From a phage, in the sequence record PZ445524.1: a stretch of DNA of 64,000 nucleotides; one strand, written 5' to 3'. The notes beneath the pieces were generated by a model. It searched no databases and was not told where the DNA came from. It saw only the letters and a list, made by a program, of their open reading frames with translations. Positions within the stretch are counted from its first letter, which is position 1, and each line of letters starts with the position of its first letter. Position numbers and translations under genes: made by a program. Below, piece by piece: positions 1 through 64,000 of this stretch.

Positions 1-265
1 GTTGACGTTTTAACTCTTTTATCATTTCTTCGTTCATCGTAATATAAAGATCGCGTAAAGCAGGTTTTAACATTCCATTTACTGGAGAACTAAATGGACA
101 TACATAATCTTTTCCTACAAGCTTTTTGGTGAATTCCATATCACAGAACTTAAATCCCGGCTCATTGGTATAAATTCCCCAATTAGTTGACATCATTTTA
201 TTGGCATATTCCAGTGCCTGGATTTGATTCATAATTCCATCAATTTGAAACTTTTTAATATTCAT
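1..265 (-). CDS. hypothetical protein, 5' part only (gene runs off window edge)
   Basis: ATG at 265-263 overlaps stop of upstream ORF (TAATG); frame open for 88 codons down to position 1 ([14 protein letters not shown]...); absent from ORF track because truncated. Confidence 0.45.
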   Translation of the reverse strand, partial: MNIKKFQIDGIMNQIQALEYANKMMSTNWGIYTNEPGFKFCDMEFTKKLVGKDYVCPFSSPVNGMLKPALRDLYITMNEEMIKELKRQ

Positions 266-726
266 TAGTAAAGGTCCTCAGAGTAAAGTTCTTTTTCACT
301 ACCACCACGTTCAATACGTACTTGTCCAGCGTAAGTTGCAATAATCATTGCTTCTTCACGTGTCCAATAATTACTATATTGGTCAATAAACCCTTGGTCA
401 TCATCACAAACTTGCTGAGTAACTAATTGAGGTTTAACTACATCTAAAACTTCTGCCATATCTTTAGAATAATGACGAGCACCTGGAATAATAAGAGTTC
501 GTCCATCTTTTAATTTAAAACGATTAGCTGCGCAAACAATTCGTCGTTGATACTTTTGATTTTCATCCCAATATGCAGTCTGCCAACAGATTTCAGGAAC
601 TTCTTTCAGAATATCTTCTTCTGTGCATTTATAACCATGCGCTTTAAATTTTTCAACAAGACTTTCTGGAGTTTCACGAGATAAAGGAACATTCAGCATT
701 TTTAAACGATTGATAAATGGGTTCAT
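265..726 (-). CDS. hypothetical early protein (153 aa)
   Basis: ORF track; same strand and tight packing with neighbours. Confidence 0.6.
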
Positions 727-1052
727 TTAAACCATCCTTTAATACGCTGCCACAAAGTTTTCTGCTGAGCTTTGTTAACACCAATTGAACGAATAACCGG
801 TTGAGATTCCTGGAATTCTTTATAATCGGCAAGGTAAATTTCGTAAGCTGCATCCGTAAATGAACTTATCGCTGCCATAAAATTATTGCGAATACCTACT
901 GGAGCATCTTTACTTTCACGAATAATCATGTATTTACCAGTCTTAATCTTTACAATAGTTCCAAGATAAGCTCCATGGTACCAAATATCCCAACCCTCTT
1001 GAGTAGGTTCTGCGCAACGACGAAGTTCATTAACGATTTCTAACTTGTTCAT
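723..1052 (-). CDS. hypothetical early protein (109 aa)
   Basis: ORF track; 4-nt overlap with downstream gene. Confidence 0.6.
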
Positions 1053-1062
1053 TATTTATTCC

Positions 1063-1698
1063 TCACAGTTCAGATGCTACAGTGATTACAGCTTCAATGT
1101 TTTCTGCCGAGCGTTTAATGTCAAGATACACATTACCGTTTTTAGCGATTTTACATGACATTCCGATATCAGTAAATTTCTGAATATGATGTTCCATCAT
1201 TTTGTATCCAAAAATTCGCATATTTCCATTGTTGTTAATTTCAAAATTACGAATTCCGTTAGTGCGTTTTTCTAAAATAGCAAGATAATTACTACGATAA
1301 ATTTCAACCTTTTTAAGAACAAATCCATTTTTATCTAAAAGTTTTAACACGAGGTCTTTATCTTCTTCCATATCGGAAGTAATCTCGCGAGCTTTACGAG
1401 TTGCTCGTTTTTTCAGTAGTTCCGGAGCATTTTCCTGTGCGTATAAAGTAGCTGCATTTGAAATAATATCCTGAGCTTCACCTGTAATGATTAATCCATC
1501 ACCAGATTTCTCCACCAGGCCTTTTTTAATCAATACCCCAATATTACTATTAACTACTGCGTTACCTAAATCTGGATGCACCTCACGAACTTCTGCAGCT
1601 GTAATGAAATCTTTCTTAGCAATGGTAATTAAAATCGTAGCAGTTTTTTCATTCAGAACATCGTTAGAAGCTTTGATGATGTAAGTTACTTTAGACAT
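1063..1698 (-). CDS. motA: MotA, activator of middle transcription (binds MotA box)
   Basis: 211 aa ORF; sequence recognised from memory as T4 MotA; lies downstream of gene 52 as in T4; preceded by early promoter/leader motif. Confidence 0.9.
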   Translation of the reverse strand: MSKVTYIIKASNDVLNEKTATILITIAKKDFITAAEVREVHPDLGNAVVNSNIGVLIKKGLVEKSGDGLIITGEAQDIISNAATLYAQENAPELLKKRATRKAREITSDMEEDKDLVLKLLDKNGFVLKKVEIYRSNYLAILEKRTNGIRNFEINNNGNMRIFGYKMMEHHIQKFTDIGMSCKIAKNGNVYLDIKRSAENIEAVITVASEL

Positions 1699-1739
1699 TT
1701 TCTAATCTCCGTAATTCTGTATCAGTAGTTGATAGTTGT

Positions 1740-1769
1740 ATAGTACCACAGTATGCTTTGGTTGTAAAC
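1740..1769 (-). promoter_or_regulatory. early promoter (GTTTAC -35, TGg-TACTAT -10) with conserved leader, upstream of motA
   Basis: minus strand reads GTTTAC-N18-TACTATACAACTATCAACT...GGAG-ATG; same module repeated at other sites. Confidence 0.6.
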
Positions 1770-1795
1770 CGTTTTGTGAAAAAATTTTTTGAAAT

Positions 1796-1822
1796 AAAAA
1801 AAGGGAGAGCCTCGGCTCTCCC
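1796..1822 (-). terminator. rho-independent terminator (GC hairpin + U-run on minus strand)
   Basis: minus strand GGGAGAGC-CGAG-GCTCTCCC followed by TTTTTTT; directly after stop of small gene at 1828. Confidence 0.6.
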
Positions 1823-1827
1823 TAAAA

Positions 1828-1977
1828 TTACTGCATGAATGTGATAACTATCATGATAACACGTTGAATTCCGAACGCAAGAAGACCTCCTGCTACGGCT
1901 GGAACAACACCTAACCCCGCCAGTAAAATGCTACCAGATACTAATGCAGCGCTTGTAATACCAATGAATGGACTCAT
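1828..1977 (-). CDS. small membrane protein (49 aa)
   Basis: hand-translated: MSPFIGITSAALVSGSILLAGLGVVPAVAGGLLAFGIQRVIMIVITFMQ; ATGA start/stop overlap with gene 52; below track size cut-off. Confidence 0.5.
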   Translation of the reverse strand: MSPFIGITSAALVSGSILLAGLGVVPAVAGGLLAFGIQRVIMIVITFMQ

Positions 1978-3302
1978 TTGATTTCCTCTAAATCTTTGGT
2001 GTATTCTGTAACTACATCAGTAGTTTTCCAATATTCGTTTTCTTCTTTTTTAGCTTTAGCTTCTTCAGCAAGTTTCTTCGCTTCATCGGAAGTCATATGA
2101 AAAATATTCATTCCAACTAGTTTATCAACATAAGAAGAATACATATCGATTTTCGAAAGTTCTTCGGTCAGTTCTTTACGAGTTTTACCCTGTACAACGA
2201 TTTCACCTGAAATTACCTTCTTAATGAAATGTGCCTTGGCAAAGGCTAAACGAAAAGCTGACTCAGTTTCTTTAATTTTGTTATCAATTCGTTTTTGGAC
2301 ATAAGTTTTACGAACTTCAACGAAGTCTTTAATTAAATCGACTACGTTATCGTAAACTTGTAGTTTTCCTTTCTCATTAATAACCGTAATATTCTGGGAA
2401 CGACGCTCAATCAACCCGAAGTCTTTCATAATTTTTGCATGGCGTTCTTCTTCGTTATCGCTCAAAGAGTATTCTTTGCGGAATTTAACTTTGAAGCCAA
2501 AGCCATGCTCACCACAAGCATCATCCCATGTAATGAAGCCTTTATCTTCAAGCGGGTCTAAGATTTTACTCACATAAGTTTCACGATCATACTTATACGG
2601 AATCTCAGTGATATGCATTTGAGTTCGTGAAGTAAACTTGTATGTTCCACGAATTTCATATTGCCCATCAATTTCAACGACTTCACCACGAAATTCTGGG
2701 AATTCTACTTTCGGTTTAGTTACTTTCTTTCCTTGAAGAGCTTGCAGTACAGCTTTCTTAACAGAAGAAACACTATGAGGAAGAATGTAAGTTGCATAAC
2801 CAGTTGCAATACCGGAAACGCCATTAAGAAGAACAGTAGGAATAACAGGCAAATAGAAAGCAGGCGGAATGTGTTCTTTATCTTGATGTACCGGAGCATA
2901 TTCAGTATCTTTATATACGTTATAGAAATTTTTACTTACACGAGCAAAAATATAACGACTTGCTGCTGCCTTTTGGACAGTACGAGAACCAAAGTTTCCT
3001 TGACCATCTAATAGAGGAAAGTTATTATTCCAAGTATTAGCCATCAAAGCGCCCGCATCTTGTGCAGAGTTTTCGCCATGATGATATCCAAGGTCCGCTA
3101 CACCACCTGCGATAGAAGCGAGTTTGTGAAACTTATCTTTATTTCCTCGTGCCAAATCAAGAGCTCGAGCAATAACAAATCGTTGAACTGGCTTAAATCC
3201 ATCAATCATATTTGGAATGGCACGATTTTCAACCGTGTACATAGCATAAGCCAATGCTTCATTATCAATGATACTTTTTAAATCGCGATTATTCAGTTGC
3301 AT
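1974..3302 (-). CDS. 52: DNA topoisomerase II medium subunit (GyrA-like)
   Basis: 442 aa, matches T4 gp52 length; GyrA/ParC-type N-terminal region (PNMIDGFKPVQRF); position beside motA and ndd. Confidence 0.95.
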   Translation of the reverse strand: MQLNNRDLKSIIDNEALAYAMYTVENRAIPNMIDGFKPVQRFVIARALDLARGNKDKFHKLASIAGGVADLGYHHGENSAQDAGALMANTWNNNFPLLDGQGNFGSRTVQKAAASRYIFARVSKNFYNVYKDTEYAPVHQDKEHIPPAFYLPVIPTVLLNGVSGIATGYATYILPHSVSSVKKAVLQALQGKKVTKPKVEFPEFRGEVVEIDGQYEIRGTYKFTSRTQMHITEIPYKYDRETYVSKILDPLEDKGFITWDDACGEHGFGFKVKFRKEYSLSDNEEERHAKIMKDFGLIERRSQNITVINEKGKLQVYDNVVDLIKDFVEVRKTYVQKRIDNKIKETESAFRLAFAKAHFIKKVISGEIVVQGKTRKELTEELSKIDMYSSYVDKLVGMNIFHMTSDEAKKLAEEAKAKKEENEYWKTTDVVTEYTKDLEEIK

Positions 3303-3439
3303 AAATTTACCATACTAGTGAATGTAGTGCCATAATAACATCAGAAATGAAAAGCACGACTTGAATTAATCCGAACATTACTCCATAATATAGTGCTACC
3401 AATAAAGTAGCAAGGGCTAATGAATAGCCCAAGATTTTC

Positions 3440-3598
3440 TTAATCATTAGTAGATAACAACACAAATGTTAAATATGCACACATACCCTGGGCTAAAGCT
3501 TGTGAAAACACACTGCTAGCATCGATACAGATAGTTAAAACACATGCTACTATCCAACAAATAAATGAAATAACTCCTAATAATTTTGCGATATTCAT
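3440..3598 (-). CDS. small membrane protein (52 aa), ac-like
   Basis: track ORF 3440..3628 trimmed to ATG at 3598, which is preceded by GAGGAG SD; single hydrophobic helix; at the position of ac/52.1 in T4. Confidence 0.5.
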   Translation of the reverse strand: MNIAKLLGVISFICWIVACVLTICIDASSVFSQALAQGMCAYLTFVLLSTND

Positions 3599-3608
3599 AA
3601 TATTCTCC

Positions 3609-3764
3609 TCAACTATTTTTAGAACCAATGTACGCGAATAATGATAAAATCGCTAATACGCCCTGAGCTGATGCTTGCAAAAATACTGAAGTTTCTCCAG
3701 TTATTACTGTTCCGATGCATAAAAAGAACCAACAGAAAAAGGCTATACCGTGAACAAATTTCAT
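3609..3764 (-). CDS. small membrane protein (51 aa), paralog of 3440..3598
   Basis: hand-translated MKFVHGIAFFCWFFLCIGTVITGETSVFLQASAQGVLAILSLFAYIGSKNS; shares the SVF.QA.AQG motif with its neighbour. Confidence 0.5.
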   Translation of the reverse strand: MKFVHGIAFFCWFFLCIGTVITGETSVFLQASAQGVLAILSLFAYIGSKNS

Positions 3765-3771
3765 ATTTTCC

Positions 3772-3852
3772 TCACTGGCGTCCGAAGACGCCTTTGGTTT
3801 TAAGATTGTTACGATAGAACTGCATCACATGTTCGTTATGGAAATTACTCAT
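3772..3852 (-). CDS. stp: Stp peptide (26 aa), activator of the host PrrC anticodon nuclease system
   Basis: hand-translated [26 protein letters not shown], which I recognise as T4 Stp; lies between ac-like genes and ndd as in T4. Confidence 0.8.
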
Positions 3853-4307
3853 TAATATGCCTGCAAAACAAATTTAAAGTTATCAGCCAACATACGGTTC
3901 ATTTCTTCAAGTGTTTGATACTCAGAATGATGATTACGAGTAAACGCCAAAGCTAACTGACCTTTTCCAAATCCCGTCGTCAGAGGTTTCATCTTAGAAG
4001 CAGGCAGATAAAACACTGTGTATGGAACATTGTTATTTGCAATAGTACGCGCAAGTTGAGACCGGCGTTGACGAATATGACTTAAAACCGCACTGAATCC
4101 TTGCTTAGAACGTTGATTACCTACATAAAATCGTGCAGACACACATGGATTACTAAATGGACGACCATCTAATTTACTTACTAAAAAGTAAAATCCAGGT
4201 TTAGATAAAATATCTTTATGCGGAGTTCCTAAAAACCATTCACCACCCTTGATTGTACCAATAACAGTTGCGCCTGCATTGTTCAGATCAGTAACAGTCA
4301 TGTATTT
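3852..4307 (-). CDS. ndd: Ndd nucleoid disruption protein
   Basis: 151 aa from [11 protein letters not shown] (track ORF extended 17 codons upstream); length and position match T4 ndd. Confidence 0.85.
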
Positions 4308-4370
4308 CATATTAATTTCCTCTAAATTATTTTCTACTCCAAGGCCGCATGAATACACACGGCCATTAAA

Positions 4371-4586
4371 TTAATCGTCGCAGTCGACGCTCAATTCCCA
4401 AAACTCTTCTACAGTATAAGTTTCAGTATCATTTTCAATACAGAAACGTTCATTACTGTTATTTGCTAAAGTAGCATTAACTGTCGGTTTCTCGCTAGTG
4501 CTCTTAAGAGGTGAAATACGAATTAACTGATCACCGTTATCTAAACAGAAAATTTCACCAACTTTTACATCTTTAAAACTTTTCAT
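4371..4586 (-). CDS. hypothetical protein (71 aa)
   Basis: ORF track. Confidence 0.55.
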   Translation of the reverse strand: MKSFKDVKVGEIFCLDNGDQLIRISPLKSTSEKPTVNATLANNSNERFCIENDTETYTVEEFWELSVDCDD

Positions 4587-4701
4587 AATTCACCTCAAGG
4601 AGTATAAAATCCAAATGCAGTTGTTGACCATCCCATCCAATACGGAAAATTTGCACCAATGTAAAACATGAGAATATAAAACCAACCGCTCAGCAAATTC
4701 A

Positions 4702-4920
4702 TCATTTTACACCATTCCAAATTGTTTCAACCACGGATTTTAAACCATTTTGATGAATATCAATTCCGACTACCGCCATCAAATAAATTCCAACTACAAC
4801 TGAACCTAAGGCAAAAATCAGCATGAAAATGAATAAAGCCGGAAAAATATTATCGAAAAACCATTCAATAAATGTAAAAGCACTGCGTTTACGCTTCATA
4901 TTTTCCTCACATAAATCCAA
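4702..4920 (-). CDS. small membrane protein (72 aa)
   Basis: ORF track; hydrophobic core. Confidence 0.5.
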   Translation of the reverse strand: MDLCEENMKRKRSAFTFIEWFFDNIFPALFIFMLIFALGSVVVGIYLMAVVGIDIHQNGLKSVVETIWNGVK

Positions 4921-5020
4921 AGTAAACGTTTAATACATCAATCATTAAAACGATTGGGAATATACTCAAAACTATTAGTATTATAACTACATTCCATATA
5001 GCTTTAATAATCTTTTTCAT
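4907..5020 (-). CDS. small membrane protein (37 aa)
   Basis: track ORF 4907..5116 runs through an early promoter; trimmed to ATG at 5020, which is preceded by GGAGG in the conserved leader. Confidence 0.45.
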   Translation of the reverse strand: MKKIIKAIWNVVIILIVLSIFPIVLMIDVLNVYFGFM

Positions 5021-5048
5021 TTTCTGTTCCTCCGTAGTTGATAGGGTA

Positions 5049-5078
5049 ATAGTACCACGGAAGAACAGTCTTGTAAAC
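5049..5078 (-). promoter_or_regulatory. early promoter with conserved leader
   Basis: GTTTAC-N18-TACTAT on minus strand, leader ...CAACTACGGAGGAACAGAAA-ATG. Confidence 0.55.
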
Positions 5079-5262
5079 AACTTTTTAAAAATATTCGTAA
5101 TAAATGTGAATACCAACTACTACCGCTGAAACCTGTGCAACCCACCACGCACAAGCAATAAGTACAGAATTCAAAATTTTCATAATAACCTCATCACAAA
5201 AGTAAATGTTAAACAAATTAATGGAATACTAATTAACCAAACAAAACACCACCATAATGAAC

Positions 5263-5535
5263 TCATAGTTCAATCTCAGCGATTTTCATTTCATTACTAT
5301 TAATAGCCGCTTTAAGACTATCTGAAAGAATTACATTCCAATGGTCATTCATATGACCACTAACTAAGCGTGTAATTTCTTCAGGAGTTGAAAAATAAGG
5401 CTGATCAGACTCCCAATGCGATAGTCCCAAGCGAGTATAAATCATACCTTCATCATCGCTAGAATATTCAACTGACACAAACTCATCAGTTATTTTATGT
5501 TTAGCGTAATAAAATTTAAATTTCATTTTACTCAA
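5263..5535 (-). CDS. hypothetical protein (90 aa)
   Basis: ORF track. Confidence 0.55.
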   Translation of the reverse strand: MSKMKFKFYYAKHKITDEFVSVEYSSDDEGMIYTRLGLSHWESDQPYFSTPEEITRLVSGHMNDHWNVILSDSLKAAINSNEMKIAEIEL

Positions 5536-5738
5536 TAATCCGCTAAAAGATCAACGATTGCATCACGAAGACACTTATTCGCAATACGTTTAAGAGCAAT
5601 TTCAGTTTCTGGAGCATTTTGAATAATCATTGAATTCAATTCAGCCTCAGCAAACTGAAGTTCTTTAACTAATTCAGCTTTATATTTTCCTTGCCCTTTC
5701 TTAGCTTTTGCTCGTTTTAATTCAGCTGTAGTAAACAT
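5532..5738 (-). CDS. hypothetical protein (68 aa)
   Basis: track ORF starts at TTG inside leader; trimmed to first ATG (MFTTAELKR) after GGAG. Confidence 0.55.
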   Translation of the reverse strand: MFTTAELKRAKAKKGQGKYKAELVKELQFAEAELNSMIIQNAPETEIALKRIANKCLRDAIVDLLADY

Positions 5739-5772
5739 TTTATTCTCCAAATCCGTATCAGTTGATAGTTGT

Positions 5773-5802
5773 ATATTACCACAGTCCTTGTGGTATGTAA
5801 AC
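5773..5802 (-). promoter_or_regulatory. early promoter with conserved leader
   Basis: GTTTAC-N18-TAATAT then ACAACTATCAACTGATACGGATTTGGAG-ATG. Confidence 0.55.
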
Positions 5803-5820
5803 CGTTTTGGGAAAAAATTT

Positions 5821-6378
5821 TTAAATGGAGAGATACCATCCGTTGTAGTTGCTTTTTCTTACAACCTTACGAAGGTCTTCTCTATCACCGATGAATTTCG
5901 GAGTGTACTGGATGACACCTGGGTGAATTTCTTTAGTGTTGAATATAATTATACAGTCAGCGACTTGGTGATTCAGAATGGGCCCTAGATTTATTCCAGA
6001 ACCGTATGGATACTCTCCGCTGCATCCGGTTGTTACCGAAATCCAACGTGAGTCAGTTTGATGTGTCTTAACTTCTACACGAAGCCCACAGTATTTTGGA
6101 TGCGCCAATACATCCCATGCATATGTGTACGGATCATCGACATCTTCTTGACCTTTGTTAACATACCCGCTCAGCCAATCTGCTACAAAAAACTCTGCGT
6201 ACACAGCGATACGGCATCTTTCGATAACTTCTGCCTTATCCTGATTTGGGTTTTGTTTTAAAGAGTATCTTGCAGTATCAGCAATTTTGACCTTCATTTC
6301 ACTGGTCAAGTCACTGTTCGATAGGGTAAATGTCGGAATCTGAAATAGTCTCTGTAACCCAGGATTCGTTTTCTGCAT
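5821..6378 (-). CDS. denB: endonuclease IV (DenB), cytosine-DNA-specific ssDNA endonuclease
   Basis: 185 aa, the T4 DenB length; sits immediately downstream of rIIB as in T4; assignment positional. Confidence 0.7.
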   Translation of the reverse strand: MQKTNPGLQRLFQIPTFTLSNSDLTSEMKVKIADTARYSLKQNPNQDKAEVIERCRIAVYAEFFVADWLSGYVNKGQEDVDDPYTYAWDVLAHPKYCGLRVEVKTHQTDSRWISVTTGCSGEYPYGSGINLGPILNHQVADCIIIFNTKEIHPGVIQYTPKFIGDREDLRKVVRKSNYNGWYLSI

Positions 6379-6462
6379 TTAAACTTTCCTTTATGTCGGA
6401 ATCACCGATATTCATATAATAAATCATAATTTCTCTTAAAACAAAAGGGCCGAAGCCCTTAT

Positions 6463-6657
6463 TTATTTGAATTGTGCAATTCTTTTCTCTAGACATTCAG
6501 CATAAGATTTCATTGAGATGAACTGTGAAAGTAGCAGTTCTTGCTCAACTGCGTTAACTGTTAGAAACTTTGTGCTTTCTAAAAATTTACTCAGTGCATT
6601 AATTTTGAGCATTAATTGATCATATTCTTCTTTTACTCGTGCTTGATAACCTAACAT
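6463..6657 (-). CDS. hypothetical protein (64 aa)
   Basis: ORF track; flanked by two GGGC-UUCG-GCCC hairpins. Confidence 0.5.
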   Translation of the reverse strand: MLGYQARVKEEYDQLMLKINALSKFLESTKFLTVNAVEQELLLSQFISMKSYAECLEKRIAQFK

Positions 6658-6689
6658 AATTTTCCTTAATATGATAAGGGCCGAAGCCC

Positions 6690-7628
6690 TTATTTAAATT
6701 GTTCAGTAACGTCTTCAACTACTTCGTATTGGCAGGTACGCATTTTAGCATCGTTGTAATCAATCGGAATTGATACTACATCACGCGGATGTACTTTAAC
6801 TTTTACAACTCGGCTAGTTGAACTGCCAAAGTGACGAATATAAGATTTAGAACACACATGCAGACCACGAGAACAAGTTTGTGTATCATCGTCATTCACA
6901 CGAGTACGTGGCATTTTAACTACTTTACCCGGACTGTTATCAAAGGTGTTTGAGTGACAGTCAAAGTAATTGCTGCGAACTACTTTCCAAGCATAGAAGT
7001 AACCATCTTCTGTAATTTCAATATCGTTTGCTACCAAGAAATCAAAGAGTCGAGATACCGCTTTTTGGCTTGGGTTTTCTAGCAGATTTTCCAAGAACGG
7101 AAAATAAAATTCAAAGTTTTCGCCTTTTTCCATCGAGTCAAGAATACGATCAACCAAACCAGACCGCAATTCAATATTTTGATAGAACAAGCTTCCACCT
7201 TCAATTCGAACATCGCCGGAAATATATTTTTCAACAGCACGACGAACATTAATTTTTTGTGCCGCTTCTTCCAACTTATCCGCTACAAGCAGATTAAGAA
7301 TTTCCTGGAAGTTTGAATGAGTATTAGGAGTTGCGTTATAAGTTACACCGTCAACAGTAATTGAAATGAATTTTTTAGATGCATTCCAAATAATGTCAGA
7401 TTTAGCAACTGGAGCAATAACTGCATCGCTATTAACTTTAACTGTAATATCACCGCTAATAGTAACTTTAGGGTGTTTAGCTTCTTCAGCATTTTTCAAA
7501 ACACGACGGATTGTGTCAACCGATACACCTTGCCAATCAGCCAATTCCTGTTGGGTATAATTACCACTTGAATACAGCTTAACAATTTCAGCTTGTTCGT
7601 TTTTGGTCAGGCATTTAATATTGTACAT
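6690..7628 (-). CDS. rIIB: rIIB protein
   Basis: 312 aa, T4 rIIB length; directly downstream of 725-aa rIIA. Confidence 0.9.
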   Translation of the reverse strand: MYNIKCLTKNEQAEIVKLYSSGNYTQQELADWQGVSVDTIRRVLKNAEEAKHPKVTISGDITVKVNSDAVIAPVAKSDIIWNASKKFISITVDGVTYNATPNTHSNFQEILNLLVADKLEEAAQKINVRRAVEKYISGDVRIEGGSLFYQNIELRSGLVDRILDSMEKGENFEFYFPFLENLLENPSQKAVSRLFDFLVANDIEITEDGYFYAWKVVRSNYFDCHSNTFDNSPGKVVKMPRTRVNDDDTQTCSRGLHVCSKSYIRHFGSSTSRVVKVKVHPRDVVSIPIDYNDAKMRTCQYEVVEDVTEQFK

Positions 7629-7639
7629 AATTTTCCTTA

Positions 7640-9817
7640 TTAGGCCGCAAGGGCCTTCATAGTTTTAGCGATTTGGGAAACTTCATCATCACTTAAAGAG
7701 TTGCGATAACCGATGAAGTCGGAAACAATACGGAATTTCTTGGTAAACTCAGCAACCATTTTATCACTGTTTTTTGAAGCATTATTTGATAATACATCAA
7801 AAAGATTAGTTACTGTCCAGATGTCATGACCGATGGTATCTTTTCCACCATTAAAATATACACCCTGTAATGAACTAACCATATTAGCAAGTCGTGTATA
7901 TTCTTCAGAAACTTCATCTACACTGAAGTACTTCATCATAAAATCTAACTCAGGATACTTGATAATTTTATCAATATATCGTTTAGCTGAACTTGAATAA
8001 CCTACATACTTATCATAATCTACATCATCAAAAGCATCTACATATAAATCACGCAAAGCTTCAAAAATACATTGGCACTGACCGAGTTCTTTTACCTTTT
8101 TCTGTAAAAGCGGACGAATAACATAAAATTCATTAATGCCAATAAGATTAGCCATACGAATCAAAATATTCATAGATGGATGACAAAGAGATGTAGTACC
8201 ATCCATAGAGAAAATATCAGAACGATGCATATACGCTACATAACCAGTAATTTCATCTGCTTCTGATGTGAGCGTAAATAATTCCTCTTTTTCCCAGCGC
8301 CCATCTTTAATTTCAAACTTAAATGCTGTAGCAGCTTTAGGACGAGGAGCTTTACTTTTAACTACCTTTGGAATATAGCTTTTAACTAAAGCTTCAATTT
8401 CTGACAAATAATGAATGTTAACTTCATCACTTTCAAACATCGCCATAATATCAGGAAGTAAATCAATCTGCGATTCTACTTCTGGATTAATAAACAGAAG
8501 ACGCTCATTGTGATGAATATTCAAAGTGTTATTAAATTCACTATCATCTAACGCATGCGCTAATCCACGAACAATATTAACACGATTTTTAATATTATCA
8601 ATAACGATATTAATTTTTGTTGTATTAATACCAAACAGACGATAACTTGATGCAACGGCTGAAGTTTCATGACTTTGCTTAATGCGCTTCAGTCGAGGGT
8701 CAAGATTTACTTCATACACAACTCCTGCATTGCATAACTTACTGTCAGGTTCAAACATGCTCTGCATCTTTTTATATGACAGATTTTTAGTCGTGAATTT
8801 GACTGAATTACTAATCATATAATCTCGAGCAGAATACCCCATCTTCATCAATTCACGATATGTGTGACGAGGAGATGTAGATTCTTTAAATCGTTTTACA
8901 TCTTCATTAAATGCTTTCTCACTGAGTTCTTTAACTCGTTCAATAATATTTTTACGAGTACGATCATCCAGTGAAAGAGCCTCGCGTGATGGAGCAATAT
9001 CCAATGAACCCATTGGAAACTTAATGTAATTCACTTCATTGCGAATGCTTAGCCAGTTACGGTCTCTAATAACACCATCGATAGGATAAACAATACCGCC
9101 GTAGATAGCATATAATCCACCACGATCAGGCCAGTATCTTTCTGGATTTACGCCGTAATAATCATCGAAATCCGGAAAATAATCAATTTCGCGGTCAAGA
9201 CCATTAATGATAGCCAAATCTTTGAATGGTCGCATGATATAAGAAACTTCATAAGCAAAGTTTCTAAAGTCTTTTTCTTCAACTGGAACTACGATTTCAA
9301 TACCAGTTTTATCATCTGGACCCATTTCTTTTACGAATGTAGGTTTAATTTGTGGACCATCGCCATCCATGTAAGCTACATAACCACGAATTTCACCTTT
9401 ATGATACGAAGTAATACTAAATGTATCAGTATAACTAAATGGAGATTTAGAACCTAAACCAAATCCGCCAATGAAATCGTTAGATTCAGCCTTAGATGAA
9501 CTGAAGTATGAATTATACAAACCAGGAGAATTATCATCACCCTGAATATCAAAATCACTCATACCCGGACCAAAATCTCGACAAACAAATCGTGGGTCTA
9601 AACGTCCAGGAACTTGTATGATAAATTTTTCAGGATTTCCATTAAGTGCATGGGCATCAATCATGTTGGTAATCAATTCACGGACTACTGCGCGAATCTT
9701 GTTTGTATACAAATCAGATGATAGAATTTTAAATACTTTAGGAGATGCTGTGATGCTAAATGCTTTTGATTTAGAACCATTACCAAGAATTGTTTCTTTT
9801 TCAGTGGTGATAATCAT
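7640..9817 (-). CDS. rIIA: rIIA protein
   Basis: 725 aa, T4 rIIA length; GHKL-ATPase-like N-terminus; followed by rIIB. Confidence 0.9.
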
Positions 9818-9827
9818 AATTTCCTCA

Positions 9828-10031
9828 TTAATTCATATTACGCTTAATAACTTCAGCAACTTCTAGTAATTCATCTTTAGTTGCGGTGTCGGATTGAATT
9901 TTATCTCTAATATCCTTAAAGCGGTTTTTAAATTCTTCGGCTTCTCCCATATCGAAAAAGCGTTGAATGATTCTATATTCTCGATGAACTGCTTTATCAA
10001 AAAGTTCTAAATTTACTCTATATGATTTCAT
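9828..10031 (-). CDS. hypothetical protein (67 aa), rIIA.1-like
   Basis: ORF track; between gene 60 and rIIA. Confidence 0.55.
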
Positions 10032-10056
10032 TTCAATATCCTCATTTGCCCAATTA

Positions 10057-10086
10057 ATTATACCACATCCTTGTGGTAAAGTAAAC
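10057..10086 (-). promoter_or_regulatory. early promoter (GTTTAC-N18-TATAAT)
   Basis: minus strand GTTTACTTTACCACAAGGATGTGGTATAAT; -35 overlaps gene 60 stop. Confidence 0.55.
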
Positions 10087-10430
10087 TACTGGCTCATCCA
10101 TTCTTTACGAAGGTCAGCATTATCTCCCATGAGCATTTCAAAAAGCTCTTTCCAGTTCTCAGGAAGTTTAACAACATCATATACTGGATTTTGAATCATT
10201 TCACGATATTCAGATTTTTCCAAAGAGCCAAGTCCTTTAATATAACGGATGCTATGTTTAGGTAAAGCATCTTTAGCACTCTCATATTCAGCGACTGTAT
10301 AAAACCATTCTTGTTTTTTACCGACCTGAGCGATGATTACAGGAGTTTTGACAAAGCGAATTCTTCCTTGTTCAAACAGTTCTGGCCAATTACTAAAAAA
10401 TCCGAGCAAAGAAGGATAAATAGAACCTAA
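10086..10430 (-). CDS. 60: DNA topoisomerase II small subunit gp60, segment 2 (codons 47-160, after the bypass)
   Basis: frame resumes with UUA right after landing GGA: LGSIYPSLLGFFSNWPE...; track ORF 10086..10409 is this segment. Confidence 0.9.
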   Translation of the reverse strand, partial: LGSIYPSLLGFFSNWPELFEQGRIRFVKTPVIIAQVGKKQEWFYTVAEYESAKDALPKHSIRYIKGLGSLEKSEYREMIQNPVYDVVKLPENWKELFEMLMGDNADLRKEWMSQ

Positions 10431-10480
10431 TCCAATAATCTCTTAATTATGAGGTATTTCTATAGATAGCCCGAAGGCTA
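10431..10480 (-). other. 60: 50-nt untranslated coding gap of gene 60 (translational bypass element)
   Basis: take-off GGA 10483-10481, stop UAG 10480-10478, UAGCC-UUCG-GGCUA hairpin 10481-10466, landing GGA 10433-10431. Confidence 0.9.
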
Positions 10481-10618
10481 TCCATCGTGATCTGCGTCTG
10501 TCATAATAGCGACATTCGCATAGTTCATTGAAGAGGATTTAATAGAACGACGAACATTGTTCTGCAATTTATATTTTTTCATATCAACGCTAGAAGAATC
10601 AATTTTTACAAATTTCAT
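10481..10618 (-). CDS. 60: DNA topoisomerase II small subunit gp60, segment 1 (codons 1-46)
   Basis: MKFVKIDSSSVDMKKYKLQNNVRRSIKSSSMNYANVAIMTDADHDG then UAG; GyrB-C-terminal-like TDADxDG motif. Confidence 0.9.
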
Positions 10619-11417
10619 TATACACCTCATAGAACTTTTCATCAGGAATCCAACCGCGTTTAAATTCATTAAATGCTCGGCCGAATAATTTTGAATTCAC
10701 AGTTATATTATTAACTGATTTCCATTTAGCAACTCCCGTTCGTTTATAATGATCGGGGTCATATTTCGTGACGTACCATTCATATAAATTTGGTATTAAT
10801 TTTACAGCCTCTGGATTTGTCGCTGATTTATTATACCATGGTTTCGCTTTTTCAAGTTCAGCTGCTTTTGCAGTAGCAGCAACAGTATTTCCAATACCAA
10901 CTAATTTTTCAGCTTTAATGCGTGGATCATTAACATGAAGACGAAAAACTTCGCCTTTTTCATTTTTAAAGCATGTCATGCCTTTAATTCCAGGAAGCTT
11001 AACACCTTTATTAACACCGCACCATTCCTTTGGGTTAAATGATCCTTTAATTAATAAGGCGCATTTACCCGATTTAATACTTCTCATTAAAACTTTATCT
11101 TTCATAAAGTTTTTTGACCATTCAGATACTGCTCTTTGATGGTAAATTCTAGCAATTTCATATAATTTACTAGAACGTAAATATTTTTCAGTGTTTAACA
11201 TTCTATTCATCGCATATGCCATTTCACGATTACGATGAATTTTATATAGTAGAAAATGTGCTAAAAAGTGTTCACGAAAAGTCAGTTTCACCAAATTTTC
11301 TTTATCATCAGAACCTCCCATTGATCTTGGAAGGATATGATGAATTTCACCCTTAAATTTAGAAACGCGGGTTTTACCCCGCACTATTAAGTCATTATAG
11401 ATTTTTTCGTAATTCAC
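10599..11417 (-). CDS. mobA: HNH homing endonuclease MobA
   Basis: 272 aa; HNH motif EIHHILPRSMGGSDDKENLVKLTFREHFLAH; located between 39 and 60. Confidence 0.85.
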   Translation of the reverse strand: MNYEKIYNDLIVRGKTRVSKFKGEIHHILPRSMGGSDDKENLVKLTFREHFLAHFLLYKIHRNREMAYAMNRMLNTEKYLRSSKLYEIARIYHQRAVSEWSKNFMKDKVLMRSIKSGKCALLIKGSFNPKEWCGVNKGVKLPGIKGMTCFKNEKGEVFRLHVNDPRIKAEKLVGIGNTVAATAKAAELEKAKPWYNKSATNPEAVKLIPNLYEWYVTKYDPDHYKRTGVAKWKSVNNITVNSKLFGRAFNEFKRGWIPDEKFYEVYNEICKN

Positions 11418-12948
11418 CTACTGTTATCCATTTACCATTAATCTGTACTTCATCATTTTCATTTACGATAATTGTATCGCCATTTAGTTCGAAAGTAAAC
11501 CACTCGCCATCTTCTTTTTCTTCAAACGCCTTTTCACCAAGAACTAGACCAGTGATTGCGCAAATATCAAATAGTTCTTTGTTTTTAAGCATATCGGCAT
11601 ATGACATACCCCAGCTATTAAGAACTTTACCGCGCAATGGATAACCACCATGAAGTTCTTTATCGCGAACATCAATAAGATATCCGATAGCAGAATCACC
11701 CTCAGTCAAGAAAAGAGTAGTGTCAGCATCTTTACCGCAAAGATTCGCTTTGATATGTTTATGAACCTTAGCTTTAGAAGCCTTTTTAGCTGCTTTAGTT
11801 TCTGCTGCTTTTTCTGCCGCCAATTTACGAGCCAAAGCAGCTTCAATAATCGGCATCAGAATTGCTTCATTATTTAGAATAGCGCGTGAAATCTTTTTAG
11901 CATCAAGCTGAATATGACTACGAATTTCACCAAATGGAGAAGTCAAACGCTCTTTAGTTTGAGAATCAAATCGCATGTTTTTCATATCACGAACAAACAT
12001 AACGATAGTCAAACATTCTTTAACACGTGCTTTAGTTACATCAATTTTGAACTTACGTTTGATTTGTGGAATAAGGTCTTCACAAATATCATCCATAACA
12101 CAGTCAATGTGATGGCCACCATTCTTAGTGTGGATGTTATTCACATAAGTTAATTGACGAAATCCATCCGGTGAACGACCAACCGCAATAGAACAATTTT
12201 CTTGTTCTTGAACAATAGCATGTTCATCATACTGCCGTGCATATTTCTTAAAATTGCCCTGAACCTTTTTACCATTAAAGGTAAATTGGATATCAGGATA
12301 AACAACAGCAAGTGTCTGGAGACGATCTAGTGTAATGTCAAGATAAACTTGGGACAGCTCATTAGTTTCAAATGACATAAAATCAGGAATGAAAGTAACA
12401 CGAGTTCCTTTCCATTTTCCAGGAATATCTTCCCATGATTTATTTTCCATGCCATTTGAACAACGAACTACAATATTATTTTGACCATCGCCAGTTTCAC
12501 CAACAAACATCACAGAAAAAATGTTTGTCAAACTAGAACCAACACCATTCATACCGCCAGTGACGCGTTCTTTATCATCACCAAAGTTACCACCTGCTTT
12601 TGGAATAGTCCATGCAGCAACAGGACCAGGAATTTCTTCACCGGTAGGTGTTTTAACCATCGCTTGTGGAATACCACGACCGTTATCTTCAACTGTTACT
12701 TGATTGTTTTTAATAGTAACATTAATTTTATTTGCGAATTTAAACTTAGTACGAATACCTTCATCTACTGAGTTATCGATAATTTCATCAATAAGCTTAA
12801 CAAGACCAGGTACATACTGAACACTTTCCCATTTACCAAACAGAAAGCGCTCATGCATTTCATTAGCAGAAGAGCCAATATACATGCCGCTACGCTTTTT
12901 GATATGTTCAATATCGCTCAGAATTTTAATTTCATTCTTAATCATCAC
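11395..12948 (-). CDS. 39: DNA topoisomerase II large subunit (GyrB-like ATPase)
   Basis: 517 aa; MIKNEIKILSDIEHIKKRSGMYIGS and GHKL ATPase motifs. Confidence 0.95.
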   Translation of the reverse strand: MMIKNEIKILSDIEHIKKRSGMYIGSSANEMHERFLFGKWESVQYVPGLVKLIDEIIDNSVDEGIRTKFKFANKINVTIKNNQVTVEDNGRGIPQAMVKTPTGEEIPGPVAAWTIPKAGGNFGDDKERVTGGMNGVGSSLTNIFSVMFVGETGDGQNNIVVRCSNGMENKSWEDIPGKWKGTRVTFIPDFMSFETNELSQVYLDITLDRLQTLAVVYPDIQFTFNGKKVQGNFKKYARQYDEHAIVQEQENCSIAVGRSPDGFRQLTYVNNIHTKNGGHHIDCVMDDICEDLIPQIKRKFKIDVTKARVKECLTIVMFVRDMKNMRFDSQTKERLTSPFGEIRSHIQLDAKKISRAILNNEAILMPIIEAALARKLAAEKAAETKAAKKASKAKVHKHIKANLCGKDADTTLFLTEGDSAIGYLIDVRDKELHGGYPLRGKVLNSWGMSYADMLKNKELFDICAITGLVLGEKAFEEKEDGEWFTFELNGDTIIVNENDEVQINGKWITVGELRKNL

Positions 12949-13014
12949 TTATCCTCGTTTGGTTTCGGGAATATTATACTCCAATAATCATAAAGCTAAA
13001 GGCCCGAAGGCCTT

Positions 13015-13284
13015 TTATTTAAAACGAATAGTCGAATCCTTGAAGAATAGTCCAGAACATACTGTTCCTTCTACTTTCTGCCCAGTAGGTCCAATAGCAC
13101 GAAATCCAGTATGCTGGAAATCATTTTCAGAGCAACCGAACCAATTATATCCAGTGATTTCAATATTAGTAAAACCACTTGAAGACAAAACTTTGGTTGC
13201 ATTATCAGCATCAGTACATCCTATTAAAGACACTGCTAATACTAATGCTGCAATAGAACGATTAATATATTTCATAATTTTCAC
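13015..13284 (-). CDS. putative lipoprotein (89 aa)
   Basis: N-terminal signal peptide with lipobox LIGC. Confidence 0.6.
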   Translation of the reverse strand: MKIMKYINRSIAALVLAVSLIGCTDADNATKVLSSSGFTNIEITGYNWFGCSENDFQHTGFRAIGPTGQKVEGTVCSGLFFKDSTIRFK

Positions 13285-13652
13285 TTAAATTTAATGGCTT
13301 GAAGAAGACTAATAACTCTCAAGCGGCTTCTTTCATCTTTAACTGTAAAAGAAAGAGGGTCACCAGATTTCATAGTGATAGTGCATCCAAAATCAAAATT
13401 TTCGGGAACTTCTTCGAAGAAGTCAAATTCTTCAGCATAAATTAGAACATTACTCTGCATACTGTGAAGAATTTTTCCATTATTTCCAGACGCTGTACTA
13501 ATCATCGTAACATTATGACCTTTCATATCTTCAACGATAAATTCGCTTGTAGATATTACAGCATTAATAGAACCATTCCTATAAATAGCAGACATTAGAT
13601 ATTTCTTTTCTTCGCCTTCGCGAATACGATATTTCTTACCGATTTTAAACAT
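13281..13652 (-). CDS. hypothetical protein (123 aa)
   Basis: track ORF starts at GTG 13658; first ATG at 13652. Confidence 0.6.
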   Translation of the reverse strand: MFKIGKKYRIREGEEKKYLMSAIYRNGSINAVISTSEFIVEDMKGHNVTMISTASGNNGKILHSMQSNVLIYAEEFDFFEEVPENFDFGCTITMKSGDPLSFTVKDERSRLRVISLLQAIKFK

Positions 13653-13654
13653 AA

Positions 13655-13831
13655 TCACCCTTTAAGTAAGTCGTAAAAACCACCATTCACATGCTTAGGA
13701 GCAGAAGGCCGACGAGTAGACAAACGATGACATTTAGGGCAAACATCATTTTCTCGTTCAGAAATCTTTTTAATTTTTTCATATTCATGCCCGCAGTCTT
13801 CAGATTGGCATTTATAATCATACATTGGCAT
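13655..13831 (-). CDS. small zinc-ribbon protein (58 aa)
   Basis: hand-translated MPMYDYKCQSEDCGHEYEKIKKISERENDVCPKCHRLSTRRPSAPKHVNGGFYDLLKG; two CxxC pairs; below track cut-off. Confidence 0.55.
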   Translation of the reverse strand: MPMYDYKCQSEDCGHEYEKIKKISERENDVCPKCHRLSTRRPSAPKHVNGGFYDLLKG

Positions 13832-13833
13832 AA

Positions 13834-14253
13834 TTATTCCTTAAAATGAGCTTTCAGCATCTGATACAAAGACCATGCCTGTTCATTATTTTCAATAGTA
13901 ACTTTCATTACCGGGAATTCTGTGAAATCTTCTATTTGTTCTTGCTCTTCCTGCTCTTGTTCTTCAGCAGCCTGATATGGATTTTCAACTTCGTCAAAGA
14001 ACCCAGCTTCGTTAGTAGAGAGCCAGATAAAGTTTTCGTCAAGGATATCACCGCCGGCACAACGTTTGAGTACACCTATGGATGTCATAATTTTAGTAGG
14101 ACGCCCAAGATAATCAGCATCTAAAATTTTAAAAGGCTCCATACCTAAACGTCGTGCATAGATTCCGTTATCAGTATGGTCTTTAATAAAATTTTCTTGA
14201 GCTTGTTTATTTTTAAATTGATACCATTTATTAACTTCAAATTTAATAGCCAT
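13834..14253 (-). CDS. hypothetical acidic protein (139 aa)
   Basis: ORF track; [10 protein letters not shown] acidic stretch. Confidence 0.6.
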
Positions 14254-14468
14254 TAATAAATTTCCTTCCAGTAAGTTGTGCCGTCTTCAGTAATTTCACG
14301 AAATACACCGTAAATTGGCTGTTTATCACCGACTTTCTCATACACATAAACAGAAGTCAAGTGAGTAAACTTGCTAGTATGTTCCTTTTGAACTACTACC
14401 AAATTTGGATCAAATAATACATCTTCAAATTCGTCATTAGTGCAATTCTGAACAATTTTACGTTTCAT
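14253..14468 (-). CDS. hypothetical protein (71 aa)
   Basis: ORF track; 1-nt overlap with upstream gene. Confidence 0.55.
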
Positions 14469-14481
14469 TATAATTTCCTCA

Positions 14482-14751
14482 TTAATTGAACATTGGAGCG
14501 ATACGTTTCAGAAGAGTAGCAGCACCTTTGGCGAATTTTACATCATGAAAAACAGTTTCTTCTTCCGTTACAACACGAACTTTAATGTTTTCACAATCCC
14601 AATTTTTACGAACAATCTTCAAAAGCTGCAGTAAATCTTTACATTCAGCAATATCGATAACACATCCACGAGAATCTTCCATTATCGCACGATAACCGTA
14701 AGCCATACCATAATCGTTGAAAGATTGCTCGATGATAATTAAGTTTTCCAT
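14482..14751 (-). CDS. hypothetical protein (89 aa)
   Basis: track ORF starts at TTG in leader; trimmed to ATG (MENLIIIEQ) after GGAG. Confidence 0.55.
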   Translation of the reverse strand: MENLIIIEQSFNDYGMAYGYRAIMEDSRGCVIDIAECKDLLQLLKIVRKNWDCENIKVRVVTEEETVFHDVKFAKGAATLLKRIAPMFN

Positions 14752-14775
14752 TTTATTCTCCAAGTTGTTTTCTGT

Positions 14776-14818
14776 ATCAGTAGTTGATATTGATATAGTA
14801 CCATAATCAACTACTGAT
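14776..14818. repeat. 13-bp perfect inverted repeat flanking a promoter -10 element
   Basis: atcagtagttgat (14776-14788) and atcaactactgat (14806-14818) are exact reverse complements, 17 bp apart. Confidence 0.8.
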
Positions 14819-14848
14819 GTATATAGTTTTATGAAAAAATTTTAAACT

Positions 14849-15346
14849 TTATGCACAGCGAGCTTTGCTATAGTGTTTAATCCAACTTTCAGGAATGACT
14901 TTGTATGTTCCTAAAAATACCGCGTTGTACAGCTTAACACCATCTTCTACCCACTGATCGGTAATGTATGCGCACATAGCACGAGTACGGTGTTTTTGAA
15001 CAACCCCTTCCTCATCTTCAGTAAATTCGAATTCATAAGGAGCAACGAACTTGATAGCTTGACCGAGTTTCCACTTAAAGTCTACACCTACATGCGAAGT
15101 ATCAATCGTTTCAATTCCTTTAGCAGGAACAGCTTTCAAAAACGCAGATTCAAGAAATTTCGCGCGAACATAACCAAACTGAGGTTTAGACTTTCCATCT
15201 TTAGGAATGATACGCACTTTTACTTCAGAATCTTCATCTTTAACGCCGTGTTTAAGCTGAATGCTTACAATTTCGACCAATTTTCCTGCTGCTTTAGAAC
15301 GGGATTTATCAGATACACGAGCAATTTCACCAATATTAATAATCAT
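14849..15346 (-). CDS. hypothetical protein (165 aa), MotB-region paralog A
   Basis: ORF track; C-terminal block CAYITDQWVEDGVKLYNAVFLG resembles that of 15423..15965. Confidence 0.6.
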   Translation of the reverse strand: MIINIGEIARVSDKSRSKAAGKLVEIVSIQLKHGVKDEDSEVKVRIIPKDGKSKPQFGYVRAKFLESAFLKAVPAKGIETIDTSHVGVDFKWKLGQAIKFVAPYEFEFTEDEEGVVQKHRTRAMCAYITDQWVEDGVKLYNAVFLGTYKVIPESWIKHYSKARCA

Positions 15347-15422
15347 AGTTATCTCTCACTTGTTAAAAAGATTTTATACTCCGCGGGACCATTATACTCT
15401 GGTCCCAAGAGTTTGTAAACTA

Positions 15423-15965
15423 TTAATTTAAAATAGCTACCACCGCACTACGAGGTACTACGCTAAAATCACCTGCATGAACAACGTTCAGAAGTTCAAC
15501 ACCATCTTCAATCCATTGGTCTGTTACCCAACCACAGACCGAAATAAATGGGGTCTTAATAGCTACTGCATGAGTCAAAAGGTCAGTAGGATCAACTTCT
15601 TTGAAGAGGATAAGCTCTGCTTCAAAGACTATAGTTTTAATTACTTCATCATTATCTAAGCGATGTGCTCGAATCACGTAAGCTTTATTCTTATCATACC
15701 AGTTACTTTTTGAAAAGCTTTTAACCACAAACTCGCCTTCACCAAAAGCATTAGTCAATGCTTTATAACCCAAATTTAGTTCAGTAGTTTTAATTTCAGT
15801 TTCAACCAGTTTGTAGGTTTTGCCAATTTCGATGGTCCGAGCAGTCATAAATGTTTCCTTAATTTCTAATGGTTTAACAAGAGTGCCGTACATGCTTGCT
15901 ATATCCATATCAAACGGTTTATCTACAGGATTCGGTGTGTATTCAGGATTATAATTAAATTTCAT
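15423..15965 (-). CDS. hypothetical protein (180 aa), MotB-region paralog B
   Basis: ORF track; C-terminal block CGWVTDQWIEDGVELLNVVHAG. Confidence 0.6.
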   Translation of the reverse strand: MKFNYNPEYTPNPVDKPFDMDIASMYGTLVKPLEIKETFMTARTIEIGKTYKLVETEIKTTELNLGYKALTNAFGEGEFVVKSFSKSNWYDKNKAYVIRAHRLDNDEVIKTIVFEAELILFKEVDPTDLLTHAVAIKTPFISVCGWVTDQWIEDGVELLNVVHAGDFSVVPRSAVVAILN

Positions 15966-15967
15966 AA

Positions 15968-16468
15968 TTATCTCATTTCAATAAAATCTACGAGTTCAGC
16001 ATGCGATTTGCGGAACATTACTTGATGCCCACCAATGATAACTTCATCTTCAGGAACTTCGTATACAGCGAGATAAAATCCTTTAGAAGATAATTCTTCC
16101 CGCTCTTCTCGTGTGAACCATCTCATCATATCATACTCACTAGCGAAAGCAAAATGATAAAGAGCTATAAACCATCCTGGAATATGATATTCTACTCCAA
16201 CATAATCTTTCTTGAACTTAGTATTAATTACTATATTAGCGTTTTTAACTAATAGTTTATCTTCGTGTGGTAAAGGAATTCTTTTATTATTATCGCTATG
16301 ATGCATAAAATTAGGTCTGTCATAACCTACGTGTAATAGCCACTCTTCGCTCCATGAATCTATTATACTCCTGTACGGCGTTATTTGAACACAAAGATTT
16401 CGACGTATTGTTATAGCGTCTTCATAATCAAGAATACTAAACGATGATTCAACACGATAAATTTTCAT
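15968..16468 (-). CDS. hypothetical protein (166 aa)
   Basis: ORF track; early promoter GTTTAC-N18-TATTAT upstream at about 16506-16535. Confidence 0.6.
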   Translation of the reverse strand: MKIYRVESSFSILDYEDAITIRRNLCVQITPYRSIIDSWSEEWLLHVGYDRPNFMHHSDNNKRIPLPHEDKLLVKNANIVINTKFKKDYVGVEYHIPGWFIALYHFAFASEYDMMRWFTREEREELSSKGFYLAVYEVPEDEVIIGGHQVMFRKSHAELVDFIEMR

Positions 16469-16532
16469 TTTTATTATCCTCAGTAGCTATGGTGTTATAA
16501 TACCATAACTAACCGAGGAAGTAAACAACTTT

Positions 16533-17216
16533 TTATCGTTTTGTTGGAAGAGATAGAGGATCGCATTCTTCCTCTGATGGAGCGTCTTCAAGACCCATAG
16601 CATACCGCAAAGCATACTTCATCATCAGGATGTCTTTCGCACAGTCATGAATAGAATCATGTGCAACAAATCCATCTAAAGTTCCCTTTGGAAGGGGGCA
16701 TGTGGTCATATCACGAACAAGGAGAAGTGCTTCAATTCTGGTACGAATATCACGCTGATTCCAGAATTTACATGGTTCTAACTTAAATGTGTCAAGTTCA
16801 TTCTCAGAAACACCATTAAGACGTTGAATATCACGAATGAGATCGACTAAAATTGGAAAATCAAACGACATTCCACGGCACCAGCCTTGAGATTTCCAAG
16901 GATCGATATTATGCGCATTGATGTAATCATTAAATTTTGCAATACCATCGATGGTGCTTACATCTTCATCTGATGGTGCAATATTTTTTCGAGCTTCAGG
17001 AGACTGATTTTTCCACCATTCGATAGTGCTTTTAGTAAAAAGACGATGTCCTTTTTGGCTTTTTAAATCAAATTTGATTTTAATGCCGCGTGAAACTAAT
17101 TCATCAAATGTTTCAACTACTTCTGGGTTAGGGTCAAAAGCAATTACAGCTAAATCAATAACAGCTGCTTTTTCACCACTTCCCATTGTTTCAAAATCTA
17201 TAATAAAATCAAACAT
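16533..17216 (-). CDS. dexA: exonuclease A (DEDD-family 3'-5' exonuclease)
   Basis: 227 aa, T4 DexA length; N-terminal DFET motif; position upstream of dda region. Confidence 0.85.
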   Translation of the reverse strand: MFDFIIDFETMGSGEKAAVIDLAVIAFDPNPEVVETFDELVSRGIKIKFDLKSQKGHRLFTKSTIEWWKNQSPEARKNIAPSDEDVSTIDGIAKFNDYINAHNIDPWKSQGWCRGMSFDFPILVDLIRDIQRLNGVSENELDTFKLEPCKFWNQRDIRTRIEALLLVRDMTTCPLPKGTLDGFVAHDSIHDCAKDILMMKYALRYAMGLEDAPSEEECDPLSLPTKR

Positions 17217-17491
17217 TAAATTTTCCTTGCTAAATCGCGAATTTGACCTACAGTATAGTCTTGAATATAAACTTTATTAATAGGTTCATCAATAAATTTT
17301 GCCATAGATTCAATATCTTTTTGCATCTCTTCAAGACTGTATATTATCTTTAAAGCTTTTTCGCGAATAGTAATATTTTCAGGACCAGAATTTTTCTCAA
17401 TGACAGCTTTAACATTTGTCATAAGAGATTTAAACTGACACCAACTTAATTCAATCATTAATAACCGCCTTATAAAGATGGCTAATTTCAC
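17216..17491 (-). CDS. hypothetical protein (91 aa)
   Basis: ORF track. Confidence 0.55.
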   Translation of the reverse strand: MKLAIFIRRLLMIELSWCQFKSLMTNVKAVIEKNSGPENITIREKALKIIYSLEEMQKDIESMAKFIDEPINKVYIQDYTVGQIRDLARKI

Positions 17492-17711
17492 CTAAAATGT
17501 AATCACTGATTGTAACAGTTTTTACTTCACCACAAAAGAATTCTAACGCAATCAAATCTCGTTCAATTTCTTCCAATTGAAGCATTAACTTGCCTGATTC
17601 AGTTTTCACATTTTTGCGATTTTTGCTATAAGCTATTTCATAAATTTCGCTTACTTTATCTTGAAGAAGATAAAACTGATCTTTAGTTATTTCCACGAAT
17701 AGCTTCCTCAA
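17451..17711 (-). CDS. hypothetical protein (86 aa)
   Basis: ORF track. Confidence 0.55.
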   Translation of the reverse strand: MRKLFVEITKDQFYLLQDKVSEIYEIAYSKNRKNVKTESGKLMLQLEEIERDLIALEFFCGEVKTVTISDYILGEISHLYKAVIND

Positions 17712-17717
17712 ATTTAA

Positions 17718-19037
17718 TCATACATAAAATACATCATAACGACCACGGGTAACACCAACATAAAGAAGTTGTTGGGCCAATTCAGCATCTGCATAATGAA
17801 TACAAGGCGTATAAATGAAAGCACGGTCTACAGACATACCCTGAGCTTTATGGAATGTTGATGCAGGAAGTGCTTTCACTTTACTGAACTGTGATTTAGC
17901 ATCCCAAAAATCACTCCACGGAGCTTTTCCGCCTTTGTTCCAATTTTTATAAGTTTCTGCCGTTTTACCTAAAAATAAATTAAACTTATATAGCTCTTCA
18001 TCAGATGAAATTATTTTAATCTTTTCACGATAATATTCATCATCGCCGTAAGTTTCTACTGTTAAATCCCAATGACGAATTAAGTATTCTCCAGAAACAC
18101 CACGAGCTTTAACAAAGGTTGATGTATACTCTGCTTCTATAATACGAACTAATTGTCCGTTATTAAAAATAATTTCTGACACAGGCTTTCCATCAATTTT
18201 ATATGTTTTAATTAATGGTTCCTGCATTACAATAATTTCACCGACAATAAAATCTTTATCAGTTTCAAAAATCTTTTTACGAATAATGCTATTTAACTTG
18301 TCAACAGATTTATTCGTAAATGCCATTACACGATTTTCAAACAAATCATCTAGTGATTTGACGATTGAAAAATAATTTACCATAAAATCGCGTAAAGCGG
18401 TATCACCAGTAAATCCACGTACTCCATGCCCGTCAACAACTTTATCATAAATCCACTTACCGTTACGAACGTCAGTAGCTACATCAATAATAGGAGCATT
18501 ACTGCGTTTAACTTCAGTGAGTTCACACTGATAAAAATCTTTATGTGTAAAGAATGGACTGATATAAGCAGTATTTTCTCCTGGGTCAACAGGTCTAATT
18601 TGCTTATTATCACCTATTCCAATTATGGTACACCAAGGTGGAATAGTTGAAAGCAGAATTTTAAATAGCTTTCTATCATACATTGACACTTCGTCGCAGA
18701 TTAATACCCTGCATTTAGCTAAATCTGGTACTTCCTTCTGCTCGAAGAGGACATTTTCTTCATATGTTACCGGGTTAATTTTAAGAATGCTATGAATAGT
18801 ACTTGCTTCTTTCCCTGATAGTTTTGAAAGAATCTTTTTAGCTGCATGAGTAGGAGCTGCTAAAATAATACCAGTTTCACCCGTAGATATTAAAGCTTCA
18901 ATGATGAACTTAGTAAGAGTAGTCTTACCAGTACCAGCAGGTCCATTAATAGTTACATGATGTTTCTTTTCTTTAATAGCCTTCATAACAATGTTAAAGG
19001 CATTTTTTTGACCTTCGGTCAAATCATCAAATGTCAT
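17718..19037 (-). CDS. dda: Dda DNA helicase (SF1B)
   Basis: 439 aa; Walker A GPAGTGKTT; T4 Dda length. Confidence 0.95.
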   Translation of the reverse strand: MTFDDLTEGQKNAFNIVMKAIKEKKHHVTINGPAGTGKTTLTKFIIEALISTGETGIILAAPTHAAKKILSKLSGKEASTIHSILKINPVTYEENVLFEQKEVPDLAKCRVLICDEVSMYDRKLFKILLSTIPPWCTIIGIGDNKQIRPVDPGENTAYISPFFTHKDFYQCELTEVKRSNAPIIDVATDVRNGKWIYDKVVDGHGVRGFTGDTALRDFMVNYFSIVKSLDDLFENRVMAFTNKSVDKLNSIIRKKIFETDKDFIVGEIIVMQEPLIKTYKIDGKPVSEIIFNNGQLVRIIEAEYTSTFVKARGVSGEYLIRHWDLTVETYGDDEYYREKIKIISSDEELYKFNLFLGKTAETYKNWNKGGKAPWSDFWDAKSQFSKVKALPASTFHKAQGMSVDRAFIYTPCIHYADAELAQQLLYVGVTRGRYDVFYV

Positions 19038-19345
19038 CGTAAATTCCCTGCAATTGGTATACTAACAATACGCCCAGTATCTAAAATTCGCCGATATAAT
19101 CTTTGTGTGTCTACATCAGGCTTAACATGTTTAACTTCTATTTTATTAAACCAAAACTTGCGTGGAGTCTCAACTAGTCTTGGAATTCCCATACCTAAAG
19201 CTAGTTTATATTGCTCTTTAAGAGTAGTAAATACTTTATCAGCAATCTCCCTTTCAAAAAATACAGCAGGACGATGTTCATCAAGTGGAACTGGCGCCGT
19301 AAATCCGTCTTTGTCTCGGTAAACTATCGCATATACATAAACCAT
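19034..19345 (-). CDS. hypothetical protein (103 aa)
   Basis: ORF track. Confidence 0.55.
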   Translation of the reverse strand: MVYVYAIVYRDKDGFTAPVPLDEHRPAVFFEREIADKVFTTLKEQYKLALGMGIPRLVETPRKFWFNKIEVKHVKPDVDTQRLYRRILDTGRIVSIPIAGNLR

Positions 19346-19346
19346 A

Positions 19347-20093
19347 TTATCCTCGGATAAGTTTAAAAATTGAACAATTTAGCGGATATCCTCTTTTCAG
19401 TTTAAGTTTATCAATAAAAGACAAATTTTGATACCGCTCTACACCTTGAATAATTTTATCACACATATCATATTGCATTTCTGCTTCTGACAACTTTTTC
19501 ACAATTTTCCAATCCGAGCCTTTAAGAAGAACGTTCAGTTTAACAACTTCAGCGCCTTCTGCTATGCGAGAACCATCAATACGAGCTTTAAGTGCTATAA
19601 TTCTTAGCTTAATGTCAGAGGTCTGTTTTGATTTAGAAAGCTGAGAAATGTGTTCAATTCGGTTTTCACGTTTTTTCTGTATAGCTTTAATTTGATTATA
19701 AGTCTTTTTGATTTTAGCCCATTTCTTTTCATCTAAATTTAGTTTATGAACTTTTTTCGCAGATGAACGACCAATTCGCAAAGCAAATAAATCACGTTTT
19801 TCAATCAACTCCTCTAAAGTATAATCAGAACGAAATGTATTATACTTTTTCTTTACTGCAATAACATTCCCTTTAATGTATCCAATGTTATTATCAAAAC
19901 GTTCTAATGATAATTTCTCTCCTTCAATACGATTATCAAAAGGTTCTCCTGAGTAAGCACAAACTTTCTGATCTAAAATGTTCTTAATGTAATTGAAATC
20001 TAAGTTAAAATCTTTAGAACGTCTTTTTGCAGATGCCTGAGTATGCTCTAGACGACGTTTAATTTTACGAATTTGATTATTAGACAGCTTCAT
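19347..20093 (-). CDS. srd: Srd-like protein (host sigma/RNase E modulator)
   Basis: 248 aa; positional match between dda and modA; assignment from memory. Confidence 0.6.
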   Translation of the reverse strand: MKLSNNQIRKIKRRLEHTQASAKRRSKDFNLDFNYIKNILDQKVCAYSGEPFDNRIEGEKLSLERFDNNIGYIKGNVIAVKKKYNTFRSDYTLEELIEKRDLFALRIGRSSAKKVHKLNLDEKKWAKIKKTYNQIKAIQKKRENRIEHISQLSKSKQTSDIKLRIIALKARIDGSRIAEGAEVVKLNVLLKGSDWKIVKKLSEAEMQYDMCDKIIQGVERYQNLSFIDKLKLKRGYPLNCSIFKLIRG

Positions 20094-20216
20094 ATTTTTC
20101 TCACATCTTACGGACGGTTAACTACTTATACTATAACATTTTTACCTTAACTTGTAAACAACTTTATGTAAAAATGCTTTAAAACTTTCATGGTATAATG
20201 AATTTAAGTCCTTCCA

Positions 20217-20819
20217 TTATAGATTAAATCCTTCAAAATCAAGAGTATAGATAGTGTATGTTGAATACTTTTTGTACTCATATCTATCTGCAATTCTAAA
20301 TACACTTCCAGCTGGTATCATTACTTCTTGTTCATCTGAAACTAATTCCATATTACGATAACGATGGCTATCCGGAAACTTAAAGTTTGGATTGTATTCT
20401 TTACAACGTAGAGCTTTTATAGCATACTCCTGGAAATTGAATACCATAGGAGCTTTGAATTCAAAAATAACTTGTGTGTTATACTCTAAACCGGAAGCAA
20501 AATGTAGAGCTATATTTTTATCATATGAAGCTGATACTACTTTATCAAATTTAATAATATCAATTCCTTGATTTAATACTTGTTTAGTCTCAGCTGGAAC
20601 ACCTCTCCAAAGAGGTTTATCGTTTGGAACCAAACGAGATTTGATTATTTCATTTAACCAAGTATGATCATCTGGCTTATTAGTAATACAATGAATTAAA
20701 AGTTCAATTTCAGATAAATTAAACCCTTCAGAAAGTAATTCTTCACGAATAGAAGCACGCACCGATGCATCCATTGATTTTATTTTAAAATCTTTTAGTT
20801 GCATTACTGAGTATTTCAT
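20217..20819 (-). CDS. modA: ADP-ribosyltransferase ModA
   Basis: 200 aa; ART-like R (LWRG), S.S and E.E (EQEVMIP) motifs. Confidence 0.8.
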   Translation of the reverse strand: MKYSVMQLKDFKIKSMDASVRASIREELLSEGFNLSEIELLIHCITNKPDDHTWLNEIIKSRLVPNDKPLWRGVPAETKQVLNQGIDIIKFDKVVSASYDKNIALHFASGLEYNTQVIFEFKAPMVFNFQEYAIKALRCKEYNPNFKFPDSHRYRNMELVSDEQEVMIPAGSVFRIADRYEYKKYSTYTIYTLDFEGFNL

Positions 20820-21439
20820 TCAACTACCTCAATATCATAAACTTTAAATGTTCCAAATGAATCGTGTAATTTTTCTTTTGAAATAGAAGTTATTCTATAC
20901 TTTCCAATTGGAATCATCCATTCTTGTTCACGCACAATCATCATTAAGTTATCAGTACGCTCTGAATCTAGCCCATCAGTATCTTCATACGTGTACTTGA
21001 ACTCAGTATTAGGAGAAGAAAGTATAATATCGCTGATATGGTCAGAATAATTAAAAGCTTTATCAGTTTTTAAGCGAAGTATTATTTTAGTAAAATATTC
21101 AGCATAAGAAAAAGAACATGCTGTGAGTAAACTAGTAGTAAATGAATCTACCCTGTTCGTTGAAAACACTTCTCCAACTTGTAAATCTTTAATAAGTTCT
21201 TCTGTTGATTTTGATATACCACGATATAACTGATAAGGCGATTTAGTTAAATGCTTTTTAATGATTTTATTCAATTGCCGATGAAGAGCTTCATTCTTTT
21301 TGGCTTCCATACATTGCCAAAGAACAGATTGCTCAAAGTCAGTAAATTTTTCACAGACTTTTTTATACATATCATATTGAAAATCAACGCTTTCAGCTTT
21401 TATAGATAACTGTTCAACATCTGCAAGATTAATAATCAT
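20816..21439 (-). CDS. modB: ADP-ribosyltransferase ModB
   Basis: 207 aa; paralog of ModA with LYRG and EQEWMIP motifs. Confidence 0.8.
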   Translation of the reverse strand: MIINLADVEQLSIKAESVDFQYDMYKKVCEKFTDFEQSVLWQCMEAKKNEALHRQLNKIIKKHLTKSPYQLYRGISKSTEELIKDLQVGEVFSTNRVDSFTTSLLTACSFSYAEYFTKIILRLKTDKAFNYSDHISDIILSSPNTEFKYTYEDTDGLDSERTDNLMMIVREQEWMIPIGKYRITSISKEKLHDSFGTFKVYDIEVVE

Positions 21440-21506
21440 GATAGCCTCCGTATACTTCAGAAGCTATCATATCATCGTTAGGAAGGAAAGTAAACAACTT
21501 TTTGAA

Positions 21507-21689
21507 TTATTTTGCCCAGGGAGCCCAGGGCGGAGGGTCAAGATGGTATGAAGCTAGTTCTTCTAGAAGAGCATCTGGGGCTTCAATTCCATAATTCTGT
21601 AATACTATACGGTACTCTTTCTTATAATCACTAGAATCATTCCGGATATTCGTAGAATGATTATCTTCTAACATCTCAAATAAATCCAT
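21507..21689 (-). CDS. hypothetical protein (60 aa)
   Basis: ORF track. Confidence 0.5.
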   Translation of the reverse strand: MDLFEMLEDNHSTNIRNDSSDYKKEYRIVLQNYGIEAPDALLEELASYHLDPPPWAPWAK

Positions 21690-21697
21690 ATTAATTC

Positions 21698-22168
21698 CTA
21701 GCGATAAAAACCAAAATAACGATTAGCTTCAATAATCTTTCTTTCTTCTTCGGACATTCTCCAACGTAGTCCAACATCAAAATGAGCCCAGACCATCTTA
21801 ACAAATGCGTTTATATCTTTAATATCTTCAATAATGAATGTTTTACTTTTAAAAGGCTGACTCGCTAATTTAACTTTATCATCTTCAAACAGGTCAAAAA
21901 GACCATATTCATGAGCTCTTTTATAGCCTTTAATAGTTAAAGCTTCAGAAGAAGAAAACGGTGAATCAGTATCCTGCAAAATATCTTCAGTATGCTTTAT
22001 AATTAGAATAACATTTTCTGGATATTTTCTTTCTTTTATATCTTCAATTAAAAAATCCGGATTTTCTGCTAAAGGAATAATTAATGAGCATTTTTTACCA
22101 AGAGTATTTACTGATTTACCTTCTTTAGACATGAATTCTACTGAATAATGTTTTGCTACTTCAATCAT
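21698..22168 (-). CDS. hypothetical protein (156 aa)
   Basis: ORF track. Confidence 0.6.
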
Positions 22169-22321
22169 GTGATTTCCTTTTGCCTACTAATGGACCATCG
22201 GGAATTTTGTTTTCCTGGATATATTTCTCATTTTCTTCCATCATTTTACGACCAATTTTAAGAAGCAAATCCATTGCTTCATTTGCTTTAGCTTTAGCCT
22301 CTTCTAACGTCATATCTTTGT

Positions 22322-22525
22322 TCATGATTTATCCCCATAGATGTCTCTCATCAATTTAAGCGCTGAGCGCTCTAATTTCTTTTCTTTCTCAGCACTAATC
22401 ATTGATTTCATCCATTCTTCCGATTCGTTCTGCATTTCTTTATTTGCTTGTTCAACCCAACCATCATCAATATACATTGAGTTTGGTCTATTGAACCATT
22501 CAAGAATTTTCTTCAGAACTTTCAT
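22322..22525 (-). CDS. hypothetical protein (67 aa)
   Basis: ORF track. Confidence 0.5.
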
Positions 22526-22997
22526 TTGTTTTACCTAAAACAATAGTAGGATTATCATCAAATTCATGAATTTTGAGTAAATTTGGATTTAAACTATTCC
22601 ATACAGAAGAAATAAAGTATGATAAAGCATCTTCACTCACAATTATAAACTTATTTCCTTTATCTATTTTCCAGTCATATACTGAATCGTACGAATAAAA
22701 AGATAAAGGATTACCATTATATTGTTCTGCGCTAACATTAATGTATTCGGATTTAGTAAATGCTTCAATTGCTCTAAACGGACTATTTGGCACAGTTTCA
22801 ATAATTCCGATCTTTTTAAGTTTTATTTCAACATCTTCTGGAACTGGCATTGAAACGAAATTTTCTACGAGATACATAGGGTTACAATAACCCTTATCAA
22901 TCACTACGGCTACAGTAATTGGAACATCTTTAGCAAACGACATGCTATTACTGCTAATATACATTTCAAACAAAATCGCTTCCATAATTTTCCTCAA
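22500..22997 (-). CDS. hypothetical protein (165 aa)
   Basis: ORF track. Confidence 0.6.
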
Positions 22998-23326
22998 TCA
23001 CAAGATGTAGATGAACAACTAGAATCACAAGAACTTCCACATGAATCGCCCGTCCATACATGAACAGGAACATTAGTATCATATGAATCAGAACTAGACT
23101 GCGCATTAGATGATGTAGTAGGTGTTGACCAGCGCCGAGGATTTTTATAATATTCTTGGGCTTCTTCATAAGTCATAGTAACTGCTTCTACTGTTCCATC
23201 TCCCATATAAACATATTCAACTACAGTTAAAGGAAGGTAGTCATTTGAAATAGGAACTACACCTTCCCCAGGAGTCGTAGAGAAAAAATCCGTAAAGAAA
23301 CTTTTAAACCAATTAAAGATAAACAT
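22994..23326 (-). CDS. hypothetical protein with Ser/Cys-rich C-terminal tail (110 aa)
   Basis: ORF track; tail [18 protein letters not shown]. Confidence 0.6.
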
Positions 23327-23532
23327 TACAAAAAGCCTCTTTTGAATTCAACTTGTTTATCGCCATAATCATATCGAATCTCTGCATTAAATTCGACAGA
23401 ACCATCGGCGTACATCATAAATGAATGCACAACAACTTCTGTAGACCATGGTTGTAGTTCATATTTCTTCATTACATGCCGTGAAATGATAATATCTAAA
23501 TCTTCATTCGGTTTAATCCAACGATTTAACAT
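23326..23532 (-). CDS. hypothetical protein (68 aa)
   Basis: ORF track. Confidence 0.5.
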   Translation of the reverse strand: MLNRWIKPNEDLDIIISRHVMKKYELQPWSTEVVVHSFMMYADGSVEFNAEIRYDYGDKQVEFKRGFL

Positions 23533-23598
23533 AGCGCTCTCCTCTATAAGATAATTCTATTATACCATACTCATTTTGGAAAGTAAACCGTTTAAATG

Positions 23599-23622
23599 AA
23601 AAAAGGACTCCCGAAGGAGTCC
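23599..23622 (-). terminator. rho-independent terminator downstream of soc
   Basis: minus strand GGACUCC-UUCG-GGAGUCC followed by UUUUUU. Confidence 0.65.
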
Positions 23623-23630
23623 TTGAATTA

Positions 23631-23867
23631 TTAACCACCTATTTCTGTTGGCGTAAACATTGCAGCATTCTTAGTTTTCCAGTCAGCTGCATCAGAAACT
23701 ACAGTAGAATATGCCGCCTTTTCAGAAGGAAAGGTCTGATAATGAGAATCTGCAATACGATGCTCGTTAGAATAGATTTCAAATGGAACAGAAACTTCCA
23801 TACCTTTAACTTCTTTACCTTCACCTGCTGGATGAGTAAAGGTCTTTATATTAACGAAACCACCCAT
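23631..23867 (-). CDS. soc: small outer capsid protein Soc
   Basis: 78 aa; HYQTFPSEKAAYSTV block recalled from Soc; late promoter TATAAATA and AAGGAG SD upstream. Confidence 0.8.
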   Translation of the reverse strand: MGGFVNIKTFTHPAGEGKEVKGMEVSVPFEIYSNEHRIADSHYQTFPSEKAAYSTVVSDAADWKTKNAAMFTPTEIGG

Positions 23868-23898
23868 AATAAACTCCTTTATTGTTTAATTACAGGTG

Positions 23899-23906
23899 TA
23901 TTTATA
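23899..23906 (-). promoter_or_regulatory. late promoter TATAAATA (gp55-dependent) for soc
   Basis: exact TATAAATA on minus strand about 30 nt upstream of soc ATG; overlaps stop codon of the HNH gene. Confidence 0.7.
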
Positions 23907-24753
23907 AACCATTTTCAAATCTCTTTATCATGTTTATATAATTTTCGTCAGGATAACCTAGGCTAACTGCTAGCTTTCTAAAATTGACATATTTAGGTTT
24001 GTTGTTATTAATCCATAATTCTCTAAGCTCTTTTTCATAATTCCATTTAAGTTGATTTCTGCGTGCAATTTTGCTTAAAGTTTTTCCTTTAGCTTTTAAA
24101 GCTTTTTCAGATGACTGTTTTAATTTTTGAATATTTAAAACTTCTTCTATAGATAAATTATTTTCCTTTGAATATCTTATGCAAAAATCTTTTACTATGG
24201 CTATTAGGCAATTTTTGTGAGTACCTAAAATTTCTGGATTATTTTCTTCAACTAAAATTCCCCAATACCTTCGATAGCGAGGCATATCCCTTGAAATCCA
24301 GTCATTATACCAAAAATCAAAGTTGGAATACATGAAAGATTTTCTTTTACGAAGAGTATCTTGGTTTATCCATTGCTCACGTTTATCAGCCCATAACTTA
24401 ATAGTAAAGTCTTTCTCTAAGTCAGAAAGCTTCTTAAATTGTGAGCTATTTACTGAGGTCATTCTCTGGAATGCATTCAGCAATCCAAATCTTCCAGTTG
24501 AACATAAGAGATAGTGAACATATATGTGTTGATATATTGGGAGATATACTCTATTCCAAGGATATATTTTAAAATCACTATACTCAGGAAATGCACATTT
24601 AGGAAGTATATGATGGGCTTCTGTTTTAGATTTAATGTGAGTGTTTAACTTATACTTATCTATAATTTTTAAATACTCATCTAAAAGTTCCCATTGCGGG
24701 AACTTTTCTTTAAGAGCAGATTTGAAATTAATATCCATTATCTTGACGTTCAA
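23902..24753 (-). CDS. free-standing HNH homing endonuclease (283 aa)
   Basis: HNH-like motif EAHHILPKCAFPEY similar to MobA/MobD-type motifs; basic C-terminal region; between soc and 56. Confidence 0.7.
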   Translation of the reverse strand: MNVKIMDINFKSALKEKFPQWELLDEYLKIIDKYKLNTHIKSKTEAHHILPKCAFPEYSDFKIYPWNRVYLPIYQHIYVHYLLCSTGRFGLLNAFQRMTSVNSSQFKKLSDLEKDFTIKLWADKREQWINQDTLRKRKSFMYSNFDFWYNDWISRDMPRYRRYWGILVEENNPEILGTHKNCLIAIVKDFCIRYSKENNLSIEEVLNIQKLKQSSEKALKAKGKTLSKIARRNQLKWNYEKELRELWINNNKPKYVNFRKLAVSLGYPDENYINMIKRFENGL

Positions 24754-25246
24754 AATTATGTTTGTTCTTCAAATAATAAAGTTTAAAGATTTCTTCAGCC
24801 GACATTCCAAGAGCAATAAATTTATTCATGAAAAAGTGAAATTGGTCAATCAGTTCAAATTTAATTTCAAGCTGATCTTCGGGAGATAAATCTTGAATTT
24901 TCTTGGATTGCATTTCAGAATAACGTTTCTTCCAAGGTTTCCATACAGCAGAAGCTTCTTTTTCACCATTACTCATACCACCAAGAGAAGTATATAGCTC
25001 GCGAGTTTCGTCTGCGATATAATCGTCTTGGTTTCGCAGCCAAGCAAGAACTTCTCCTGCAGTTTCAAGTGAATCGGGATGACGATTTGTTTCTGGTTTA
25101 TCATTAGCCAAACGAATCTGTAAATGCCGCTGCATATCAAGCATAACCTGCAATGGGTCTTTTTCATCACCGAGAATATCCCAGTATTCATTTTGAGCTT
25201 TATCAACACCTTCGATCAAATGAGCACATTCATTAAAGTGAGCCAT
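24728..25246 (-). CDS. 56: dCTP pyrophosphatase (dCTPase)
   Basis: 172 aa from MAHFNECAHLIEG; MazG-like; track N-terminal extension rejected because it runs through the RBS of an opposite-strand gene. Confidence 0.85.
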   Translation of the reverse strand: MAHFNECAHLIEGVDKAQNEYWDILGDEKDPLQVMLDMQRHLQIRLANDKPETNRHPDSLETAGEVLAWLRNQDDYIADETRELYTSLGGMSNGEKEASAVWKPWKKRYSEMQSKKIQDLSPEDQLEIKFELIDQFHFFMNKFIALGMSAEEIFKLYYLKNKHNFERQDNGY

Positions 25247-25317
25247 TATTTTTCCTTTCAATTCATGGGTTAGTAGATTAATTATACAATAAATATATAA
25301 AGCAATAAGGAGGACAT

Positions 25318-25518
25318 ATGGTACAAAAATTAATGGCACTTGTTGATGCCATAAAAGGTAATAAGAAACGTATAGCTTTTACTATTTCTGCTATGGTAGG
25401 AATTTTACTCTGGAACTTTATTTTATCACCTGTTGCAATTGCACATGGTATTAATATTCCAGTAGTTACTCTTGATACATTCGTAGATTTAGCATTTGCT
25501 TTAGTTGGGTTAATTTAA
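25318..25518 (+). CDS. small hydrophobic protein (66 aa), plus strand
   Basis: perfect SD AAGGAGG at 25307-25313, 4 nt before ATG; intergenic between 56 and 61; two hydrophobic segments. Confidence 0.6.
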   Translation: MVQKLMALVDAIKGNKKRIAFTISAMVGILLWNFILSPVAIAHGINIPVVTLDTFVDLAFALVGLI

Positions 25519-26543
25519 ATCTTAGCATATTTAGATAGCCGCATTTTAGCCATCAACCCCTGGGCAATATTATTTTTCATATATTCCATAATTTGTTCAG
25601 GGGTTGCACCTTCCTTTCTAATCATATCATTAACATCTTTTGATTTCCAGGGAGATTTATCCCAAAACATAACCCTTTCTCCTGCATCAACTAATTTAGT
25701 CATCCGTTTAATAGTGTCAGGGTGACGAGGTTCATTATCTAAAACCCACACTCGTCTATCTTTAAATGGAACAACTTCTAGGTCTAATTGACCACCCGTA
25801 ATAGCTATACCATTTTCAATAAAAAGTGAATCTATAGGTCCTTCTAGAACATATACATCACCATCTTTAACTCGTTCGACTCCATAGATTTTTGTTGCTT
25901 CAGGATAAGCTTTGATGGTGATATATTTTTGAGGAGCATCTTTCTTTAATGCACGTCCTTGAAAAGACTCAGCTTTTCCATTAGCATTATAAATTGGAAT
26001 AACAAGACGAGGCTCAGAAATTTCCTTTTTATATGTTCCCGGTGCTATGCTATTAACCAATTTAGGCCATTCGGTTGTAAACCAAAGATATTTCCATTTA
26101 TCCTTTGGAATACAACGAGCTTTTACATATTTTATAATTGGATGGTCTTCCGCCAGTTTATCTAATCTAACACATGACGGAAGAGATTTAATTATTTTCT
26201 TCTCAGGTTGTTTAGGAAGTTCTTTAGGTTTTTCTACTGGACGACTTTTACCTTTTTCTTTTCTTATTTCAAAGATATACTCACGATATAAATCAGGTTC
26301 AAACTCCTTTAAATATATTCCGATTGGTGCATGATAGTTACAGTTATAACAATGAATATTTCCTTCATTATTATCACCATAATACCATCCACGGGCTTTA
26401 TTTTGGTCGGTTTTTGAATCTCCACACACTGGGCATCTAAACCGTAATTTAAAAGTTGAACTATTATTTACTTGTGTGAATTTAGGTAAATGAGCTAATG
26501 CACGGTATGCAAACTCATTATCAATCCAAGGTATTGATGACAT
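25515..26543 (-). CDS. 61: DNA primase
   Basis: 342 aa; N-terminal zinc ribbon CPVCGDS...CYNC; T4 gp61 length. Confidence 0.95.
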   Translation of the reverse strand: MSSIPWIDNEFAYRALAHLPKFTQVNNSSTFKLRFRCPVCGDSKTDQNKARGWYYGDNNEGNIHCYNCNYHAPIGIYLKEFEPDLYREYIFEIRKEKGKSRPVEKPKELPKQPEKKIIKSLPSCVRLDKLAEDHPIIKYVKARCIPKDKWKYLWFTTEWPKLVNSIAPGTYKKEISEPRLVIPIYNANGKAESFQGRALKKDAPQKYITIKAYPEATKIYGVERVKDGDVYVLEGPIDSLFIENGIAITGGQLDLEVVPFKDRRVWVLDNEPRHPDTIKRMTKLVDAGERVMFWDKSPWKSKDVNDMIRKEGATPEQIMEYMKNNIAQGLMAKMRLSKYAKI

Positions 26544-26545
26544 TT

Positions 26546-26710
26546 TTACTCTTCTTTTTCTTTAGATTCCTCTTTTTTCTTTTTAGGAATCTGTTCAGGA
26601 CCTTTATTTACTACAGCGCCTGATGTTGTTCCAGTAGAGATATTTTCAGGACTACCACCTGAATCTCCAGCGACCATATCTTCTTTGATAAATTCTTTAT
26701 ATGTTTTCAT
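26546..26710 (-). CDS. small charged protein (54 aa)
   Basis: hand-translated MKTYKEFIKEDMVAGDSGGSPENIS...KKKKEESKEKEE; GAGG SD upstream. Confidence 0.5.
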   Translation of the reverse strand: MKTYKEFIKEDMVAGDSGGSPENISTGTTSGAVVNKGPEQIPKKKKEESKEKEE

Positions 26711-26711
26711 A

Positions 26712-27338
26712 TTAACCTCTATTCATAAAAGCATTAAAAATTTGGTCATCAATAGAAACATTTACTTTAGACTGTTTTTCGGATGGTAATTCATATCCAC
26801 ATATTACAATTTTGTGATCAATATCAAAATACACAGAAGCAATATGATTAATGATATTTTCAGTGAAGTCTAAATCAACATCAATGTCTTTTTGACCAAA
26901 GCCCAAAGGATAAATAATGCGAGTAATTCGATTATCTTTAACAAAGATTCCACCGACATACTCTGTGCTGCGTTTAAAGTCTACACGCCGACGAAATGAA
27001 AAATATTCAGGCTCTTTATGAGCTCGGCTCATAGGGCACAACGAATAACTAGAATAAGAAATGTCAAATCCTACGCCTTCAATATGAACTAAATTGTCAT
27101 GATTAAACCAATTATAATCATATGCCAAGTCCATTAGATTGTCATATGTGAAAGGCACCGGATTAACATCATTGGTCACAAGCATATAATTAGCAACTGC
27201 TATAATTTCATTATTTTTAACGAATACAAACCGTGATTGATGCGAATGGCCTGGACCTGCGTTTTCACGATTAATGATATAACACTGGGCACCTTTATAT
27301 TTGTACGTGTCTTTACACTTGTGCATTTGATAAAGCAT
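26712..27338 (-). CDS. hypothetical protein (208 aa)
   Basis: ORF track. Confidence 0.6.
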   Translation of the reverse strand: MLYQMHKCKDTYKYKGAQCYIINRENAGPGHSHQSRFVFVKNNEIIAVANYMLVTNDVNPVPFTYDNLMDLAYDYNWFNHDNLVHIEGVGFDISYSSYSLCPMSRAHKEPEYFSFRRRVDFKRSTEYVGGIFVKDNRITRIIYPLGFGQKDIDVDLDFTENIINHIASVYFDIDHKIVICGYELPSEKQSKVNVSIDDQIFNAFMNRG

Positions 27339-27631
27339 TATTCACCTACCACTTCAGCGATGATATTTTTATTATTAAAGTTTTTATCGCAATACAGAAC
27401 ATAATTATACTGCATTACACCACCAGACTTAAGCTGTTTTTGCACTTCAGCTTTCATTTCAGGACGATCGCGCTCAACGATATTCATAATATCTGCTTCA
27501 ATTTGAGTTTCAACCTCAGTCTGATCCGCAGTCATAGACCATTCGCACAAATCTTTATCATAACCTGCCATAGCAGGCTGAGCAGCACAAGAAGCTAAAG
27601 CAAAAATTGTAGCAAAGATAAATTTTTTCAT
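27338..27631 (-). CDS. sp: Spackle-like periplasmic protein (superinfection exclusion / lysozyme inhibitor)
   Basis: 97 aa with N-terminal signal peptide MKKFIFATIFALASCAAQPAMA; position between 61 and 41. Confidence 0.7.
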   Translation of the reverse strand: MKKFIFATIFALASCAAQPAMAGYDKDLCEWSMTADQTEVETQIEADIMNIVERDRPEMKAEVQKQLKSGGVMQYNYVLYCDKNFNNKNIIAEVVGE

Positions 27632-27691
27632 GATAATCTCCTCAGTAGTTTATGTTTATATAGTATCTCAATTTCCAACAAAAGTAAACAG

Positions 27692-27991
27692 TTATTTTAA
27701 AACTTCTGCATAATCACATGTTACAAACTGTTTCTCTAGCTTAACGATCTTACGAAAATACCTTTTACACTGACGAATCTGTCGCTTCGTAGGACGTACA
27801 GCAAACTTAATAAATTCCACTCGACCAAATGGAGGACTTTCTTCTGCTGGAATATCTAACACCAATTCCCACGTATCGGCAATAAGTGCTTTGAATTGCG
27901 TATTTTTCCTGACGCTATACGGAGTAGGTTTAAATAAAACAATATGCATATTATCCTCGGCAATCCACTTCACATACTTTCTTTTCATCAA
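27692..27991 (-). CDS. hypothetical protein (99 aa)
   Basis: ORF track. Confidence 0.55.
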   Translation of the reverse strand: MMKRKYVKWIAEDNMHIVLFKPTPYSVRKNTQFKALIADTWELVLDIPAEESPPFGRVEFIKFAVRPTKRQIRQCKRYFRKIVKLEKQFVTCDYAEVLK

Positions 27992-28133
27992 TGAAAGCTT
28001 TAACTAATGCTTTATTAACTTCAGCATACTGAGTAGTAGCCCATTGAACGTCATCTTTCATCATTGTGGTTTCTTTAGTAAACATGCTTTCATTCTTAAA
28101 CCACCCCATAAAAACTACCTTTACCAATTCCAT
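27951..28133 (-). CDS. dmd: Dmd antitoxin (inhibitor of host RnlA/LsoA RNase toxins)
   Basis: 60 aa MELVKVVFMGWFKNESMF..., recognised from memory; immediately upstream-adjacent to 41. Confidence 0.75.
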   Translation of the reverse strand: MELVKVVFMGWFKNESMFTKETTMMKDDVQWATTQYAEVNKALVKAFIDEKKVCEVDCRG

Positions 28134-28191
28134 AACAATCTCCTCATTTAACCAACAAGACTACTATACCATAGTCTTGTCAGCTTGTAAA

Positions 28192-29619
28192 CTAAAATTT
28201 TAATTCATTTGCCAAAGCATCTAACTGGGCTCGAGTGGATTCATTTCTTTGATAGCGATTCTGCTCAGCCTGAATCTGTTGTGAACCTGCTACTTCGTTC
28301 ACTTCAGTTGGAGTAGAATCTTGTTCAATTTCTACCCATTTCTGATTTCCTTTTTGAACACCCATCAAAAACTTATTCCATTTGTTCTTATCGCCATATC
28401 GTGATTTGATTTGCTTAATGAGTTGTTGTTCAGCAGCTGCTAACTCCTCGGTTTCAATGACCGCAAGCATAAAATCGGCTGTTGCTGGAAGACCGGCAGA
28501 TTCTGCAATATCGCTCATGTTAACATCAGAAGAATCCCAAGCTTGTTTACCAACCTGTGCTGCAGTCCAAAGAACAGTTTCGGTTTCAACAGCAAGAGCA
28601 CGCAATTCCTCTGCAATAGCTTTAACAGTTGTGTAACTATTTTCTGAATAAACTCTAATGCGGCAAGATTTACAAATACCCAGATAGTCGACAATAATGA
28701 TTGTTGGAACAAAATTCTTCTTGAGCTTCAATTCGTTTAAAAGTGATCGAAATGTATTAGCATCTGCTCCACCGGTAGGATACTGTTTAACGATTAAACG
28801 ACCGAGAGTAGATTTCTCACGCCATTTTTCCATTTTTCCTTTATATTCAGCGTAAGAAATATGCCCATCATCAATGTCATCAAGAGAAACATCAAGCATA
28901 TTAGCATCAATACGCTTAGCACAGACTTCTTCTGCCATTTCCATGGAAATGTAAAGAACATTATGTCCGAGCTGCAAATAATCTGCTGCCAATGAACACA
29001 GACCTAATGACTTACCAACGTTAACGCCAGCCATTAAAACGTTCAGTGTTCCAGTCTCAGCTCCGCCTTTAGTAATTTTGTTTAGAATTCTGAGTTTAAA
29101 TGGAACCTTACGAGCTTTATTCATATAAGATAGCCAACGTGCTTCGTAGTCAGCCATCCAATCATGACCAACGTAGCTATCAAATGAAATTGATAATGCT
29201 TGGCGCATGATGTCAGGAATAGCACCAACATCCGGCATTTTCTTATTTCGTTTTTCCGGAGGAAGCTCAGCATTAGTTTGAATTTCGATTATTTTAGACG
29301 TAGCATTAAACATCGCCCTTTGCTGAACATATTTTTCTGTTTCTTTTACTAACCAGCTGTGGTCTTCCGGAGAATCAGCCAGTTTTGAAATAAGTGTTTT
29401 TACACCAGAATATTCTGTTTCAGTAAATGAACTATTTTCTAATGCAACATTTAACGCATTAATAGATGGAACGCTATGATACTCATTGACATGAGATTTA
29501 ATTAATTTGAATGTATTTTTAGCTGGACCACTTTCAAAATATTCTGAATCCATATATGGCCAAACTTTTGAAAAATAAGCTTGATCAAATATGAGATGAG
29601 AAAGAATAATTTCTACCAC
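28192..29619 (-). CDS. 41: replicative DNA helicase (DnaB-like)
   Basis: 475 aa; Walker A GVNVGKS; T4 gp41 length. Confidence 0.95.
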   Translation of the reverse strand: MVEIILSHLIFDQAYFSKVWPYMDSEYFESGPAKNTFKLIKSHVNEYHSVPSINALNVALENSSFTETEYSGVKTLISKLADSPEDHSWLVKETEKYVQQRAMFNATSKIIEIQTNAELPPEKRNKKMPDVGAIPDIMRQALSISFDSYVGHDWMADYEARWLSYMNKARKVPFKLRILNKITKGGAETGTLNVLMAGVNVGKSLGLCSLAADYLQLGHNVLYISMEMAEEVCAKRIDANMLDVSLDDIDDGHISYAEYKGKMEKWREKSTLGRLIVKQYPTGGADANTFRSLLNELKLKKNFVPTIIIVDYLGICKSCRIRVYSENSYTTVKAIAEELRALAVETETVLWTAAQVGKQAWDSSDVNMSDIAESAGLPATADFMLAVIETEELAAAEQQLIKQIKSRYGDKNKWNKFLMGVQKGNQKWVEIEQDSTPTEVNEVAGSQQIQAEQNRYQRNESTRAQLDALANELKF

Positions 29620-29628
29620 ACTTACTCC

Positions 29629-29991
29629 TTAAAAGAATTTAAATTTTTTCTTTGACCTTTTATTAAATGCATCTTGTAGTTGCATTGTAATACATTTTTC
29701 TACATGAGGAGCTAACTCAGCTTTTCTTTCTTGGTCAAGAACAGCAAAGTCCATTACAACCTTTCCATCAACCCAATCCAGTTTAGTTACATACACTATA
29801 TGTGTAGAACCATCTTCTAGTTTAATGACAATCTCCTGGATAACATTTTCCATAGCGGATTTAATTATCTTAAGAGACTCATTAAAAAGACGTTCTTTTC
29901 TTTCTTCTTCCCCCTCCGAAGAGGGGGATTCATCGATAATTTCTAGATCTAAATCTAAATCATCTTTATTCATTAAATTCTTCCATATCAC
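29629..29991 (-). CDS. 40: gp40 head vertex assembly chaperone (positional)
   Basis: 120 aa ORF between uvsX and 41, as gene 40 in T4. Confidence 0.6.
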   Translation of the reverse strand: MIWKNLMNKDDLDLDLEIIDESPSSEGEEERKERLFNESLKIIKSAMENVIQEIVIKLEDGSTHIVYVTKLDWVDGKVVMDFAVLDQERKAELAPHVEKCITMQLQDAFNKRSKKKFKFF

Positions 29992-31147
29992 TTAACTGTT
30001 CAAGGTCAGTTTCTAAATCAGCTGCTGATTTACTTTTACTTTCTGGAGATTTAAATTTTTCAACCTTTGAGTTAATCAATTCATCAACTTCAGCTTCAAC
30101 AATTTCATTACTATCAATAGCACCTAACTGATAAGCACGTTTAATAGCATCTCGGAATGGTTGATGCTTAAATAAAGGACCCCAGAATGTAGTACAGTTA
30201 GTATCTTTTGCACGCCAAGATTTTTCTTCGCGAATCATCTCGCCGGTTTCTTCGTCAAGAAATTCACGAGCATACCAGCCATTTTTTGGTTTTACTACAA
30301 ATCCTAATTCTAGAGCCATATCTAACAATCCAGAATAAGGATCGATACCACCGTCAAATTTAACATCAATAAAGAATTTACTTTTTTCTTTAACGGTACG
30401 AGATTTTTCTACATTTAGAACAAATTGATACCCCTGAAGATCAGAACCATCTTTAATCTGACGCTTACCGATAATGAATACAGTATCAGCCGAATACATT
30501 ACGCCTGTACCACCTGTCATCACGGTTTTACTAAACATTTCAATTGTTTCAATTGTATGGTTAACCGCAACACATGGAATATTTTTAATGCTAAAATAAG
30601 GAGTAACAATACGGAATAATGACTTCAGTGATTTAGCACGAGTCATATCTGCCACAGATTTTTCATTCAAGGCATCTTCCGTTTCTTTCTTAGAAGCCAT
30701 ATTACCGATTGAGTCGATGAATACAATAACCTTTTCACCACGCTCAATAGCTTCAAGCTGGTTCACCATATCAATTTTCAGCTGTTCAACTGACTGAATT
30801 GGCGTATGAATTACTCGTTCCGGGTCAACTCCCATGGATCGCAAATAAGCTGGAGTAATACCAAATTCGCTATCATAGAATAAACAAACCGCGTCAGGAT
30901 ATTTGTTCAAATACGCTGCAACCATAGTCAAAGACATATTTGATTTAAAGTGTTTAGAAGGCCCTGCGAAAATAGTTAAACCAGACTGCATACCGCCATC
31001 AATCGCACCAGAAATAGCAATATTAAGCATTGGGATTTTTGTGCGAATTACATCCTTTTCATTAAAGAATTTAGATGTAGTCAGTTCAGCAGTCATTTTA
31101 GAAGTGGAAGCTTTAATCAAACGGGATTTTAAATCTGCAATAGACAT
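29966..31147 (-). CDS. uvsX: UvsX recombinase (RecA-like)
   Basis: 393 aa; Walker A GPSKHFKS; RecA fold; T4 UvsX length. Confidence 0.95.
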   Translation of the reverse strand: MSIADLKSRLIKASTSKMTAELTTSKFFNEKDVIRTKIPMLNIAISGAIDGGMQSGLTIFAGPSKHFKSNMSLTMVAAYLNKYPDAVCLFYDSEFGITPAYLRSMGVDPERVIHTPIQSVEQLKIDMVNQLEAIERGEKVIVFIDSIGNMASKKETEDALNEKSVADMTRAKSLKSLFRIVTPYFSIKNIPCVAVNHTIETIEMFSKTVMTGGTGVMYSADTVFIIGKRQIKDGSDLQGYQFVLNVEKSRTVKEKSKFFIDVKFDGGIDPYSGLLDMALELGFVVKPKNGWYAREFLDEETGEMIREEKSWRAKDTNCTTFWGPLFKHQPFRDAIKRAYQLGAIDSNEIVEAEVDELINSKVEKFKSPESKSKSAADLETDLEQLSDMEEFNE

Positions 31148-31454
31148 TCATTTTTTCCATAGGCATCATTATATTTTTCTCGCGGTTTATAATAAAGGGT
31201 TTATACTTAGAGTTTAACTACATTAAAACTTATTTAAGATAGAATAATTTTATCACTCAATCTTTTAGCATTATCGCTTGAAGTCTCAGTTAACTGAGCA
31301 TTTGGCTATTCGATGAACTTCTCTCTTTTCTAATCAATATAACAAAAGAAGTCCCAAAAAGCAAACAGACCTAAACCGATAATAAGCAATAAAGGTCCTA
31401 ACATTTATTCCACCGGTTAAAGATAAATAACTTTCTAATAATAGTTCATAATTT

Positions 31455-32510
31455 TTATAAATCAATAGCTTTTTTGAACGCATCTTGCCATTCGGCTTTC
31501 TTTTCACGGGTTTTATTTAAAATATCATGTTGAATAGAAAGCATCTCTTTACGTAAAACATCACTGTGTTTTAACTCATTGACTCTATCAATGAGTTCAG
31601 CACGATTATTTACATAAAAACGAGCATCATTAATAATTCGATGTTTGGTATCAAATTCTTCGTCAATTAGCATCACTGCATCAGATGCCATTGTTTCCCA
31701 GACGCGTAAGGTAATAAAGTTGTCATTATAATTCTTGTCACCAATAATTAATGCAGCAATAGCTTGACTATTCTTTTCAGATACCATGTTCATAGGAATT
31801 TTTCCAGTGAACACCGGAGCTTTGGTCCAAGGATATTTAGGATTTTTAAACTGTTTTTCTCGTGCATTGCCAAAAAACTCAATATTTAAACCGGTGTCAA
31901 ATAAGAATTCTACCATCTTGGATTCGCGTTGACCGGACCGAAATGAACCGCCATAAATAACATCCAAAGTTTTCTTGGTAGGCTTAGATAATTGAAAATC
32001 GTTCATATGAATTTTATATTGTTCAATAGGAAAATATTCAAATTCAATAACATTATCAACTTTCTTATGCGCAGCCTTAGCAATGTCTAAATTTATACCT
32101 TGGGAAATCACTTTAATTGGTGATTTAATTAATAGCTCTTCTTCAGTGTACAAATATGCCCATGGTCTATTTTTAACATTTGGCCAAGACTGCGAAAACG
32201 GCAAACGTATATCTGTAAATAAATAATAAATTTTACTTTTGTATTTTGCCATAAATTTTTGCGCAGATAAAATTGCTAAATTAGGTTTACCACCAAAAAA
32301 GTTAATAGAAGAATTAACAACTATCAAACGGTCATAATCATTAACATCTACTTCATCAAAAGATTTAGTGTAAACACCATTTTTAAGAGAAATAATGTCG
32401 ACATTAAGACCCATTTCAGAAATAACTTTAAAAAGATAAATAGTTTCAGAAGATGGAACAGTTTTAAAATTAATAACATTATTACCCATATTAATTATAG
32501 CAATTTTCAT
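31455..32510 (-). CDS. bgt: DNA beta-glucosyltransferase
   Basis: 351 aa; sequence recognised as T4 beta-gt (MKIAIINMGNNVINFKTV...). Confidence 0.9.
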   Translation of the reverse strand: MKIAIINMGNNVINFKTVPSSETIYLFKVISEMGLNVDIISLKNGVYTKSFDEVDVNDYDRLIVVNSSINFFGGKPNLAILSAQKFMAKYKSKIYYLFTDIRLPFSQSWPNVKNRPWAYLYTEEELLIKSPIKVISQGINLDIAKAAHKKVDNVIEFEYFPIEQYKIHMNDFQLSKPTKKTLDVIYGGSFRSGQRESKMVEFLFDTGLNIEFFGNAREKQFKNPKYPWTKAPVFTGKIPMNMVSEKNSQAIAALIIGDKNYNDNFITLRVWETMASDAVMLIDEEFDTKHRIINDARFYVNNRAELIDRVNELKHSDVLRKEMLSIQHDILNKTREKKAEWQDAFKKAIDL

Positions 32511-32533
32511 ATTATTCCTTTTATGTTAAACGA

Positions 32534-33274
32534 TTAAGCGTATTTTCCTACATAATCTTTTTTCGAAATATGTGTTTCGCCAGTATTCCACCAATGATCA
32601 ACCAAGTAAAAATGACGAGAATACACATGTAGGCTTCCAACATTCCATATAATGGAACCTGCTTTATACTGGCGAGTTGAATCACCTGCATTCAAATCAG
32701 ATACTAATTTATCTAATACGTATTTTTGCCATGCATAATCATTACGGAATCCGAAGACCACGTCATTTGAGCGCATGTTAACAACCGCATTGATTTTCTT
32801 GTCACGAATCAGGTATTGTACTGTATTCGTGCACATAAAATCTGACATACCATCTTTATTATAGTCAAACTGCATAGATGGACGAGTATAAATCATGATA
32901 CCACGTCGAGAATCAGGATTTTGACCAAGTTCAGCTAAACACATATCATACTGGGCATAGTTATCTTCTGACCAAATAGCCCAACCATAATTCGAGTTAA
33001 TTTCGCCTTTAGAAGATGCTACTTGTTGCCAAATCTTCGGTGTTTCACCCGGAATATCTTTAACGAACAAGCTCTTAGATTTATACCATTCAAGTTCACG
33101 CTGAATGTATTCATCATTAAGAGCGCCAAAAATAAACGGTTCATCTGCTACAAATGATGCGCCAATAATTTCAATAGTTTTAACACCAGTTTTATCAACT
33201 ACGAAATCTTTTTCTTTTAATGCAAGCCCCAAATGAAGACGGATTTCTTCAACTGTCATAGAGTCACTAATCAT
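32534..33274 (-). CDS. 42: dCMP hydroxymethylase
   Basis: 246 aa; thymidylate-synthase-like fold; T4 gp42 length. Confidence 0.9.
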   Translation of the reverse strand: MISDSMTVEEIRLHLGLALKEKDFVVDKTGVKTIEIIGASFVADEPFIFGALNDEYIQRELEWYKSKSLFVKDIPGETPKIWQQVASSKGEINSNYGWAIWSEDNYAQYDMCLAELGQNPDSRRGIMIYTRPSMQFDYNKDGMSDFMCTNTVQYLIRDKKINAVVNMRSNDVVFGFRNDYAWQKYVLDKLVSDLNAGDSTRQYKAGSIIWNVGSLHVYSRHFYLVDHWWNTGETHISKKDYVGKYA

Positions 33275-33427
33275 TTAAACCTCAATTGATACATTCATAT
33301 TTAACTTGTAACAGTAATAAACCCCAACCTAAAATAATAGTTGGAATCATAAGAGGAACCGTTACACTATAGTATATACTTATTATAACCATCAAGATTA
33401 AAAGCAATGCTGCTATAATTTTGCTTT

Positions 33428-33679
33428 TCATTCCTTCTCTCTGATGATAATTACCTGATTTGGCTGTGCAGACTTTTTAGTTTCACCGGCAATTGACCAA
33501 ATAAATGTAATAAACCAACCAATAATTGACCAGTTAAACAGTAAAGATGTGAAAAAGATTCCTACTGTCGATTTTGACCCACGCATCAAGGCAATGAACC
33601 ATGGAAGCATGTATATAATAATAGCCAACACGCCTGAAACTAAAACCATAAAAATTGAACCTGCTACTAAAGTTTCCAT
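33428..33679 (-). CDS. imm: Imm superinfection immunity membrane protein
   Basis: 83 aa, two TM helices; between 42 and 43. Confidence 0.8.
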   Translation of the reverse strand: METLVAGSIFMVLVSGVLAIIIYMLPWFIALMRGSKSTVGIFFTSLLFNWSIIGWFITFIWSIAGETKKSAQPNQVIIIREKE

Positions 33680-33686
33680 GTTTTCC

Positions 33687-34067
33687 TCACTTAGTCAAAT
33701 TTTTTACACATGAATTATAAGAATTCACTACATACTCCATCGGAGCATTTTTACCGGTACGCCACTGGTAATTATTAGCCCAATTTGCCCAAAGCACAGC
33801 ACAGTAGTTTTCAATTTTTTCTTCGCGTGTAATTACATCCGAATTACGATATGCTTGAGCAGATTCATCTGGACGAATAGCTTCGTCAAAATTCGCCTGC
33901 ATTTGTTCTACTGTCTGTTTTGGAGCTTCTTTATAACACTTGACATTAGGATTATAAAATTTGCTTGAACAGTTTACAATTTTTCCTACATCAGACTGAT
34001 TTACTACCGGTCCTTGAGCTACACAACCAGCAAGACCTAATGCAATAACCAAAATAGCGATTTTCAT
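33687..34067 (-). CDS. putative lipoprotein (126 aa), imm.1-like
   Basis: trimmed from TTG to ATG (MKIAILVIALGLAGC lipobox); conserved leader GGAG upstream. Confidence 0.6.
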   Translation of the reverse strand: MKIAILVIALGLAGCVAQGPVVNQSDVGKIVNCSSKFYNPNVKCYKEAPKQTVEQMQANFDEAIRPDESAQAYRNSDVITREEKIENYCAVLWANWANNYQWRTGKNAPMEYVVNSYNSCVKNLTK

Positions 34068-34104
34068 TTCATTCTCCAAATCCGTATCAGTAGTTGATAG
34101 TTGT

Positions 34105-34134
34105 ATAGTACCATAGAAGAACAGGGATGTAAAC
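34105..34134 (-). promoter_or_regulatory. early promoter with conserved leader
   Basis: GTTTAC-N18-TACTATACAACTATCAACTACTGATACGGATTTGGAG. Confidence 0.55.
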
Positions 34135-34219
34135 AGTTTTATGAAAAAAAATTTTTAGGGAATCCAAAGGGTCCAGAATCATCTCTTTTTCATAAGTATA
34201 GATTTATATTACTTGTATG

Positions 34220-34240
34220 AAAAAGGGACCTGGAGGTCCC
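34220..34240 (-). terminator. rho-independent terminator downstream of gene 43
   Basis: minus strand GGGACC-UCCA-GGUCCC followed by UUUUU. Confidence 0.65.
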
Positions 34241-34253
34241 TAGATTTATTCTA

Positions 34254-36950
34254 TCAGCCAAACAGGAAGTCTAACGAAGCTTTTTCTTCATAGTCCATGC
34301 CAGCCGATTCACACATACCCGCAAGCGGTTTAACAAACGATTTTTGGAACAAAGTTGAGTGGTCAATCCAAGATAGTACATCAGAACGAATTTCTTTTGG
34401 AAGTTCTGTACCCGATGGCCAAGCAATGCACTTGTCACCAAATGGATTTCCTTCACGTAATGGAAGAACCATTACCTTATTTCCATCCAAAATTGGAGCT
34501 ACACCCAGACCACTAACAGCTCGACGATAAGTTAGCACACCGCGAATATGGAACGGGCATTTAAATCCTGGCCAACCTTTATCATCATATTTCGCTATAT
34601 CGTTCGCAGTTTTTACTTCAGCAATAACTTTATAGTCAAGTTGACGATATTCTTTCTCGAAGTTCTTGTAGTATTCTTGGACAGACTCTTCACCTTCCTG
34701 AAGAATACGACGAATACTTTCTTCGAGAGCTTCTTGCACTGCTTTTGGTGTTGAACTCTGCTGAGTTTCCATACCCATGATTTTTAGATGCGGTTCAGCA
34801 AATCGTTTATCTTCCATATCATAAACGTTCAGAGCATAACGCTTTTTCGCTTTCCAAAATCCACCAACACCCTTTGAACCAAGTGGAGGGCAAGAAATAG
34901 CTTCACGGTCCATATGCATCAGATGCTCGCGGTTATTCATATAATCACATAACTCACGATATGCAACATCAATCATAGGTTCCATCTTTTTCTTACCGAA
35001 CTGATTCATAAATTCAACCAAATCGTTCTGCTCTTTGAATCGGTCAAGACCTACTTTTTCAATAACTTTATCTACACAAACATATACAGAATCAGTATCA
35101 CCTGCTGCAATGAAATCTTCGCCATTAGTTCCGCATACTTTATTCAGATATTCATTAATTTTACGAGCAATCCACTGAATACCGACTTGACCAAAAATTG
35201 TGATAGCAGTAGCATTTCGCAAATCATAGTAACGGAAATGAATATTACCAAGAGCACCATAAAGACTGTTAATGAGAATTTTACGGTTTAGCTGATTTGT
35301 ATTAGCAAGTGTAGCCGCTTTTTCACATTCTTCAATCAGACTATTGAGAACAGATTCGGTGTAATTCGATAGTTCATTTAAGAAATCATCACTGAACTTA
35401 ACATATCGTTCAACTTCTGGTTTAGTTGAACAAGACCCTGCGCCTTTCATAATAATCTTTTTAATAGCTTCGGCATTCATTTCTTCAGCGAACATTTTCT
35501 TTTTCCAATCTTTACGCTGGAAAAATACTTTAGCGATTTCCTTTGGAATGATACCTTCTTGATGCTTATCATACATCCATCCATTCGGAGAACAAGAATA
35601 TTCATCACTCGGTTTAGGAGCTGTTCCTGCGATATATTCATGAATTGGATGAACTTTAAACTGACCACGAATAGTCTCAGGACTAATGTTAACCTGACGA
35701 ATAATGCTCGGATACAGAGACGTCAAGTCAAAACTCATAATATATCGACGAGCAATTGGTTTAGGTTCAAATACAAATGCACCCGGAAAACTTTGTTTAA
35801 CGTGCGAACCTTGCTGAGGAATAACCTTATGTTCACCTTTCAATGAGTTAAAAATAATAGCATCCCAAGTTTTAATAGGACTCATTACGCCAGAAAAAGG
35901 CATTTTAGCGTAATAAGACATACTTAAAACTAGATCGATAAACCCGCGAATTTTATCGATTGCTTGAACTGATTCTACGTCAATGATGTTATAACTAATG
36001 TATCGTTGATGATTAGTCTCACGAAGTTTATTAATAGGACCGTCGTATGGTAATTTACCTTTTTTGGTTTCATGCTGAGCAACTGATTCCAAAGAGAATG
36101 ACGGCAAATTAGTAAAAGCGAATTTCTTGTACAAATCTAAATAATCAAGAATAGATACGCCATCAATAGAATAAATTTCTTTGCTACCGTACATATTTTG
36201 AATTAGTTTAGATTTTACCCGACCGATTGGAGAGAAGCGTTTCATACTGCGTTCACCCAGAATCATTTTAACGCGATTCATGATATACGGAACGTCAAAT
36301 CCCTCAATATTCCAACCAGTAAAAATAGCAGGTCGTTTCTGTTCCCAGAGATTGATATATTCCATGAGCATATCACGCTCATTATCGAATGGCATATAAA
36401 TTACTCGGTCAAGAATTTCTTGAGGAACTTCATCACCACCTTCACAGTCAAGCTTAGCAGCTAACTTTGCATCCCATTTTGATACTGAACCATACATTGA
36501 ATTCAAAAGGTCGAAAACATAAAAACGGTCATCAATTGAATCGTAATGAGTGATAGCATCAATTTCATATTCAGCTTTCATTGGGTCAGGAAATTTATCA
36601 CCAGTAACCTCAATGTCACAGTTAGCTACACGAACAAATTTTCGGTCATAAACAATTTCTGAACCATACGTATCACTGATATAAGCGAGTTTAAAATCGT
36701 TCATACCGAGAGCTTCGAGACCGATGTCTTCCATTCGCTTCATCCAATCTCGAGCATCTTTCATTGATGGAAATTTTTGAGGAGCGCAATTTTTACCATA
36801 GATGTCTTTGTACTTTGACTCTTCCTTACAATGCCTAAACATAGTCGGAAGATATTCTACTTCACGAGTACGTTCCTTTCCGTTTTCATCAATATAACGT
36901 TCAACAATGTTATTTCCGACTGTTTCAATAGAGATATAAAATTCTTTCAT
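34254..36950 (-). CDS. 43: DNA polymerase (family B) with 3'-5' exonuclease
   Basis: 898 aa; sequence recognised as T4-type gp43; exo motifs and DTDS polymerase motif. Confidence 0.98.
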   Translation of the reverse strand: MKEFYISIETVGNNIVERYIDENGKERTREVEYLPTMFRHCKEESKYKDIYGKNCAPQKFPSMKDARDWMKRMEDIGLEALGMNDFKLAYISDTYGSEIVYDRKFVRVANCDIEVTGDKFPDPMKAEYEIDAITHYDSIDDRFYVFDLLNSMYGSVSKWDAKLAAKLDCEGGDEVPQEILDRVIYMPFDNERDMLMEYINLWEQKRPAIFTGWNIEGFDVPYIMNRVKMILGERSMKRFSPIGRVKSKLIQNMYGSKEIYSIDGVSILDYLDLYKKFAFTNLPSFSLESVAQHETKKGKLPYDGPINKLRETNHQRYISYNIIDVESVQAIDKIRGFIDLVLSMSYYAKMPFSGVMSPIKTWDAIIFNSLKGEHKVIPQQGSHVKQSFPGAFVFEPKPIARRYIMSFDLTSLYPSIIRQVNISPETIRGQFKVHPIHEYIAGTAPKPSDEYSCSPNGWMYDKHQEGIIPKEIAKVFFQRKDWKKKMFAEEMNAEAIKKIIMKGAGSCSTKPEVERYVKFSDDFLNELSNYTESVLNSLIEECEKAATLANTNQLNRKILINSLYGALGNIHFRYYDLRNATAITIFGQVGIQWIARKINEYLNKVCGTNGEDFIAAGDTDSVYVCVDKVIEKVGLDRFKEQNDLVEFMNQFGKKKMEPMIDVAYRELCDYMNNREHLMHMDREAISCPPLGSKGVGGFWKAKKRYALNVYDMEDKRFAEPHLKIMGMETQQSSTPKAVQEALEESIRRILQEGEESVQEYYKNFEKEYRQLDYKVIAEVKTANDIAKYDDKGWPGFKCPFHIRGVLTYRRAVSGLGVAPILDGNKVMVLPLREGNPFGDKCIAWPSGTELPKEIRSDVLSWIDHSTLFQKSFVKPLAGMCESAGMDYEEKASLDFLFG

Positions 36951-36986
36951 AGATATTCCTTAGTTTATAGCCCGAGTTATTAGGCT
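36951..36986 (-). promoter_or_regulatory. gene 43 translational operator (hairpin + SD region bound by gp43)
   Basis: RNA AGCCU-AAUAACUC-GGGCU (5-bp stem, 8-nt loop) at 36986-36969, followed by AUAAACUAAGGAAUAUCU-AUG. Confidence 0.7.
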
Positions 36987-37010
36987 CTTGATATATTATA
37001 CTCCAAATAA

Positions 37011-37024
37011 GGGGCCGAAGCCCC
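37011..37024 (-). promoter_or_regulatory. GGGGC-UUCG-GCCCC tetraloop hairpin between regA and 43
   Basis: perfect stem with UUCG loop on minus-strand RNA, right after regA stop. Confidence 0.6.
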
Positions 37025-37028
37025 TTGC

Positions 37029-37397
37029 TTAATTACCAATCGTATATTTAGGAACGAGTTTCCATTCATGTTTTTGTTTAAAAGAAATAACTCGGAAGTT
37101 ATTAGTTAAATCTTTCATAAAAGTTCTTTGACCAGGAACGATTTCAATCAGTCCCCAATCTTCTAACAGCCATGCAATCGAATCACGACGAACTTCATCT
37201 TCTTCTGTCATTTCAACTTGGCGACCATCCATACGAAGCATTTCTTTAAAATGAACGATATAGTATAGTCCTTTTTTCTGAAGAATATGACAGGACTGAT
37301 ACAGAACTTTATCTTTATTATTAGCAATTCCCATACGAGTCAAAGTTTCTTTTACTTTCAGAAAATCTTCAGGTTTTTTAAGAGTAATTTCAATCAT
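37029..37397 (-). CDS. regA: RegA translational repressor
   Basis: 122 aa, T4 RegA length; position 62-regA-43. Confidence 0.9.
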   Translation of the reverse strand: MIEITLKKPEDFLKVKETLTRMGIANNKDKVLYQSCHILQKKGLYYIVHFKEMLRMDGRQVEMTEEDEVRRDSIAWLLEDWGLIEIVPGQRTFMKDLTNNFRVISFKQKHEWKLVPKYTIGN

Positions 37398-37398
37398 T

Positions 37399-37962
37399 TT
37401 ACCATTCCAATGCTAGTTTTTTGAGTTGTTTCTGTTCTTTTACGTTCTTAGTCACTTCTTTCAAAAAATCATCCGTGACTAAACCTTTTAGTTCTTTTAA
37501 TACTAAAGGAAGTTTTCCATTTTTAGTAAGAATTGATTTATAGTTAATTGCATCATTTGTATTAACTTGATACCGCTTAGCAAGTAACTTAATAATCAAT
37601 ACTTCGGTGGAATCTTCAACCAGTTTTGCCCATTTACCATATCTTTTACCACGAGGAACTGCAGCCATTAGATAATTAAAATGAGCTTCATCACTTAAGC
37701 CTGATCCAATTAAATTCATAGCATATACAGCTGGCATGCACTCTGGAAATTGTGATAATGCATTCTCAACCATGAATTTTGAATAATCTTTTTGAGCAAT
37801 AGAACATTTAGTTTTATTATTGATAGCTCCAATTATTTCAAAAAATTCATTTTCAGCTTTTTCTTTAAAAGAATCAGCAGCGGATTGGACAGCTGTCCAA
37901 TCTTTTGAATACCAAGCAACTTGATGCTCGTTTAATTGAATATCATCTTCAAATAAGCTCAT
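37399..37962 (-). CDS. 62: clamp loader small subunit
   Basis: 187 aa from MSLFEDD; downstream of 44. Confidence 0.9.
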
Positions 37963-37963
37963 A

Positions 37964-38923
37964 TCACTTCCACTGCATTTCACATGCTAATTGAATGAAA
38001 AGATAAGCTAGATGCAATTCAGTATTAGCTGCAATACCATGATACTGATTATTTTCGCCGACAATTTCGTACATACGAATAATACTTTGTGGAGTTACAC
38101 GTGAATAGATTTCTTCGGCAAGTTTACCCACGAACCACGAATAATCAGCTGCATATTTTGGTGCTAAAGCTCTGAGTTGTTTAACATCTTTATTTTTGAG
38201 AGACTCAAGAACATCATCAATAGCACCACGATCGTTAGTAACCAGTGATAAAATACCAGCATCCAAAACACCTTTAGATGAATAACTATCGAGCTCGCCA
38301 ATAGTTTTACGAAAATCAGGAAAATTCTTTTTAACCAAAGCTGCTACAACTTTCATATCAGCTATAGCAATTCCTTCATGCTTACAGATTTCAGTCAATC
38401 GACGAATCATCTGCTTCATCATTTCAATTTTATCTTCATCGGTCGGTTGACCGAATGTAATAACTCGACAGCGTGACTGAAGTGGTTTAATAATACCATC
38501 AATATTGTTAGCAGTAATAATAATACTACAGTTTGAACTATAAGCTTCCATAAAGGAACGAAGATGTCGCTGAGACTCTGCTAACCCTGAGCGGTCAAAT
38601 TCATCAATAACGATTACTTTTTGACGACCATCAAATGAAGCGGCGCTGGCAAAATTAGTCAAAGGACCGCGAACGAAATCAATTTTACAGTCTGATCCAT
38701 TTACAAACATCATATCAGCATTTACATCATGACACAATGCTTTTGCTACAGTTGTTTTACCTGTTCCTGGAGAAGGAGAATGAAGAATAATATGTGGAAT
38801 CTTACCTTTACTTGTAATAGATTTAAAGGTTTCTTTATCAAAGGCGGGAAGAATACATTCATCGATAGTAGATGGACGATATTTCTGTTCAAGAATGTGT
38901 TCTTTTTCATTTACGGTAATCAT
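37964..38923 (-). CDS. 44: clamp loader ATPase subunit (AAA+)
   Basis: 319 aa from [15 protein letters not shown]; Walker A GTGKTT. Confidence 0.95.
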
Positions 38924-38957
38924 AATTTCCTCATTCAAGTTTTAGTGTAAATTATAA

Positions 38958-38971
38958 AGGGCCGAAGCCCT
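38958..38971 (-). promoter_or_regulatory. AGGGC-UUCG-GCCCU hairpin between 45 and 44
   Basis: seen on minus-strand RNA immediately after gene 45 stop. Confidence 0.55.
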
Positions 38972-38974
38972 CTA

Positions 38975-39661
38975 TTAAAAATCGTGGGTAGAATCAGCTT
39001 CAAGAGCTACTACATAATTCGCATGTTCACCTTCAAATTTAGCAGCACCTTGTTTACCTTTTGCCCAGAGCAGAAGTTTATAATTTCCTGGTTGCATTTT
39101 CATATTTGCCATATTGATAATGAAATTAAATGTATTTTCACCATCATAATCACCAAGAGTCAAAGAATATTTAACACGGGTCAAAGCAGAATCTTCTACT
39201 TTATTAAAACCGTTAATTACGATTTTACCTTCTTTTACCGTGATAGCAATTGTATCAATTTGCAGACCACGAGATACACGCAACAGTTGTTGAAGGTCTT
39301 CAGCTTTAATTTCAGTAACAACAGATGCTACCGGGAATGGAATTGGTTTATTAGGAGCAACTACTGTACTCGGATCGGCTGCTGGCCAAAAAATTGTTGA
39401 ACGAGCATCAGCAATTTTAATATTTCCATCTTCTGACTGGGAAATTTCTGCATCATCATTAACTAGAGACAGAATACCGAGAAAACCGTTCAAATCGTAA
39501 ATTGCTACATCAAAATCAATAACGTCAGAAATATTTGCTTCCGCATAAGTTGTACCATTAACTGCACGAGTCATAATAAATTGACCTGATTTAAGCATAA
39601 TGCCAGAGTTAATAGTAGCGAAATTTTTAAGCAGAGCAGTAGTATCTTTAGACAGTTTCAT
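38975..39661 (-). CDS. 45: sliding clamp
   Basis: 228 aa, T4 gp45 length and position. Confidence 0.95.
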   Translation of the reverse strand: MKLSKDTTALLKNFATINSGIMLKSGQFIMTRAVNGTTYAEANISDVIDFDVAIYDLNGFLGILSLVNDDAEISQSEDGNIKIADARSTIFWPAADPSTVVAPNKPIPFPVASVVTEIKAEDLQQLLRVSRGLQIDTIAITVKEGKIVINGFNKVEDSALTRVKYSLTLGDYDGENTFNFIINMANMKMQPGNYKLLLWAKGKQGAAKFEGEHANYVVALEADSTHDF

Positions 39662-39716
39662 GTAATTTCCTTCAATTCAAATGAGATTTAATTTTATAAC
39701 TAATTTAATAAAGCAA

Positions 39717-40106
39717 TTAACGATTAAAATCAGCCGCAATTGTTTCCGCAACAATTTGAGCAGCAACAATTAGACGTTCATCTGCGTTACCGCAATAATC
39801 ATCTTCAAGACGTTCACCACATGAAGTCATAATAAATTTAGCACCGGCGTTTAGGGATTCTGTAGTATGTTTGCGCATCAGTTCAATCCATTTATTACTC
39901 ACTTCACAATCGATAGCTTCATAATATGCATGACGAGCAGGTGCAGATTTAATTTTGTTCTGAATAACTTCCATCGCGTTATCAGAAAGAGACAAAACCC
40001 ATGCTCGACGAATTTTATTTTGGTTTTGTGGATTTGATTCAGAACGCACGTGTTTTGGCTGAATATCTTTTACGTCAACAGTATAATTCACAGTAATTTT
40101 AGTCAT
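39717..40106 (-). CDS. rpbA: RNA polymerase-binding protein RpbA
   Basis: 129 aa; between 46 and 45 as in T4. Confidence 0.65.
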
Positions 40107-40115
40107 AATACACCT

Positions 40116-40304
40116 TTAGTCATAATAATCAGTAACAGTCCAAGCTTCATTTCTATTGGACATTATTTTTGTATATTCTGCTTTAAATGCATTCCTAAGC
40201 ATAGATTCAGTAACTATATGCTCTTCATTAGAAAAATTATTTCTCAGAATATATCGTTTTATTTCAGGAATAGTTAATAGATGCTGTCCAGTTGAATATT
40301 CCAT
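40116..40304 (-). CDS. hypothetical protein (62 aa)
   Basis: ORF track. Confidence 0.5.
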   Translation of the reverse strand: MEYSTGQHLLTIPEIKRYILRNNFSNEEHIVTESMLRNAFKAEYTKIMSNRNEAWTVTDYYD

Positions 40305-40359
40305 GTTTTTCCTCCATAGAGATTATACTCTAATAAATTAAAGCATAATCTCTTATAAA

Positions 40360-42042
40360 TTAAACCATTACAGTAAATCGACCAACTTTCTTCATTTGAA
40401 GATGCTGACCATATTCTTGCGGGTCATGGTCTTTATGCGAAATTATAAAAACATTAGTGTTTTTCATTGAATTTATAATATTAGCTACACCTTTAATACC
40501 TTCGGCATCAAATGACCCATCAAACACTTCATCGAGTATTAATGTACTAATACTAACACCAGATACAGTAGAAGCAATATCACGCCAAGTAAATAAAAGA
40601 GCAATATCAATTCTTGCTTTTTCACCTTCACTAAATGAAGCATAACTAAAATCTTCGCGACCACGGGATTTAATTGTCTCATTAAATTCTTCATCTAATG
40701 TAAACACATAATCCGCTTCCATTATTTTAAGATAATGGTTAATCTGCTTATTAAATAATGGAATGTACTTTTTAATAATAGCACCTTTAATACCAGAATC
40801 TTTGAGCATATCAGTCAAAATTCCTCGGTGGTATTTTTCCATTACTAAATTAGTTTTTGTCTTAACAATTTTATCAAGTTCTTCTTGAAGCAGTGCTATT
40901 TCATCAGCATGGTCAATAAACTCAGAAGATGCTTTTTCTATAGCCGCTTTAACCTTTTTAGCTTTATCTACTGCTGCGATCAGAGATTGCTTTTTATTGC
41001 GAATATCATTTGCCAACGACTGCTGGGTTTTAATATTATCTCGGTATTCATCAACAAGAACTTTTAAATTATCACGATGTGTTGAAAGCTGTTCAAACGA
41101 ATGCGTACATTCAGAAACTTTATCTTTAATTTTAGAAACAACTTTATCACCGGAACTCAATTGCGACAAACAGGTTGGACATAATCCACCTTCGTGATAC
41201 ATATTAATGACTTTATTATATGAGTCAATTTTTGATTTAATTAAAACTGCTTCTTGACCGATTTTATTAAATGCATCAGTCGGGTCTTCATCTAAAACAA
41301 TATTAACTAATCTTTCATTAGCTTCTTCTATTTCCGATTTTAGCGTTCTAGCTTCTTTTGCCAAATCATCATACATATTTTGCAGACGAGTAAGGTTGTC
41401 ACCCGTTAATTTTTTCTGGCGTTCAACGTTATCATTATATATTTTAATTTGTTGGATAATACTATCTTTTTTAACATCAAGCACTTGGTTTTGTGAATTT
41501 AATTCGCGTATTAGTGCTTTATTAAGCTTATCCATTTCAGCTAATGTTCCTACCTCGAGCAGGTCTTCCACAAGCTTTCTTCGCGCAGGGGTCGACAAAC
41601 CCATGAAAGGGGTATACCCTGCTGTACCAAGGACAACAATCTGCTTGAAACTGGCATATGACATTCCGATAAGCTGTTCAAATTCTGCTTGGAAATCTTT
41701 ACTGCTGGCAGATTCATTAAGACGTGTACCGTTAACGGTGATTTCGAAAACGTTTGGTTTTTGTCCTCTTTTGATATAATACTTTTTCTCATCATATTCC
41801 ATCCACAGTTCAACTAAAAGTTCTTTCTTATTTGTGCTGTTTATTAATTGACCTTTCTTTACATCGCGAAATGGCTTGCCAAAAAGCCCAAATGTGATGG
41901 CTTCTAGCATAGTAGACTTACCACCGCCATTTCGTCCAGTAATAAGAGTTTTTTGAACCTTATCTAATTGAATGTCAACTCCATTTTGACCAACTGACAT
42001 TATATTTTTATATTTTACTCTATTAAGTTTAAAATTCTTCAC
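40360..42042 (-). CDS. 46: recombination nuclease subunit (Rad50/SbcC-like ATPase)
   Basis: 560 aa; Walker A GRNGGGKST, coiled coil, CPTC zinc hook. Confidence 0.95.
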   Translation of the reverse strand: MKNFKLNRVKYKNIMSVGQNGVDIQLDKVQKTLITGRNGGGKSTMLEAITFGLFGKPFRDVKKGQLINSTNKKELLVELWMEYDEKKYYIKRGQKPNVFEITVNGTRLNESASSKDFQAEFEQLIGMSYASFKQIVVLGTAGYTPFMGLSTPARRKLVEDLLEVGTLAEMDKLNKALIRELNSQNQVLDVKKDSIIQQIKIYNDNVERQKKLTGDNLTRLQNMYDDLAKEARTLKSEIEEANERLVNIVLDEDPTDAFNKIGQEAVLIKSKIDSYNKVINMYHEGGLCPTCLSQLSSGDKVVSKIKDKVSECTHSFEQLSTHRDNLKVLVDEYRDNIKTQQSLANDIRNKKQSLIAAVDKAKKVKAAIEKASSEFIDHADEIALLQEELDKIVKTKTNLVMEKYHRGILTDMLKDSGIKGAIIKKYIPLFNKQINHYLKIMEADYVFTLDEEFNETIKSRGREDFSYASFSEGEKARIDIALLFTWRDIASTVSGVSISTLILDEVFDGSFDAEGIKGVANIINSMKNTNVFIISHKDHDPQEYGQHLQMKKVGRFTVMV

Positions 42043-42302
42043 AAAAGATTCCTTTTAATGTATCTTTTAGACCATTCTATCATATCATCATAATCTAAAA
42101 AGTATTCATCAAATTCAGCCATGCAAACAACACCTTGTGCTGTTTTTGATGTAATATAAATTATTCCAACATATCTAGAATCTTCTTCGATATAATCAAT
42201 ATTTGCTATGAATTCATCATTAATGTCAAATGTCGAAAACTTCACAGTATGCATCCTTAATACAAGATACAGCCATATCTTGTAGTGATTTAGGTGTGTC
42301 AT
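42039..42302 (-). CDS. hypothetical protein (87 aa)
   Basis: ORF track; start uncertain (overlaps next ORF). Confidence 0.5.
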   Translation of the reverse strand: MTHLNHYKIWLYLVLRMHTVKFSTFDINDEFIANIDYIEEDSRYVGIIYITSKTAQGVVCMAEFDEYFLDYDDMIEWSKRYIKRNLL

Positions 42303-42489
42303 TATCTAAAATGTTGAAGTTAAAAGATACAGCCCAGTCAGTGCAGACTGTAACCTTTTTAATACAATTATCTTCAACTTCTAGCGGTTCAAACCAGTAT
42401 TCAATAATTTCTTTATGCCCAATATCATCTTTTACTTCGCATTCAAAATGCTGACTCATCATAACATTTTTAAATTCATCAAAAGTCAT
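42226..42489 (-). CDS. hypothetical protein (87 aa)
   Basis: ORF track. Confidence 0.5.
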   Translation of the reverse strand: MTFDEFKNVMMSQHFECEVKDDIGHKEIIEYWFEPLEVEDNCIKKVTVCTDWAVSFNFNILDNDTPKSLQDMAVSCIKDAYCEVFDI

Positions 42490-43505
42490 TGTGTTGCCTC
42501 TACATATAGCTGATTTGCATATTGAATAAGTGCTTCACGGTCAGAATCAGTGATGTCTGGAATTGCATTAATATACTCTTCCATTAATGTCTGAAGCGAT
42601 TGAACTTCAACTTCTTCACTGTCATCTGACTCGACAGAGTTATCAATCTTTGACACAACTCGTAACGAATGCACAACTTTTTCTAGTTCAGATTCGAACT
42701 TCGTCAGATTTTTGTCTACTTCAGTTACTATAACACGTACTGATAGATTTGTAAAATCTTTATAGTCAATTTTTCCTTTAAATGGATAATGAATTCTACG
42801 ATGCCAGGTAGTATTGTTTGGAATAAATTCCATTCGTTCTGTTTCTGTATCAAACATCCAGAACCCACGAGGGTCATTCTCGTCACCTGCAGTTAGTGTC
42901 CATGGTGTCCCAATATATCTGACGTTTGCAGCCTCAGAAATAGTATGGAAGTGACCAGACCACACTTCTTTATAAGTCTTAAGGAAATCAGGTTCAAGAC
43001 CGTGAGATTTCATTCCTTTATAAAAATAAAATCCATTCAGTTCCCAGTGACCAACACAAAAAGAAGCAGATGAAGTTTTGATGTGCTCAAGAATTTCACC
43101 AGTATTTTCTTCGCACATCCAAGGAATCAAATCAATCAAACATCCGTCAAAATCTACTGTAGTAGGCTTATCATATACTTTAACATTAGGATATTTAGCC
43201 AAAAGCTCAGTAGAAGCATTTGGAGTTAAAGTATTTTTAAAGTGCATATCATGGTTTCCTACAACAGTATGCAGGGTAATACCAGCATCATCAAGCATTT
43301 GAACTATTTCACGAGCAAACTCCATAGTTTTATGCGTGATTGCTTTTCGCACATCAAAAATATCGCCGTATTGAATCCAGGTAGTAATTCCATTTTTCTT
43401 AGAATATTCTATCGCTTGCTTAATTCCATCCAACTGAATGGATTGAACCCACTCATCATCGGCTTTAACGCCTAAATGCCAATCACCTAAATTTAAAATT
43501 TTCAT
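42486..43505 (-). CDS. 47: recombination nuclease subunit (Mre11/SbcD-like)
   Basis: 339 aa; phosphoesterase motifs DWHLG, GNHD. Confidence 0.95.
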   Translation of the reverse strand: MKILNLGDWHLGVKADDEWVQSIQLDGIKQAIEYSKKNGITTWIQYGDIFDVRKAITHKTMEFAREIVQMLDDAGITLHTVVGNHDMHFKNTLTPNASTELLAKYPNVKVYDKPTTVDFDGCLIDLIPWMCEENTGEILEHIKTSSASFCVGHWELNGFYFYKGMKSHGLEPDFLKTYKEVWSGHFHTISEAANVRYIGTPWTLTAGDENDPRGFWMFDTETERMEFIPNNTTWHRRIHYPFKGKIDYKDFTNLSVRVIVTEVDKNLTKFESELEKVVHSLRVVSKIDNSVESDDSEEVEVQSLQTLMEEYINAIPDITDSDREALIQYANQLYVEATQ

Positions 43506-43642
43506 ATATCAAGAACCGTCATTGAAATGCAAAATAAAATTATTGAAATAAATCCATCTGGAGTGCTAAAGAACCCAATCCAACATGCTCTAGTGAATAG
43601 ATAAAATGCAAGAAAAAGTATCACATATCCAAGAAATATCAT
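43502..43642 (-). CDS. small membrane protein (46 aa)
   Basis: hand-translated MIFLGYVILFLAFYLFTRACWIGFF...; GGAG SD; ATGA overlap with gene 47 start. Confidence 0.45.
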   Translation of the reverse strand: MIFLGYVILFLAFYLFTRACWIGFFSTPDGFISIILFCISMTVLDI

Positions 43643-43667
43643 TATATCAAACTCCGTATAAAGCTAA

Positions 43668-43681
43668 AGGGCCGAAGCCCT
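43668..43681 (-). promoter_or_regulatory. AGGGC-UUCG-GCCCU hairpin at 3' end of alpha-gt
   Basis: seen in sequence. Confidence 0.55.
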
Positions 43682-44884
43682 TTATTTTGTAATAATGTCA
43701 AACTGTTCTTTAAAGCAGAAGCTTGAATCTTGATGCTGATACAAAAATTCATATGCTTTTTCTCGCTCACGGTCATAAAGAGCTCGGTCAGATGACAGTT
43801 CTTTAATACGTTCAAATGTTGATTCCATGTCATTTTCATCAAACCAAATGATACCGCTATCATGCGAGGTCAAAGGAGTATTATCAACACGGAATTTTAA
43901 ATTTTCGCCAGTAGATTTCCAGAAAACAGGAATTGTACCGCAAGCACCTAATTCAAGATGAGTATATTCGAGTGAGCGTTGTAAGTATTTCTGGTTAAGT
44001 TTACTCAACTGATATCCAAAGCCAGATTTACTCATTCGTTCAAGCATTTCACTATTAATATAACAATCTAGGATTTGTGCCGGTTGATTCGGCGCGAGAT
44101 TCATTTTATCAATCTCACGATTACCGTAATATTCATACGGAATACCTTTTTCCTTAATTGCAATAAAAGCAGGGGAACGTTCAAGACCTTCCATTACAGT
44201 GGATTTACCAGAAGGTTTTAAGAATTTTTCGTGAAAATCAAACATCTGATAAAAACCTTTCCATGTAGTCGTACGACCAATCCAACGGTTGATGTTCATG
44301 TTAATTTCAGAAACATCTTTCCAATAAGTTGACCGAACCTTCGCAATATCCATAGGAGGCTGAAAGTTATATACTGTCGGTGCTTCTTCAATATCATCAA
44401 ACAGAGAAACAGTTTCTGGATACCATTCTTTCATCAGAACTTTATTAAAATCACCATTATCAGAATGGCTAAAAATAACATCAGCTCGACGAACAGTTTC
44501 TTCTAATCCCAAATTTCGACGCAAAGAAAGAACAGAATGATCATGCTGATAAACTACAACACGAATAGAAGGTTTAATATTATCTAAAAGTTTTTTATAG
44601 TTATTAATCGTGGCTTCTTGAACGGAAGTAGCAGGAACAGAATTAATAATTAGAATATCACAATCATTAATCAGTTTAAGTGCTTTATCGTATTCTTTAG
44701 CTAAAATAACTGGAATTGAAAATGATTTGTGGTCATGAGAACTTGTACGAGTAAATGATTTATCTTTAGCATAAACCAAAGTTACTTCATGACCATTTTT
44801 AATAAACCAATCACGTTGCTCGAGTGAGAATTTTGTTACACCACAACCTTCAAGACCCCGAGCCAGAAAAATGCATACTTTCAT
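43682..44884 (-). CDS. agt: DNA alpha-glucosyltransferase
   Basis: 400 aa, T4 alpha-gt length; position between 55 and 47. Confidence 0.9.
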   Translation of the reverse strand: MKVCIFLARGLEGCGVTKFSLEQRDWFIKNGHEVTLVYAKDKSFTRTSSHDHKSFSIPVILAKEYDKALKLINDCDILIINSVPATSVQEATINNYKKLLDNIKPSIRVVVYQHDHSVLSLRRNLGLEETVRRADVIFSHSDNGDFNKVLMKEWYPETVSLFDDIEEAPTVYNFQPPMDIAKVRSTYWKDVSEINMNINRWIGRTTTWKGFYQMFDFHEKFLKPSGKSTVMEGLERSPAFIAIKEKGIPYEYYGNREIDKMNLAPNQPAQILDCYINSEMLERMSKSGFGYQLSKLNQKYLQRSLEYTHLELGACGTIPVFWKSTGENLKFRVDNTPLTSHDSGIIWFDENDMESTFERIKELSSDRALYDREREKAYEFLYQHQDSSFCFKEQFDIITK

Positions 44885-44908
44885 TTAATATCCTCTTTGT
44901 TTTGGTTC

Positions 44909-44932
44909 ATTTTACCAAAAAATTTATAAAGC
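44909..44932 (-). promoter_or_regulatory. MotA-dependent middle promoter for alpha-gt
   Basis: minus strand ATTGCTTTATAA (MotA box) - 11 nt - TAAAAT, about 25 nt upstream of ATG. Confidence 0.55.
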
Positions 44933-45128
44933 AATATAGGAGCCGAAGCTCCTATCCACATAATACGCCATACAGAGGCTCGTTAGAACTTTTAAATTTT
45001 ATGCGCTTATATGTTATAGTTCCTTCTGCTTTAGCTTTATCATGAGACTCTTTAAAGCGTCTCATCATTTCCTCTTTAGAGGAACGAATTTTATTATAAT
45101 CTATTTCAGAAGTCTGGGTGTTCATCTT

Positions 45129-45335
45129 TCACAGTTGCCACCATTTTTTGACTTGATAAGAATCAACCCACACTTTCATATTAGGGTCTGCTCTTACAAT
45201 AGGAGGATTAACTTCTTTAATTGAACTATTACGGTATTCTTTTTCAGAAATTTTCACACAAAGATGACCATTCAAAGATTCAGTAAATCCTGCATTAATT
45301 TTAAGACGCTTGAATTTTACGCGTGTAAGCATCAA
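45129..45335 (-). CDS. hypothetical protein (68 aa)
   Basis: ORF track; start uncertain. Confidence 0.4.
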   Translation of the reverse strand: MMLTRVKFKRLKINAGFTESLNGHLCVKISEKEYRNSSIKEVNPPIVRADPNMKVWVDSYQVKKWWQL

Positions 45336-45618
45336 TCATATCCTCAATCTGCGATCTAGTAGTCTTCCAAAGAATACTAATGAGTTCATCGTTATATGGC
45401 TGTTTTAGAATATCCCGACTTTTCTTGATAGCATATTCGTATTGAGCAAAATTATTATTTTCAGCTGCAATCTGAGCGTGCTTATAAAGACGATTCAGTT
45501 CGCGTTTGTTTTTAGACAATAACTTATTTGCTTTTCTTTCTGCTTCAAGACGGTTCTTTTCTTCAATAGAAGAAATAAGCTTTTCCACTTCATCATTAAT
45601 TTCGGGTTTATCAGTCAT
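45301..45618 (-). CDS. hypothetical protein (105 aa)
   Basis: ORF track. Confidence 0.55.
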   Translation of the reverse strand: MTDKPEINDEVEKLISSIEEKNRLEAERKANKLLSKNKRELNRLYKHAQIAAENNNFAQYEYAIKKSRDILKQPYNDELISILWKTTRSQIEDMIDAYTRKIQAS

Positions 45619-45619
45619 A

Positions 45620-45838
45620 TTATTTCTCTAATATAAAATAAAAATCATCATCTGTTAAATGATACCGATAGTTTAATTCTACACCATTAGATTTAAAAGC
45701 GGTATCATACGGATTTTCTGGATCAATATCAATGTCAAGAGCTAAAACTTCCCTGAGATACATTTTAAGTAAATAGGGAATAGCTTCAACTTCAGGTATT
45801 TCTTCCAAGAATCCGGAGAGGTTAATCGTTAGCCTCAT
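45620..45838 (-). CDS. hypothetical protein (72 aa)
   Basis: ORF track. Confidence 0.5.
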
Positions 45839-46379
45839 ATAAAAAATCCAAACTAGGAGAATCGTCTACAACACTTTTCTTTTCAGCCCCCGGTGTTCTA
45901 TAGGTTGATTCTTCGTAATGCGTCATTTTATCGTAGATGTCTTGAATAAAAGTTTCATCTACTAACGCAACCATATCGTCGTCACGACTGTCATAGACAT
46001 TGTGAACGAAGTAACTATATTTCTTTGCAACTTCCTTACGTTCTTTTTTAATACGTTGGACGAATGCATTAAAACAAGCTTGAGTTATATACGCATGTGG
46101 GTTTTTATATTTCGTTTCATCAAAATTATGAAGCCCCTTAATAGAAGCTTCTATACCATCTGCAATCATTTCTTGTTTCCAAGACTGGGTGTATCCTGAA
46201 AAGTTGAAACGTTTAGATAAGCCTTCTGCAATAAGCATAATGGCTAATCCGATAGTATCATTCTGACGAACTACTTTATTTGGGTCTTTATTATTTGCTA
46301 ATTCTGTTTTCCAATCAATAATAGCTTGTAAAAGCTCTTTATTGTTTACGTAATTATATTTAGGCTTAGTTTCTGACAT
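45822..46379 (-). CDS. 55: late-transcription sigma factor gp55
   Basis: 185 aa from [10 protein letters not shown]; region-2-like sigma motif; T4 gp55 length. Confidence 0.9.
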
Positions 46380-46457
46380 TTTCACCTCTTAGCTCAATTC
46401 ATAGATCTATTATATCATAATATTTGAAGATCTATCTTAAAGCATAGAGGATATCAG

Positions 46458-46727
46458 TTATCTAAGTAAGCAGTATGCTTGGAACACTTTCTCCATCATC
46501 TTTTTAAATTCATGAATATCTATATAATGACTAGTTAAATCAGCATGATATAAAAAGTCTAAAAACTTTTCATGTGTGCTAACATATTCACTTTCATTTA
46601 ATTCAGAAACATGACTTTCCCAATATCCAACACCAGTCTTATTTGGGAAAAATGAAATTTTCATGTATTGGTCAACATAGAAAATGCCATAATTTTCAAT
46701 AGTAATAGAAATATTAATAAATTTCAT
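46458..46727 (-). CDS. hypothetical protein (89 aa)
   Basis: ORF track. Confidence 0.55.
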   Translation of the reverse strand: MKFINISITIENYGIFYVDQYMKISFFPNKTGVGYWESHVSELNESEYVSTHEKFLDFLYHADLTSHYIDIHEFKKMMEKVFQAYCLLR

Positions 46728-46945
46728 ACATTCATCAACTTAGCCGCTTCAAGAGCTGCATCTAGTGAATCAAATTGATCGACATATTCAATCAGTTCGC
46801 CGTAATTAGCATATAACCACCATTGGCTAAATTCATACTCAAGGATGAATCCGTTTCCTTCAATTTGAGTTAAACCAATGCCATTTGTATTTACTTCATA
46901 TCCAGCAAGACGCAAATCGTTAATAAGAGCTTCGTTCATATTCAT
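46724..46945 (-). CDS. hypothetical protein (73 aa)
   Basis: ORF track. Confidence 0.55.
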   Translation of the reverse strand: MNMNEALINDLRLAGYEVNTNGIGLTQIEGNGFILEYEFSQWWLYANYGELIEYVDQFDSLDAALEAAKLMNV

Positions 46946-47268
46946 ACCTTAGTAATTTTCAGGTCTGCAAATTTTTTCTTGCGTTGATTTTTCATGCGAC
47001 GAATAGTTTTATCGGAAATTTCATGCTTTTGATAAGCTTTAGATTCTACACCAAAAGCTTTAACATCAAATTCTGACAAGATATATTGAACCAACAATTC
47101 ACGGACAGTATTGCGTCCAATCTTCTGATCATTCTGTTTCATCGTCTGATGAAGCTCTTTTTCCCATTTATCCAAAATTTGAGGAGTTACAATATCGCCT
47201 TTTTCTAGCAAAGAAACTACTTTATCATATGCGTAAGAATTAATGACGTTTTTAATTTGAATAGTCAT
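46942..47268 (-). CDS. hypothetical protein (108 aa)
   Basis: ORF track. Confidence 0.55.
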   Translation of the reverse strand: MTIQIKNVINSYAYDKVVSLLEKGDIVTPQILDKWEKELHQTMKQNDQKIGRNTVRELLVQYILSEFDVKAFGVESKAYQKHEISDKTIRRMKNQRKKKFADLKITKV

Positions 47269-47303
47269 ACATTATCCTCAATTACGTTAAAATTTTATCA
47301 TCC

Positions 47304-47320
47304 AAAAAGGGCCGAAGCCC
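47304..47320 (-). terminator. GGGC-UUCG-GCCC hairpin + U5 terminator
   Basis: directly after stop of 47321..47521. Confidence 0.6.
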
Positions 47321-47521
47321 TTAGCTAAACTTTTTGGCACCCTTCCAGCCTTCGTACATCATTGCGGCTGATATTAATATTGCTCCTGAGCAACTTGAAT
47401 ATTTGTGGTTCCAAAACCAATTCAGAAAAACTTCGTCATCAATACCTTGGGCTATCATATTTTCAAAGAACTGACGACGAGCTTCGGCAATTCGCTGCGA
47501 TAATTTAGATTCAGGATTCAT
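47321..47521 (-). CDS. hypothetical protein (66 aa)
   Basis: ORF track. Confidence 0.55.
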   Translation of the reverse strand: MNPESKLSQRIAEARRQFFENMIAQGIDDEVFLNWFWNHKYSSCSGAILISAAMMYEGWKGAKKFS

Positions 47522-47653
47522 TTAAATTTCCCAATTACCATTTTCATCAATAAATTTAATCCAGTCATTTACTGACCACTTAGTTGTATCGCCTTTTGGA
47601 GTAACATTTAAAGTATATAGTCCTTGCTTAAAAAGCATTCGTTTGATATTCAT
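47522..47653 (-). CDS. hypothetical protein (43 aa)
   Basis: track ORF 47522..47737 trimmed to internal ATG (MNIKRMLFKQ) to remove overlap with upstream gene. Confidence 0.4.
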   Translation of the reverse strand: MNIKRMLFKQGLYTLNVTPKGDTTKWSVNDWIKFIDENGNWEI

Positions 47654-47660
47654 ATTTTCC

Positions 47661-47954
47661 TCAGCTATAACGATAACACTCGTTTGATTTACGCTTAGCA
47701 ACCCGTTGAGAAGTATTATAATCAAAATCATCGTCAATGTAAACTGATTTTTTCAACTTTCTTACTTCACCGCGTAATTGACGATTTAACTCATCTTTAA
47801 CTTCTGAATCAATGCCTTTCATTCTACGCCATTTATCTGAGCGAAAAATGTTTTCAACCATATCTTTATGACTTACCCCATCAGGAGCTTTACGCTTTCC
47901 GAAATAGTCATAATCACGAACTTTCAAGTCTTTACGACGATACGTTTTACCCAT
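47661..47954 (-). CDS. hypothetical basic protein (97 aa)
   Basis: track ORF trimmed to MGKTYRRKDLK. Confidence 0.5.
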   Translation of the reverse strand: MGKTYRRKDLKVRDYDYFGKRKAPDGVSHKDMVENIFRSDKWRRMKGIDSEVKDELNRQLRGEVRKLKKSVYIDDDFDYNTSQRVAKRKSNECYRYS

Positions 47955-48254
47955 GGAGTTTAATTTCCTTAGCAACTGAACTAAATACAGCACGATCACA
48001 AACCATGCGTTTGTTCCATTTAATCACAGTATAATGAACATCTAGATCATCGACTGCTGTAACAATAACGATATGTCCGTTAACACGATAATACTGATCA
48101 ATTTTAATCTCTTTATCAACCATATCAATTCCTCAAAGGCAATTCATGTGTTAATAATACCACAGTTTGAGCTCGTTGTAAACAACTTTGTGAAAATTAT
48201 TTTAGGGAATGATAAGAAGGGAACGATAGCTTAGAATGGTAATATACAGAATGT

Positions 48255-48277
48255 GAGAAAGAAAGGCCCAGAGGGCC
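48255..48277 (-). terminator. GC hairpin + U-rich tract downstream of nrdH
   Basis: minus strand GGGCC-UCU-GGGCC then UUUCUUUCU. Confidence 0.5.
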
Positions 48278-48281
48278 CGTC

Positions 48282-48590
48282 TTAATCTTCTATGATATCT
48301 CTATCATATCCAAGTGAAATGAGAGTTTCTTTGAAGTGTTTAATGTTCTTTTGTCTAGAATCATTAATGAAAATGACTGGATAACGAATGTTAAGAGATG
48401 TGAATCCAGCGCGTTTAGCAAGAGATACAATCAGTGGACGATCATACTCAATCTTACCATTATTTGTAAGAACTTTATAGAAAGTAAAAGGAGCATTGAG
48501 CTCCTTTAGAAGTTTTGTAACTGATTGACATCCAGGACAACGACCTACTTCATCTGGAATTCCATAGACTTCAATCTTATTTTGTTTCAC
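48282..48590 (-). CDS. nrdH: glutaredoxin-like protein NrdH
   Basis: 102 aa; CPGC redox motif. Confidence 0.85.
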   Translation of the reverse strand: MKQNKIEVYGIPDEVGRCPGCQSVTKLLKELNAPFTFYKVLTNNGKIEYDRPLIVSLAKRAGFTSLNIRYPVIFINDSRQKNIKHFKETLISLGYDRDIIED

Positions 48591-48592
48591 AA

Positions 48593-48805
48593 CTATTCCT
48601 TACTAAGAGCAGCATTCAGCTTGTTAGTAATTTTATCCAGACGCTCATTGAACTCACTAGAAGATAAGCCCTTTTCTGGAGAAATCAAACTAATCACGAA
48701 AAATATAGCAATAAAAGGAATAAGGAAAATAGCTCCAACTGCCATAAACAGAAAGAATGTTACAGTTGTAAGAAAATCAGCTAAACCTTTACGAAATTTA
48801 TACAT
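48593..48805 (-). CDS. small membrane protein (70 aa)
   Basis: ORF track; hydrophobic. Confidence 0.55.
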   Translation of the reverse strand: MYKFRKGLADFLTTVTFFLFMAVGAIFLIPFIAIFFVISLISPEKGLSSSEFNERLDKITNKLNAALSKE

Positions 48806-48923
48806 TTACCTTTACCTTTAATTAATTAACCAAGCATTGATAAGCACTAAACTATACTGGGAATAAAATTCTGGACCAAAATGAAAAATCATATCATTTA
48901 TAGTATCCATAATATAATTCAAT

Positions 48924-49394
48924 TTAATCATGTTTCCACACCCCATCGGTATTTGACCAAAGCCGCTGATTATCTGATCCTCGCCACAGCTTTTTAGTCG
49001 GAAGATTTTTCTCATACTTCCCATCAATAATAACATCAACATATTTAAGCATTTCTAGTTGTTTAATATCTTCAAACTTATATCCAGTCCACAACCAAAT
49101 GCTTTTATTGGGATAAAGATTTTTTACTGTTTGAACAATGCAATGAATAACATCTCGGTTATCAGGATAGAGAGGGTCACCTCCGGTTATAGTCAATCCT
49201 TCTATATAATCATTATTCAAACATTCAATTAATTGTTCTAGTGTTTCACCAGTGAATGGAACGCCATTTCTAGCATTCCATGTTGATTTATTATAACACC
49301 CTTCACATTTATGCAAACAGCCTGTAACGAAAAGAACGGTCCTGCAGCCAGGACCATTAATAAAATCGCAAGGATAAAATCTATCATAATTCAT
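48924..49394 (-). CDS. nrdG: anaerobic ribonucleotide reductase activating protein (radical SAM)
   Basis: 156 aa; CxxxCxxC-type cluster motif GCLHKCEGC. Confidence 0.9.
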   Translation of the reverse strand: MNYDRFYPCDFINGPGCRTVLFVTGCLHKCEGCYNKSTWNARNGVPFTGETLEQLIECLNNDYIEGLTITGGDPLYPDNRDVIHCIVQTVKNLYPNKSIWLWTGYKFEDIKQLEMLKYVDVIIDGKYEKNLPTKKLWRGSDNQRLWSNTDGVWKHD

Positions 49395-51208
49395 TGGTGT
49401 TTAACCCTATGCATGATTTCTTTATTTTTGCCGAGATTAAATCCGCGTTCGTTCGGATTTCCCAAATAACCACACGTTCTTCTTATTGTGTTCATCTTTT
49501 TAGGATCAGTTTCTCCACAAATAGAACAAACAAATCCGTTTTCAGTAGGAGTCATTTCATGGGTACTTCCACATGTAAAACATTTATCTACTGGCATATT
49601 AACACCAAAATAATCTAAATGTTGTGCAGCATAATCCCACACGGCCTCAAGACCTTTCAAGTTATTTTTCATATCAGGAAGTTCAACATAAGAAATGTGA
49701 CCACCTGTCGCAATGAAATGATATGGCGCTTCACGAGAAATCTTTTCAAACGGAGTAATATTTTCTTCTACTGAAACATGGAAACTGTTAGTGTACCAAC
49801 CTTTATCGGTAACATCTTTTACGCTTCCATATTTTTCTGTATCGAGTTTACAGAAGCGATAACAAAGGTTTTCAGCAGGAGTCGAATATAAACTAAAAGC
49901 AAATCCAGTTCTTTCAGTCCACTGTTTAAGACGAGCATTCATTTTAGTTAAAATTTCTCGTCCAATATCACGACCGGCAAGAATATTCAATTCGTGAATA
50001 CCAATGTATCCTAAAGACACTGAACTTCTACCGTTTTTAAATAACTCAATTATGTCGTCATCAGGTTTAAGACGAACCCCGAATGCACCTTCTTGGTAAA
50101 GAATAGGAGCAACAGTAGCTTTAACTCCTTTTAAGGAACTAATTCTACACATCAAAGCTTCAAAACATAAATCCATTCGTTCATTAAATAGCTCAACAAA
50201 TTTCTGTTCATTGAACTGTGTTCCAATATAAGAATCTAACGCGATGCGAGGAAGATTCAGTGTTACAACACCAAGATTATTACGTCCATCAAGAATTTCA
50301 TTACCAGTCGAATCTTTCCATACGCTCAAGAAACTACGGCATCCCATCGGAGAAACAGGAACAGATGAACCAGTGATAGCTTTATTGTTCTTAGCTGAAA
50401 TAATATCAGGATACATCCTTTTGCTTGCACACTCTAGAGCAAGCTGCTTAATATCATAGTTCGGATCATCTTTATAAAGATTAACACCTTCTTCGACGAA
50501 CATAACAAGCTTAGGGAAAATAGGAGTTATCCCATCACGACCAAGACCTTTAATACGATTTTTCAGAATTGCTTTCTGAATCATTCGTTCAGTCCAGTCA
50601 GTTCCCGTACCAAATGTAATTGTTACAAAAGGTGTTTGCCCGTTTGAACTAAAGAGAGTATTTACTTCATATTCATAAGCTTGGAATGCATCGTATACGT
50701 CTTTTTCTGTTTTAGATTGAGCATAATTCAACGCATCAGCGATTTGCCATTTTTCTGCATCTTCAATATGTTTTGCATAGGTGCGTTTAACATAAGGAGA
50801 AAGTACTTTATCTACATTCGCAAAAGTCGTTCCGCCGTATTGGTGAGAAGCAACCTGTGCAGTAATTTGTGCCATAATTGCAGTAGCAACACCGATTGAT
50901 TTAGGAGTTTCAATCTGCGCATTACCAAGCTTAAATCCGTTCTCAAGCATTCCTTTTAAATCTACTAAACAGCAATTAGTAAATGGAAGAGCAGGGGAAT
51001 AATCAATATCATGGAAATGAATAATTCCGCTTTCATGCGCTTTCATAATAAAAGACGGGACCATATTTTTGGCAATGTGTTTAGACACAATACCAGCCAT
51101 AAGGTCCCGTTGAGTTGGAAAAACACGAGAATCTTTATTAGCATTCTCGTTTAAAAGGTCTTTATTAGTTTTATGAATCAATCCTTCAATTTCTTTTTCA
51201 ATTGTCAT
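49391..51208 (-). CDS. nrdD: anaerobic ribonucleoside-triphosphate reductase, uninterrupted
   Basis: 605 aa continuous ORF; C-terminal glycyl-radical and Cys-rich region; 4-nt overlap with nrdG. Confidence 0.95.
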   Translation of the reverse strand: MTIEKEIEGLIHKTNKDLLNENANKDSRVFPTQRDLMAGIVSKHIAKNMVPSFIMKAHESGIIHFHDIDYSPALPFTNCCLVDLKGMLENGFKLGNAQIETPKSIGVATAIMAQITAQVASHQYGGTTFANVDKVLSPYVKRTYAKHIEDAEKWQIADALNYAQSKTEKDVYDAFQAYEYEVNTLFSSNGQTPFVTITFGTGTDWTERMIQKAILKNRIKGLGRDGITPIFPKLVMFVEEGVNLYKDDPNYDIKQLALECASKRMYPDIISAKNNKAITGSSVPVSPMGCRSFLSVWKDSTGNEILDGRNNLGVVTLNLPRIALDSYIGTQFNEQKFVELFNERMDLCFEALMCRISSLKGVKATVAPILYQEGAFGVRLKPDDDIIELFKNGRSSVSLGYIGIHELNILAGRDIGREILTKMNARLKQWTERTGFAFSLYSTPAENLCYRFCKLDTEKYGSVKDVTDKGWYTNSFHVSVEENITPFEKISREAPYHFIATGGHISYVELPDMKNNLKGLEAVWDYAAQHLDYFGVNMPVDKCFTCGSTHEMTPTENGFVCSICGETDPKKMNTIRRTCGYLGNPNERGFNLGKNKEIMHRVKHQ

Positions 51209-51678
51209 TTTAAACTCTTTCTAAGCTGCTTCTTGAATGAAGCTATTAATTGTGTTTTGGTGTCAGATTCATTATATTCAAATCCTCTTTGAAGCATCTC
51301 GGCCATCATTTCCTCTTTTCCTAAACGAGAAAATTCCTTTGATTTATCTCCAACAAAGTTAGGGTGAATATTATTTTGGGTGTAATCGGATTTTAAATAA
51401 GTAAGTAAATTTTCTAACCATTCAAGATAATCAACACCTTGTCCCTTTAAGCCAGAACGATTAAATTTATGCTTCATTTGACCTTCTGCGGCATTGCATA
51501 GATTACAAAGCAATCCACGTACCTTTCCTGCTTTTGGTCCATTTAATTCATGGTCATGATCGAGGTGATTAGCTTGAACATCAGGATTTAGTTCTCGTTG
51601 GCAAATTAAGCATTTACCGTTTTGTGCATCATAAAATTTCTGTTTTTCTTCTTTATATAATTTGCCAGTCAATAACAT
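51205..51678 (-). CDS. 49: endonuclease VII (Holliday junction resolvase)
   Basis: 157 aa; zinc-binding CxxC...C motifs; T4 gp49 length. Confidence 0.9.
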   Translation of the reverse strand: MLLTGKLYKEEKQKFYDAQNGKCLICQRELNPDVQANHLDHDHELNGPKAGKVRGLLCNLCNAAEGQMKHKFNRSGLKGQGVDYLEWLENLLTYLKSDYTQNNIHPNFVGDKSKEFSRLGKEEMMAEMLQRGFEYNESDTKTQLIASFKKQLRKSLK

Positions 51679-51719
51679 AATAAACCCTTACCTTAAATAG
51701 ATAAGGGTATTTATTATTT

Positions 51720-52205
51720 TCAAGTATTGTAAAACATTTGATGCAATCGCTTATATTGCCGAATCTTTTGGTCAGAAAAAGAAATTTGAGTTTCAAGCCA
51801 TTCAATATATTCTGCCGCAGCTTGCATCAAATTTCCTTCGTAATCATCAATATCTTTTTTCAACGCCGATTTAGCTAATGCGTATGAAATACGTTCACCT
51901 TGAAAACCGGCTTTAGGCTTCTGAATAACTTGATTAGTTCGCTCTACAACTTCTTCAATTTCGCCATTTTCGACTGATTCAGTATTCCACAAGCACCAAT
52001 ACGTAATTGGCTTATCATAGATGTTAATAATCTTTCCATCAGAAAGTTCAATTTCAATAATTCCAGTATCAGGTTCTATATCATCTTCACATTCTTTTGC
52101 AAGTTCACGAACTTTAAAGACAGTACCTGCACTAAGTTCCGGCCAGTAATTACACAGCCCTATATCAGCACGATTAATTCTAAACCACTTATCTACTGTA
52201 ATCAT
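51720..52205 (-). CDS. pin: Pin-like protein (inhibitor of host Lon protease), positional
   Basis: 161 aa from MITVDKWFRIN; between 49 and nrdC as pin in T4. Confidence 0.55.
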   Translation of the reverse strand: MITVDKWFRINRADIGLCNYWPELSAGTVFKVRELAKECEDDIEPDTGIIEIELSDGKIINIYDKPITYWCLWNTESVENGEIEEVVERTNQVIQKPKAGFQGERISYALAKSALKKDIDDYEGNLMQAAAEYIEWLETQISFSDQKIRQYKRLHQMFYNT

Positions 52206-52327
52206 GTCCCATCTCCATATCAATTAAGTCATTTATTGTAGGTTCATTGTATACTGTTTCTTCATCAGTGTAAACCGGTTCTTCCGGCTCTGGCTCTACA
52301 GTTTCCCATCTAGCCGCCCACCAGGGT

Positions 52328-52537
52328 TTAACCCCGAAGCTTATTAAGTTCTTCATAATCAATCCAGGATTCTAATCCTGATGGCAAATCAGATTCAATT
52401 TCCCAAAGAAGTTCTTCAATTTTATGAAGACGATCTAATTCTTCAGCTGGAATAGTAACCATTGATGGAGTTCTTGATACACTAATATCGTAAATCATAT
52501 TTACCCCAGTTTGACCATGCAATCGCCGTATTTCCAC
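52328..52537 (-). CDS. hypothetical protein (69 aa)
   Basis: ORF track. Confidence 0.5.
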   Translation of the reverse strand: MEIRRLHGQTGVNMIYDISVSRTPSMVTIPAEELDRLHKIEELLWEIESDLPSGLESWIDYEELNKLRG

Positions 52538-52716
52538 TTAGAAATAGACTTTTCGCCATTAGAATAATAAACTTCGAGTTTAGCACGATTATTTTTAATT
52601 TGAATAACCTTGGCTGTCATCAAAGTTCCATATCCATAGTAAACTGCAACTTCATCACCTACATATACCGCGCTTCCGCGGTAATCATGGATATAATCAG
52701 TTCCTTCGAGCATCAT
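52501..52716 (-). CDS. hypothetical protein (71 aa)
   Basis: ORF track. Confidence 0.5.
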   Translation of the reverse strand: MMLEGTDYIHDYRGSAVYVGDEVAVYYGYGTLMTAKVIQIKNNRAKLEVYYSNGEKSISKWKYGDCMVKLG

Positions 52717-52976
52717 TTAAAGTATTCCCGCAATTGGTCAAATCCACCAATATGACTTCCATCAGGAGCAAATACCTGAGGCATTGTCAAGCCGATTTGA
52801 GTATCACGACCTAGTTTAGTCAGAAGCTCAGCAATTTTCTCATCATCAAAAACACCTTTTTCCGGCATAATGTTGATAAATTCAAACGGCTGTTTCTTCA
52901 CAGTCAAAAGACGTTTTGCATTATCGCAATACACACATTTATGGATGTTGCTATCATAACCATATACTTTAAACAT
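52713..52976 (-). CDS. nrdC: thioredoxin/glutaredoxin NrdC
   Basis: 87 aa; CVYC redox motif; T4 NrdC length. Confidence 0.9.
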   Translation of the reverse strand: MFKVYGYDSNIHKCVYCDNAKRLLTVKKQPFEFINIMPEKGVFDDEKIAELLTKLGRDTQIGLTMPQVFAPDGSHIGGFDQLREYFK

Positions 52977-52977
52977 A

Positions 52978-53220
52978 TTATTCCTTAATTCCTAGTACTT
53001 GTTTAAAAGTCTCGTCGTAATCAAGACTTTGGCCCGTTTGTTCTTTATGTTTGTATATAATATCACTTACTTCTGATAGCATATTTTTATATGAACGAGT
53101 TAAAGCTGATTTAAGCACGCTGTATCTATCAGGAAATTTACCGTGTTCATTATAATAAGCTATTGCTAATTCACGGACTGCCTTTTCGGCAGTCTCCATA
53201 TATTCTTTACGCTTGGTCAT
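52978..53220 (-). CDS. hypothetical protein (80 aa)
   Basis: track ORF trimmed to [13 protein letters not shown] to remove overlap. Confidence 0.5.
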
Positions 53221-53503
53221 TTTCTTCTCGGTCAAATCGGTGTTTACAATGGCGACATTTATAACGAAGATTATTAGTCTGCCAATGGACCAATTGCACC
53301 TGTTCAGTTCCACATTCAGGGCAATTAGGAACGTATTTAGAAGCCCTTTCGCGACGTTTAACCATAGCCATAATGGCATCCCATGCTGGAGGTTTAAAAT
53401 CTAAATCGTCAGTAACTAGCAGTCCTTTATCAAACCCAGCGCATGGAGTCCATTCAGGAAAATCTGAAGCTTCGGCAATATCTTCTAATAGACGCTTTTT
53501 CAT
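53207..53503 (-). CDS. zinc-ribbon protein (98 aa)
   Basis: CPECGTE...CRHCKHRF four-Cys motif. Confidence 0.6.
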
Positions 53504-54426
53504 TTCAATACCTCAATAGCATTACGTAAACCATTTGCTTTTGCATTAAGAGCTTTTAACAATTTGGTGTGTTCTGCAATTTGGGCTTCAACTTCAATCA
53601 AACGAGCATTGAGATATTCGCGTTCTTCTTTCATAGTATCATTCCCATGATTGGATTTTGGTGTAGGTTTAAATTCACTAGGGTCCTTTAATTTAATAAC
53701 AAATTTAGTTTCAAACAGTGAAAGACCATAATTCATATTATCATCAAAGGATTTGACTACATCCATATCAGATAATAACACGCGTAAATTATAAGCCAAA
53801 GAACTAATAGTTTCATTGTGTTTATTAGCTTCGCGTGGTTTCATATACGGAAGATTTTTATATATCTCGTGCGGAGCACAAATGATAATTGACAATTCAA
53901 ATTGCCCATTCTGGGACGATGGAGTGAATTTAGCCGTAACCCAGTCTTTTACATTTACATTAATAGTACGGTTATCACCATGACAAAACAGTCTACGAGA
54001 ATGCTTAAAAAGCATATTCACATTATTATTAAATTCGTGTGAAAATTCACTAGCAAATTTTTCTTTACTATCTTTAGAAAACCATTCTTCTAAATAAGTT
54101 CTTTTCACGTCGTTAATAATATTAAATGTAACAACACTAGCATTTGATACATTAGTCTCAATGTAGCTTGGATACATAAATTTTTTAACATTATTAACAG
54201 CTATCACAGAAGATAGTAATCGGGAACGTTTGAACCACTCGAGCAAAGAACCAAGAGAATGTGAATATGCATTTTGTGTATCTTTACAAATATGGTTTTC
54301 CCATCCAATATAGTCTAAAAAATCACGAAGAATATTATTGATTACTGCTCTGTGTCCTATCTGATAATTACGATGTTTAGTAATAAGACTGTCAAAATAA
54401 TCAATATAATGTTTACGAGTTTTCAT
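53500..54426 (-). CDS. hypothetical protein, coiled-coil-tailed family member 1 (308 aa)
   Basis: ORF track; C-terminal heptad-like segment EEREYLNARLIEVEAQIAEHTKLLKALNAK. Confidence 0.65.
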   Translation of the reverse strand: MKTRKHYIDYFDSLITKHRNYQIGHRAVINNILRDFLDYIGWENHICKDTQNAYSHSLGSLLEWFKRSRLLSSVIAVNNVKKFMYPSYIETNVSNASVVTFNIINDVKRTYLEEWFSKDSKEKFASEFSHEFNNNVNMLFKHSRRLFCHGDNRTINVNVKDWVTAKFTPSSQNGQFELSIIICAPHEIYKNLPYMKPREANKHNETISSLAYNLRVLLSDMDVVKSFDDNMNYGLSLFETKFVIKLKDPSEFKPTPKSNHGNDTMKEEREYLNARLIEVEAQIAEHTKLLKALNAKANGLRNAIEVLK

Positions 54427-54478
54427 GTTCTTCTCACTTGGTTAATGATTTATACTCCGAGCCATCCTTGGCTTTAAA

Positions 54479-55480
54479 TTACTTAATTAACTGTAAAGCT
54501 TGTTCCAGACGATCAAGACGATTAACAGATTCTTCCCAAATCCTTTTAGCCTGCTCATATTCTTTCTGCGCTTTATTAGAAATTTCTAGAACTTCTTTAT
54601 AAGCTTTTTCTAGTGCAATAACTTCTGGACGAATTTCTATCGGTTCAGGTGAATCATCAAGACATTCCATTAGTTCCTCAAGGGTAGTTTCTTCTTTAGG
54701 AGTATTCACAATTTCATCACATTTTTGTTGATAAATTTCTTTATCAGTAGGTGAGTACGCGCACTTTACTTCACGAAGACTAATTACAATTTTATATCCT
54801 TCCCAACCGCATATATTCTTAAAAGGATAAGTATGAATATTTTCTACTGTTTCCATACAAAGTAATGCGGTCTCTAATTGACGAGTTATAGTGCTAGCAA
54901 TTGAGAAAAATTTATTAATGTTCTTTTGGTTAGTTTCTGGTGTAAAAAATCCATAATTCACAAAAATAGATACTTTATTTTTATCAAGTTCATATTCTTT
55001 TATGATAATCATATCAGAAGCCAAAGGATGAATTTGACGATAATCGCCATAACATAATTTAGAAGCTGATTTTAGAATCTGTCCTTTGAAAAGTCTGAAA
55101 TTACTAATCCAACGACGAGTAAAAATATTCTCAGGGTCTTCTTTATTATTAAGATGATAAGAATTAACATCACCGAACCAATTATATCCTACTACATCTT
55201 TGGTTCGTTTAATTTCTTTCCCAAAATTACCAAGAATATCCCGATTAACCAAATATGAAAGAAGACGAGACTCTTTAAAGGTTTTCTTGATAAGATCTTT
55301 ATCTACACGGCTAGAAATTTTACGAATTTCATGAATAAATTTAGTAGAAGAAACAATACCTGCATCAACACTATTGAGCCATTGATTGATAATAGAAAGA
55401 ACGCTATTTTGGCCAAACATCGGTATAGCTTTATCATCAATAACGCTATTGAATGATTTGATATATTCGTTACGAGTCAT
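54479..55480 (-). CDS. hypothetical protein, coiled-coil-tailed family member 2 (333 aa)
   Basis: track ORF trimmed (it ran through an early promoter) to ATG after GGAG; C-terminal coiled-coil-like tail. Confidence 0.65.
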   Translation of the reverse strand: MTRNEYIKSFNSVIDDKAIPMFGQNSVLSIINQWLNSVDAGIVSSTKFIHEIRKISSRVDKDLIKKTFKESRLLSYLVNRDILGNFGKEIKRTKDVVGYNWFGDVNSYHLNNKEDPENIFTRRWISNFRLFKGQILKSASKLCYGDYRQIHPLASDMIIIKEYELDKNKVSIFVNYGFFTPETNQKNINKFFSIASTITRQLETALLCMETVENIHTYPFKNICGWEGYKIVISLREVKCAYSPTDKEIYQQKCDEIVNTPKEETTLEELMECLDDSPEPIEIRPEVIALEKAYKEVLEISNKAQKEYEQAKRIWEESVNRLDRLEQALQLIK

Positions 55481-55508
55481 ATTAATCTCCTCAGTAGAAA
55501 GTAAGAAC

Positions 55509-55538
55509 ATTATACCACATCCTTGTGGCAAAGTAAAC
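55509..55538 (-). promoter_or_regulatory. early promoter (GTTTAC-N18-TATAAT)
   Basis: minus strand GTTTACTTTGCCACAAGGATGTGGTATAAT. Confidence 0.55.
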
Positions 55539-56563
55539 TAGTTCAGTGCATTTAGTGCATTGTTCAGTTTAGAACGTTGCTTTGTCAGATTTTGAACCCT
55601 TGACTGAGCTTGTTTTAACACCTTTTCAGCTTCTAGCACTTCATTGGTCGCTTTAACGAGTTCAGCATCTACTGCTTTAAGAGACTTCTCAATCGCATCT
55701 GCATGCCATTTTTCAACAGGTTTAAGACTCGGATTTTCAACAGGAAGAAAATTCACTTTATTGAATTTCCATGCATCTTTATTACCTGAACTATACATCC
55801 AAAATTTAGGATCGTTTGATAAGTAATTGGATAAATTTAAATTTAAGTTATCTTGCACTTCCTGCTTTTTCTCTTGCGGGACTTCGTCCTTTCTCAAAAA
55901 TTCATATTTAAATGAAACGATCATATCAAGTTCATATGATGTTGTATCTAACTTAAATCGTTCAAAACGAGGTAAAATCTTAGATTGAACAGCAGCAACA
56001 ACATCCATATACTTAAATGCTTCTGTCAACTGTGATTTAAGGCATTCACAAATTGAAAGAGAATTTTTTGTATTAGGTTTAAAGCTAATTCGTGCAGTTC
56101 TATTATTTTCTTTTAACGGTCTTACTTCCATCTGAAGAGTATAACCATCAAATTTCAGATTCTTTAAGTTAATATCAGAGCCTTTTAATCGACTAGCAGT
56201 AGACAAAATTTGCTTTAATTGTCTACGGAATAGAGCAATAAATCTCCATTCAAGACGATAATGATTTGGATTGAAAAATCCAGATGATAAATCGACCTTA
56301 CTTTGACCAACGCCTTGAACAAATAGAGGATTTTTATAATCAATAGTTTTACAGAAATCGGTGAGCTGCTCACGAGCAGTCATTTGTGTAATATACCCCG
56401 CTTTACTAAAATGACGTAACCATTCACTGCTATTCATATATTTAAAGTGAATATCACGATTAACTTTATCAGGGTCTAAATTATTTTGGCACAAAAATGT
56501 CATAACATCACGAGTATAGCTGGCATTACGAACCATATCTTCAATTTGAGAACGAGTTTTCAT
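55538..56563 (-). CDS. hypothetical protein, coiled-coil-tailed family member 3 (341 aa)
   Basis: ORF track; N-terminus MKTR... like member 1; C-terminal coiled-coil-like tail. Confidence 0.65.
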   Translation of the reverse strand: MKTRSQIEDMVRNASYTRDVMTFLCQNNLDPDKVNRDIHFKYMNSSEWLRHFSKAGYITQMTAREQLTDFCKTIDYKNPLFVQGVGQSKVDLSSGFFNPNHYRLEWRFIALFRRQLKQILSTASRLKGSDINLKNLKFDGYTLQMEVRPLKENNRTARISFKPNTKNSLSICECLKSQLTEAFKYMDVVAAVQSKILPRFERFKLDTTSYELDMIVSFKYEFLRKDEVPQEKKQEVQDNLNLNLSNYLSNDPKFWMYSSGNKDAWKFNKVNFLPVENPSLKPVEKWHADAIEKSLKAVDAELVKATNEVLEAEKVLKQAQSRVQNLTKQRSKLNNALNALN

Positions 56564-56571
56564 GGTGTTCC

Positions 56572-57459
56572 TTAAGATTTAAGTAAATCAACAATTTTAA
56601 TTAACTTTTCACGCTCAGATTTAGCTTTACTACTCAATCCAGATAGTCTGAAAATTTCATCATCATATTGTTGAATAGAAATATTCAGCTCTTCAATCTG
56701 TTTATTAAAATAATCAATTTGTTCAGAATGTTTTTCGTTACTACGAAATGGTACAAGTTTTGTAGGCAATTTAGTTGAACTGGATTCATTCGGGCGATAA
56801 ATTAAAATGCAATTTGAACCAATCGGGCATTTAGCACCAGATGAATATTCTAACGTTCCAGCTTCTTTTAAAACTTCAAAAGCTAAACAGAGATGATGCC
56901 CCATATTAACATAATCTGTAGAGCGAGCTCTGATGTAATAATCATCTCCACGAGTACTAAATTTAAAGCATTTAAGGTCTTCTGTATTATTGGTCTTAAA
57001 AATCATTTGTTTATCTAGACCTTTAGCTAATCGAGCACCTAATGCTAATAATCGTCGTTGATTTTCCCACAAATCTGCGATCATTTGGTCGAATGATAAT
57101 TTCGGCATTAGTCGGCCATAAAGGTCATATCCTTTATTATAATTACGAAGGATTTCACTCGCGTTAATACGAGACAATGCTCCAATTTTATTAAGGGCTT
57201 TCATAATGCGATTAGATAAACTCATTCCAGACCCGTTTGTTCGCTGTAAATGTTTATCTAATCCAAACCCAATATCAACTTTAAATTTATCTAAAATTTC
57301 TGCATGAACATCTTTATCAATAACATTCAAATCCAAAGTTGGGTTAAATCTATGAAAAAATTTATCTGGCTCTCCACGACGAAGTACAGTCCATTCATTC
57401 AATTTTTTATTAACTAAAGATTTAATTACTGCATTGACATTATTAATTACTACTGACAT
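56572..57459 (-). CDS. hypothetical protein, coiled-coil-tailed family member 4 (295 aa)
   Basis: trimmed from TTG to ATG after GAGGAA; C-terminal coiled-coil-like tail. Confidence 0.65.
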   Translation of the reverse strand: MSVVINNVNAVIKSLVNKKLNEWTVLRRGEPDKFFHRFNPTLDLNVIDKDVHAEILDKFKVDIGFGLDKHLQRTNGSGMSLSNRIMKALNKIGALSRINASEILRNYNKGYDLYGRLMPKLSFDQMIADLWENQRRLLALGARLAKGLDKQMIFKTNNTEDLKCFKFSTRGDDYYIRARSTDYVNMGHHLCLAFEVLKEAGTLEYSSGAKCPIGSNCILIYRPNESSSTKLPTKLVPFRSNEKHSEQIDYFNKQIEELNISIQQYDDEIFRLSGLSSKAKSEREKLIKIVDLLKS

Positions 57460-57466
57460 ATTTTCC

Positions 57467-57874
57467 TCACTCAATTTCAATTTTACTAAATATACAGAAT
57501 AAGATAGAACAGACTATATAAGCACCACACACAGATTGAACTAATACCATTCCAAAGAACCAAACAATATTATCAAACCATGTCTGTTTTACGTCGAAAG
57601 GACGTAAACTTACAGTAATATTATCACCTTTTTCTATTGAAGAATACATCTCCGGTGAAATATATTCGCTAAATCTATAACCGTCTTTGAGTTCATATAC
57701 AGCAATAAACGATAAACTAGACCCCTTTCCTTGAGTTCCTGTAAGGGTATTAACTACAGTAACATCATAATCTTTATAATGCATATAATCATTAATTGCG
57801 TAATAACCATATGCAATTACTATACATAAACAACATATCAATAAATTCAATCTTTTAATTATCAACTGTTTCAT
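57467..57874 (-). CDS. membrane protein (135 aa)
   Basis: ORF track; N- and C-terminal hydrophobic helices. Confidence 0.6.
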   Translation of the reverse strand: MKQLIIKRLNLLICCLCIVIAYGYYAINDYMHYKDYDVTVVNTLTGTQGKGSSLSFIAVYELKDGYRFSEYISPEMYSSIEKGDNITVSLRPFDVKQTWFDNIVWFFGMVLVQSVCGAYIVCSILFCIFSKIEIE

Positions 57875-57929
57875 AATAATCTCAATTAAAAGGGCTTAGA
57901 ACCATTATACCATCCTTGGTATAAAGCGG

Positions 57930-58457
57930 TTATGCGAGTACCGTCTTTAACCGTTCTTCAAACTTCCGAAGAGTGTTCTGGCGTTCAGCTCTTTGCTTTT
58001 TGTAAGTTTCAATACGCTCTGAAATGAGAGTGTATCGTTCATTTACTGATTCTTTCATAAAATCAGGAATTTCACGAGAAGCTTTAATCTCATCAAATTT
58101 ATCAATAACAGCTTGCTCTTCAGCAATTAAGTTATCATACATCAAAATATCTTTCTTGATGAACTCAATATCTTCTTGAGTTACACGAGATAATTTAGAT
58201 GCTTTATCCTTTTTGTACTGTTCATTAGTATCACGAGACCAGTGTAATGTACGATTTTTATTCGTATTTTTGTAAATTTCTACAATACCAATCTCATCGA
58301 TAATAACGATCCAATTCCAACGAGATTTGTAAATTTGCCCTCCGTCAACCGTGATTTCACCTCCGATTGAGATGTCATTAAAGAACTTGCTTTGTGCTTC
58401 AGATTTAAATTTACCATCGTTGTAATTTACCAGGTTGAAAATATCTTTAGCGTTCAT
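57930..58457 (-). CDS. hypothetical protein (175 aa)
   Basis: ORF track; conserved early leader upstream. Confidence 0.6.
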   Translation of the reverse strand: MNAKDIFNLVNYNDGKFKSEAQSKFFNDISIGGEITVDGGQIYKSRWNWIVIIDEIGIVEIYKNTNKNRTLHWSRDTNEQYKKDKASKLSRVTQEDIEFIKKDILMYDNLIAEEQAVIDKFDEIKASREIPDFMKESVNERYTLISERIETYKKQRAERQNTLRKFEERLKTVLA

Positions 58458-58485
58458 TTTGTGTTCCTCCGTAGTTGATAGTTGT

Positions 58486-58515
58486 ATAGTACCACAGAGG
58501 AACAGTCTTGTAAAC
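58486..58515 (-). promoter_or_regulatory. early promoter with conserved leader
   Basis: GTTTAC-N18-TACTATACAACTATCAACTACGGAGGAACAC. Confidence 0.55.
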
Positions 58516-58517
58516 CA

Positions 58518-58832
58518 CTAAAAGAAACTTCTTTCACAATTTTTTCCACTGAACCACGCGCTCACTGCTTTCTTAGTCTCAGGAGCAGTGTTATCCATAA
58601 ACCATTCAAAGGCAGCCTTTTTATGATTCTGGAGGGCTTCTCGGGCTTTAATCTGCTCACGGTCTATTAACACTAACATATGAGCCTTTCTTGTCACCAG
58701 GGGCTTCTTATGATTTTTTGAATACTCCCAATCATTTGTCCATCGCATCGTTGTTGCGAATTGAAGTACAGCTTCTTTAATCTTAGTTTCGTAAATTTCA
58801 CGAGCCTTTGAGTATAACATCATTACCTCCAT
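58518..58832 (-). CDS. hypothetical protein (104 aa)
   Basis: ORF track. Confidence 0.55.
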   Translation of the reverse strand: MEVMMLYSKAREIYETKIKEAVLQFATTMRWTNDWEYSKNHKKPLVTRKAHMLVLIDREQIKAREALQNHKKAAFEWFMDNTAPETKKAVSAWFSGKNCERSFF

Positions 58833-58921
58833 TTACCAGTTTAATTCTAGTCATCTTTTTGATGGCAGTCCATATAATCTATTTCTGAACTGCCTTTTTG
58901 TCACAGAAGGCCTCTTATGAA

Positions 58922-59890
58922 TTATTTCAGAAGAGTAACCTCAGCGATTTCTTCCCAACCGTTTTTGTCGGTCATAATAAAGTCAGCAAGATAAAGAGCA
59001 GTACGCAGTGAAACATTGCGTAAACGGTTAACATTGACTTTCATCCATGATAATGCTTTATAAGTTTCTTCATCAGAAAGACCGCGCTTTTGCATCATGT
59101 CAGTTGAAAGAATAACATCTTCAACCCTGACCATAATTTCTTCATTAGTGTGAACACCCAAATCCAAATAAACTGAGCGGGACACTAATGCTTGTAAATG
59201 TGGAGCAAGTTTAGTACCACGGTCTAATTCGCGGTCAATGTCAACGTTTGTGATAAAAACAATCGTTCCTTTAAATTCAAACTCACGCTCAATGCCTTTT
59301 TCTTCTAAATAAGAAGATGCAGTGCTCCAGCAGACTTTACGGGTCTCTCCAGTGTCCAGAGCAGCTTTCAGAAGATTAAGAATGTCCATATCAGAGAAAA
59401 CATCCACATCATCAATCAAAAGGACAGAATTCTCTTCACGATTATTCCAGAGCTGTTCATAAAGACCGATACCAGAGATTTTACCGTTAATGCTTTTATA
59501 TTCAATGTATCCAATATCATTTGCTTTATTTAAAGCTTTATCTAAAGAATACGTTTTACCAATACCTGCTGCTCCCGAGATAATTAATGAACGAATATTT
59601 CCGTTAATAATACCATTCGTCATCATTCCCATAACATTAAATCTTTTATTAATGCGGGTTTTCATATCTTCATATGATTCTTTAACTTCTTCAACTTTTA
59701 CACCATCATATGAAATGTCTGATTTGTAAACCCAAACACCACGACGTTTACCGTCAATTTCAACAAAAACTTTACCATCTCCTTGTGCATCTACTGGTGC
59801 ATTATCTGGGAACCATTCGCCTAAGAGCTCAAAAGTTCCAGAGATTTCTTTACCGAAGTAGATACCCTTATTGATAGTTACAGTTTTCAT
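58922..59890 (-). CDS. AAA+ family ATPase (322 aa)
   Basis: Walker A GAAGIGKT, Walker B VLLIDDVD; trimmed from TTG to ATG after GGAG in conserved leader. Confidence 0.7.
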   Translation of the reverse strand: MKTVTINKGIYFGKEISGTFELLGEWFPDNAPVDAQGDGKVFVEIDGKRRGVWVYKSDISYDGVKVEEVKESYEDMKTRINKRFNVMGMMTNGIINGNIRSLIISGAAGIGKTYSLDKALNKANDIGYIEYKSINGKISGIGLYEQLWNNREENSVLLIDDVDVFSDMDILNLLKAALDTGETRKVCWSTASSYLEEKGIEREFEFKGTIVFITNVDIDRELDRGTKLAPHLQALVSRSVYLDLGVHTNEEIMVRVEDVILSTDMMQKRGLSDEETYKALSWMKVNVNRLRNVSLRTALYLADFIMTDKNGWEEIAEVTLLK

Positions 59891-59924
59891 TTTATTCTCC
59901 AAATCCGTATCAGTTGATAGTTGT

Positions 59925-59954
59925 ATAGTACCATAAAGCTTTATGCTTGTAAAC
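59925..59954 (-). promoter_or_regulatory. early promoter with conserved leader
   Basis: GTTTAC-N18-TACTATACAACTATCAACTGATACGGATTTGGAG. Confidence 0.55.
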
Positions 59955-59978
59955 AGTTTTGTGAAAAATTTTTGAAAT

Positions 59979-60002
59979 AAAAAAGGGAGCCCGAAGGCTC
60001 CC
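59979..60002 (-). terminator. rho-independent terminator (UUCG hairpin + U-run)
   Basis: GGGAGCC-UUCG-GGCUCCC then UUUUUU, right after stop at 60005. Confidence 0.65.
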
Positions 60003-60004
60003 TA

Positions 60005-61051
60005 TCATTTATAATAACTTCGGTGGTTTTCAAGATAGACCTTCTCAAGGAAGTCATCCCAGAAACCCATGTCTACTTTTTGCTGCATACCGTTCTTAGA
60101 AGCTTCAGTAGATGCTGCTTCTACTTGATCGACCACATCTTCCAAAAACTCTTGAACCGTTTTAAATGGATGTTTACCCAACTTCACGTCGAGAATAAAT
60201 GGAGCGTCTTTGAGTGGATAGACTAAGTCGCCAGTTTTGTAAATTTCCAATAGTTGAAGTCCACCACGACAAGCATGGCTCAGAGCTTTCCAGTCAATGC
60301 CTTCGTTGGCTTCGGCCTTACGAGCGCGTTCACCATATTCAGCATCTAATTTGTTCAGTGACTGCTTAAGCTCAATAAGAGAAAGAGTTGTCTGATATTT
60401 ACGACCCAACACAGTGTAGAACGTTTGTGGGCCTGTTTTCTCATGATTATGAAATACCCATTCACAGAACTCGTTCTCTGGAAGACGATGCTTAATATCT
60501 TCAACTTTAGTGCGACGCTGCTTAATAGAACCATCTTCTTGGTAATCAACCCATTGCTCAGGGATTTGATTAACTACTTTCAATACATCGCGTAATGCAG
60601 CCAAACGAGAACCCTTGACACCGTATTTAGAAGCTTGCTTGCGAACATATCCTAAATATGATTTCATGTTAGTCGTATAAAAACGAGAACGGTTGTCTTG
60701 AATAAACTTCCACACATCAGGCAAATCAGATTTAACCACTAGCTCAGGTGGAGTGTGAAGCATATCTAATGCTACAGTTTCACCATCTGCTGCTAATTTA
60801 AAGAAATACTTAAGACTGTATAGTTCATGGTCAATATCATCTTTAGTGTTTTTAGATGATGTGTTGTTAGTGTTTTTACTCATATGCTCTTTGACGTTTC
60901 CGATAAGAATATCGCGAGCAGGAGGAACAAAAATTTCTTTAAAATCTACATCAGATTCTGGGGTAGAAGTTCCATAAAGATGACTACCAAAATAAGACTT
61001 AACTACAGTTTTCATTATTAGACCTTTCATAATCTTCATTAAATTGTACAA
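60005..61051 (-). CDS. putative nucleotidyltransferase-fold protein (about 335-348 aa)
   Basis: N-terminal GS...D.D pattern (GSHLYGTSTPESDVDF) typical of pol-beta-superfamily NTases; true start may be ATG at 61015. Confidence 0.55.
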   Translation of the reverse strand: MYNLMKIMKGLIMKTVVKSYFGSHLYGTSTPESDVDFKEIFVPPARDILIGNVKEHMSKNTNNTSSKNTKDDIDHELYSLKYFFKLAADGETVALDMLHTPPELVVKSDLPDVWKFIQDNRSRFYTTNMKSYLGYVRKQASKYGVKGSRLAALRDVLKVVNQIPEQWVDYQEDGSIKQRRTKVEDIKHRLPENEFCEWVFHNHEKTGPQTFYTVLGRKYQTTLSLIELKQSLNKLDAEYGERARKAEANEGIDWKALSHACRGGLQLLEIYKTGDLVYPLKDAPFILDVKLGKHPFKTVQEFLEDVVDQVEAASTEASKNGMQQKVDMGFWDDFLEKVYLENHRSYYK

Positions 61052-61778
61052 TCAATCGATGATAATTAGATTTTGGATATCCTAATTTACTTATATAAGT
61101 TCCGAATGACCCACGTTTAGGTCTATTTAATTTAATCCATAACTTATAAAGTAAGTCATAGTCTTGCCAATGTTTACCAGTTCTTTGTCTAATTTTAGAT
61201 GAATTTGATTGTTTCTTTTTAGTTTCAAAATTATTCAAAGATTTTTTGACTGCAGCAGAGTGTTTTTCTTTAACTCCCGGTCGTTTAAAAGCAGCTTTCA
61301 CCCCTTTAGATATTTTTTCTTTAACTTCCGGTTTGTTTTGTGCTTCTAACTGGGATTCTGAAATTTTAGCCCTTATTTCAGGAAGACTTAATGTTATCGA
61401 ACGTTTTTCTCTGTATTCATTAGACTTCCACATTTCTTTCATTGTATTAGAATGTATTTTTGAAAATTTTTCTCTAACTAACTGATATCCTCTTGAAGTT
61501 AATTTGAGATTTCTTCCTAAAGAATCTTCTCCAAAATTATAAAATGACCACCATGCATAAATTAATCCAGGCGAATTATAATGAATTTTAGCTAAAAGCC
61601 AATGGGCTATAAAATGCTCTCTAGCTGTTAATAAAACTAGATTATCAGAATCATCATTACCACCAATACAAGATGGAATAATATGATGCTTTTCCGTATA
61701 AAAATTTAATTTAGATTTATCTAATTTTCTGAGTTTTCCTTTCTTAATTAAATTATTATATACTTTAGTATAATTCAT
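60999..61778 (-). CDS. HNH homing endonuclease, MobD-like
   Basis: 259 aa; HNH motif KHHIIPSCIGGNDDSDNLVLLTAREHFIAH; N-terminus similar to MobA. Confidence 0.8.
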   Translation of the reverse strand: MNYTKVYNNLIKKGKLRKLDKSKLNFYTEKHHIIPSCIGGNDDSDNLVLLTAREHFIAHWLLAKIHYNSPGLIYAWWSFYNFGEDSLGRNLKLTSRGYQLVREKFSKIHSNTMKEMWKSNEYREKRSITLSLPEIRAKISESQLEAQNKPEVKEKISKGVKAAFKRPGVKEKHSAAVKKSLNNFETKKKQSNSSKIRQRTGKHWQDYDLLYKLWIKLNRPKRGSFGTYISKLGYPKSNYHRLIVQFNEDYERSNNENCS

Positions 61779-61852
61779 TGGTTCTTCGTCTCATTTAATT
61801 TTGCTTTGCATTTATAACACATGTCTGTTCCACTTGAAATAAACATATTTCC

Positions 61853-62410
61853 TCACTTTGAAATCATAGTTGGAATAACAGAATCAAGATAAGTCTTTAG
61901 TGCAATAGCTTCGTCTTTGTTTAATGTAATGATATGTGATCGAAAATCGTCAATTTGACGAATAGATACTATATCTCCCTCTTCATAGCATTTTGACACA
62001 TTTAAAATAGTTTCATCATTATGATTACAGGAGTTAGTAATAATAGCATTACATTTTTTAAACCATTTTAAATTATGTTTTCTTTTAGTAGAATCATAAA
62101 AATATTTAATGTTAGTTATAAAATTATCCCAATTATTAATTGATAAGCACATTGACTCGCTTTTAATATTAAATCCTGGGCATGAAGAATAAAAATGAAT
62201 TTTATGCTCATCATTAATGCTTACAATTTTATCAGTGTAAGCATATTCAATTTGGGTTAAACGAACAATTTCGCTAGGCGTAAAATATAACATGTCATCT
62301 TCTTGCGTCAAACGATACATGTTATTTACTTTTTCTATAGCCAATTCACCAAAAAGCGGACTAACTTCTAATACTAATCGTTTCATATTGATTCTCTTCG
62401 ACTCACTCAC
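61853..62410 (-). CDS. hypothetical protein (185 aa)
   Basis: ORF track. Confidence 0.6.
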   Translation of the reverse strand: MSESKRINMKRLVLEVSPLFGELAIEKVNNMYRLTQEDDMLYFTPSEIVRLTQIEYAYTDKIVSINDEHKIHFYSSCPGFNIKSESMCLSINNWDNFITNIKYFYDSTKRKHNLKWFKKCNAIITNSCNHNDETILNVSKCYEEGDIVSIRQIDDFRSHIITLNKDEAIALKTYLDSVIPTMISK

Positions 62411-62740
62411 AATTACATACTCCTTTGAATAATATCAATAATGTTGTTCACCAGATTATAAGTAAACATTGGGTAATTATATTGAATCATCACATACACA
62501 ACAAACAAAATTTTCATTCTCTTCTCCTTGACAGTTGACAAGATTACTATACCATAACCTTGCCAACTTGTAAACCATTAAATGACGTTTTCAATAAAAT
62601 TCTGAAGCTTTGTGTGAGCATCAACCATGATTTTCATTTCTTCCTTTGCGAAAGCTGTACCTCTTTCCCGAGAAGAACATTCATAGTCAGAAACTGCATT
62701 AGCATATTCTTCAATTAGCTTCATTAAAAACATCTGCTTT

Positions 62741-62935
62741 TCAGTTTTCATTATTCCACCTAATCATTTCAAGATATTGAACTAACTTAGCTTTAGATTT
62801 ATCCAAATCCTTTTTAGCTGCTTCTATACCGTCGTATGAATATCCTTCACAATGCTCAACTGCTAATTGGTATGAATCTATTTCAATATCACGTGCTAAT
62901 TTAATGATTTTTTCAAACTGTTCACGTGTTAGCAT
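62741..62935 (-). CDS. hypothetical protein (64 aa)
   Basis: ORF track. Confidence 0.5.
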   Translation of the reverse strand: MLTREQFEKIIKLARDIEIDSYQLAVEHCEGYSYDGIEAAKKDLDKSKAKLVQYLEMIRWNNEN

Positions 62936-62937
62936 AA

Positions 62938-63156
62938 TTAAACTCTCGTATTATGATCGATAATTTCATCAAGAAACATATCTAACGCTTCTAAAGCATT
63001 ATCAACTTTAGCTTCAAGTTCTTCAATACCTGATAAGGCAAAGTTAATGCGTTCCTCATCTGCTTTACGAATTAAAGCTACCAATTCCTTAATTTTATCA
63101 GCTTGTTCGATACTAATCATTATTCCACCACATATGAAAGAGAGAATATTGCACAC
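62938..63156 (-). CDS. hypothetical protein (72 aa)
   Basis: ORF track. Confidence 0.5.
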
Positions 63157-63308
63157 GCCATGTGAGTTGCAACTTCATCACACATATTATAACGTTTCTT
63201 AAGAAGTTCTACAAGTTCTTCACTAGTAACTTCATCCATGTCGACGAAAAAATCACCATTAATGATGACGTAGATATTTCCTTCTTGATTGAGTGCTTCA
63301 ATTTTCAT
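63120..63308 (-). CDS. hypothetical protein (62 aa)
   Basis: track ORF trimmed to ATG (MKIEALNQ) after AGGAG, downstream of promoter. Confidence 0.5.
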
Positions 63309-63336
63309 GATGTTCTCCTCTTTATCCGATGGTTGT

Positions 63337-63366
63337 ATAGTACCACAGCTCAAACGGAAAGTAAAC
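63337..63366 (-). promoter_or_regulatory. early promoter
   Basis: GTTTAC-N18-TACTATACAACCATCGGATAAAGAGGAG. Confidence 0.55.
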
Positions 63367-63376
63367 CGGTAAAATG

Positions 63377-63398
63377 AAAAAAGTCTCCCGAAGGAGAC
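63377..63398 (-). terminator. rho-independent terminator (UUCG hairpin + U-run)
   Basis: GUCUCC-UUCG-GGAGAC then UUUUUU after stop at 63404. Confidence 0.6.
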
Positions 63399-63403
63399 TA
63401 ATG

Positions 63404-63790
63404 TTATTCGAGGGAAAGAAGATACTTACTCTGGTAAAACATTCCAGTAATATCATCTATCGTGCTTTGGATGGCTGGAGGCATTTCTTTATAAATGCTG
63501 TTAGATTGGTCTAGTATGCGATCAATCATTTTAATTGTGTCGGTAGGAAGTTTACTAGCATCTGGAATTGAAGGTGTGTATTTTCTACCAGAATACCCCA
63601 AATATTGCTCACCAAATTTATCAATCAAATCTGGCAACTCGGAGAAAATAAAATCGTATGCTTTGTGTCTAGCATAACTTTTAGTTTCAAAATGTGCAGA
63701 ATGAAAATAAGCTTGTGCAGCCATTAATAAACCTAAGTATTCATCTGCCTTTGAAGGTTTTCCACTTTGTGAAAAGTCGCTGAATTTCAT
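63404..63790 (-). CDS. hypothetical protein (128 aa)
   Basis: ORF track. Confidence 0.6.
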
Positions 63791-63981
63791 TCAGTCTCCA
63801 ATTTAATGTTCATAATTCTAGCGTATGATTGTGCCATCTCCGCGCCTCGTTCTATACATTCAAAATCAGAAGAGCACGGGTCATTTTTATAGGTCGTTCT
63901 CATAAAACTATAGAATTGTTCAGACGATTCTACGCTTTTATTTTCAAAAAGCATATAAACGTGCCTAATACCAGATTCCAT
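63787..63981 (-). CDS. hypothetical protein (64 aa)
   Basis: ORF track. Confidence 0.5.
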   Translation of the reverse strand: MESGIRHVYMLFENKSVESSEQFYSFMRTTYKNDPCSSDFECIERGAEMAQSYARIMNIKLETE

Positions 63982-64000
63982 AAATTTATCAAAATGAGGA

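What the first reader, a model, noticed from the sequence alone, without database searches (positions are those of the whole stretch)
20175..20199. Consensus MotA-type middle promoter on the plus strand, antisense to modA
The plus strand reads aaaTGCTTTA - 12 nt - TATAAT (MotA box 20175-20181, -10 at 20194-20199). A transcript would start near 20206 and run antisense through the 3' end of modA (20217..20819), in a region where every annotated gene is on the other strand. The srd early promoter on the minus strand lies only about 40 bp away, so the arrangement is divergent.
Basis: seen in the sequence. Interest (0 to 1): 0.35.

Follow-up and report, generated by a model that had tools for sequence, protein, structure and literature searches.

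The report
Conserved antisense MotA promoter facing modA
A perfect phage-T4-type "middle" promoter points the wrong way into the toxic ADP-ribosyltransferase gene modA; it is kept at the same place in every MotA-encoding T4 relative examined and missing in a relative without MotA, so it is very probably a real, previously uncharacterised antisense promoter.

Summary
The + strand reads aaaTGCTTTA (20172-20181), 12 nt, TGgTATAAT (-10 at 20194-20199), with a predicted start at A20206. It lies in the 123-bp gap between srd and modA of a T4-like phage (Tequatrovirus).

- **Chance:** the strict consensus occurs 3 times in the window against 0.03 expected. The other two hits sit where mapped T4 middle promoters lie.
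- **T4:** phage T4 carries the same site (start about 11897, + strand). It is not among the 58 mapped T4 middle promoters.
- **Conservation:** the same antisense promoter lies next to the 3' end of the mod ADP-ribosyltransferase gene in about 13 divergent lineages, where ModA identity is only about 30%. Only the GCTT core, the spacing, the -10 and the start-site context are conserved.
- **Negative control:** a Krischvirus keeps mod-srd synteny but has no MotA, and it lacks the promoter.
- **Product:** no ORF, terminator, Rfam family or unusual fold lies downstream.

Best reading: a genuine MotA-dependent promoter whose antisense transcription shuts down mod expression, and read-through into srd, at the early-to-middle switch. 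The main rival is an oriG-like R-loop primer promoter. Activity is inferred, not measured. I file it as a new member of a known kind, of moderate interest.

The parts
20172..20181 (+). MotA box aaaTGCTTTA, a full match to (a/t)(a/t)(a/t)TGCTTtA
   Evidence: The GCTT core is invariant in 10 lineage representatives.
20182..20193 (+). 12-nt spacer. Its sequence is not conserved between genera. It ends in TGg (T20191, G20192), an extended -10.
   Evidence: low information content in the spacer; 12 or 13 nt in all lineages.
20194..20199 (+). sigma-70 -10 hexamer TATAAT
   Evidence: Identical in 39 of 39 loci compared.
20200..20213 (+). Discriminator and start-site context GAATTTAAGTCCTT, with the predicted start at A20206. 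In T4 the stretch from -15 to +13 matches PuvsY (oriF) at 26 of 28 positions.
   Evidence: PuvsY comparison. (G-6 and T-3 in 10/10, A+1 and G+3 in 9/10, then decay to background by about +10).
20217..20819 (-). modA (RNA polymerase alpha ADP-ribosyltransferase), the gene the predicted transcript runs antisense through
   Evidence: The upstream ORFs in divergent lineages are ModA/ModB-family proteins.
20816..21439 (-). modB, the next gene the antisense transcript would enter. No intrinsic terminator lies before it.
21466..21494 (-). Early promoter upstream of modB (TTTACT, 17 nt, TATGAT with TG). It is the source of sense transcription that converges on the antisense promoter.
   Evidence: Annotated as a promoter at the homologous place in phage Lutter.
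20130..20159 (-). srd early promoter, back-to-back with the MotA-type promoter
19347..20093 (-). srd, the downstream neighbour reached by read-through from the mod genes
1063..1698 (-). motA, the trans-acting activator that the promoter type requires, encoded in the same window

Best explanation
This is a genuine MotA/AsiA-dependent (sigma-appropriation) middle promoter.

Proposed mechanism:
1. Once MotA and AsiA accumulate, about 2-4 min after infection, host sigma-70 RNA polymerase initiates at A20206 on the + strand.
2. It transcribes a non-coding RNA antisense through modA and on into modB.
3. This transcription opposes early sense transcription coming from the modB/modA early promoter. 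It does so through head-on collision and promoter or roadblock occupancy. The RNA is also perfectly complementary to the mod mRNAs.
4. The selected effect is to switch off synthesis of the toxic mod ADP-ribosyltransferases, and read-through into srd, at the early-to-middle transition.

Shown here: the promoter anatomy, its non-random occurrence, its promoter-shaped conservation, its linkage to the mod gene, its co-occurrence with MotA, and the absence of any coding or structured product.

Inferred: that it fires in vivo, that firing needs MotA, and that the purpose is down-regulation of mod.

My probabilities: about 0.85 that it is a functional MotA-dependent promoter, and about 0.4-0.45 that its selected role is antisense or interference control of mod/srd.
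For: 1. **Consensus match.** Full match to the published middle-promoter consensus (MotA box, 12 +/- 1 bp, TAtaaT, optional TGn; PMC2988021) at 20172-20199. No sigma-70 -35 lies in register.
2. **Chance.** The strict pattern gives 3 hits against 0.03 expected. The two gene-strand hits lie 31 nt upstream of gene 56 and just after gene 46, where T4 P56/69 and P45.2 were mapped.
3. **Resemblance to PuvsY.** T4 has the same site. From -15 to +13 it matches the classic strong middle promoter PuvsY at 26 of 28 positions: TGGTATAATGAATCTAAGTCC(T/A)TCCA(T/A)T.
4. **Conservation.** It is perfectly conserved in 15 Tequatrovirus sequences. It is present once, and always antisense, beside the 3' end of the mod gene in Mosig-, Dhaka-, Kagamiyama-, Karam-, Gelderland-, Winkler- and Marfavirus. 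The same holds in Moon-like (L044), Teguna-like (L049) and Jiaoda-like (Mexia) loci and in two unnamed lineages. ModA identity across these is only about 30-36% and the intergenic sequence is otherwise unalignable. The chance per region is 0.0004-0.003.
5. **Promoter-shaped profile.** The information profile peaks at GCTT, at -16 to -13, at TATAAT, at G-6, T-3, A+1 and G+3. The spacer is free and the signal is at background from about +10.
6. **Linkage to mod.** In Marfa (mod-dmd-srd) the promoter stays next to mod, not srd.
7. **Negative control.** Krischvirus KFS-EC keeps mod-srd synteny. It has no MotA (whole-genome tblastn, best E = 2.6; Srd control E = 3e-24), and it has no such promoter. 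RB49-type phages are reported to lack motA and middle promoters (PMC1524935).
8. **MotA on the same genomes.** MotA was found on the same contigs or records for most positive lineages.
9. **No product features.** No SD-preceded ORF in 11 of 13 lineages, with three unrelated TTG ORFs in the other two. No conserved intrinsic terminator within 1.3 kb in 10 lineages (two weak, non-homologous candidates). No Rfam hit. No unusual fold (z = 0.33). This fits selection on the act of transcription or on a cis-antisense RNA.
10. **Biological fit.** ModA is highly toxic and is needed only until about 4 min. The cause of early shut-off is stated to be unknown (PMC2988021).
Against: - No expression data could be read. 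The site is not among the 58 mapped T4 middle promoters, although it is a perfect consensus match that promoter hunters should have seen.
- I could not read Truncaite 2003, Stoskiene 2007 or Miller 2003, so I cannot tell whether it was tested and found silent.
- GATT-type consensus look-alikes are known to be silent in modified T4 DNA. This site has the canonical GCTT.
- The regulatory purpose is pure inference. modA deletion has no effect on early shut-off, and the whole region is dispensable (my own knowledge).
- Without a terminator, the length and fate of the RNA are unknown. An untranslated RNA may be cut short by Rho.
- Acinetobacter phage Berthold has a similar antisense element (14-nt spacer) upstream of srd without any mod gene. 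This weakens the claim that the target is mod.
Confidence: 0.5

Rival explanations
1. It is the primer promoter of an R-loop replication origin of the oriG/oriF type. The non-coding MotA-dependent transcript would stay hybridised downstream and prime leading-strand synthesis in the + direction. It could contribute to the poorly defined origin activity in the oriA region.
For: - The only known non-coding antisense MotA promoter in T4 is oriG, whose primer RNA runs opposite to gene 34.
- oriF and oriG are each a middle promoter plus an A+T-rich unwinding element (PMC3016281).
- The T4 version matches the oriF promoter PuvsY at 26 of 28 positions from -15 to +13.
- The site has no coding or structured product.
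- The review marks oriA with soc (T4 15331-15573), about 3.5 kb away, and calls its mechanism uncertain.
- A toxic modA fragment would have escaped the plasmid screens that found oriF and oriG (inference).
Against: - T4's annotated oriA is at 16763. It fires in the - direction from the gene 56 transcript, 4.9 kb away.
- Downstream A+T content (72%) is unremarkable against 65.8 +/- 6.7% background (21% of windows are as high). It is 58-68% in other lineages.
- Purine content of the RNA is not distinctive.
- The start-site motif shared with PuvsY also occurs at ordinary middle-promoter candidates.
- The tight linkage to the mod gene's 3' end is not expected for an origin.
Confidence: 0.13
2. The promoter is real, but what matters is occupancy. 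MotA/AsiA-polymerase bound here occludes the adjacent srd early promoter or its UP element, switching srd off. The RNA is a by-product.
For: - In the window the MotA box lies where the UP element of the srd early promoter should be.
- In Karam-, Gelderland-, Moon-like, EcS1, X20 and Mexia loci, an early-type promoter faces the MotA promoter with nearly coincident start sites. The two open complexes would then be mutually exclusive.
Against: - The relative arrangement flips between genera, back-to-back versus face-to-face.
- In Marfa the promoter is separated from the srd promoter by dmd.
- ADP-ribosylation of alpha already abolishes UP-element use.
Confidence: 0.15
3. The conserved sequence serves the sense strand, as an RNA element in the mod-srd mRNA or part of the srd early promoter. 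It only looks like a promoter on the other strand.
For: - In six lineages the element lies inside the predicted srd 5' leader, a few nt from the ribosome-binding site.
- A separate conserved leader motif, TCTTACGGACG, exists nearby.
Against: - Conservation is bipartite with a free spacer of fixed length, as for a promoter.
- The element lies upstream of the sense start in some genera and downstream of it in others.
- It is absent in the MotA-less Krischvirus, which keeps srd and mod.
- No Rfam match or stable fold was found.
Confidence: 0.05
4. It is a chance consensus match in A+T-rich intergenic DNA with no function.
For: - T4-like DNA is 66% A+T.
- The site is missing from the list of mapped promoters.
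Against: - Expected 0.03 per window.
- It is retained across about 13 lineages whose surrounding sequence has diverged beyond alignment.
Confidence: 0.03

Closest known systems
T4 PuvsY, the MotA-dependent middle promoter that is also the oriF primer promoter
   Same: Same promoter class. The T4 version of this site shares TGGTATAATGAATCTAAGTCC(T/A)TCCA(T/A)T with PuvsY (26 of 28 positions, -15 to +13), and both start at the homologous A. Its MotA box (TGCTTTA) is closer to consensus than that of PuvsY (TGCTTCA).
   Different: PuvsY drives a gene (uvsY) on the usual strand and is a proven origin. This site has no downstream gene and points against all neighbouring genes.
T4 P34i / oriG (ori34)
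   Same: A MotA-dependent promoter inside or next to a gene, pointing antisense to it and making a non-coding RNA.
   Different: oriG is antisense to a late gene on the strand normally used by early and middle transcription, and has a demonstrated origin function. This site is antisense to early genes, and origin function is untested.
Phage lambda OOP RNA (pO promoter, antisense to the 3' end of cII)
   Same: A phage promoter placed just past the 3' end of a regulatory gene and firing back into it. This resemblance rests on my own knowledge of lambda.
   Different: OOP is a short RNA with its own terminator, made by unmodified host polymerase. Here there is no terminator and the promoter is activator-dependent and timed.
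Convergent-promoter transcriptional interference (coliphage 186 pR/pL)
   Same: Face-to-face promoters in which firing of one suppresses the other. In several genera the early-type promoter and this promoter have nearly coincident starts. The comparison rests on my own knowledge of phage 186.
   Different: In T4-type genomes the nearest sense promoter is back-to-back, and the converging one is about 1.26 kb away. Relative strengths are unknown.
RB69 'Pm:12081', a putative middle promoter in the supplementary list of Nolan et al. 2006
   Same: It is the orthologue of this element: RB69 12081-12122, + strand, HMM score 7.9. I located the motif at RB69 12087-12115.
   Different: It is only a line in a prediction table. 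Its orientation, conservation and meaning were not discussed.

Membership tests
T4 MotA/AsiA-dependent middle promoter (sigma appropriation) | MotA box (a/t)(a/t)(a/t)TGCTTtA centred near -30 | tested here: met
   aaaTGCTTTA at 20172-20181. Consensus taken from PMC2988021.
T4 MotA/AsiA-dependent middle promoter (sigma appropriation) | Excellent sigma-70 -10 element (TAtaaT) placed 12 +/- 1 bp downstream of the box | tested here: met
   TATAAT at 20194-20199 after a 12-nt spacer, plus TGn.
T4 MotA/AsiA-dependent middle promoter (sigma appropriation) | No sigma-70 -35 element in register (the box replaces it) | tested here: met
   The hexamer 17 nt upstream of the -10 is AAAATG. The sigma-70 scan lists no + strand promoter here.
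T4 MotA/AsiA-dependent middle promoter (sigma appropriation) | The phage encodes the activator MotA (and the co-activator AsiA) | tested here: met
   motA at 1063-1698 (-). MotA was found on the same contigs or records as most orthologous promoters. The MotA-less KFS-EC lacks the promoter. asiA was not located; it probably lies outside the window.
T4 MotA/AsiA-dependent middle promoter (sigma appropriation) | Transcription starts there at middle times and depends on MotA and AsiA | not testable with these tools
   Not in the table of 58 mapped promoters. A T4 dRNA-seq study reports 22 antisense start sites, but its table is not held.
T4 R-loop origin (oriF/oriG type) | Middle-mode promoter | tested here: met
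   As above, at the sequence level.
T4 R-loop origin (oriF/oriG type) | A+T-rich DNA unwinding element just downstream | tested here: inconclusive
   72% A+T over +1 to +100 against 65.8 +/- 5.0% background (13% of windows are as high). The oriG control is itself only 60-66%. Orthologues are 58-68%.
T4 R-loop origin (oriF/oriG type) | Coincides with mapped origin activity | tested here: not met
   The T4 record places oriA at 16763 with - direction, 4.9 kb away. No origin is annotated at ~11.9 kb.
T4 R-loop origin (oriF/oriG type) | Persistent RNA-DNA hybrid and autonomous replication | not testable with these tools
   Needs experiments.
Discrete cis-antisense RNA regulator (lambda OOP-like) | Promoter beyond the 3' end of the target gene, firing back into it | tested here: met
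   The predicted start is 11 nt outside the modA stop codon. The distance is 0-50 nt in other lineages.
Discrete cis-antisense RNA regulator (lambda OOP-like) | Defined short RNA ending at its own terminator | tested here: not met
   No conserved intrinsic terminator within 1.3 kb in 10 lineages; only two weak, non-homologous candidates near +412 and +428. Only weak hairpins at 20601-20637 in the window.

The most novel reading that the evidence does not exclude
The element is an unrecognised, deeply conserved R-loop replication origin of the oriG type: a non-coding MotA-dependent primer promoter. It would lie beside the mod genes in all MotA-encoding T4-like phages and account for part of the ill-defined oriA-region origin activity.
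Probability: 0.12. Interest if true: 0.7.

Novelty: new member of a known kind. Interest (0 to 1): 0.5.

Why it matters
T4 middle transcription is the textbook case of sigma appropriation, and its promoters have been catalogued for decades. All catalogued ones but the oriG promoter are read as serving downstream genes.

A perfect-consensus middle promoter that serves no gene, points against an early operon, and has been kept beside the mod ADP-ribosyltransferase gene across about 13 lineages implies a selected role for MotA-timed antisense transcription.

It gives a concrete, easily mutable intergenic handle on two open questions named in the T4 reviews:
- what shuts off early genes (PMC2988021);
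- whether origins other than oriF and oriG use R-loops (PMC3016281).

It also matters for anyone expressing or studying ModA and ModB, including ModB RNAylation work, because it predicts a built-in off-switch.

Tried and rejected
**Literature**
- Searches for a described antisense or middle promoter at modA found nothing.
- Miller 2003, Brister & Nossal 2007, Brister 2008, Stoskiene 2007, Tiemann 1999 and Tiemann 2004 are not held.
- The start-site table of the T4 dRNA-seq preprint is not among the held supplements.
- That preprint's modA-modB assay primers map to the sense transcript only (my mapping of the primers onto the window), so they say nothing about the antisense RNA.

**Analyses that led nowhere**
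- A single-protein scan of IMG/VR with ModA returned only 6 near-identical loci. An Srd alignment was needed to reach distant lineages.
- Pfam has no model for ModA, so family membership of the distant upstream ORFs was shown by BLASTP instead.
- I looked for a small ORF, a terminator, a known RNA family or a stable fold in the predicted transcript. No conserved one was found.
- A+T and purine content were tested as signs of an origin-type unwinding element or R-loop. They were not discriminating.

**Ideas rejected**
- That the conserved start-site motif marks origin promoters. The same motif occurs at other middle-promoter candidates in the window.
- That the site is T4's annotated oriA promoter. 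That promoter is P56/69, 4.9 kb away.
That check is uninformative.

Full report
**1. What is in the sequence**

The window is a Tequatrovirus. The 801 bp around the site are 97.9% identical to T4 and 99.3% to phage vB_Eco-B1.1.

On the + strand, 20172-20181 reads aaaTGCTTTA. It is followed by a 12-nt spacer and then TATAAT at 20194-20199. The spacer ends in TGg, so the -10 is also an extended -10. A20206 lies 7 nt downstream of the hexamer.

The site is in the 123-bp gap between srd (19347-20093) and modA (20217-20819). Both are on the - strand, as are dda, dda.1 and modB.

The srd early promoter (TTTACA, 17 nt, TATAGT with TG, 20158->20130 on the - strand) is picked up by the sigma-70 scan. 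It is annotated as a promoter at the homologous place in phage Lutter.

**2. Is it more than chance?**

- The strict pattern TGCTTTA-N11-13-TATAAT occurs three times in the window, against 0.03 +/- 0.17 in dinucleotide-preserving shuffles.
- The two other hits are on the gene strand. One is 31 nt upstream of gene 56 and one is just downstream of gene 46. These are the places of the experimentally mapped T4 promoters P56/69 and P45.2 (T4 gene positions).
- With the looser GCTTNN-N11-13-TATAAT there are 8 sites on the gene strand and exactly one on the + strand, this one.

**3. Status in T4**

T4 itself (NC_000866) carries the same motif: box 11866-11872, -10 at 11885-11890, predicted start about 11897 on the + strand.

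- The RefSeq record annotates nothing there.
- Hinton's 2010 table of 58 identified T4 middle promoters has nothing between Pdda.1 (11138) and P56/69 (16813) (PMC2988021).
- The published consensus is (a/t)(a/t)(a/t)TGCTTtA, 12 +/- 1 bp, TAtaaT, with TGn in about half of the promoters and a stringent need for a good -10. This site meets all of it.
- From -15 to +13 the T4 version matches PuvsY, the classic strong middle promoter, at 26 of 28 positions: TGGTATAATGAATCTAAGTCC(T/A)TCCA(T/A)T. The mapped PuvsY start is the homologue of A20206.

**4. Comparative evidence**

*Within Tequatrovirus.* In 15 sequences the box, the spacing and the -10 are invariant. The few variable positions fall in the A-run upstream, in the spacer and at -2. 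Taken alone this is weak evidence, because the whole region is 92-99% identical.

*Between genera.* The decisive evidence comes from distant relatives.

- ModA homologues fall into two groups, at least 95% or below 60% identity.
- In RB69 (Mosigvirus), Melville (Gelderlandvirus), MN04 (Dhakavirus), EcS1 (Kagamiyamavirus), KMB20 (Karamvirus) and vB_EQ1, the order mod-srd-dda.1-dda is kept.
- In each of them the gap after the mod gene contains a MotA box, 12-13 nt and TATAAT on the strand antisense to the genes.
- An alignment of Srd proteins retrieved 30 IMG/VR loci with 32-100% Srd identity.
- Every one of those loci has exactly one NGCTTNN-N11-13-TATAAT in about 3.7 kb of both strands. It is always at this place and always antisense.
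- Serratia phage X20 (Winklervirus), Klebsiella phage Mexia and Klebsiella phage Marfa have it too.
- The chance of such a match in one strand of each intergenic region is 0.0004-0.003.
- The upstream ORFs of the most distant lineages are ModA/ModB-family proteins (BLASTP E = 1e-9 to 1e-37).

*Shape of the conservation.* Across ten lineage representatives the information content peaks in these places:

- at GCTT;
- moderately at -16 to -13;
- at TATAAT (10/10);
- at G-6 and T-3 (10/10);
- at A+1 and G+3 (9/10).

The spacer is unconstrained in sequence but fixed at 12-13 nt. Conservation is at background from about +10. This is the signature of a promoter, not of an RNA gene or a protein-coding overlap.

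The start-site context (TATAAT-G-G/A-T/A-T-C-T-A-A-G) recurs at other middle-promoter candidates in the window, at 57927(-) and 51295(-). It is therefore a feature of the promoter class.

**5. Two natural experiments**

*Marfa.* In Marfa, dmd has been inserted between mod and srd. The promoter stays next to the 3' end of mod, upstream of dmd. Its conserved partner is therefore the mod gene and not srd.

*Krischvirus KFS-EC.* This RB49-like phage keeps mod, a 61-bp gap, and srd, but has no such promoter.

- Its complete genome has no MotA homologue (tblastn best E = 2.6), while Srd is found at E = 3e-24.
- It has almost no MotA-type patterns at all.
- Nolan et al. also report that RB49 lacks motA and middle promoters (PMC1524935).

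*MotA in the positive lineages.* MotA is encoded in the window (1063-1698) and in 1142 phage records.

- It was found on the same IMG/VR contigs as the RB69-like, Gelderland-like and Moon-like promoters and the L046 promoter.
- By matching record lengths it was also found for PG7, fHe-Yen9-01 and Marfa.
- I did not verify MotA individually for Dhakavirus, EcS1, X20, Mexia or the L027 group.

**6. What the transcript would be**

- No Shine-Dalgarno-preceded ORF starts in the first 200 nt in 11 of 13 lineages. The two exceptions, L027 and X20, have three unrelated TTG ORFs between them.
- There is no conserved intrinsic terminator within 1.3 kb in ten lineages. Only two weak, non-homologous candidates appear, near +412 (MN04) and +428 (L044).
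- The window has only weak hairpins at 20601-20637.
- There is no Rfam match on either strand of 19300-21600.
- The first 200 nt fold no better than shuffles (z = 0.33).

The product is thus an unstructured non-coding RNA. It is perfectly complementary to modA, and to modB if it runs that far.

**7. Mechanism**

I commit to the following. The element is a MotA/AsiA-dependent promoter switched on at the early-to-middle transition. Its transcription runs head-on into early sense transcription from the modB/modA early promoter (21494->21466), and its RNA pairs with the mod mRNAs. This turns off synthesis of the mod ADP-ribosyltransferases and read-through into srd.

Supporting context from the literature:
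- ModA is highly toxic, and its job, modifying both alpha subunits, is complete by about 4 min (PMC2988021; PMC3014915).
- ModA and ModB are early proteins (PMC9697503).
- The mechanism of early shut-off is stated to be unknown.
- dda.1 and dda have their own middle promoter inside srd, Pdda.1. Blocking read-through would therefore not starve them.

All of this functional part is inference.

**8. Rivals**

(a) *An oriG-like origin.* T4's oriG is a MotA-dependent promoter whose primer RNA runs opposite to gene 34. oriF is PuvsY. The review says other origins may use R-loops and that oriA is poorly understood (PMC3016281).

Against this:
- the annotated oriA is at 16763 with - direction, 4.9 kb away;
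- the downstream A+T and purine content are unremarkable;
- the linkage to mod is unexplained by an origin.

(b) *Occlusion of the srd early promoter.* This is attractive because in six lineages an early-type promoter faces this one with nearly coincident starts. However, the arrangement flips to back-to-back in T4, RB69, JS98-like and other lineages, and it is uncoupled in Marfa.

(c) *A sense-strand element.* This is contradicted by the bipartite conservation, by the variable position relative to the sense start, and by the absence in Krischvirus.

(d) *Chance.* This is excluded by the conservation.

**9. Prior knowledge and novelty**

The RB69 orthologue appears as 'Pm:12081' (12081-12122, + strand, score 7.9) in a supplementary prediction table of Nolan et al. 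2006, without comment.

I found no description of the T4 site, of its orientation or of its conservation. Several key subscription papers could not be read, so earlier mention cannot be excluded. A T4 dRNA-seq data set with 22 antisense start sites exists and could settle the activity question at once.

I classify the finding as a new member of a known kind: a middle promoter. Its unusual, conserved antisense placement makes it moderately interesting.

**10. Verdict**

- Observation: confirmed.
- Interpretation: supported at the sequence and comparative level.
- Activity and function: untested.
- Interest: 0.5.

Noticed in passing
window 20107-20119 (+ strand reading TCTTACGGACG; sense RNA CGUCCGUAAGA in the srd leader): This short motif in the srd 5' leader is conserved in T4-, RB69-, JS98-like and L027-type loci. 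In Klebsiella phage Mexia (L055) it sits inside the spacer of the antisense MotA promoter. It could form a 4-bp hairpin just upstream of the ribosome-binding site.
   Followed up: no
L016, L019, L018, L044, L055, L057 versus window, L015, L017, L027, L046: The early-type promoter for srd changes sides relative to the antisense MotA promoter. It is face-to-face with nearly coincident start sites in Gelderland-, Karam- and Moon-like loci, EcS1, Mexia and X20. It is back-to-back in Tequatro-, Mosig- and Dhaka-type loci, L027 and L046.
   Followed up: partly
window 20200-20208; also 57927(-) and 51295(-); T4 115371 (L053): The start-site context TATAAT-G(G/A)(T/A)TCTAAG is shared by this promoter, PuvsY and other middle-promoter candidates. 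This suggests a conserved discriminator and initial-transcribed consensus for middle promoters.
   Followed up: partly
L058 (Acinetobacter phage Berthold), intergenic region upstream of srd: A perfect palindrome, GTAAAGCACGCGTGCTTTAC (two inverted MotA boxes), is followed after 14 nt by TGGTATAATGGTTCTA on the strand antisense to srd. There is no mod gene here; the transcript would run into a small ORF and a Tk.4 macro-domain gene.
   Followed up: no
window 25281-25304 (-) and 40322-40345 (-): These are the two other perfect-consensus MotA promoters in the window. They lie 31 nt upstream of gene 56 and just after gene 46, at the positions of mapped T4 P56/69 (the annotated oriA primer promoter) and P45.2.
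   Followed up: yes
window 20215-20220 (- strand TATAAT overlapping the modA stop codon): A perfect -10 hexamer on the sense strand overlaps the modA stop codon and converges on the antisense promoter, with starts that would nearly coincide. Only weak -35 candidates exist (TTGATT at 15 nt), and the sigma-70 scan did not list it. It may be a coding coincidence.
   Followed up: partly
window 9990, 22275, 38412 (+ strand): These are further + strand matches to TGCTT[TC]A-N11-13-TAnnnT. The one inspected (9990) has a poor -10 (TAAATT) and the other two are missing from the list of sites with a good -10, so they are unlikely to be active given the stringent -10 requirement.
   Followed up: partly
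L060-L063 (Krischvirus KFS-EC, whole genome): There is no MotA homologue, and only 1-3 MotA-type promoter patterns in 165 kb, against 9-12 in the 64-kb window. The mod-srd-dda.1-dda gene order is retained.
   Followed up: yes

Follow-up and report, generated by a model that had tools for sequence, protein, structure and literature searches.

The mrh.1 locus and its protein family

The stretch of phage DNA analyzed here (64,000 nucleotides, sequence record PZ445524.1; hereafter the window) carries on its minus strand a small gene that the preliminary description had reported as a 110-residue open reading frame with a Ser/Cys-rich end. The ORF listing reproduced its coordinates, length and terminal residues (Table 1). 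The frame begins with ATG, and its TGA stop at 22994-22996 is counted within the coordinates. By sequence comparison it is the orthologue of T4 mrh.1 and a genuine translated early gene. A nucleotide search with the ORF retrieved 502 phage records at a minimum of 80% identity, nearly all of them Tequatrovirus, and the matches in the T4-related records RB14 and T2 carry the annotation mrh.1. At the protein level, residues 3-110 align with profile positions 1-107 of Pfam DUF7206 (E = 6e-27, 94.8 bits, cut-off 25.6), and PHROGs assigns the protein to phrog_2031 (E = 1.4e-33). The window protein is 95-97% identical over its full length to T4 Mrh.1 (NP_049642, UniProt P20706) and close relatives, and the neighbors soc, mrh.2 and mrh and the four-Cys tail are the same as in T4. 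It differs from T4 Mrh.1 in counting 110 instead of 113 residues, with one NTQ unit fewer in the central linker, and it carries Arg64 where relatives have Trp.

Profile searches yielded 76 cluster representatives of the Mrh.1 family, and translated searches placed it in more than 750 phage records of several genera, with hosts that include Escherichia, Shigella, Klebsiella, Salmonella, Yersinia, Citrobacter, Enterobacter, Serratia, Erwinia and Edwardsiella. An exhaustive search, covering 1.84 billion representatives, brought in only a few further members together with a repeat protein (P0080) that we discarded as spurious. In the literature searched, mrh.1 and DUF7206 were absent from the main texts, data being found in supplements only, and we found no discussion of the Mrh.1 protein or its tail. 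The gene as such is already catalogued, and the modest new lead lies in the tail motif and its portability, as described below.

The gene order soc–mrh.2–mrh.1–(mrh)–srh–modA.4–modA.3–modA.2–modB was kept in all related loci fetched, including distant ones. The order of ORFs in the window agrees with the T4 annotation and with at least 20 related loci, and synteny holds across genera. The gene 3' of mrh.1 varies by genus, being mrh in some and srh in others. Upstream, the mrh.2 stop and the mrh.1 start overlap in the sequence TAATG at 23324-23328. For phage fPS-90, a predicted early promoter and a terminator are annotated at places equivalent to those of the promoter-like and terminator-like elements in the window.

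Table 1. Features of the mrh.1 locus, in window coordinates
Feature	Position	Strand	Remarks
mrh (T4_MRH family)	22500..22985	-	Downstream gene; GAGGA ribosome-binding site at 22991-22995 overlaps the mrh.1 stop
mrh.1 CDS	22994..23326	-	110 aa plus TGA stop; orthologue of T4 mrh.1 (NP_049642); DUF7206, PHROG 2031
Conserved C-terminal island, residues 87-110	22997..23068	-	Predicted disordered
Cys109 codon	23000..23002	-	Invariant penultimate residue, followed by C-terminal Asp110 (22997-22999)
Cys104 codon	23015..23017	-	Group-specific in alignment A3; by hand alignment may match the first invariant Cys
Cys100 codon	23027..23029	-	Invariant family-wide in alignment A3
Cys96 codon	23039..23041	-	Tequatrovirus group only; Ser/Tyr in other genera
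Variable Ser/Thr/Asn/Gln-rich linker, residues 62-90	23057..23143	-	Predicted disordered; site of Tequatrovirus length differences
Predicted beta-hairpin, residues 34-52	23171..23227	-	Invariant E-Y-V-Y-M-G-D-G-x-x-E-x-V motif; pLDDT 76-85, best-predicted part
N-terminal island	23252..23317	-	Amphipathic helix W-F/L-K-x-F/L-F (residues 4-15), then P-G-E-G-V-V-P (residues 19-25)
mrh.2	23326..23532	-	68 aa, PHROG 1873; always directly upstream of mrh.1, overlapping in relatives; candidate partner
Shine-Dalgarno-like AAGAGG	23336..23341	-	9 nt upstream of the mrh.1 ATG, within the end of mrh.2
Early-promoter-like site	23559..23587	-	TTTACT-17-TATAAT, extended -10 TG; upstream of mrh.2
Intrinsic-terminator-like hairpin	23603..23624	-	After soc; sets the start of the mrh.2-mrh.1-mrh unit

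Several neighbors of mrh.1 deserve mention in their own right. The window holds two T4_MRH paralogues in one early block, modA.3 (21698-22168, minus strand) and mrh; some other genera have one copy only. The site occupied in T4 by the GIY-YIG endonuclease gene segF, flanked by soc and gene 56, contains here a 283-residue ORF (23902-24753, minus strand) that had no Pfam match and matched a PHROG annotated as 'homing endonuclease' (PHROG 655, E = 2e-33) as well as an HNH endonuclease PHROG (E = 5e-10). This is a different mobile endonuclease at the segF site. The window Soc (23631-23867, minus strand) is of another type than the Soc of some close Tequatrovirus relatives: in phmmer comparisons with loci L003-L008, E was about 1e-20 for two loci and 1e-45 to 1e-52 for others, even though the genes on either side hardly differ. 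The genus thus appears to have mosaic soc alleles. Finally, Mrh.2 contains an invariant, hairpin-like motif, HSFMM-x-x-D-x-S-x-EFN, that resembles the hairpin motif of Mrh.1. We rejected homology of the two proteins via a common M-x-DG-S/T-V-E hairpin (hhalign probability 0.3%), and the resemblance is probably one between small structural elements rather than a sign of shared ancestry.

The preliminary description had spoken of an early protein, and this is borne out for the T4 gene, mrh.1 RNA being classed as early in the supplement of PMC9697503. Among the shotgun proteomics data of that supplement, Mrh.2 and Mrh are listed as detected and Mrh.1 as undetected, which can be attributed to the sizes of its tryptic peptides (8, 53, 4 and 48 residues). 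In the T4 data of the CRISPRi-ART knock-down screen, mrh.1 is given as 'Semi-Fit' (score 0.79, p = 0.069), and mrh.2, mrh and soc are all given as 'Not Fit'. This hints at a contribution of mrh.1 to fitness, with a borderline phenotype.

Composition, length and selection of the C-terminal tail

In the window, the Mrh.1 tail stands out by its composition. The richest 20-residue stretch of the protein contains 12 Ser and Cys, four of them Cys, which is the top value among the 234 ORFs of at least 50 residues in all reading frames. From the window frequencies (Ser 6.7%, Cys 1.3%), the probability of finding four or more Cys in 20 residues is 1.3e-4. The Ser/Cys composition is hence beyond chance, and the tail was rightly called unusual. 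The accompanying claim of a repetitive nucleotide sequence holds in one respect: there is an exact 10-nt direct repeat, AATCACAAGA, at 22996-23005 and 23023-23032, which reads TCT TGT GAT T on the coding strand and covers two Ser-Cys-Asp units. Beyond that the claim fell away, as Tandem Repeats Finder reported no tandem repeat at the tail DNA.

Low-complexity composition and a direct repeat are what would be expected if the tail were a neutral, slippage-prone stretch, or if the ORF were not a gene at all. The length of the tail speaks against this. A query of 82 nt covering the tail matched 479 records, and all 60 that we sampled across the ranking were single ungapped 82-nt matches. Furthermore, about 20 independent Tequatrovirus sequences showed one 20-residue form of the tail, ending in [SG]CSSTSCD. 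The length polymorphism that the preliminary description had suggested for the tail was thus not seen in these samples and is found in the central linker instead, where an NTQ/NAQ unit and one Thr make up the range of 110 to 113 residues in Tequatrovirus Mrh.1. With a blank Tandem Repeats Finder result and an invariant tail length, we excluded an origin of the tail by tandem repetition or slippage.

Selection on the tail was apparent from the JS98/RB69-like group, in which the tail codons showed pS 0.50 and pN 0.006 (pN/pS 0.013); for the remainder of Mrh.1, pN/pS was 0.31-0.42. The tail codons vary synonymously (TCN/AGY, TGT/TGC, GAT/GAC, TAT/TAC) and the encoded peptide remains unchanged, as expected for a translated frame, on which the preliminary description had made its reading depend. 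By these measures, the tail is the most constrained part of Mrh.1 and a real, selected feature rather than noise. Together with conservation of the family in its more than 750 phage records, this purifying selection leaves a negligible probability to a neutral stretch or a non-gene, a reading that we consider refuted at the sequence level.

Conservation might also act on the nucleotides rather than on the peptide, for example through RNA structure or the ribosome-binding site of the next gene. The mrh.1 TGA and the adjoining GGA indeed form the GAGGA ribosome-binding site of mrh, and the last Asp codon was GAT in 14 of 14 compared sequences. However, the tail has diverged at synonymous sites as much as the rest of the gene, with non-synonymous change almost nil, a combination incompatible with a cause that is non-coding or lies purely at the nucleotide level. 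In addition, the peptide is kept though the downstream gene changes between mrh and srh, and the tail occurs in unrelated genomic contexts. A nucleotide-level element would thus be a very improbable cause, and the sequence comparisons largely refute it.

Two kinds of unusual mrh.1 copies were seen. A 164-residue mosaic form (P0003; L023 1501-1995; L028 269-763, the latter g027c of Yersinia phage fPS-90) joins T4-type residues 1-86 to a Dhakavirus-like segment, TMEEIIRQPEKAGNVG...IDTAPIITATAVSSW, and a T4-type four-Cys tail, which looks like inter-genus recombination inside a small gene. Frameshifted copies occur in phage ERS-1 (P0006) and at L008 2095-2428; in ERS-1 the break follows residue 59, at a point that corresponds to five consecutive A in the window. 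They represent either occasional gene loss or sequencing error, and their presence in a few records suggests that mrh.1 is dispensable under some conditions.

The tail motif, the predicted fold and tails on other proteins

Across the family, the tail follows the motif [Y/C]-D-S-[G/S]...S-C-D-S-[S/G]-x(1-6)-C-D-COOH. The preliminary description had named absence of the tail in all relatives as an argument against its reading; the homology search found a family in which 74 of the 76 representatives terminate in C[DG]-S-[SG]-x(1-6)-C-[DN]-COOH. The final residue is Asp in 75 of 76, and the tail aspartates are not invariant, since SCG and terminal CN variants exist among the representatives. In alignment A3, which comprises 51 family sequences, only eleven columns are invariant (F15, P25, Y40, G42, D43, G44, E47, V49, S99, C100 and C109), with D101, S102, S108 and D110 conserved at 90% or more. 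A scan of about 2,100 ORFs with the tail as a regular expression matched the target gene only.

Most family members have exactly two Cys in the whole protein, both within the tail; the T4 group has four, and the two additional Cys of the Tequatrovirus group stand where other genera have Tyr or Ser. The last two Cys are 5 to 11 positions apart across the family, with Ser and Gly between them. This variable distance and the nature of the intervening residues fit a flexible arm. Cys spacing in the tail differs from canonical metal-site spacing, and as regards a Cys4 zinc module or a metallothionein-like tail, we found only two Cys conserved family-wide, no CxxC and a tail predicted to be disordered. 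That only two of the four Cys are family-wide argues against a classical Cys4 site and again fits a flexible arm with two thiols.

Mrh.1 is a small acidic protein in which conservation is concentrated in three islands, the N-terminus, the hairpin motif and the tail. Two AlphaFold2 runs with 51-sequence alignments gave a mean pLDDT of 59-60. For the window protein, the model contained a helix at residues 4-15, a hairpin at 34-40/46-52, a second helix at 53-61 and an unstructured stretch from 62 to 110; for a distant member, it showed the hairpin again together with a longer helix in the linker, and the tail was disordered here too. Mrh.1 is accordingly predicted to be mostly disordered, tail included. 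By hydropathy analysis, the N-terminal 11-mer is amphipathic. We excluded a transmembrane anchor; membrane-spanning segments usually reach a Kyte-Doolittle mean of about 1.6 or higher, and the top 19-residue mean was 0.84 in Mrh.1 and 0.98 in a relative. The only match of a PDB sequence search, the unrelated major capsid protein 6ojn, was marginal (E = 0.011) and was treated as spurious. A BFVD fold search with the low-confidence Mrh.1 model retrieved family members only, and an NCBIfam search with Mrh.1 gave nothing significant. Mrh.1 and three relatives had no match at E ≤ 1 in PADLOC-DB, a collection of defense and not of counter-defense proteins.

A profile built from the C-terminal ~50 residues of the family retrieved small proteins that end in ...SYDSG..SCDSG-SSSS-CD and have N-termini unrelated to Mrh.1. 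Whole-database E-values for these tail-only relatives were marginal, from 7.5e-3 to about 6, and Pfam DUF7206 covers just their C-terminal halves. One of them (P0085, 58 residues) comes from the T4-like Citrobacter phage Ci1, where its gene adjoins dda. A family of 84-85 residues with a CxxC..H..C N-terminus occurs in two Salmonella phages, PKM.Hi.22.6 and PKM.Lu.22.1; the region around it, with genes for a sigma factor, an exonuclease and a ligase, is related to that of phage 7-11. A protein of 77 residues has a ribbon-like CxC..CxxC N-terminus, and one of 66 residues is encoded on a contig that also carries genes for SNF2 and DUF927 proteins. Among the N-termini of tail-bearing proteins, two are thus Cys-knuckle or zinc-ribbon-like, and one has a His run. 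A query with the tail-bearing protein P0092 for copies in bacterial genomes found none. As far as sequence comparison can tell, other enterobacterial phages carry the same tail motif on small proteins unrelated to Mrh.1, and we consider the motif portable.

On a 7-11-like podophage contig resembling Salmonella phage PKM.Hi.22.6 (L031 3910-4164), the 84-residue CxxC..H..C protein ends in ...SYDSGSSSCDSGSSSSCD, and its gene begins on the last base of a 100-residue ORF located after the DNA ligase gene. A Klebsiella pneumoniae contig (DAGLCI010000080.1; L033 1-182) contains a partial bacterial ORF with the His run HNQHHHH and the tail ...SSSSSCDSGSSSCCD; it lies beside genes for a TerB-like protein, DUF3927 and HsdR of a type I restriction system, possibly on a mobile island.

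Possible roles of the tail and comparison with known systems

The preliminary description had suggested that the tail could bind metal or be modified; its reading is supported in part, in that the tail is selected and kept in relatives. We tentatively propose that Mrh.1 uses its tail as a binding arm. In this proposal, the tail would be a flexible arm with two thiols and several carboxylates, which may either chelate a metal ion or bind a partner at a metal or cysteine site. The predicted hairpin and the N-terminal helix might dock Mrh.1 onto that partner, for which a host factor and the co-translated Mrh.2 are candidates, and Mrh.1 would thereby take part in the early host takeover encoded by the neighboring mod, srh and mrh genes. 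Our confidence that the tail is a Cys/Asp arm for a metal or a partner thiol is low; homology searches gave no significant match that ties the Mrh.1 tail to metal or thiol chemistry. For the explanation as a whole, i.e., an mrh.1 orthologue with a conserved metal- or partner-binding tail that docks through hairpin and helix, we estimate a probability of roughly 0.4.

The main rival to the arm is a tail that works without metal or redox chemistry, as a C-terminal linear motif for docking or as a degradation or targeting tag, with Cys kept only for shape or hydrogen bonding. Position at the exact C-terminus, predicted disorder and portability across unrelated N-terminal modules from different phage lineages would all agree with this, such properties being typical of short linear motifs and tags, and the almost invariant terminal Asp suggests recognition of a free C-terminus. 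However, Cys is rare in proteins of the window, yet two are invariant in the tail, and changes at further positions in the T4 group gave Cys in place of Tyr or Ser. Both observations point to side-chain chemistry. Furthermore, we know of no Escherichia coli protease or adaptor tag that resembles the tail. A docking peptide or tag of this kind hence seems to us doubtful, albeit a serious contender.

Given the occurrence on unrelated proteins, we may also speculate that the tail is a C-terminal 'warhead' or tag that is exchanged horizontally between differing small early proteins of unrelated lytic Enterobacterales phages, and that is either covalently modified or captures a metal or a reactive cysteine of one conserved host factor. 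This reading would cover T4-like, 7-11-like and other phages and, if true, would describe a previously undescribed class of host-takeover or counter-defense peptide; we consider it a long shot. T4 is the reference phage, yet its mrh.1 has carried no functional assignment since it was sequenced. With the strongest selection on the tail, a two-Cys motif and its recurrence elsewhere, an 'unknown ORF' becomes a testable object. Should the tail prove to target a conserved host factor, phage host takeover would gain a new short peptide tool; if the tail has no such target, mrh.1 would be an ordinary accessory gene.

A longer shot still is that a host or phage enzyme modifies the tail covalently, either as an acceptor of a cofactor or nucleotide or in the manner of a ribosomal peptide core, with Ser/Cys dehydration, cyclization or crosslinks. 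A C-terminus rich in Ser, Cys and Tyr resembles precursor cores, and two known families come into view here. FxLD lanthipeptide precursors (TIGR04363) share a Ser/Cys-rich C-terminal stretch with Mrh.1 and matched residues 92-106 weakly (E = 0.033), with 14.2 bits compared with a cut-off of 30. Similarly, the YxzE-like proteins of Pfam PF25184 (Bacillus subtilis yxzE), labeled 'putative bacteriocin', are small and Ser-rich, and their profile scores with the C-terminal half of tail-bearing proteins, reaching 34.6 bits for P0092 and 20.7 bits for the DUF7206 member P0051 at a cut-off of 40. However, every one of these profile matches lies under its curated cut-off and on low-complexity sequence, and the window Mrh.1 itself gives no PF25184 match. 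The YxzE bacteriocin label is a BAGEL prediction from genome context only (PMC1538908), and the yxzE gene has been reported in the sigma-W regulon. In Mrh.1, moreover, there is no recognizable leader peptide or cleavage site, and among the conserved neighbors soc, mrh.2, mrh, srh, modA.2-4 and modB we found no gene for a modifying enzyme, a maturase-like protein or a transporter, which sets mrh.1 apart from lanthipeptide precursors.

For the binding arm that we prefer, two further comparisons can be drawn. Phytochelatin-type peptides, (Glu-Cys)n, bind metals through dyads of thiol and carboxylate, and the Mrh.1 tail likewise repeats Cys-Asp or Tyr-Asp dyads that are split by small residues. 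It differs from them in having only two or three dyads, in being ribosome-made with an alpha-linked Cys-Asp order, and in that its metal binding is putative. The C-terminal Cys pairs of the Escherichia coli ribonucleotide reductase NrdA (Cys754/Cys759) and of the mercuric reductase MerA sit on flexible arms that shuttle reducing equivalents or a metal ion. NrdA and MerA are large enzymes whose arm serves their own active site, whereas Mrh.1 has no catalytic domain and no sequence similarity to them; what the Mrh.1 tail has in common with these arms is a pair of Cys a few residues apart in a disordered C-terminal tail.

Follow-up and report, generated by a model that had tools for sequence, protein, structure and literature searches.

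The soc gene of this phage is very probably transcribed from a T4-type late promoter of its own, with an internal start that would bypass a hairpin masking the soc AUG and with a terminator shared with transcripts arriving from upstream. The promoter element is an exact copy of TATAAATA on the minus strand at 23906-23899, which corresponds to -13 to -6 by T4 late-promoter numbering. We analyzed this element within a 64-kb stretch of phage DNA (the window) and in the soc loci of related phages. A first-pass annotation of the window had described an exact minus-strand TATAAATA about 30 nt before the soc ATG, overlapping the stop codon of the gene upstream. We found the motif there, with 31 nt from motif to ATG, and the TAA of the upstream ORF (23904-23902) is formed by positions 3 to 5 of the motif. 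The 3' end of that ORF reads ...GAA AAT GGT TTA TAA, and the context of the motif is GGT TTA TAA ATA.

The nearest public genomes to the window are those of Tequatrovirus phages (97-98.5% identity), and the window is from a T4-like phage of this group. All plausible gene ORFs of at least 120 aa in the 64 kb are on the minus strand, a layout that fits the early/middle arm of T4. The soc ORF itself (78 aa; 23867-23631, minus) encodes the small outer capsid protein and matched the Pfam family Soc, PF16855, with 71.6 bits (cut-off, 27; E value, 7.8e-20). Its product is 100% identical to the Soc proteins of RB14 and PhiZZ30; thus, the window carries an RB14-type allele, which is 47% identical to T4 Soc. 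The Shine-Dalgarno (SD) sequence AAGGAG named for soc in the first-pass annotation is located at 23879-23874 (minus), 6 nt before the ATG at 23867.

As in T4, soc is on the early-gene strand and is flanked by gene 56 and mrh.2. Gene 56, the dCTPase/dUTPase gene (25246-24728, minus), has a C-terminal variant ending ...KNKHNFERQDNGY and is preceded by a MotA-type middle promoter, TTGCTTTA-N12-TATAAT (GCTT-N13-TATAAT; 25305-25281, minus), the equivalent of which is annotated in SA20RB and T2. Farther upstream is the primase gene 61 (26543-25515, minus). A 66-aa plus-strand ORF (25318-25518; PHROG 2024, function unknown) is found between genes 61 and 56, where the window has no dam gene, unlike T4 and PhiZZ30. 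Downstream of soc, a T4 early-type promoter (GTTTAC-N17-TGgTATAAT; 23588-23559, minus), annotated as such in SA20RB and fPS-2, precedes the mrh.2 homologue (23532-23326, minus). The window also encodes two late-transcription factors on the minus strand, a homologue of the late sigma factor gp55 (45822-46385; PHROG 234, 3.7e-69) and the sliding clamp and late transcription activator gp45 (38975-39661).

In T4, gp55-dependent late promoters consist of an 8-bp TATAAATA box at -13 to -6 and need no -35 element (PMC2988020). Exact copies of this box are scarce in the window: we counted 2 on both strands together, against 11.1 ± 3.2 expected (approximately five-fold depletion), and the copy before soc is the sole exact one on the coding strand. 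Such a depletion would be expected if stray late promoters were selected against in the early arm. The other exact copy (13580-13587, plus) is antisense within a minus-strand ORF (13658-13281) and could be a late promoter for antisense RNA or have survived by chance. Variants with one mismatch occurred at chance level (212 found versus 223 expected in the window). We also considered a sigma-70 reading of the motif and rejected it: there is no -35-like hexamer 16 to 18 nt away on the minus strand, the sole nearby consensus match is on the plus strand (23914-23942), and promoter-like matches in the region occur at the frequency seen in shuffled sequence. In an Rfam scan of 21000-27000, all matches were below the threshold and attributable to chance.

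To examine the conservation of the motif, we took soc loci from GenBank phages and IMG/VR, and 45 loci with a recognizable soc gene were reduced to 23 distinct upstream contexts. Either TATAAATA or AATAAATA ends 26 to 34 nt before the soc ATG in all 23 contexts, which include Tequatro-, Dhaka-, Jiaoda-, Winkler-, Karam-, Gelderland-, and Moonvirus phages. The only variation in the motif is the A at -13 that distinguishes AATAAATA, and this is the commonest natural variant among T4 late promoters (9 of 50 T4 sites; PMC2988020). The homologous site carries a late-promoter annotation in T2 (AF374619) and SA20RB. The DNA just 5' of the motif is unrelated between contexts, and the sequences become similar precisely from the first T of the motif onward, a pattern that is, at the level of sequence comparison, the signature of a functional left boundary. 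For instance, the upstream neighbor of the promoter is the segF gene in T4, soc.2 and soc.1 in SA20RB and T2, an HNH endonuclease ORF in the window, and gene 56 itself in PhiZZ30, where it abuts directly (tga tga TATAAATA). In Kha5h, a second exact TATAAATA is present ∼25 nt upstream, within the 3' end of the HNH gene; its counterpart in the window (23931-23938, minus) reads TATAAACA.

This pattern of conservation bears directly on one alternative, namely, that TATAAATA before soc is a chance AT-rich match with no role as a promoter. The genome is AT-rich, and near matches to the box are as common as chance would have them. However, the exact motif is depleted rather than frequent, by our own arithmetic the probability of a chance match 26 to 34 nt before one given ATG is roughly 1e-3, and the position is kept in every context across genera. 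We consider a chance origin to be effectively refuted by this conservation, and we assign it next to no probability. The proposal in the first-pass annotation that a late promoter for soc is embedded in an early gene block is supported by the right sequence, strand, and distance, conservation across genera, and the presence of genes for gp55 and gp45.

The RNA just downstream of the motif can form a leader hairpin (23898-23861, minus), absent from the first-pass annotation, in which CACCUGUAAUUAAAC pairs with GUUUAUUAUGGGUG. The soc AUG and codons 2 and 3 are paired in this hairpin, and the SD sequence is left in the loop. From the -13 to -6 numbering (PMC2988020), the late transcript is predicted to start at a G at 23893 (minus), 6 nt past the motif and within the 5' arm of the hairpin. 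RNA beginning at or upstream of the motif folded with -12.8 kcal/mol (z score, -3.2), while RNA beginning at the predicted late start folded with only -2.7 kcal/mol (z score, -0.1). The same comparison for the T4 soc leader gave -8.6 kcal/mol for read-through RNA and -3.9 kcal/mol for late RNA. Compared with T4, the hairpin in the window uses a different register, reaches codons 2 and 3 (CACC/GGUG), and is the stronger of the two read-through folds. The segment between the motif and the predicted start reads CACCU, with two A/T positions of five, where T4 soc has AAUCA; T4 late promoters are usually AT-rich between box and start (PMC2988020). The C-rich bases of this segment form the 5' arm of the hairpin and are conserved in relatives.

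Among 68 gene leaders in the window, that of soc is the third most structured. The second is the leader of gene 49 (endonuclease VII; 51678-51205), where AATAAATA is followed by a hairpin of -15.9 kcal/mol (51678-51715, minus) pairing both SD and AUG, and which appears to follow the same design of a late promoter inside a hairpin. The most structured leader belongs to a 207-aa ADP-ribosylase-like gene (21439-20816) and has its SD and AUG within a long stem (-20.8 kcal/mol; 21428-21478, minus); no late-promoter motif was noted there.

Sequestration of the soc start is widespread among the relatives, although it is achieved in different ways. Folding each sequence separately, we found the AUG or the SD to be sequestered in 21 of the 23 contexts via three different pairing solutions: the register seen in the window, a T4-type register (CAUGUAAUU/AAUUACAUG), and, in several lineages besides that of Jiaodavirus KP179 as well as in KP179 itself, a CUCCU/AGGAG pairing of the SD. 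In Karamvirus relatives, the leader hairpin is weak at best (-3.0 kcal/mol). It is important to note that column-wise covariation gives no support for the hairpin, because lineages use different pairing registers: in a mixed-register alignment of 16 sequences, 62.7% of cells were paired for one register versus 64.5% in shuffles, and the other register was only marginally above shuffles. The support for the hairpin therefore comes from the folds of single sequences and from a handful of compensatory pairs, including replacements of A-U by G-C at columns 10/48 and 17/41. For T4, section 29 of PMC3014915 lists soc with e, 49, and I-TevI among the genes whose SD and/or AUG is sequestered in an inhibitory RNA helix.

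The first-pass annotation regarded soc as a self-contained late transcription unit, and this description applies to its 3' side but not to its 5' side. As that annotation proposed, soc is followed by a hairpin and six U residues, formed by AAGGACUCC-UUCG-GGAGUCCUU at 23624-23603 and six T at 23604-23599. The whole is an intrinsic terminator (23624-23599, minus) with a 9-bp stem, a UUCG loop, and T6 (-15.1 kcal/mol; z score, -4.7), and it is followed by the early promoter of mrh.2, at which transcription restarts. The terminator is kept in 34 of 34 distinct downstream contexts with compensatory changes in the stem, the variants of which include GGACUCC/GGAGUCC, GGAAUCC/GGAUUCC, GGAACC/GGUUCC, and GGGAACC/GGUUCCC. 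In contrast, we found no terminator between the HNH ORF and soc. Therefore, soc is also the last gene of a 56-HNH-soc early/middle transcript, and the UUCG terminator serves the late soc RNA as well as the early/middle transcripts from upstream. Since soc is present on read-through RNA, its late-only expression would depend on the hairpin that masks the AUG. The soc gene of T4 is likewise described as a late gene that is also found on long polycistronic early/middle transcripts (PMC2988022, citing Macdonald, Kutter and Mosig 1984, Genetics 106:17). Two further T4 papers, one on time-resolved omics and one on the NAD-cap, contained nothing specific on soc.

Read-through into soc may also be limited at the other end of the HNH ORF. 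A terminator-like hairpin, AAAAGUUCCC-GCAAU-GGGAACUUUU (24707-24683, minus), is located 30 to 55 nt into the ORF (-18 kcal/mol; z score, -5.0) and is annotated as a terminator in fPS-2. By analogy with segF and mobE, for which attenuation by terminator-like hairpins is described in PMC2988022, this hairpin probably attenuates read-through into the HNH gene and soc. A comparable hairpin, GACGCC-GAAA-GGCGUC-UUUU, occupies the corresponding position in T4 segF.

Due to the missing terminator between the HNH ORF and soc and the good middle promoter before gene 56, soc must be expected on earlier transcripts, and one could argue that most soc expression comes from read-through that begins at the gene 56 middle promoter and at early promoters upstream. 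The motif would then be conserved but of minor use, for example, as a stop-codon context or an AT-rich spacer. We think this very improbable for several reasons. In relatives that lack an endonuclease gene, the motif lies between genes and is nevertheless invariant, even though everything upstream of it differs. Further, masking of the AUG by the leader hairpin is specific to RNAs that start upstream of the motif, and the strong hairpin at the 5' end of the HNH ORF should lower read-through. Moreover, reviews call T4 soc a late gene and describe the translation of its long transcripts as repressed by sequestration of the ribosome-binding site (PMC3014915 and PMC2988022).

We therefore prefer expression from a dedicated late promoter, and by homology to T4 we infer how promoter use, start site, late timing, and translational masking would fit together. 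Early and middle transcription would cover gene 56, the HNH endonuclease gene, and soc as one unit, from the MotA-type middle promoter to the UUCG-loop terminator past soc. On this read-through RNA, the sequence just after TATAAATA (CACCUGUAAU...) would pair with AUUAUGGGUG and bury the soc start codon, and therefore little Soc would be made early. After the onset of replication, RNA polymerase with gp55 (plus gp33 and the gp45 clamp) would read TATAAATA at 23906-23899 and start at about G23893, in the 5' arm of the hairpin, to give a monocistronic RNA of ∼295 nt. This late RNA would be unable to form the hairpin, and its SD and AUG would therefore be free. It would end at the same UUCG terminator, and Soc would be made late and in the amounts needed for capsids.

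The ORF that ends in the promoter is a free-standing Mob-type HNH homing endonuclease ORF of 278 aa (24738-23902, minus), with its ATG in the last codons of gene 56. The label HNH, which the first-pass annotation had given to this gene, agrees with matches to PHROG 655 (homing endonuclease; 1.1e-32) and PHROG 12434 (HNH endonuclease; 5.3e-10) and with the RefSeq annotations of near-identical genes. The ORF is 42% identical to MobC over residues 17-121, and an invariant block (KTEAHH-LPK..FPEY..WN.V.L..H...H) is common to this ORF, MobC, and the T6 endonuclease. No HNH domain was matched in the 278 aa by Pfam, NCBIfam, or PDB sequences, and MobC itself is likewise without a Pfam HNH match. An AlphaFold model from the single sequence was unusable (pLDDT, 39). 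As judged from these sequence matches, the ORF belongs to the Mob group of HNH homing endonucleases. Its start overlaps gene 56 by 11 nt, and no SD was found in the sequence upstream of the start. Given this overlap, the lack of an SD, and the internal terminator-like hairpin, translation of the HNH gene is expected to be weak.

Across phages, the HNH gene is distributed sporadically, at one conserved slot and across lineages. Most of the 56-HNH-soc segment was carried by only 28 of 654 matching phage records. The gene occupies the same slot in Tequatrovirus, Moonvirus KM16, and a Klebsiella phage, and a degenerate copy is found in Dhakavirus 005. In a limited literature search, we did not come across a published account of an HNH gene at the 56/soc slot.

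A comparison with T4 indicates that both edges of this slot are fixed. The HNH ORF of the window and the T4 GIY-YIG gene segF are unrelated, but both overlap gene 56 by 11 nt, starting at ATGGATATTAA within its last codons, and both stop at the TAA within the soc promoter. The overlap of stop codon and promoter is thus not peculiar to the phage studied here. With an HNH gene, it was seen in the window, fPS-2, and a Klebsiella phage, and nearly so in Moonvirus KM16, while the HNH remnant of Dhakavirus 005 ends ∼100 nt upstream at a TGA of its own. Over the final 36 nt of gene 56, T4 and the window do not differ. The gene 56 ending ...KNKHNFERQDNGY, which is the source of the endonuclease ATG, is found in HNH-bearing genomes and T4, and in two genomes whose slot holds a SegF-like ORF the ATG is created by different gene 56 endings. 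Most endonuclease-free phages have a gene 56 ending ...KNAENFARQDRGY, and two phages with an apparently empty slot have a near-identical ending, ...KNQHNFERQDNGY. Taken as a sequence pattern, this distribution suggests co-conversion of the 3' end of gene 56 with the endonuclease cassette.

Between the fixed stop of gene 56 and the fixed soc promoter, the interval is hypervariable, with at least seven states of occupancy among the loci compared (L001-L066). Gaps between the gene 56 stop and the soc ATG were about 40, 83, 167, 238, ∼400 to 420, and ∼585 to 600 nt; with an endonuclease gene in place, they were ∼695 nt (segF type) or ∼860 nt (HNH).

The recurrence of the overlap with two unrelated endonuclease genes (segF and the HNH gene) raises the question of whether it has a function. 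Ribosomes ending at the UAA at 23904-23902, 3 nt before the hairpin, could melt its 5' arm and so tie a low level of Soc synthesis to translation of the endonuclease, or the overlap could guard the endonuclease gene from deletion. By our own reckoning, a spacing of 3 to 5 nt would place the hairpin inside the ribosome footprint, and, according to PMC2988022, host promoters embedded in endonuclease genes favor their retention. We nevertheless consider a function of this kind unlikely. A simpler account is an ORF inserted at a fixed boundary and running on until it meets an in-frame stop, the HNH remnant of Dhakavirus 005 stops well before the promoter, and translation of the endonuclease should be weak in any case. 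We prefer to see in the overlap the outcome of insertion at a fixed boundary and not a regulatory device; an inserted ORF would run from an ATG in the last codons of gene 56 to its first in-frame stop, which would be the TAA of the resident promoter.

A broader version of the same idea, to which we give a low but somewhat higher probability, treats the 56/soc junction as a fixed docking slot in which unrelated endonuclease ORFs, having neither start nor stop codon when inserted, borrow the ATG of ATGGATATTAA, which a variant gene 56 3' end creates, and the TAA of the promoter. The occupants would be the GIY-YIG SegF in T4 and the Mob-type HNH endonuclease here and in at least three other genera. 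Terminating ribosomes might then transiently unmask soc, so that a leak of Soc would be coupled to translation of the endonuclease.

Much of the arrangement at soc is already known in T4. T4 soc has TATAAATA ∼30 nt before its ATG, followed by a hairpin that pairs the AUG, as in the window, and the terminator (GGACUCC-UUCG-GGAGUCC) with the early promoter downstream is exactly the same in both. For the T4 late promoter and leader arrangement, PMC2988022 and PMC3014915 cite Macdonald, Kutter and Mosig 1984 (Genetics 106:17). The same reviews describe T4 e, 49, and I-TevI as genes in which the early/middle read-through RNA sequesters the SD and/or AUG, as with soc. For I-TevI, PMC2988022 adds that the late promoter is placed so that the late RNA is without the 5' arm, the late start thus bypassing the hairpin. 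Unlike the arrangement at e, 49, and I-TevI, the soc hairpin of the window pairs the AUG and codons 2 and 3 and leaves the SD in the loop.

The HNH cassette also resembles known systems. Like segG (at gene 32), segA, segE, mobB, and mobC, it has no promoter of its own and would be run from upstream host promoters, and it has in common with other free-standing endonuclease genes an 11-nt overlap with the upstream gene, a terminator-like hairpin at the 5' end, and a host promoter kept at its edge (PMC2988022). However, the HNH ORF overlaps the host promoter by only its last codon and stop, in contrast to the segG, segA, segE, mobB, and mobC cases. The upstream endonuclease is a Mob-type HNH protein in the window and the GIY-YIG protein SegF in T4, and such use of one slot by different endonuclease families in different phages is comparable to the reported replacement of mobC and mobE by SegH and Hef (Sandegren et al. 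2005).

Thus, the late-promoter mechanism of soc, its position, and the stop-codon overlap were already known from T4, and novelty is confined to the HNH type of the endonuclease that fills the slot and to the view of the cassette boundary gained by comparing phages. In this phage and its relatives, the soc late promoter can confidently be annotated at this site, together with the leader hairpin and the shared terminator, and the finding has little significance beyond correct annotation. What the comparison adds is that a soc cassette of promoter, AUG- or SD-masking hairpin, and terminator is kept across several genera of Tevenvirinae by means of at least three pairing solutions. The left edge of this cassette is a hard insertion boundary, where two unrelated endonuclease families end their reading frames in the TAA of the promoter, and this boundary could be of interest to those who study selfish endonucleases in host transcription units and to those who engineer phages for Soc display.

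Follow-up and report, generated by a model that had tools for sequence, protein, structure and literature searches.

The open reading frame located between soc and gene 56 in phage sequence PZ445524.1 (64,000 nt, the whole of which is here called the window and to which gene coordinates refer) belongs, judging by its conserved residues and domain arrangement, to the T4 Mob family of free-standing HNH homing endonucleases, with a MobD-like architecture. Mob-type and Seg-type genes at this site are probably alternative cassettes carried on one adapted allele of gene 56, where one has replaced the other. An earlier note made from the sequence had described the frame as an HNH endonuclease with a basic C-terminal region, placed at a homing hotspot which in T4 holds SegF, a GIY-YIG enzyme that excludes gene 56 of competitors. 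These points were borne out by the results given below, and the exclusion is documented for gene 56 of T2 (PMC2330249, PMC2988022). The further idea of the note, an independent invasion of the locus, gave way to a probable replacement, because carriers of the two genes have in common the end of gene 56, the start codon and a homologous C-terminal module.

By blastn, the window is a T4-like (Tequatrovirus) segment collinear with T4 from position 1 to about 50,000, with 80-99% identity. Read along the minus strand, primase 61 (25515..26543) is followed by gene 56 (24728..25246), the Mob-type ORF, and soc (23631..23867). The downstream neighbour, coding for the small outer capsid protein, was recognized by Pfam Soc (7.8e-20), and gene 56 (dCTPase/dUTPase), the likely target gene, by PHROG 173, NTP pyrophosphohydrolase (1.4e-41). 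The longest frame covers 23902..24753 on the minus strand and codes for the 283 amino acids reported in the earlier note, starting at TTG (24753), which adds 5 codons to the version starting at ATG (24738). Considering that this ATG is annotated in close relatives and that distant homologues start at the equivalent residue, the better model for the Mob-family HNH homing endonuclease gene is 23902..24738 (minus strand, 278 aa). Its start overlaps the end of gene 56 by 11 nt. In the T4 sequence the soc-56 interval is occupied by segF. Proteins 98-99% identical to the Mob-type ORF are found in PhiZZ23, fPS-2, and Pu-Krd-SF4 and are annotated as HNH or homing endonuclease, and GenBank already labels the gene “HNH endonuclease” or “homing endonuclease.” Our search of the literature found no paper analysing this soc/56 Mob-type gene.

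The word-indexed protein search returned only 3-6 proteins, and an exhaustive search of cluster representatives was used instead, where 726 representatives matched the Mob-type ORF at E<=1e-3. Matches were also obtained with PHROG 655, “homing endonuclease” (1.8e-33), and phrog_12434, “HNH endonuclease” (5.5e-10). Taking into account these PHROG matches, the number of homologous representatives, and the dN/dS between orthologues (0.04-0.16 along the whole ORF, dS reaching at most 0.81), the frame is no chance ORF. In tblastn against phage genomes, T4 MobD aligned over 91% of it, and mobC and mobE over its N-terminal part. The Mob family has been described as a conserved N-terminal Mob HNH domain joined to a distinct C-terminal region (PMC2790892, PMC2988022), and MobA-E were placed by Jablonska et al. 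in group 1 of the His-Me finger superfamily (PMC5714182). The same combination of a conserved N-terminal Mob HNH domain and a distinct C-terminal region was found here, in a gene that is free-standing, intergenic, co-oriented with its neighbours, and inside a host transcription unit.

The N-terminal nuclease domain (residues 1-130; 24349..24738, minus strand) is common to hundreds of homologues and was modelled by AlphaFold with a pLDDT of 94.8, the full-length model having 83. Inside it, the HNH (beta-beta-alpha-metal) core was delimited by invariant residues and the model to residues 38-79 (24502..24627, minus strand) and contains the motif EAHHILPKCAFPEY at residues 40-53. In an alignment of 11 sequences, formed by T4 MobB, MobC, MobD, and MobE together with metagenomic relatives, E40, H42, H43, I44, P46, N62, V64, L66, H71, and H75 were invariant, and H42, H43, P46, N62, H71, and H75 remained so when 76 sequences were aligned. 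In HNH and His-Me finger nucleases the H...N...H arrangement consists of a catalytic His closing the first beta-strand, a structural Asn, and metal-binding His residues in the next helix; here it is provided by H42, H43, N62, H71, and H75. The models predict two strands (residues 39-43 and 63-67) and then a helix (68-81) with a pLDDT >94, that is, a beta-beta-alpha pattern at the motif.

The Mob-type ORF itself gave no relevant match in Pfam, NCBIfam, or PDB by sequence and profile search, and three structure searches against solved structures retrieved no HNH fold at a significant score, only nonsignificant matches to Cas8-HNH (E 2.7-7). NUMOD3, I-HmuI_NUMOD-like, or HNH domains were present in some of its homologues, and the aligned segment of T4 MobB, MobC, and MobE attains the gathering cutoff of the Pfam HNH family PF01844. 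The spacer between the HH pair and N is 17 residues long in the ORF and 11 in the T4 Mob proteins, which is probably the reason why the ORF misses the HNH profile.

The nuclease domain is followed by a helical linker (residues 131-199; 24142..24348, minus strand) with long helices in the model and a pLDDT below 50 at residues 134-159, and then by a basic three-helix module (residues ~224-278; 23905..24069, minus strand; pLDDT 96-98), a putative DNA-binding domain with the pattern W..ELxxLW..NxPK..F..xAxxLGYPDxNY..M..F. Residues 201-278 include 18 K+R and 7 D+E, with a pI of 10.15, the pI of the whole protein being 9.54. By alignment the module is common to T4 MobD, and it is also found in the SegF family.

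Since T4 segF has the same locus, 11-nt overlap, and start codon, as well as a homologous C-terminal module, the ORF could be thought of as a divergent GIY-YIG orthologue of SegF that was misread as HNH. We give this practically no credence. The BLASTP comparison detected nothing similar in the N-terminal half (SegF residues 1-100), and the sole match to SegF was limited to a stretch of 26 residues in the C-terminal region (35%, E 0.07). The N-terminal 130 residues align with Mob HNH domains and not with the SegF motif; the conserved residues of the SegF-family signature YRTYI...YAGKH...GSG...H...E...N (Y24, G26, Y40, G42-S43-G44, H66, E76, N93) have no counterpart in the Mob-type ORF. With an N-terminal half that lacks SegF similarity and with the signature missing, the ORF is neither GIY-YIG nor a SegF orthologue, and a different nuclease family occupies the site of T4 segF.

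The C-terminal module is a different case. Several metagenomic proteins that match only ORF residues ~200-276 are SegF-like and similar to T4 SegF over its full length, including the N-terminal domain. When carriers of the module were compared by hhalign, with the window ORF heading the Mob-type set and T4 SegF heading the SegF-type set, the two sets aligned over 103 columns with 99.8% probability (E 2.6e-28). This homology agrees with the description of segF as a “hybrid” endonuclease in a review (PMC2988022), and the module is a widely shuffled element. A common module does not imply a common target, and the idea that it conveys the gene-56 specificity of SegF was rejected: the SegF-like proteins with the closest copies (P0026, P0015) adjoin terminase genes in unrelated phages, the T4 SegF copy is not especially close to that of the ORF, which has closer relatives elsewhere, and the co-conversion tracts of the two genes differ, as described below. 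A recent in situ swap of the nuclease domain alone is also unsupported, given that the 3′ halves of the genes have no DNA similarity.

The Mob-type ORF was present in about 25 of the 706 phage records that matched the 1.9-kb region. segF is located at the 56-soc site in 50 records, and in other phages the site is empty (ECP52) or holds a small ORF (RB14, LilPanda). Considering that the occupant varies in this way, the 56-soc locus is a hotspot. The Mob-type gene is found, always at 56/soc, in five genera of Tevenvirinae, namely, Tequatrovirus, Dhakavirus (vB_EcoM_005), Moonvirus (KM16), Gaprivervirus (DK-13), and Jiaodavirus (SmallBear, from Klebsiella). Nucleotide identities were calculated against the window copy, the flanks being genes 61, 56, soc, and mrh.2. 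In SmallBear the endonuclease gene was 97.6% identical and the flanking genes were 58-71% identical; the corresponding values were 92.1% and 58-72% in KM16 and 85.5% and 70-82% in DK-13. The identity of the gene is far above that of its flanks, which indicates a recent crossing of genus boundaries. The sporadic presence at one homologous site, together with these signs of horizontal transfer, is what is expected of a homing endonuclease gene.

The dN/dS values indicate that the protein is under purifying selection and the gene functional. They weigh, together with the catalytic residues, all of them intact and invariant, against the proposal that the gene is a decaying or domesticated remnant, coding for a noncutting protein that is kept for the signals of its neighbours or as a DNA-binding regulator. 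Near-identical copies in genera whose flanks are 58-71% identical point to a recent spread, and the ORF was full length in five of the six orthologues compared. In favour of a remnant are the frameshifted copy in vB_EcoM_005, the fact that the activity of the protein is predicted from sequence, and the precedent of T4 itself, which has a defective mobA and a defective I-TevIII. It should also be considered that any deletion of the gene must be precise, its stop codon being part of the soc late promoter. On balance a remnant seems very improbable, and by these comparisons the gene is intact and recently mobile, an element of an ordinary kind.

Neither a sigma-70-like nor a late promoter was found between gene 56 and the Mob-type ORF, and no Shine-Dalgarno sequence was found upstream of its ATG. 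A stable, terminator-like hairpin starts 31 nt downstream of the start codon (24683..24707, minus strand), with a 10-bp stem AAAAGUUCCC/GGGAACUUUU and the loop GCAAU. In the 131-nt context its z score was -4.1, the annotation of fPS-2 treats it as a terminator, and its nucleotides are invariant across six orthologues although dS reaches the maximum mentioned above. A similar arrangement is described for segF, which is promoterless, overlaps by 11 bp, and has a terminator in its 5′ coding region (PMC2988022), and for mobE, which lacks its own promoter and has a terminator in the same region (PMC2988022, PMC2790892). The Mob-type gene would be cotranscribed with gene 56 and translated at a low level by reinitiation from the gene-56 message, and the hairpin would act as an attenuator. 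The vB_EcoM_005 record (L006, 3050-4800) contains in tandem a second, partial copy made up of the 3′ part of gene 56 and the initial ~60 nt of the endonuclease gene; the junction falls at the hairpin, and the endonuclease frameshift comes immediately beyond it. Recombination may have left this arrangement, or the assembly may be wrong. Partial duplication of gene 56 was suspected in KM16 too and rejected, the region being an unrelated MazG-like ORF.

By comparison with the empty site of ECP52, the insert corresponds to window 23907..24740. At its right end is the soc late promoter TATAAATA (23899..23906, minus strand), which overlaps the endonuclease stop codon (23902-23904); in ECP52 the box comes directly after gene 56. 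The T4 late-promoter box TATAAATA is found 2 times in the 64 kb, one of them being the soc promoter, when 11 ± 3 are expected from shuffled sequences. DK-13 has an additional ORF of 77 aa (L012, 1270-1503), placed between its endonuclease gene and this promoter.

At the other end, the 3′ end of gene 56 is linked to the presence of a nuclease gene. In the window its last codons are KHNFERQDNGY* (24728..24766, minus strand), with the endonuclease start codon at 24736-24738. This tail was seen in 8 carriers of either the Mob-type gene or segF from several genera; the ninth carrier examined, the divergent VR7 (segF), has KANFERQDHGY*. All of the five nuclease-free phages have AENFARQD(R/A)GY*, without an ATG at that position. 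In the nucleotide alignment of nine genomes (six carriers and three nuclease-free), ten positions showed fixed differences between carriers and nuclease-free phages, none of them outside the final 36 nt of gene 56. The 43-nt tail was present in 74 phage records and, among those listed, was always followed by segF or the Mob-type gene; no exact match to the tail pattern was found in IMG/VR. segF and the Mob-type gene start at the same ATG, inside GAT AAT GGA TAT TAA, and their first 11 nt are identical. Identity between T4 and the window runs through the stop codon of gene 56; starting with the following base the two sequences are unrelated.

These data were weighed against a fully independent invasion of a naive, empty soc/56 site, unconnected with segF, with a tail that would be convergent through the need for the overlapping ATG or through the same immunity mutations. 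Such an origin would explain why segF and the Mob-type gene lack DNA similarity past the gene-56 stop codon, why their catalytic domains differ, and why the C-terminal modules of T4 SegF and the ORF are only distant relatives. It is difficult to reconcile with the tail, which is 100% identical between T4 and the window over 43 nt, the remaining gene 56 being 80% identical. The ten fixed differences common to both classes of carriers include the K, H, and E codons upstream of the ATG, which the overlap does not need, and the start codon and initial 11 nt are the same in both genes. We therefore consider an independent invasion rather unlikely. The tail allele, start codon, and first 11 nt in common favour instead a cassette replacement, where the second arrival entered an allele already adapted by the first.

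The extent of gene 56 that accompanies each nuclease gene also speaks for an independent invasion, since it differs between them. The tail allele always travels along with the Mob-type gene as a co-conversion footprint. gp56 of the carrier SmallBear and that of its nuclease-free relative LilPanda are identical except for the tail, and in the window gene 56 follows the RB14/ECP52 type along its body until ~40 nt before the stop codon, where the T4 type begins. The segment travelling with the Mob-type gene thus consists of the ORF and at most 40 nt of gene 56. The segF carriers (T4, F1, VR7), and also DK-13, have the T4-type gene 56 from about codon 47 onward. This suggests that co-conversion reaches much further in them and that SegF cuts at a distance, in line with what has been stated in general about cutting far from the own gene (PMC2988022). 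This boundary may be the SegF cleavage region. The different tracts suggest different cut sites for the two enzymes, and later recombination could have shortened the apparent tracts. Gene 56 is a mosaic at its opposite end as well: the first ~100 nt are T4-like in the window, and PhiZZ23, ECP52, and RB14 have another variant in common there.

Returning to the replacement of one cassette by the other, we propose the following course for a mixed infection. On the model of MobE and I-HmuI, the Mob-type protein would bind the allele that lacks a nuclease gene and nick or cleave it. From the mosaic boundaries in a handful of genomes we infer a target site near the gene-56 tail; the cut would most probably fall within the last ~40 bp of gene 56, the only sequence between two conserved patches that is common to all the recipient backgrounds. 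The recombination-dependent repair of T4 would then copy the endonuclease gene and the tail allele of ~36-40 nt from the donor, and the polymorphisms of the tail would protect the carrier genome. Both the cleavage activity and the target of the protein are predictions.

A more specific proposal, which we put forward tentatively and at somewhat less than even weight, is that gene 56 has two kinds of ends, ancestral and nuclease-adapted. The adapted “docking allele” would provide a start codon and probably self-immunity, Seg and Mob genes would displace each other on it, and the Mob enzyme would cut less than ~40 bp from its insertion site. If this is true, the enzyme would be unlike the other characterised free-standing T4 endonucleases, most of which cut hundreds of bp from their own gene (PMC2988022), a fact that also weighs against so near a target. 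A cut at that distance would also explain the crossing between genera with ~70% flank identity, which would use the conserved patches GAAGAAATCTTTAAACT.TATTA (left) and TATAAATAC.CCTGTAA (right).

Other endonuclease genes were observed in the window and its relatives. An intact 272-aa MobA-type HNH ORF is located between genes 39 and 60 (10599..11417, minus strand); the homologous stretch of T4 is broken by frameshifts and annotated as gene 60.1 and a 37-aa “defective” mobA. Together with mobA and the soc/56 gene, a MobD orthologue of 259 aa (60999..61778, minus strand) brings the Mob-family genes of the window to three. In comparison with T4, blastn gaps at ~31135-31305, ~44875-44900, ~49374-49394, and ~50670-50673 show that segA, mobB, mobC, and the nrdD intron bearing I-TevII are missing from the window. 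Homing endonucleases are much fewer in this phage than in T4, yet it has one that T4 lacks. The 56-61 interval varies as well. The T4 dam methyltransferase gene (T4 16826-17724) is absent from window 25287..25518, where there is a 66-aa ORF on the plus strand (25318..25518) similar to RB32ORF030w. In fPS-2 (L003, 4249-4899) and relatives this interval contains a second Mob-type HNH endonuclease of 216 aa with the same kind of C-terminal module, so gene 56 of fPS-2 has Mob-type genes on both sides. A 651-nt “homing endonuclease” CDS is annotated between 56 and 61 in a Jiaodavirus (L014, 1757-2407) and resembles the fPS-2 gene in length and position.

The Mob-type gene adds a second endonuclease to the classic gene-56 marker-exclusion locus of T4 and T2. 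Otherwise related phages whose 56-soc site is empty or contains a small ORF, segF, or the Mob-type gene form a natural set, with which it can be asked how endonuclease families compete for one site and replace each other, how an allele of a host gene, with a start codon inside it and polymorphisms that confer immunity, becomes adapted to its parasite, and how far from its own gene a Mob enzyme nicks. In practice, the finding predicts which phages would exclude one another's gene-56 region in mixed infections or phage cocktails. The gene behaves as the Mob family is known to do and changes no concept in the field; its possible interest for specialists is limited to the start-codon-bearing allele of gene 56 common to both nucleases and the short conversion tract.

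Among known systems, I-HmuI (PDB 1U3E), an HNH nicking endonuclease, is similar in its modular construction, with an HNH domain, an extended linker, and a helical DNA-binding module. It is intron-encoded, whereas the Mob-type ORF is free-standing, and it is classified as HNH_3/group 2 His-Me, in contrast to group 1 for the Mob proteins (PMC5714182). The sequence, profile, and structure searches with the Mob-type ORF gave no sequence or fold match to I-HmuI.

A replacement of one endonuclease class by another has precedent in T-even phages, where SegH/Hef replace mobC/mobE (Sandegren et al. 2005, as cited in PMC2988022). As summarized there, the phenomenon is the same, with different endonuclease classes at one intergenic site and one target gene, and it concerns the nrd loci instead of 56/soc. 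To our knowledge, a common start codon and tail allele have not been described for that case.

T4 MobE belongs to the same Mob HNH family, lacks its own promoter, overlaps with its start the upstream essential gene, and has a terminator hairpin in its 5′ coding region, as the Mob-type ORF does. It targets a conserved gene next to its own, polymorphisms protecting the carriers (PMC2790892, PMC2988022), and it makes an HNH-dependent strand-specific nick in T2 nrdB (PMC2790892). Unlike the Mob-type ORF, MobE is 141 aa long and has another C-terminal region and nrdB as target. Its nick is hundreds of bp from its gene, whereas the mosaic boundaries suggest a much nearer site for the Mob-type enzyme.

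T4 MobD, a candidate endonuclease (PMC2988022) located at the nrdC.11/mobD.1 locus, has the same N-terminal Mob HNH domain (E-x-HHI-x-P...N-x-V-x-L...H-x3-H) and the same type of C-terminal module (HW..Y..LY.LW...N.PK..F......LGYP..NY) as the ORF. The two share no more than ~25-26% identity; they sit at different genomic sites and presumably act on different targets, and the ORF differs further in its longer HH-N spacer and its linker. T4 SegF (gene 69) has the identical insertion site, gene-56 tail allele, ATG, and first 11 nt, a terminator-like hairpin early in the ORF, a stop codon in or at the soc late promoter, and a C-terminal module of the homologous family. Its nuclease domain is GIY-YIG-type and that of the Mob-type ORF is HNH, the gene bodies have no DNA similarity, and gene 56 is co-converted over a long tract in segF carriers and over a short one with the Mob-type gene.
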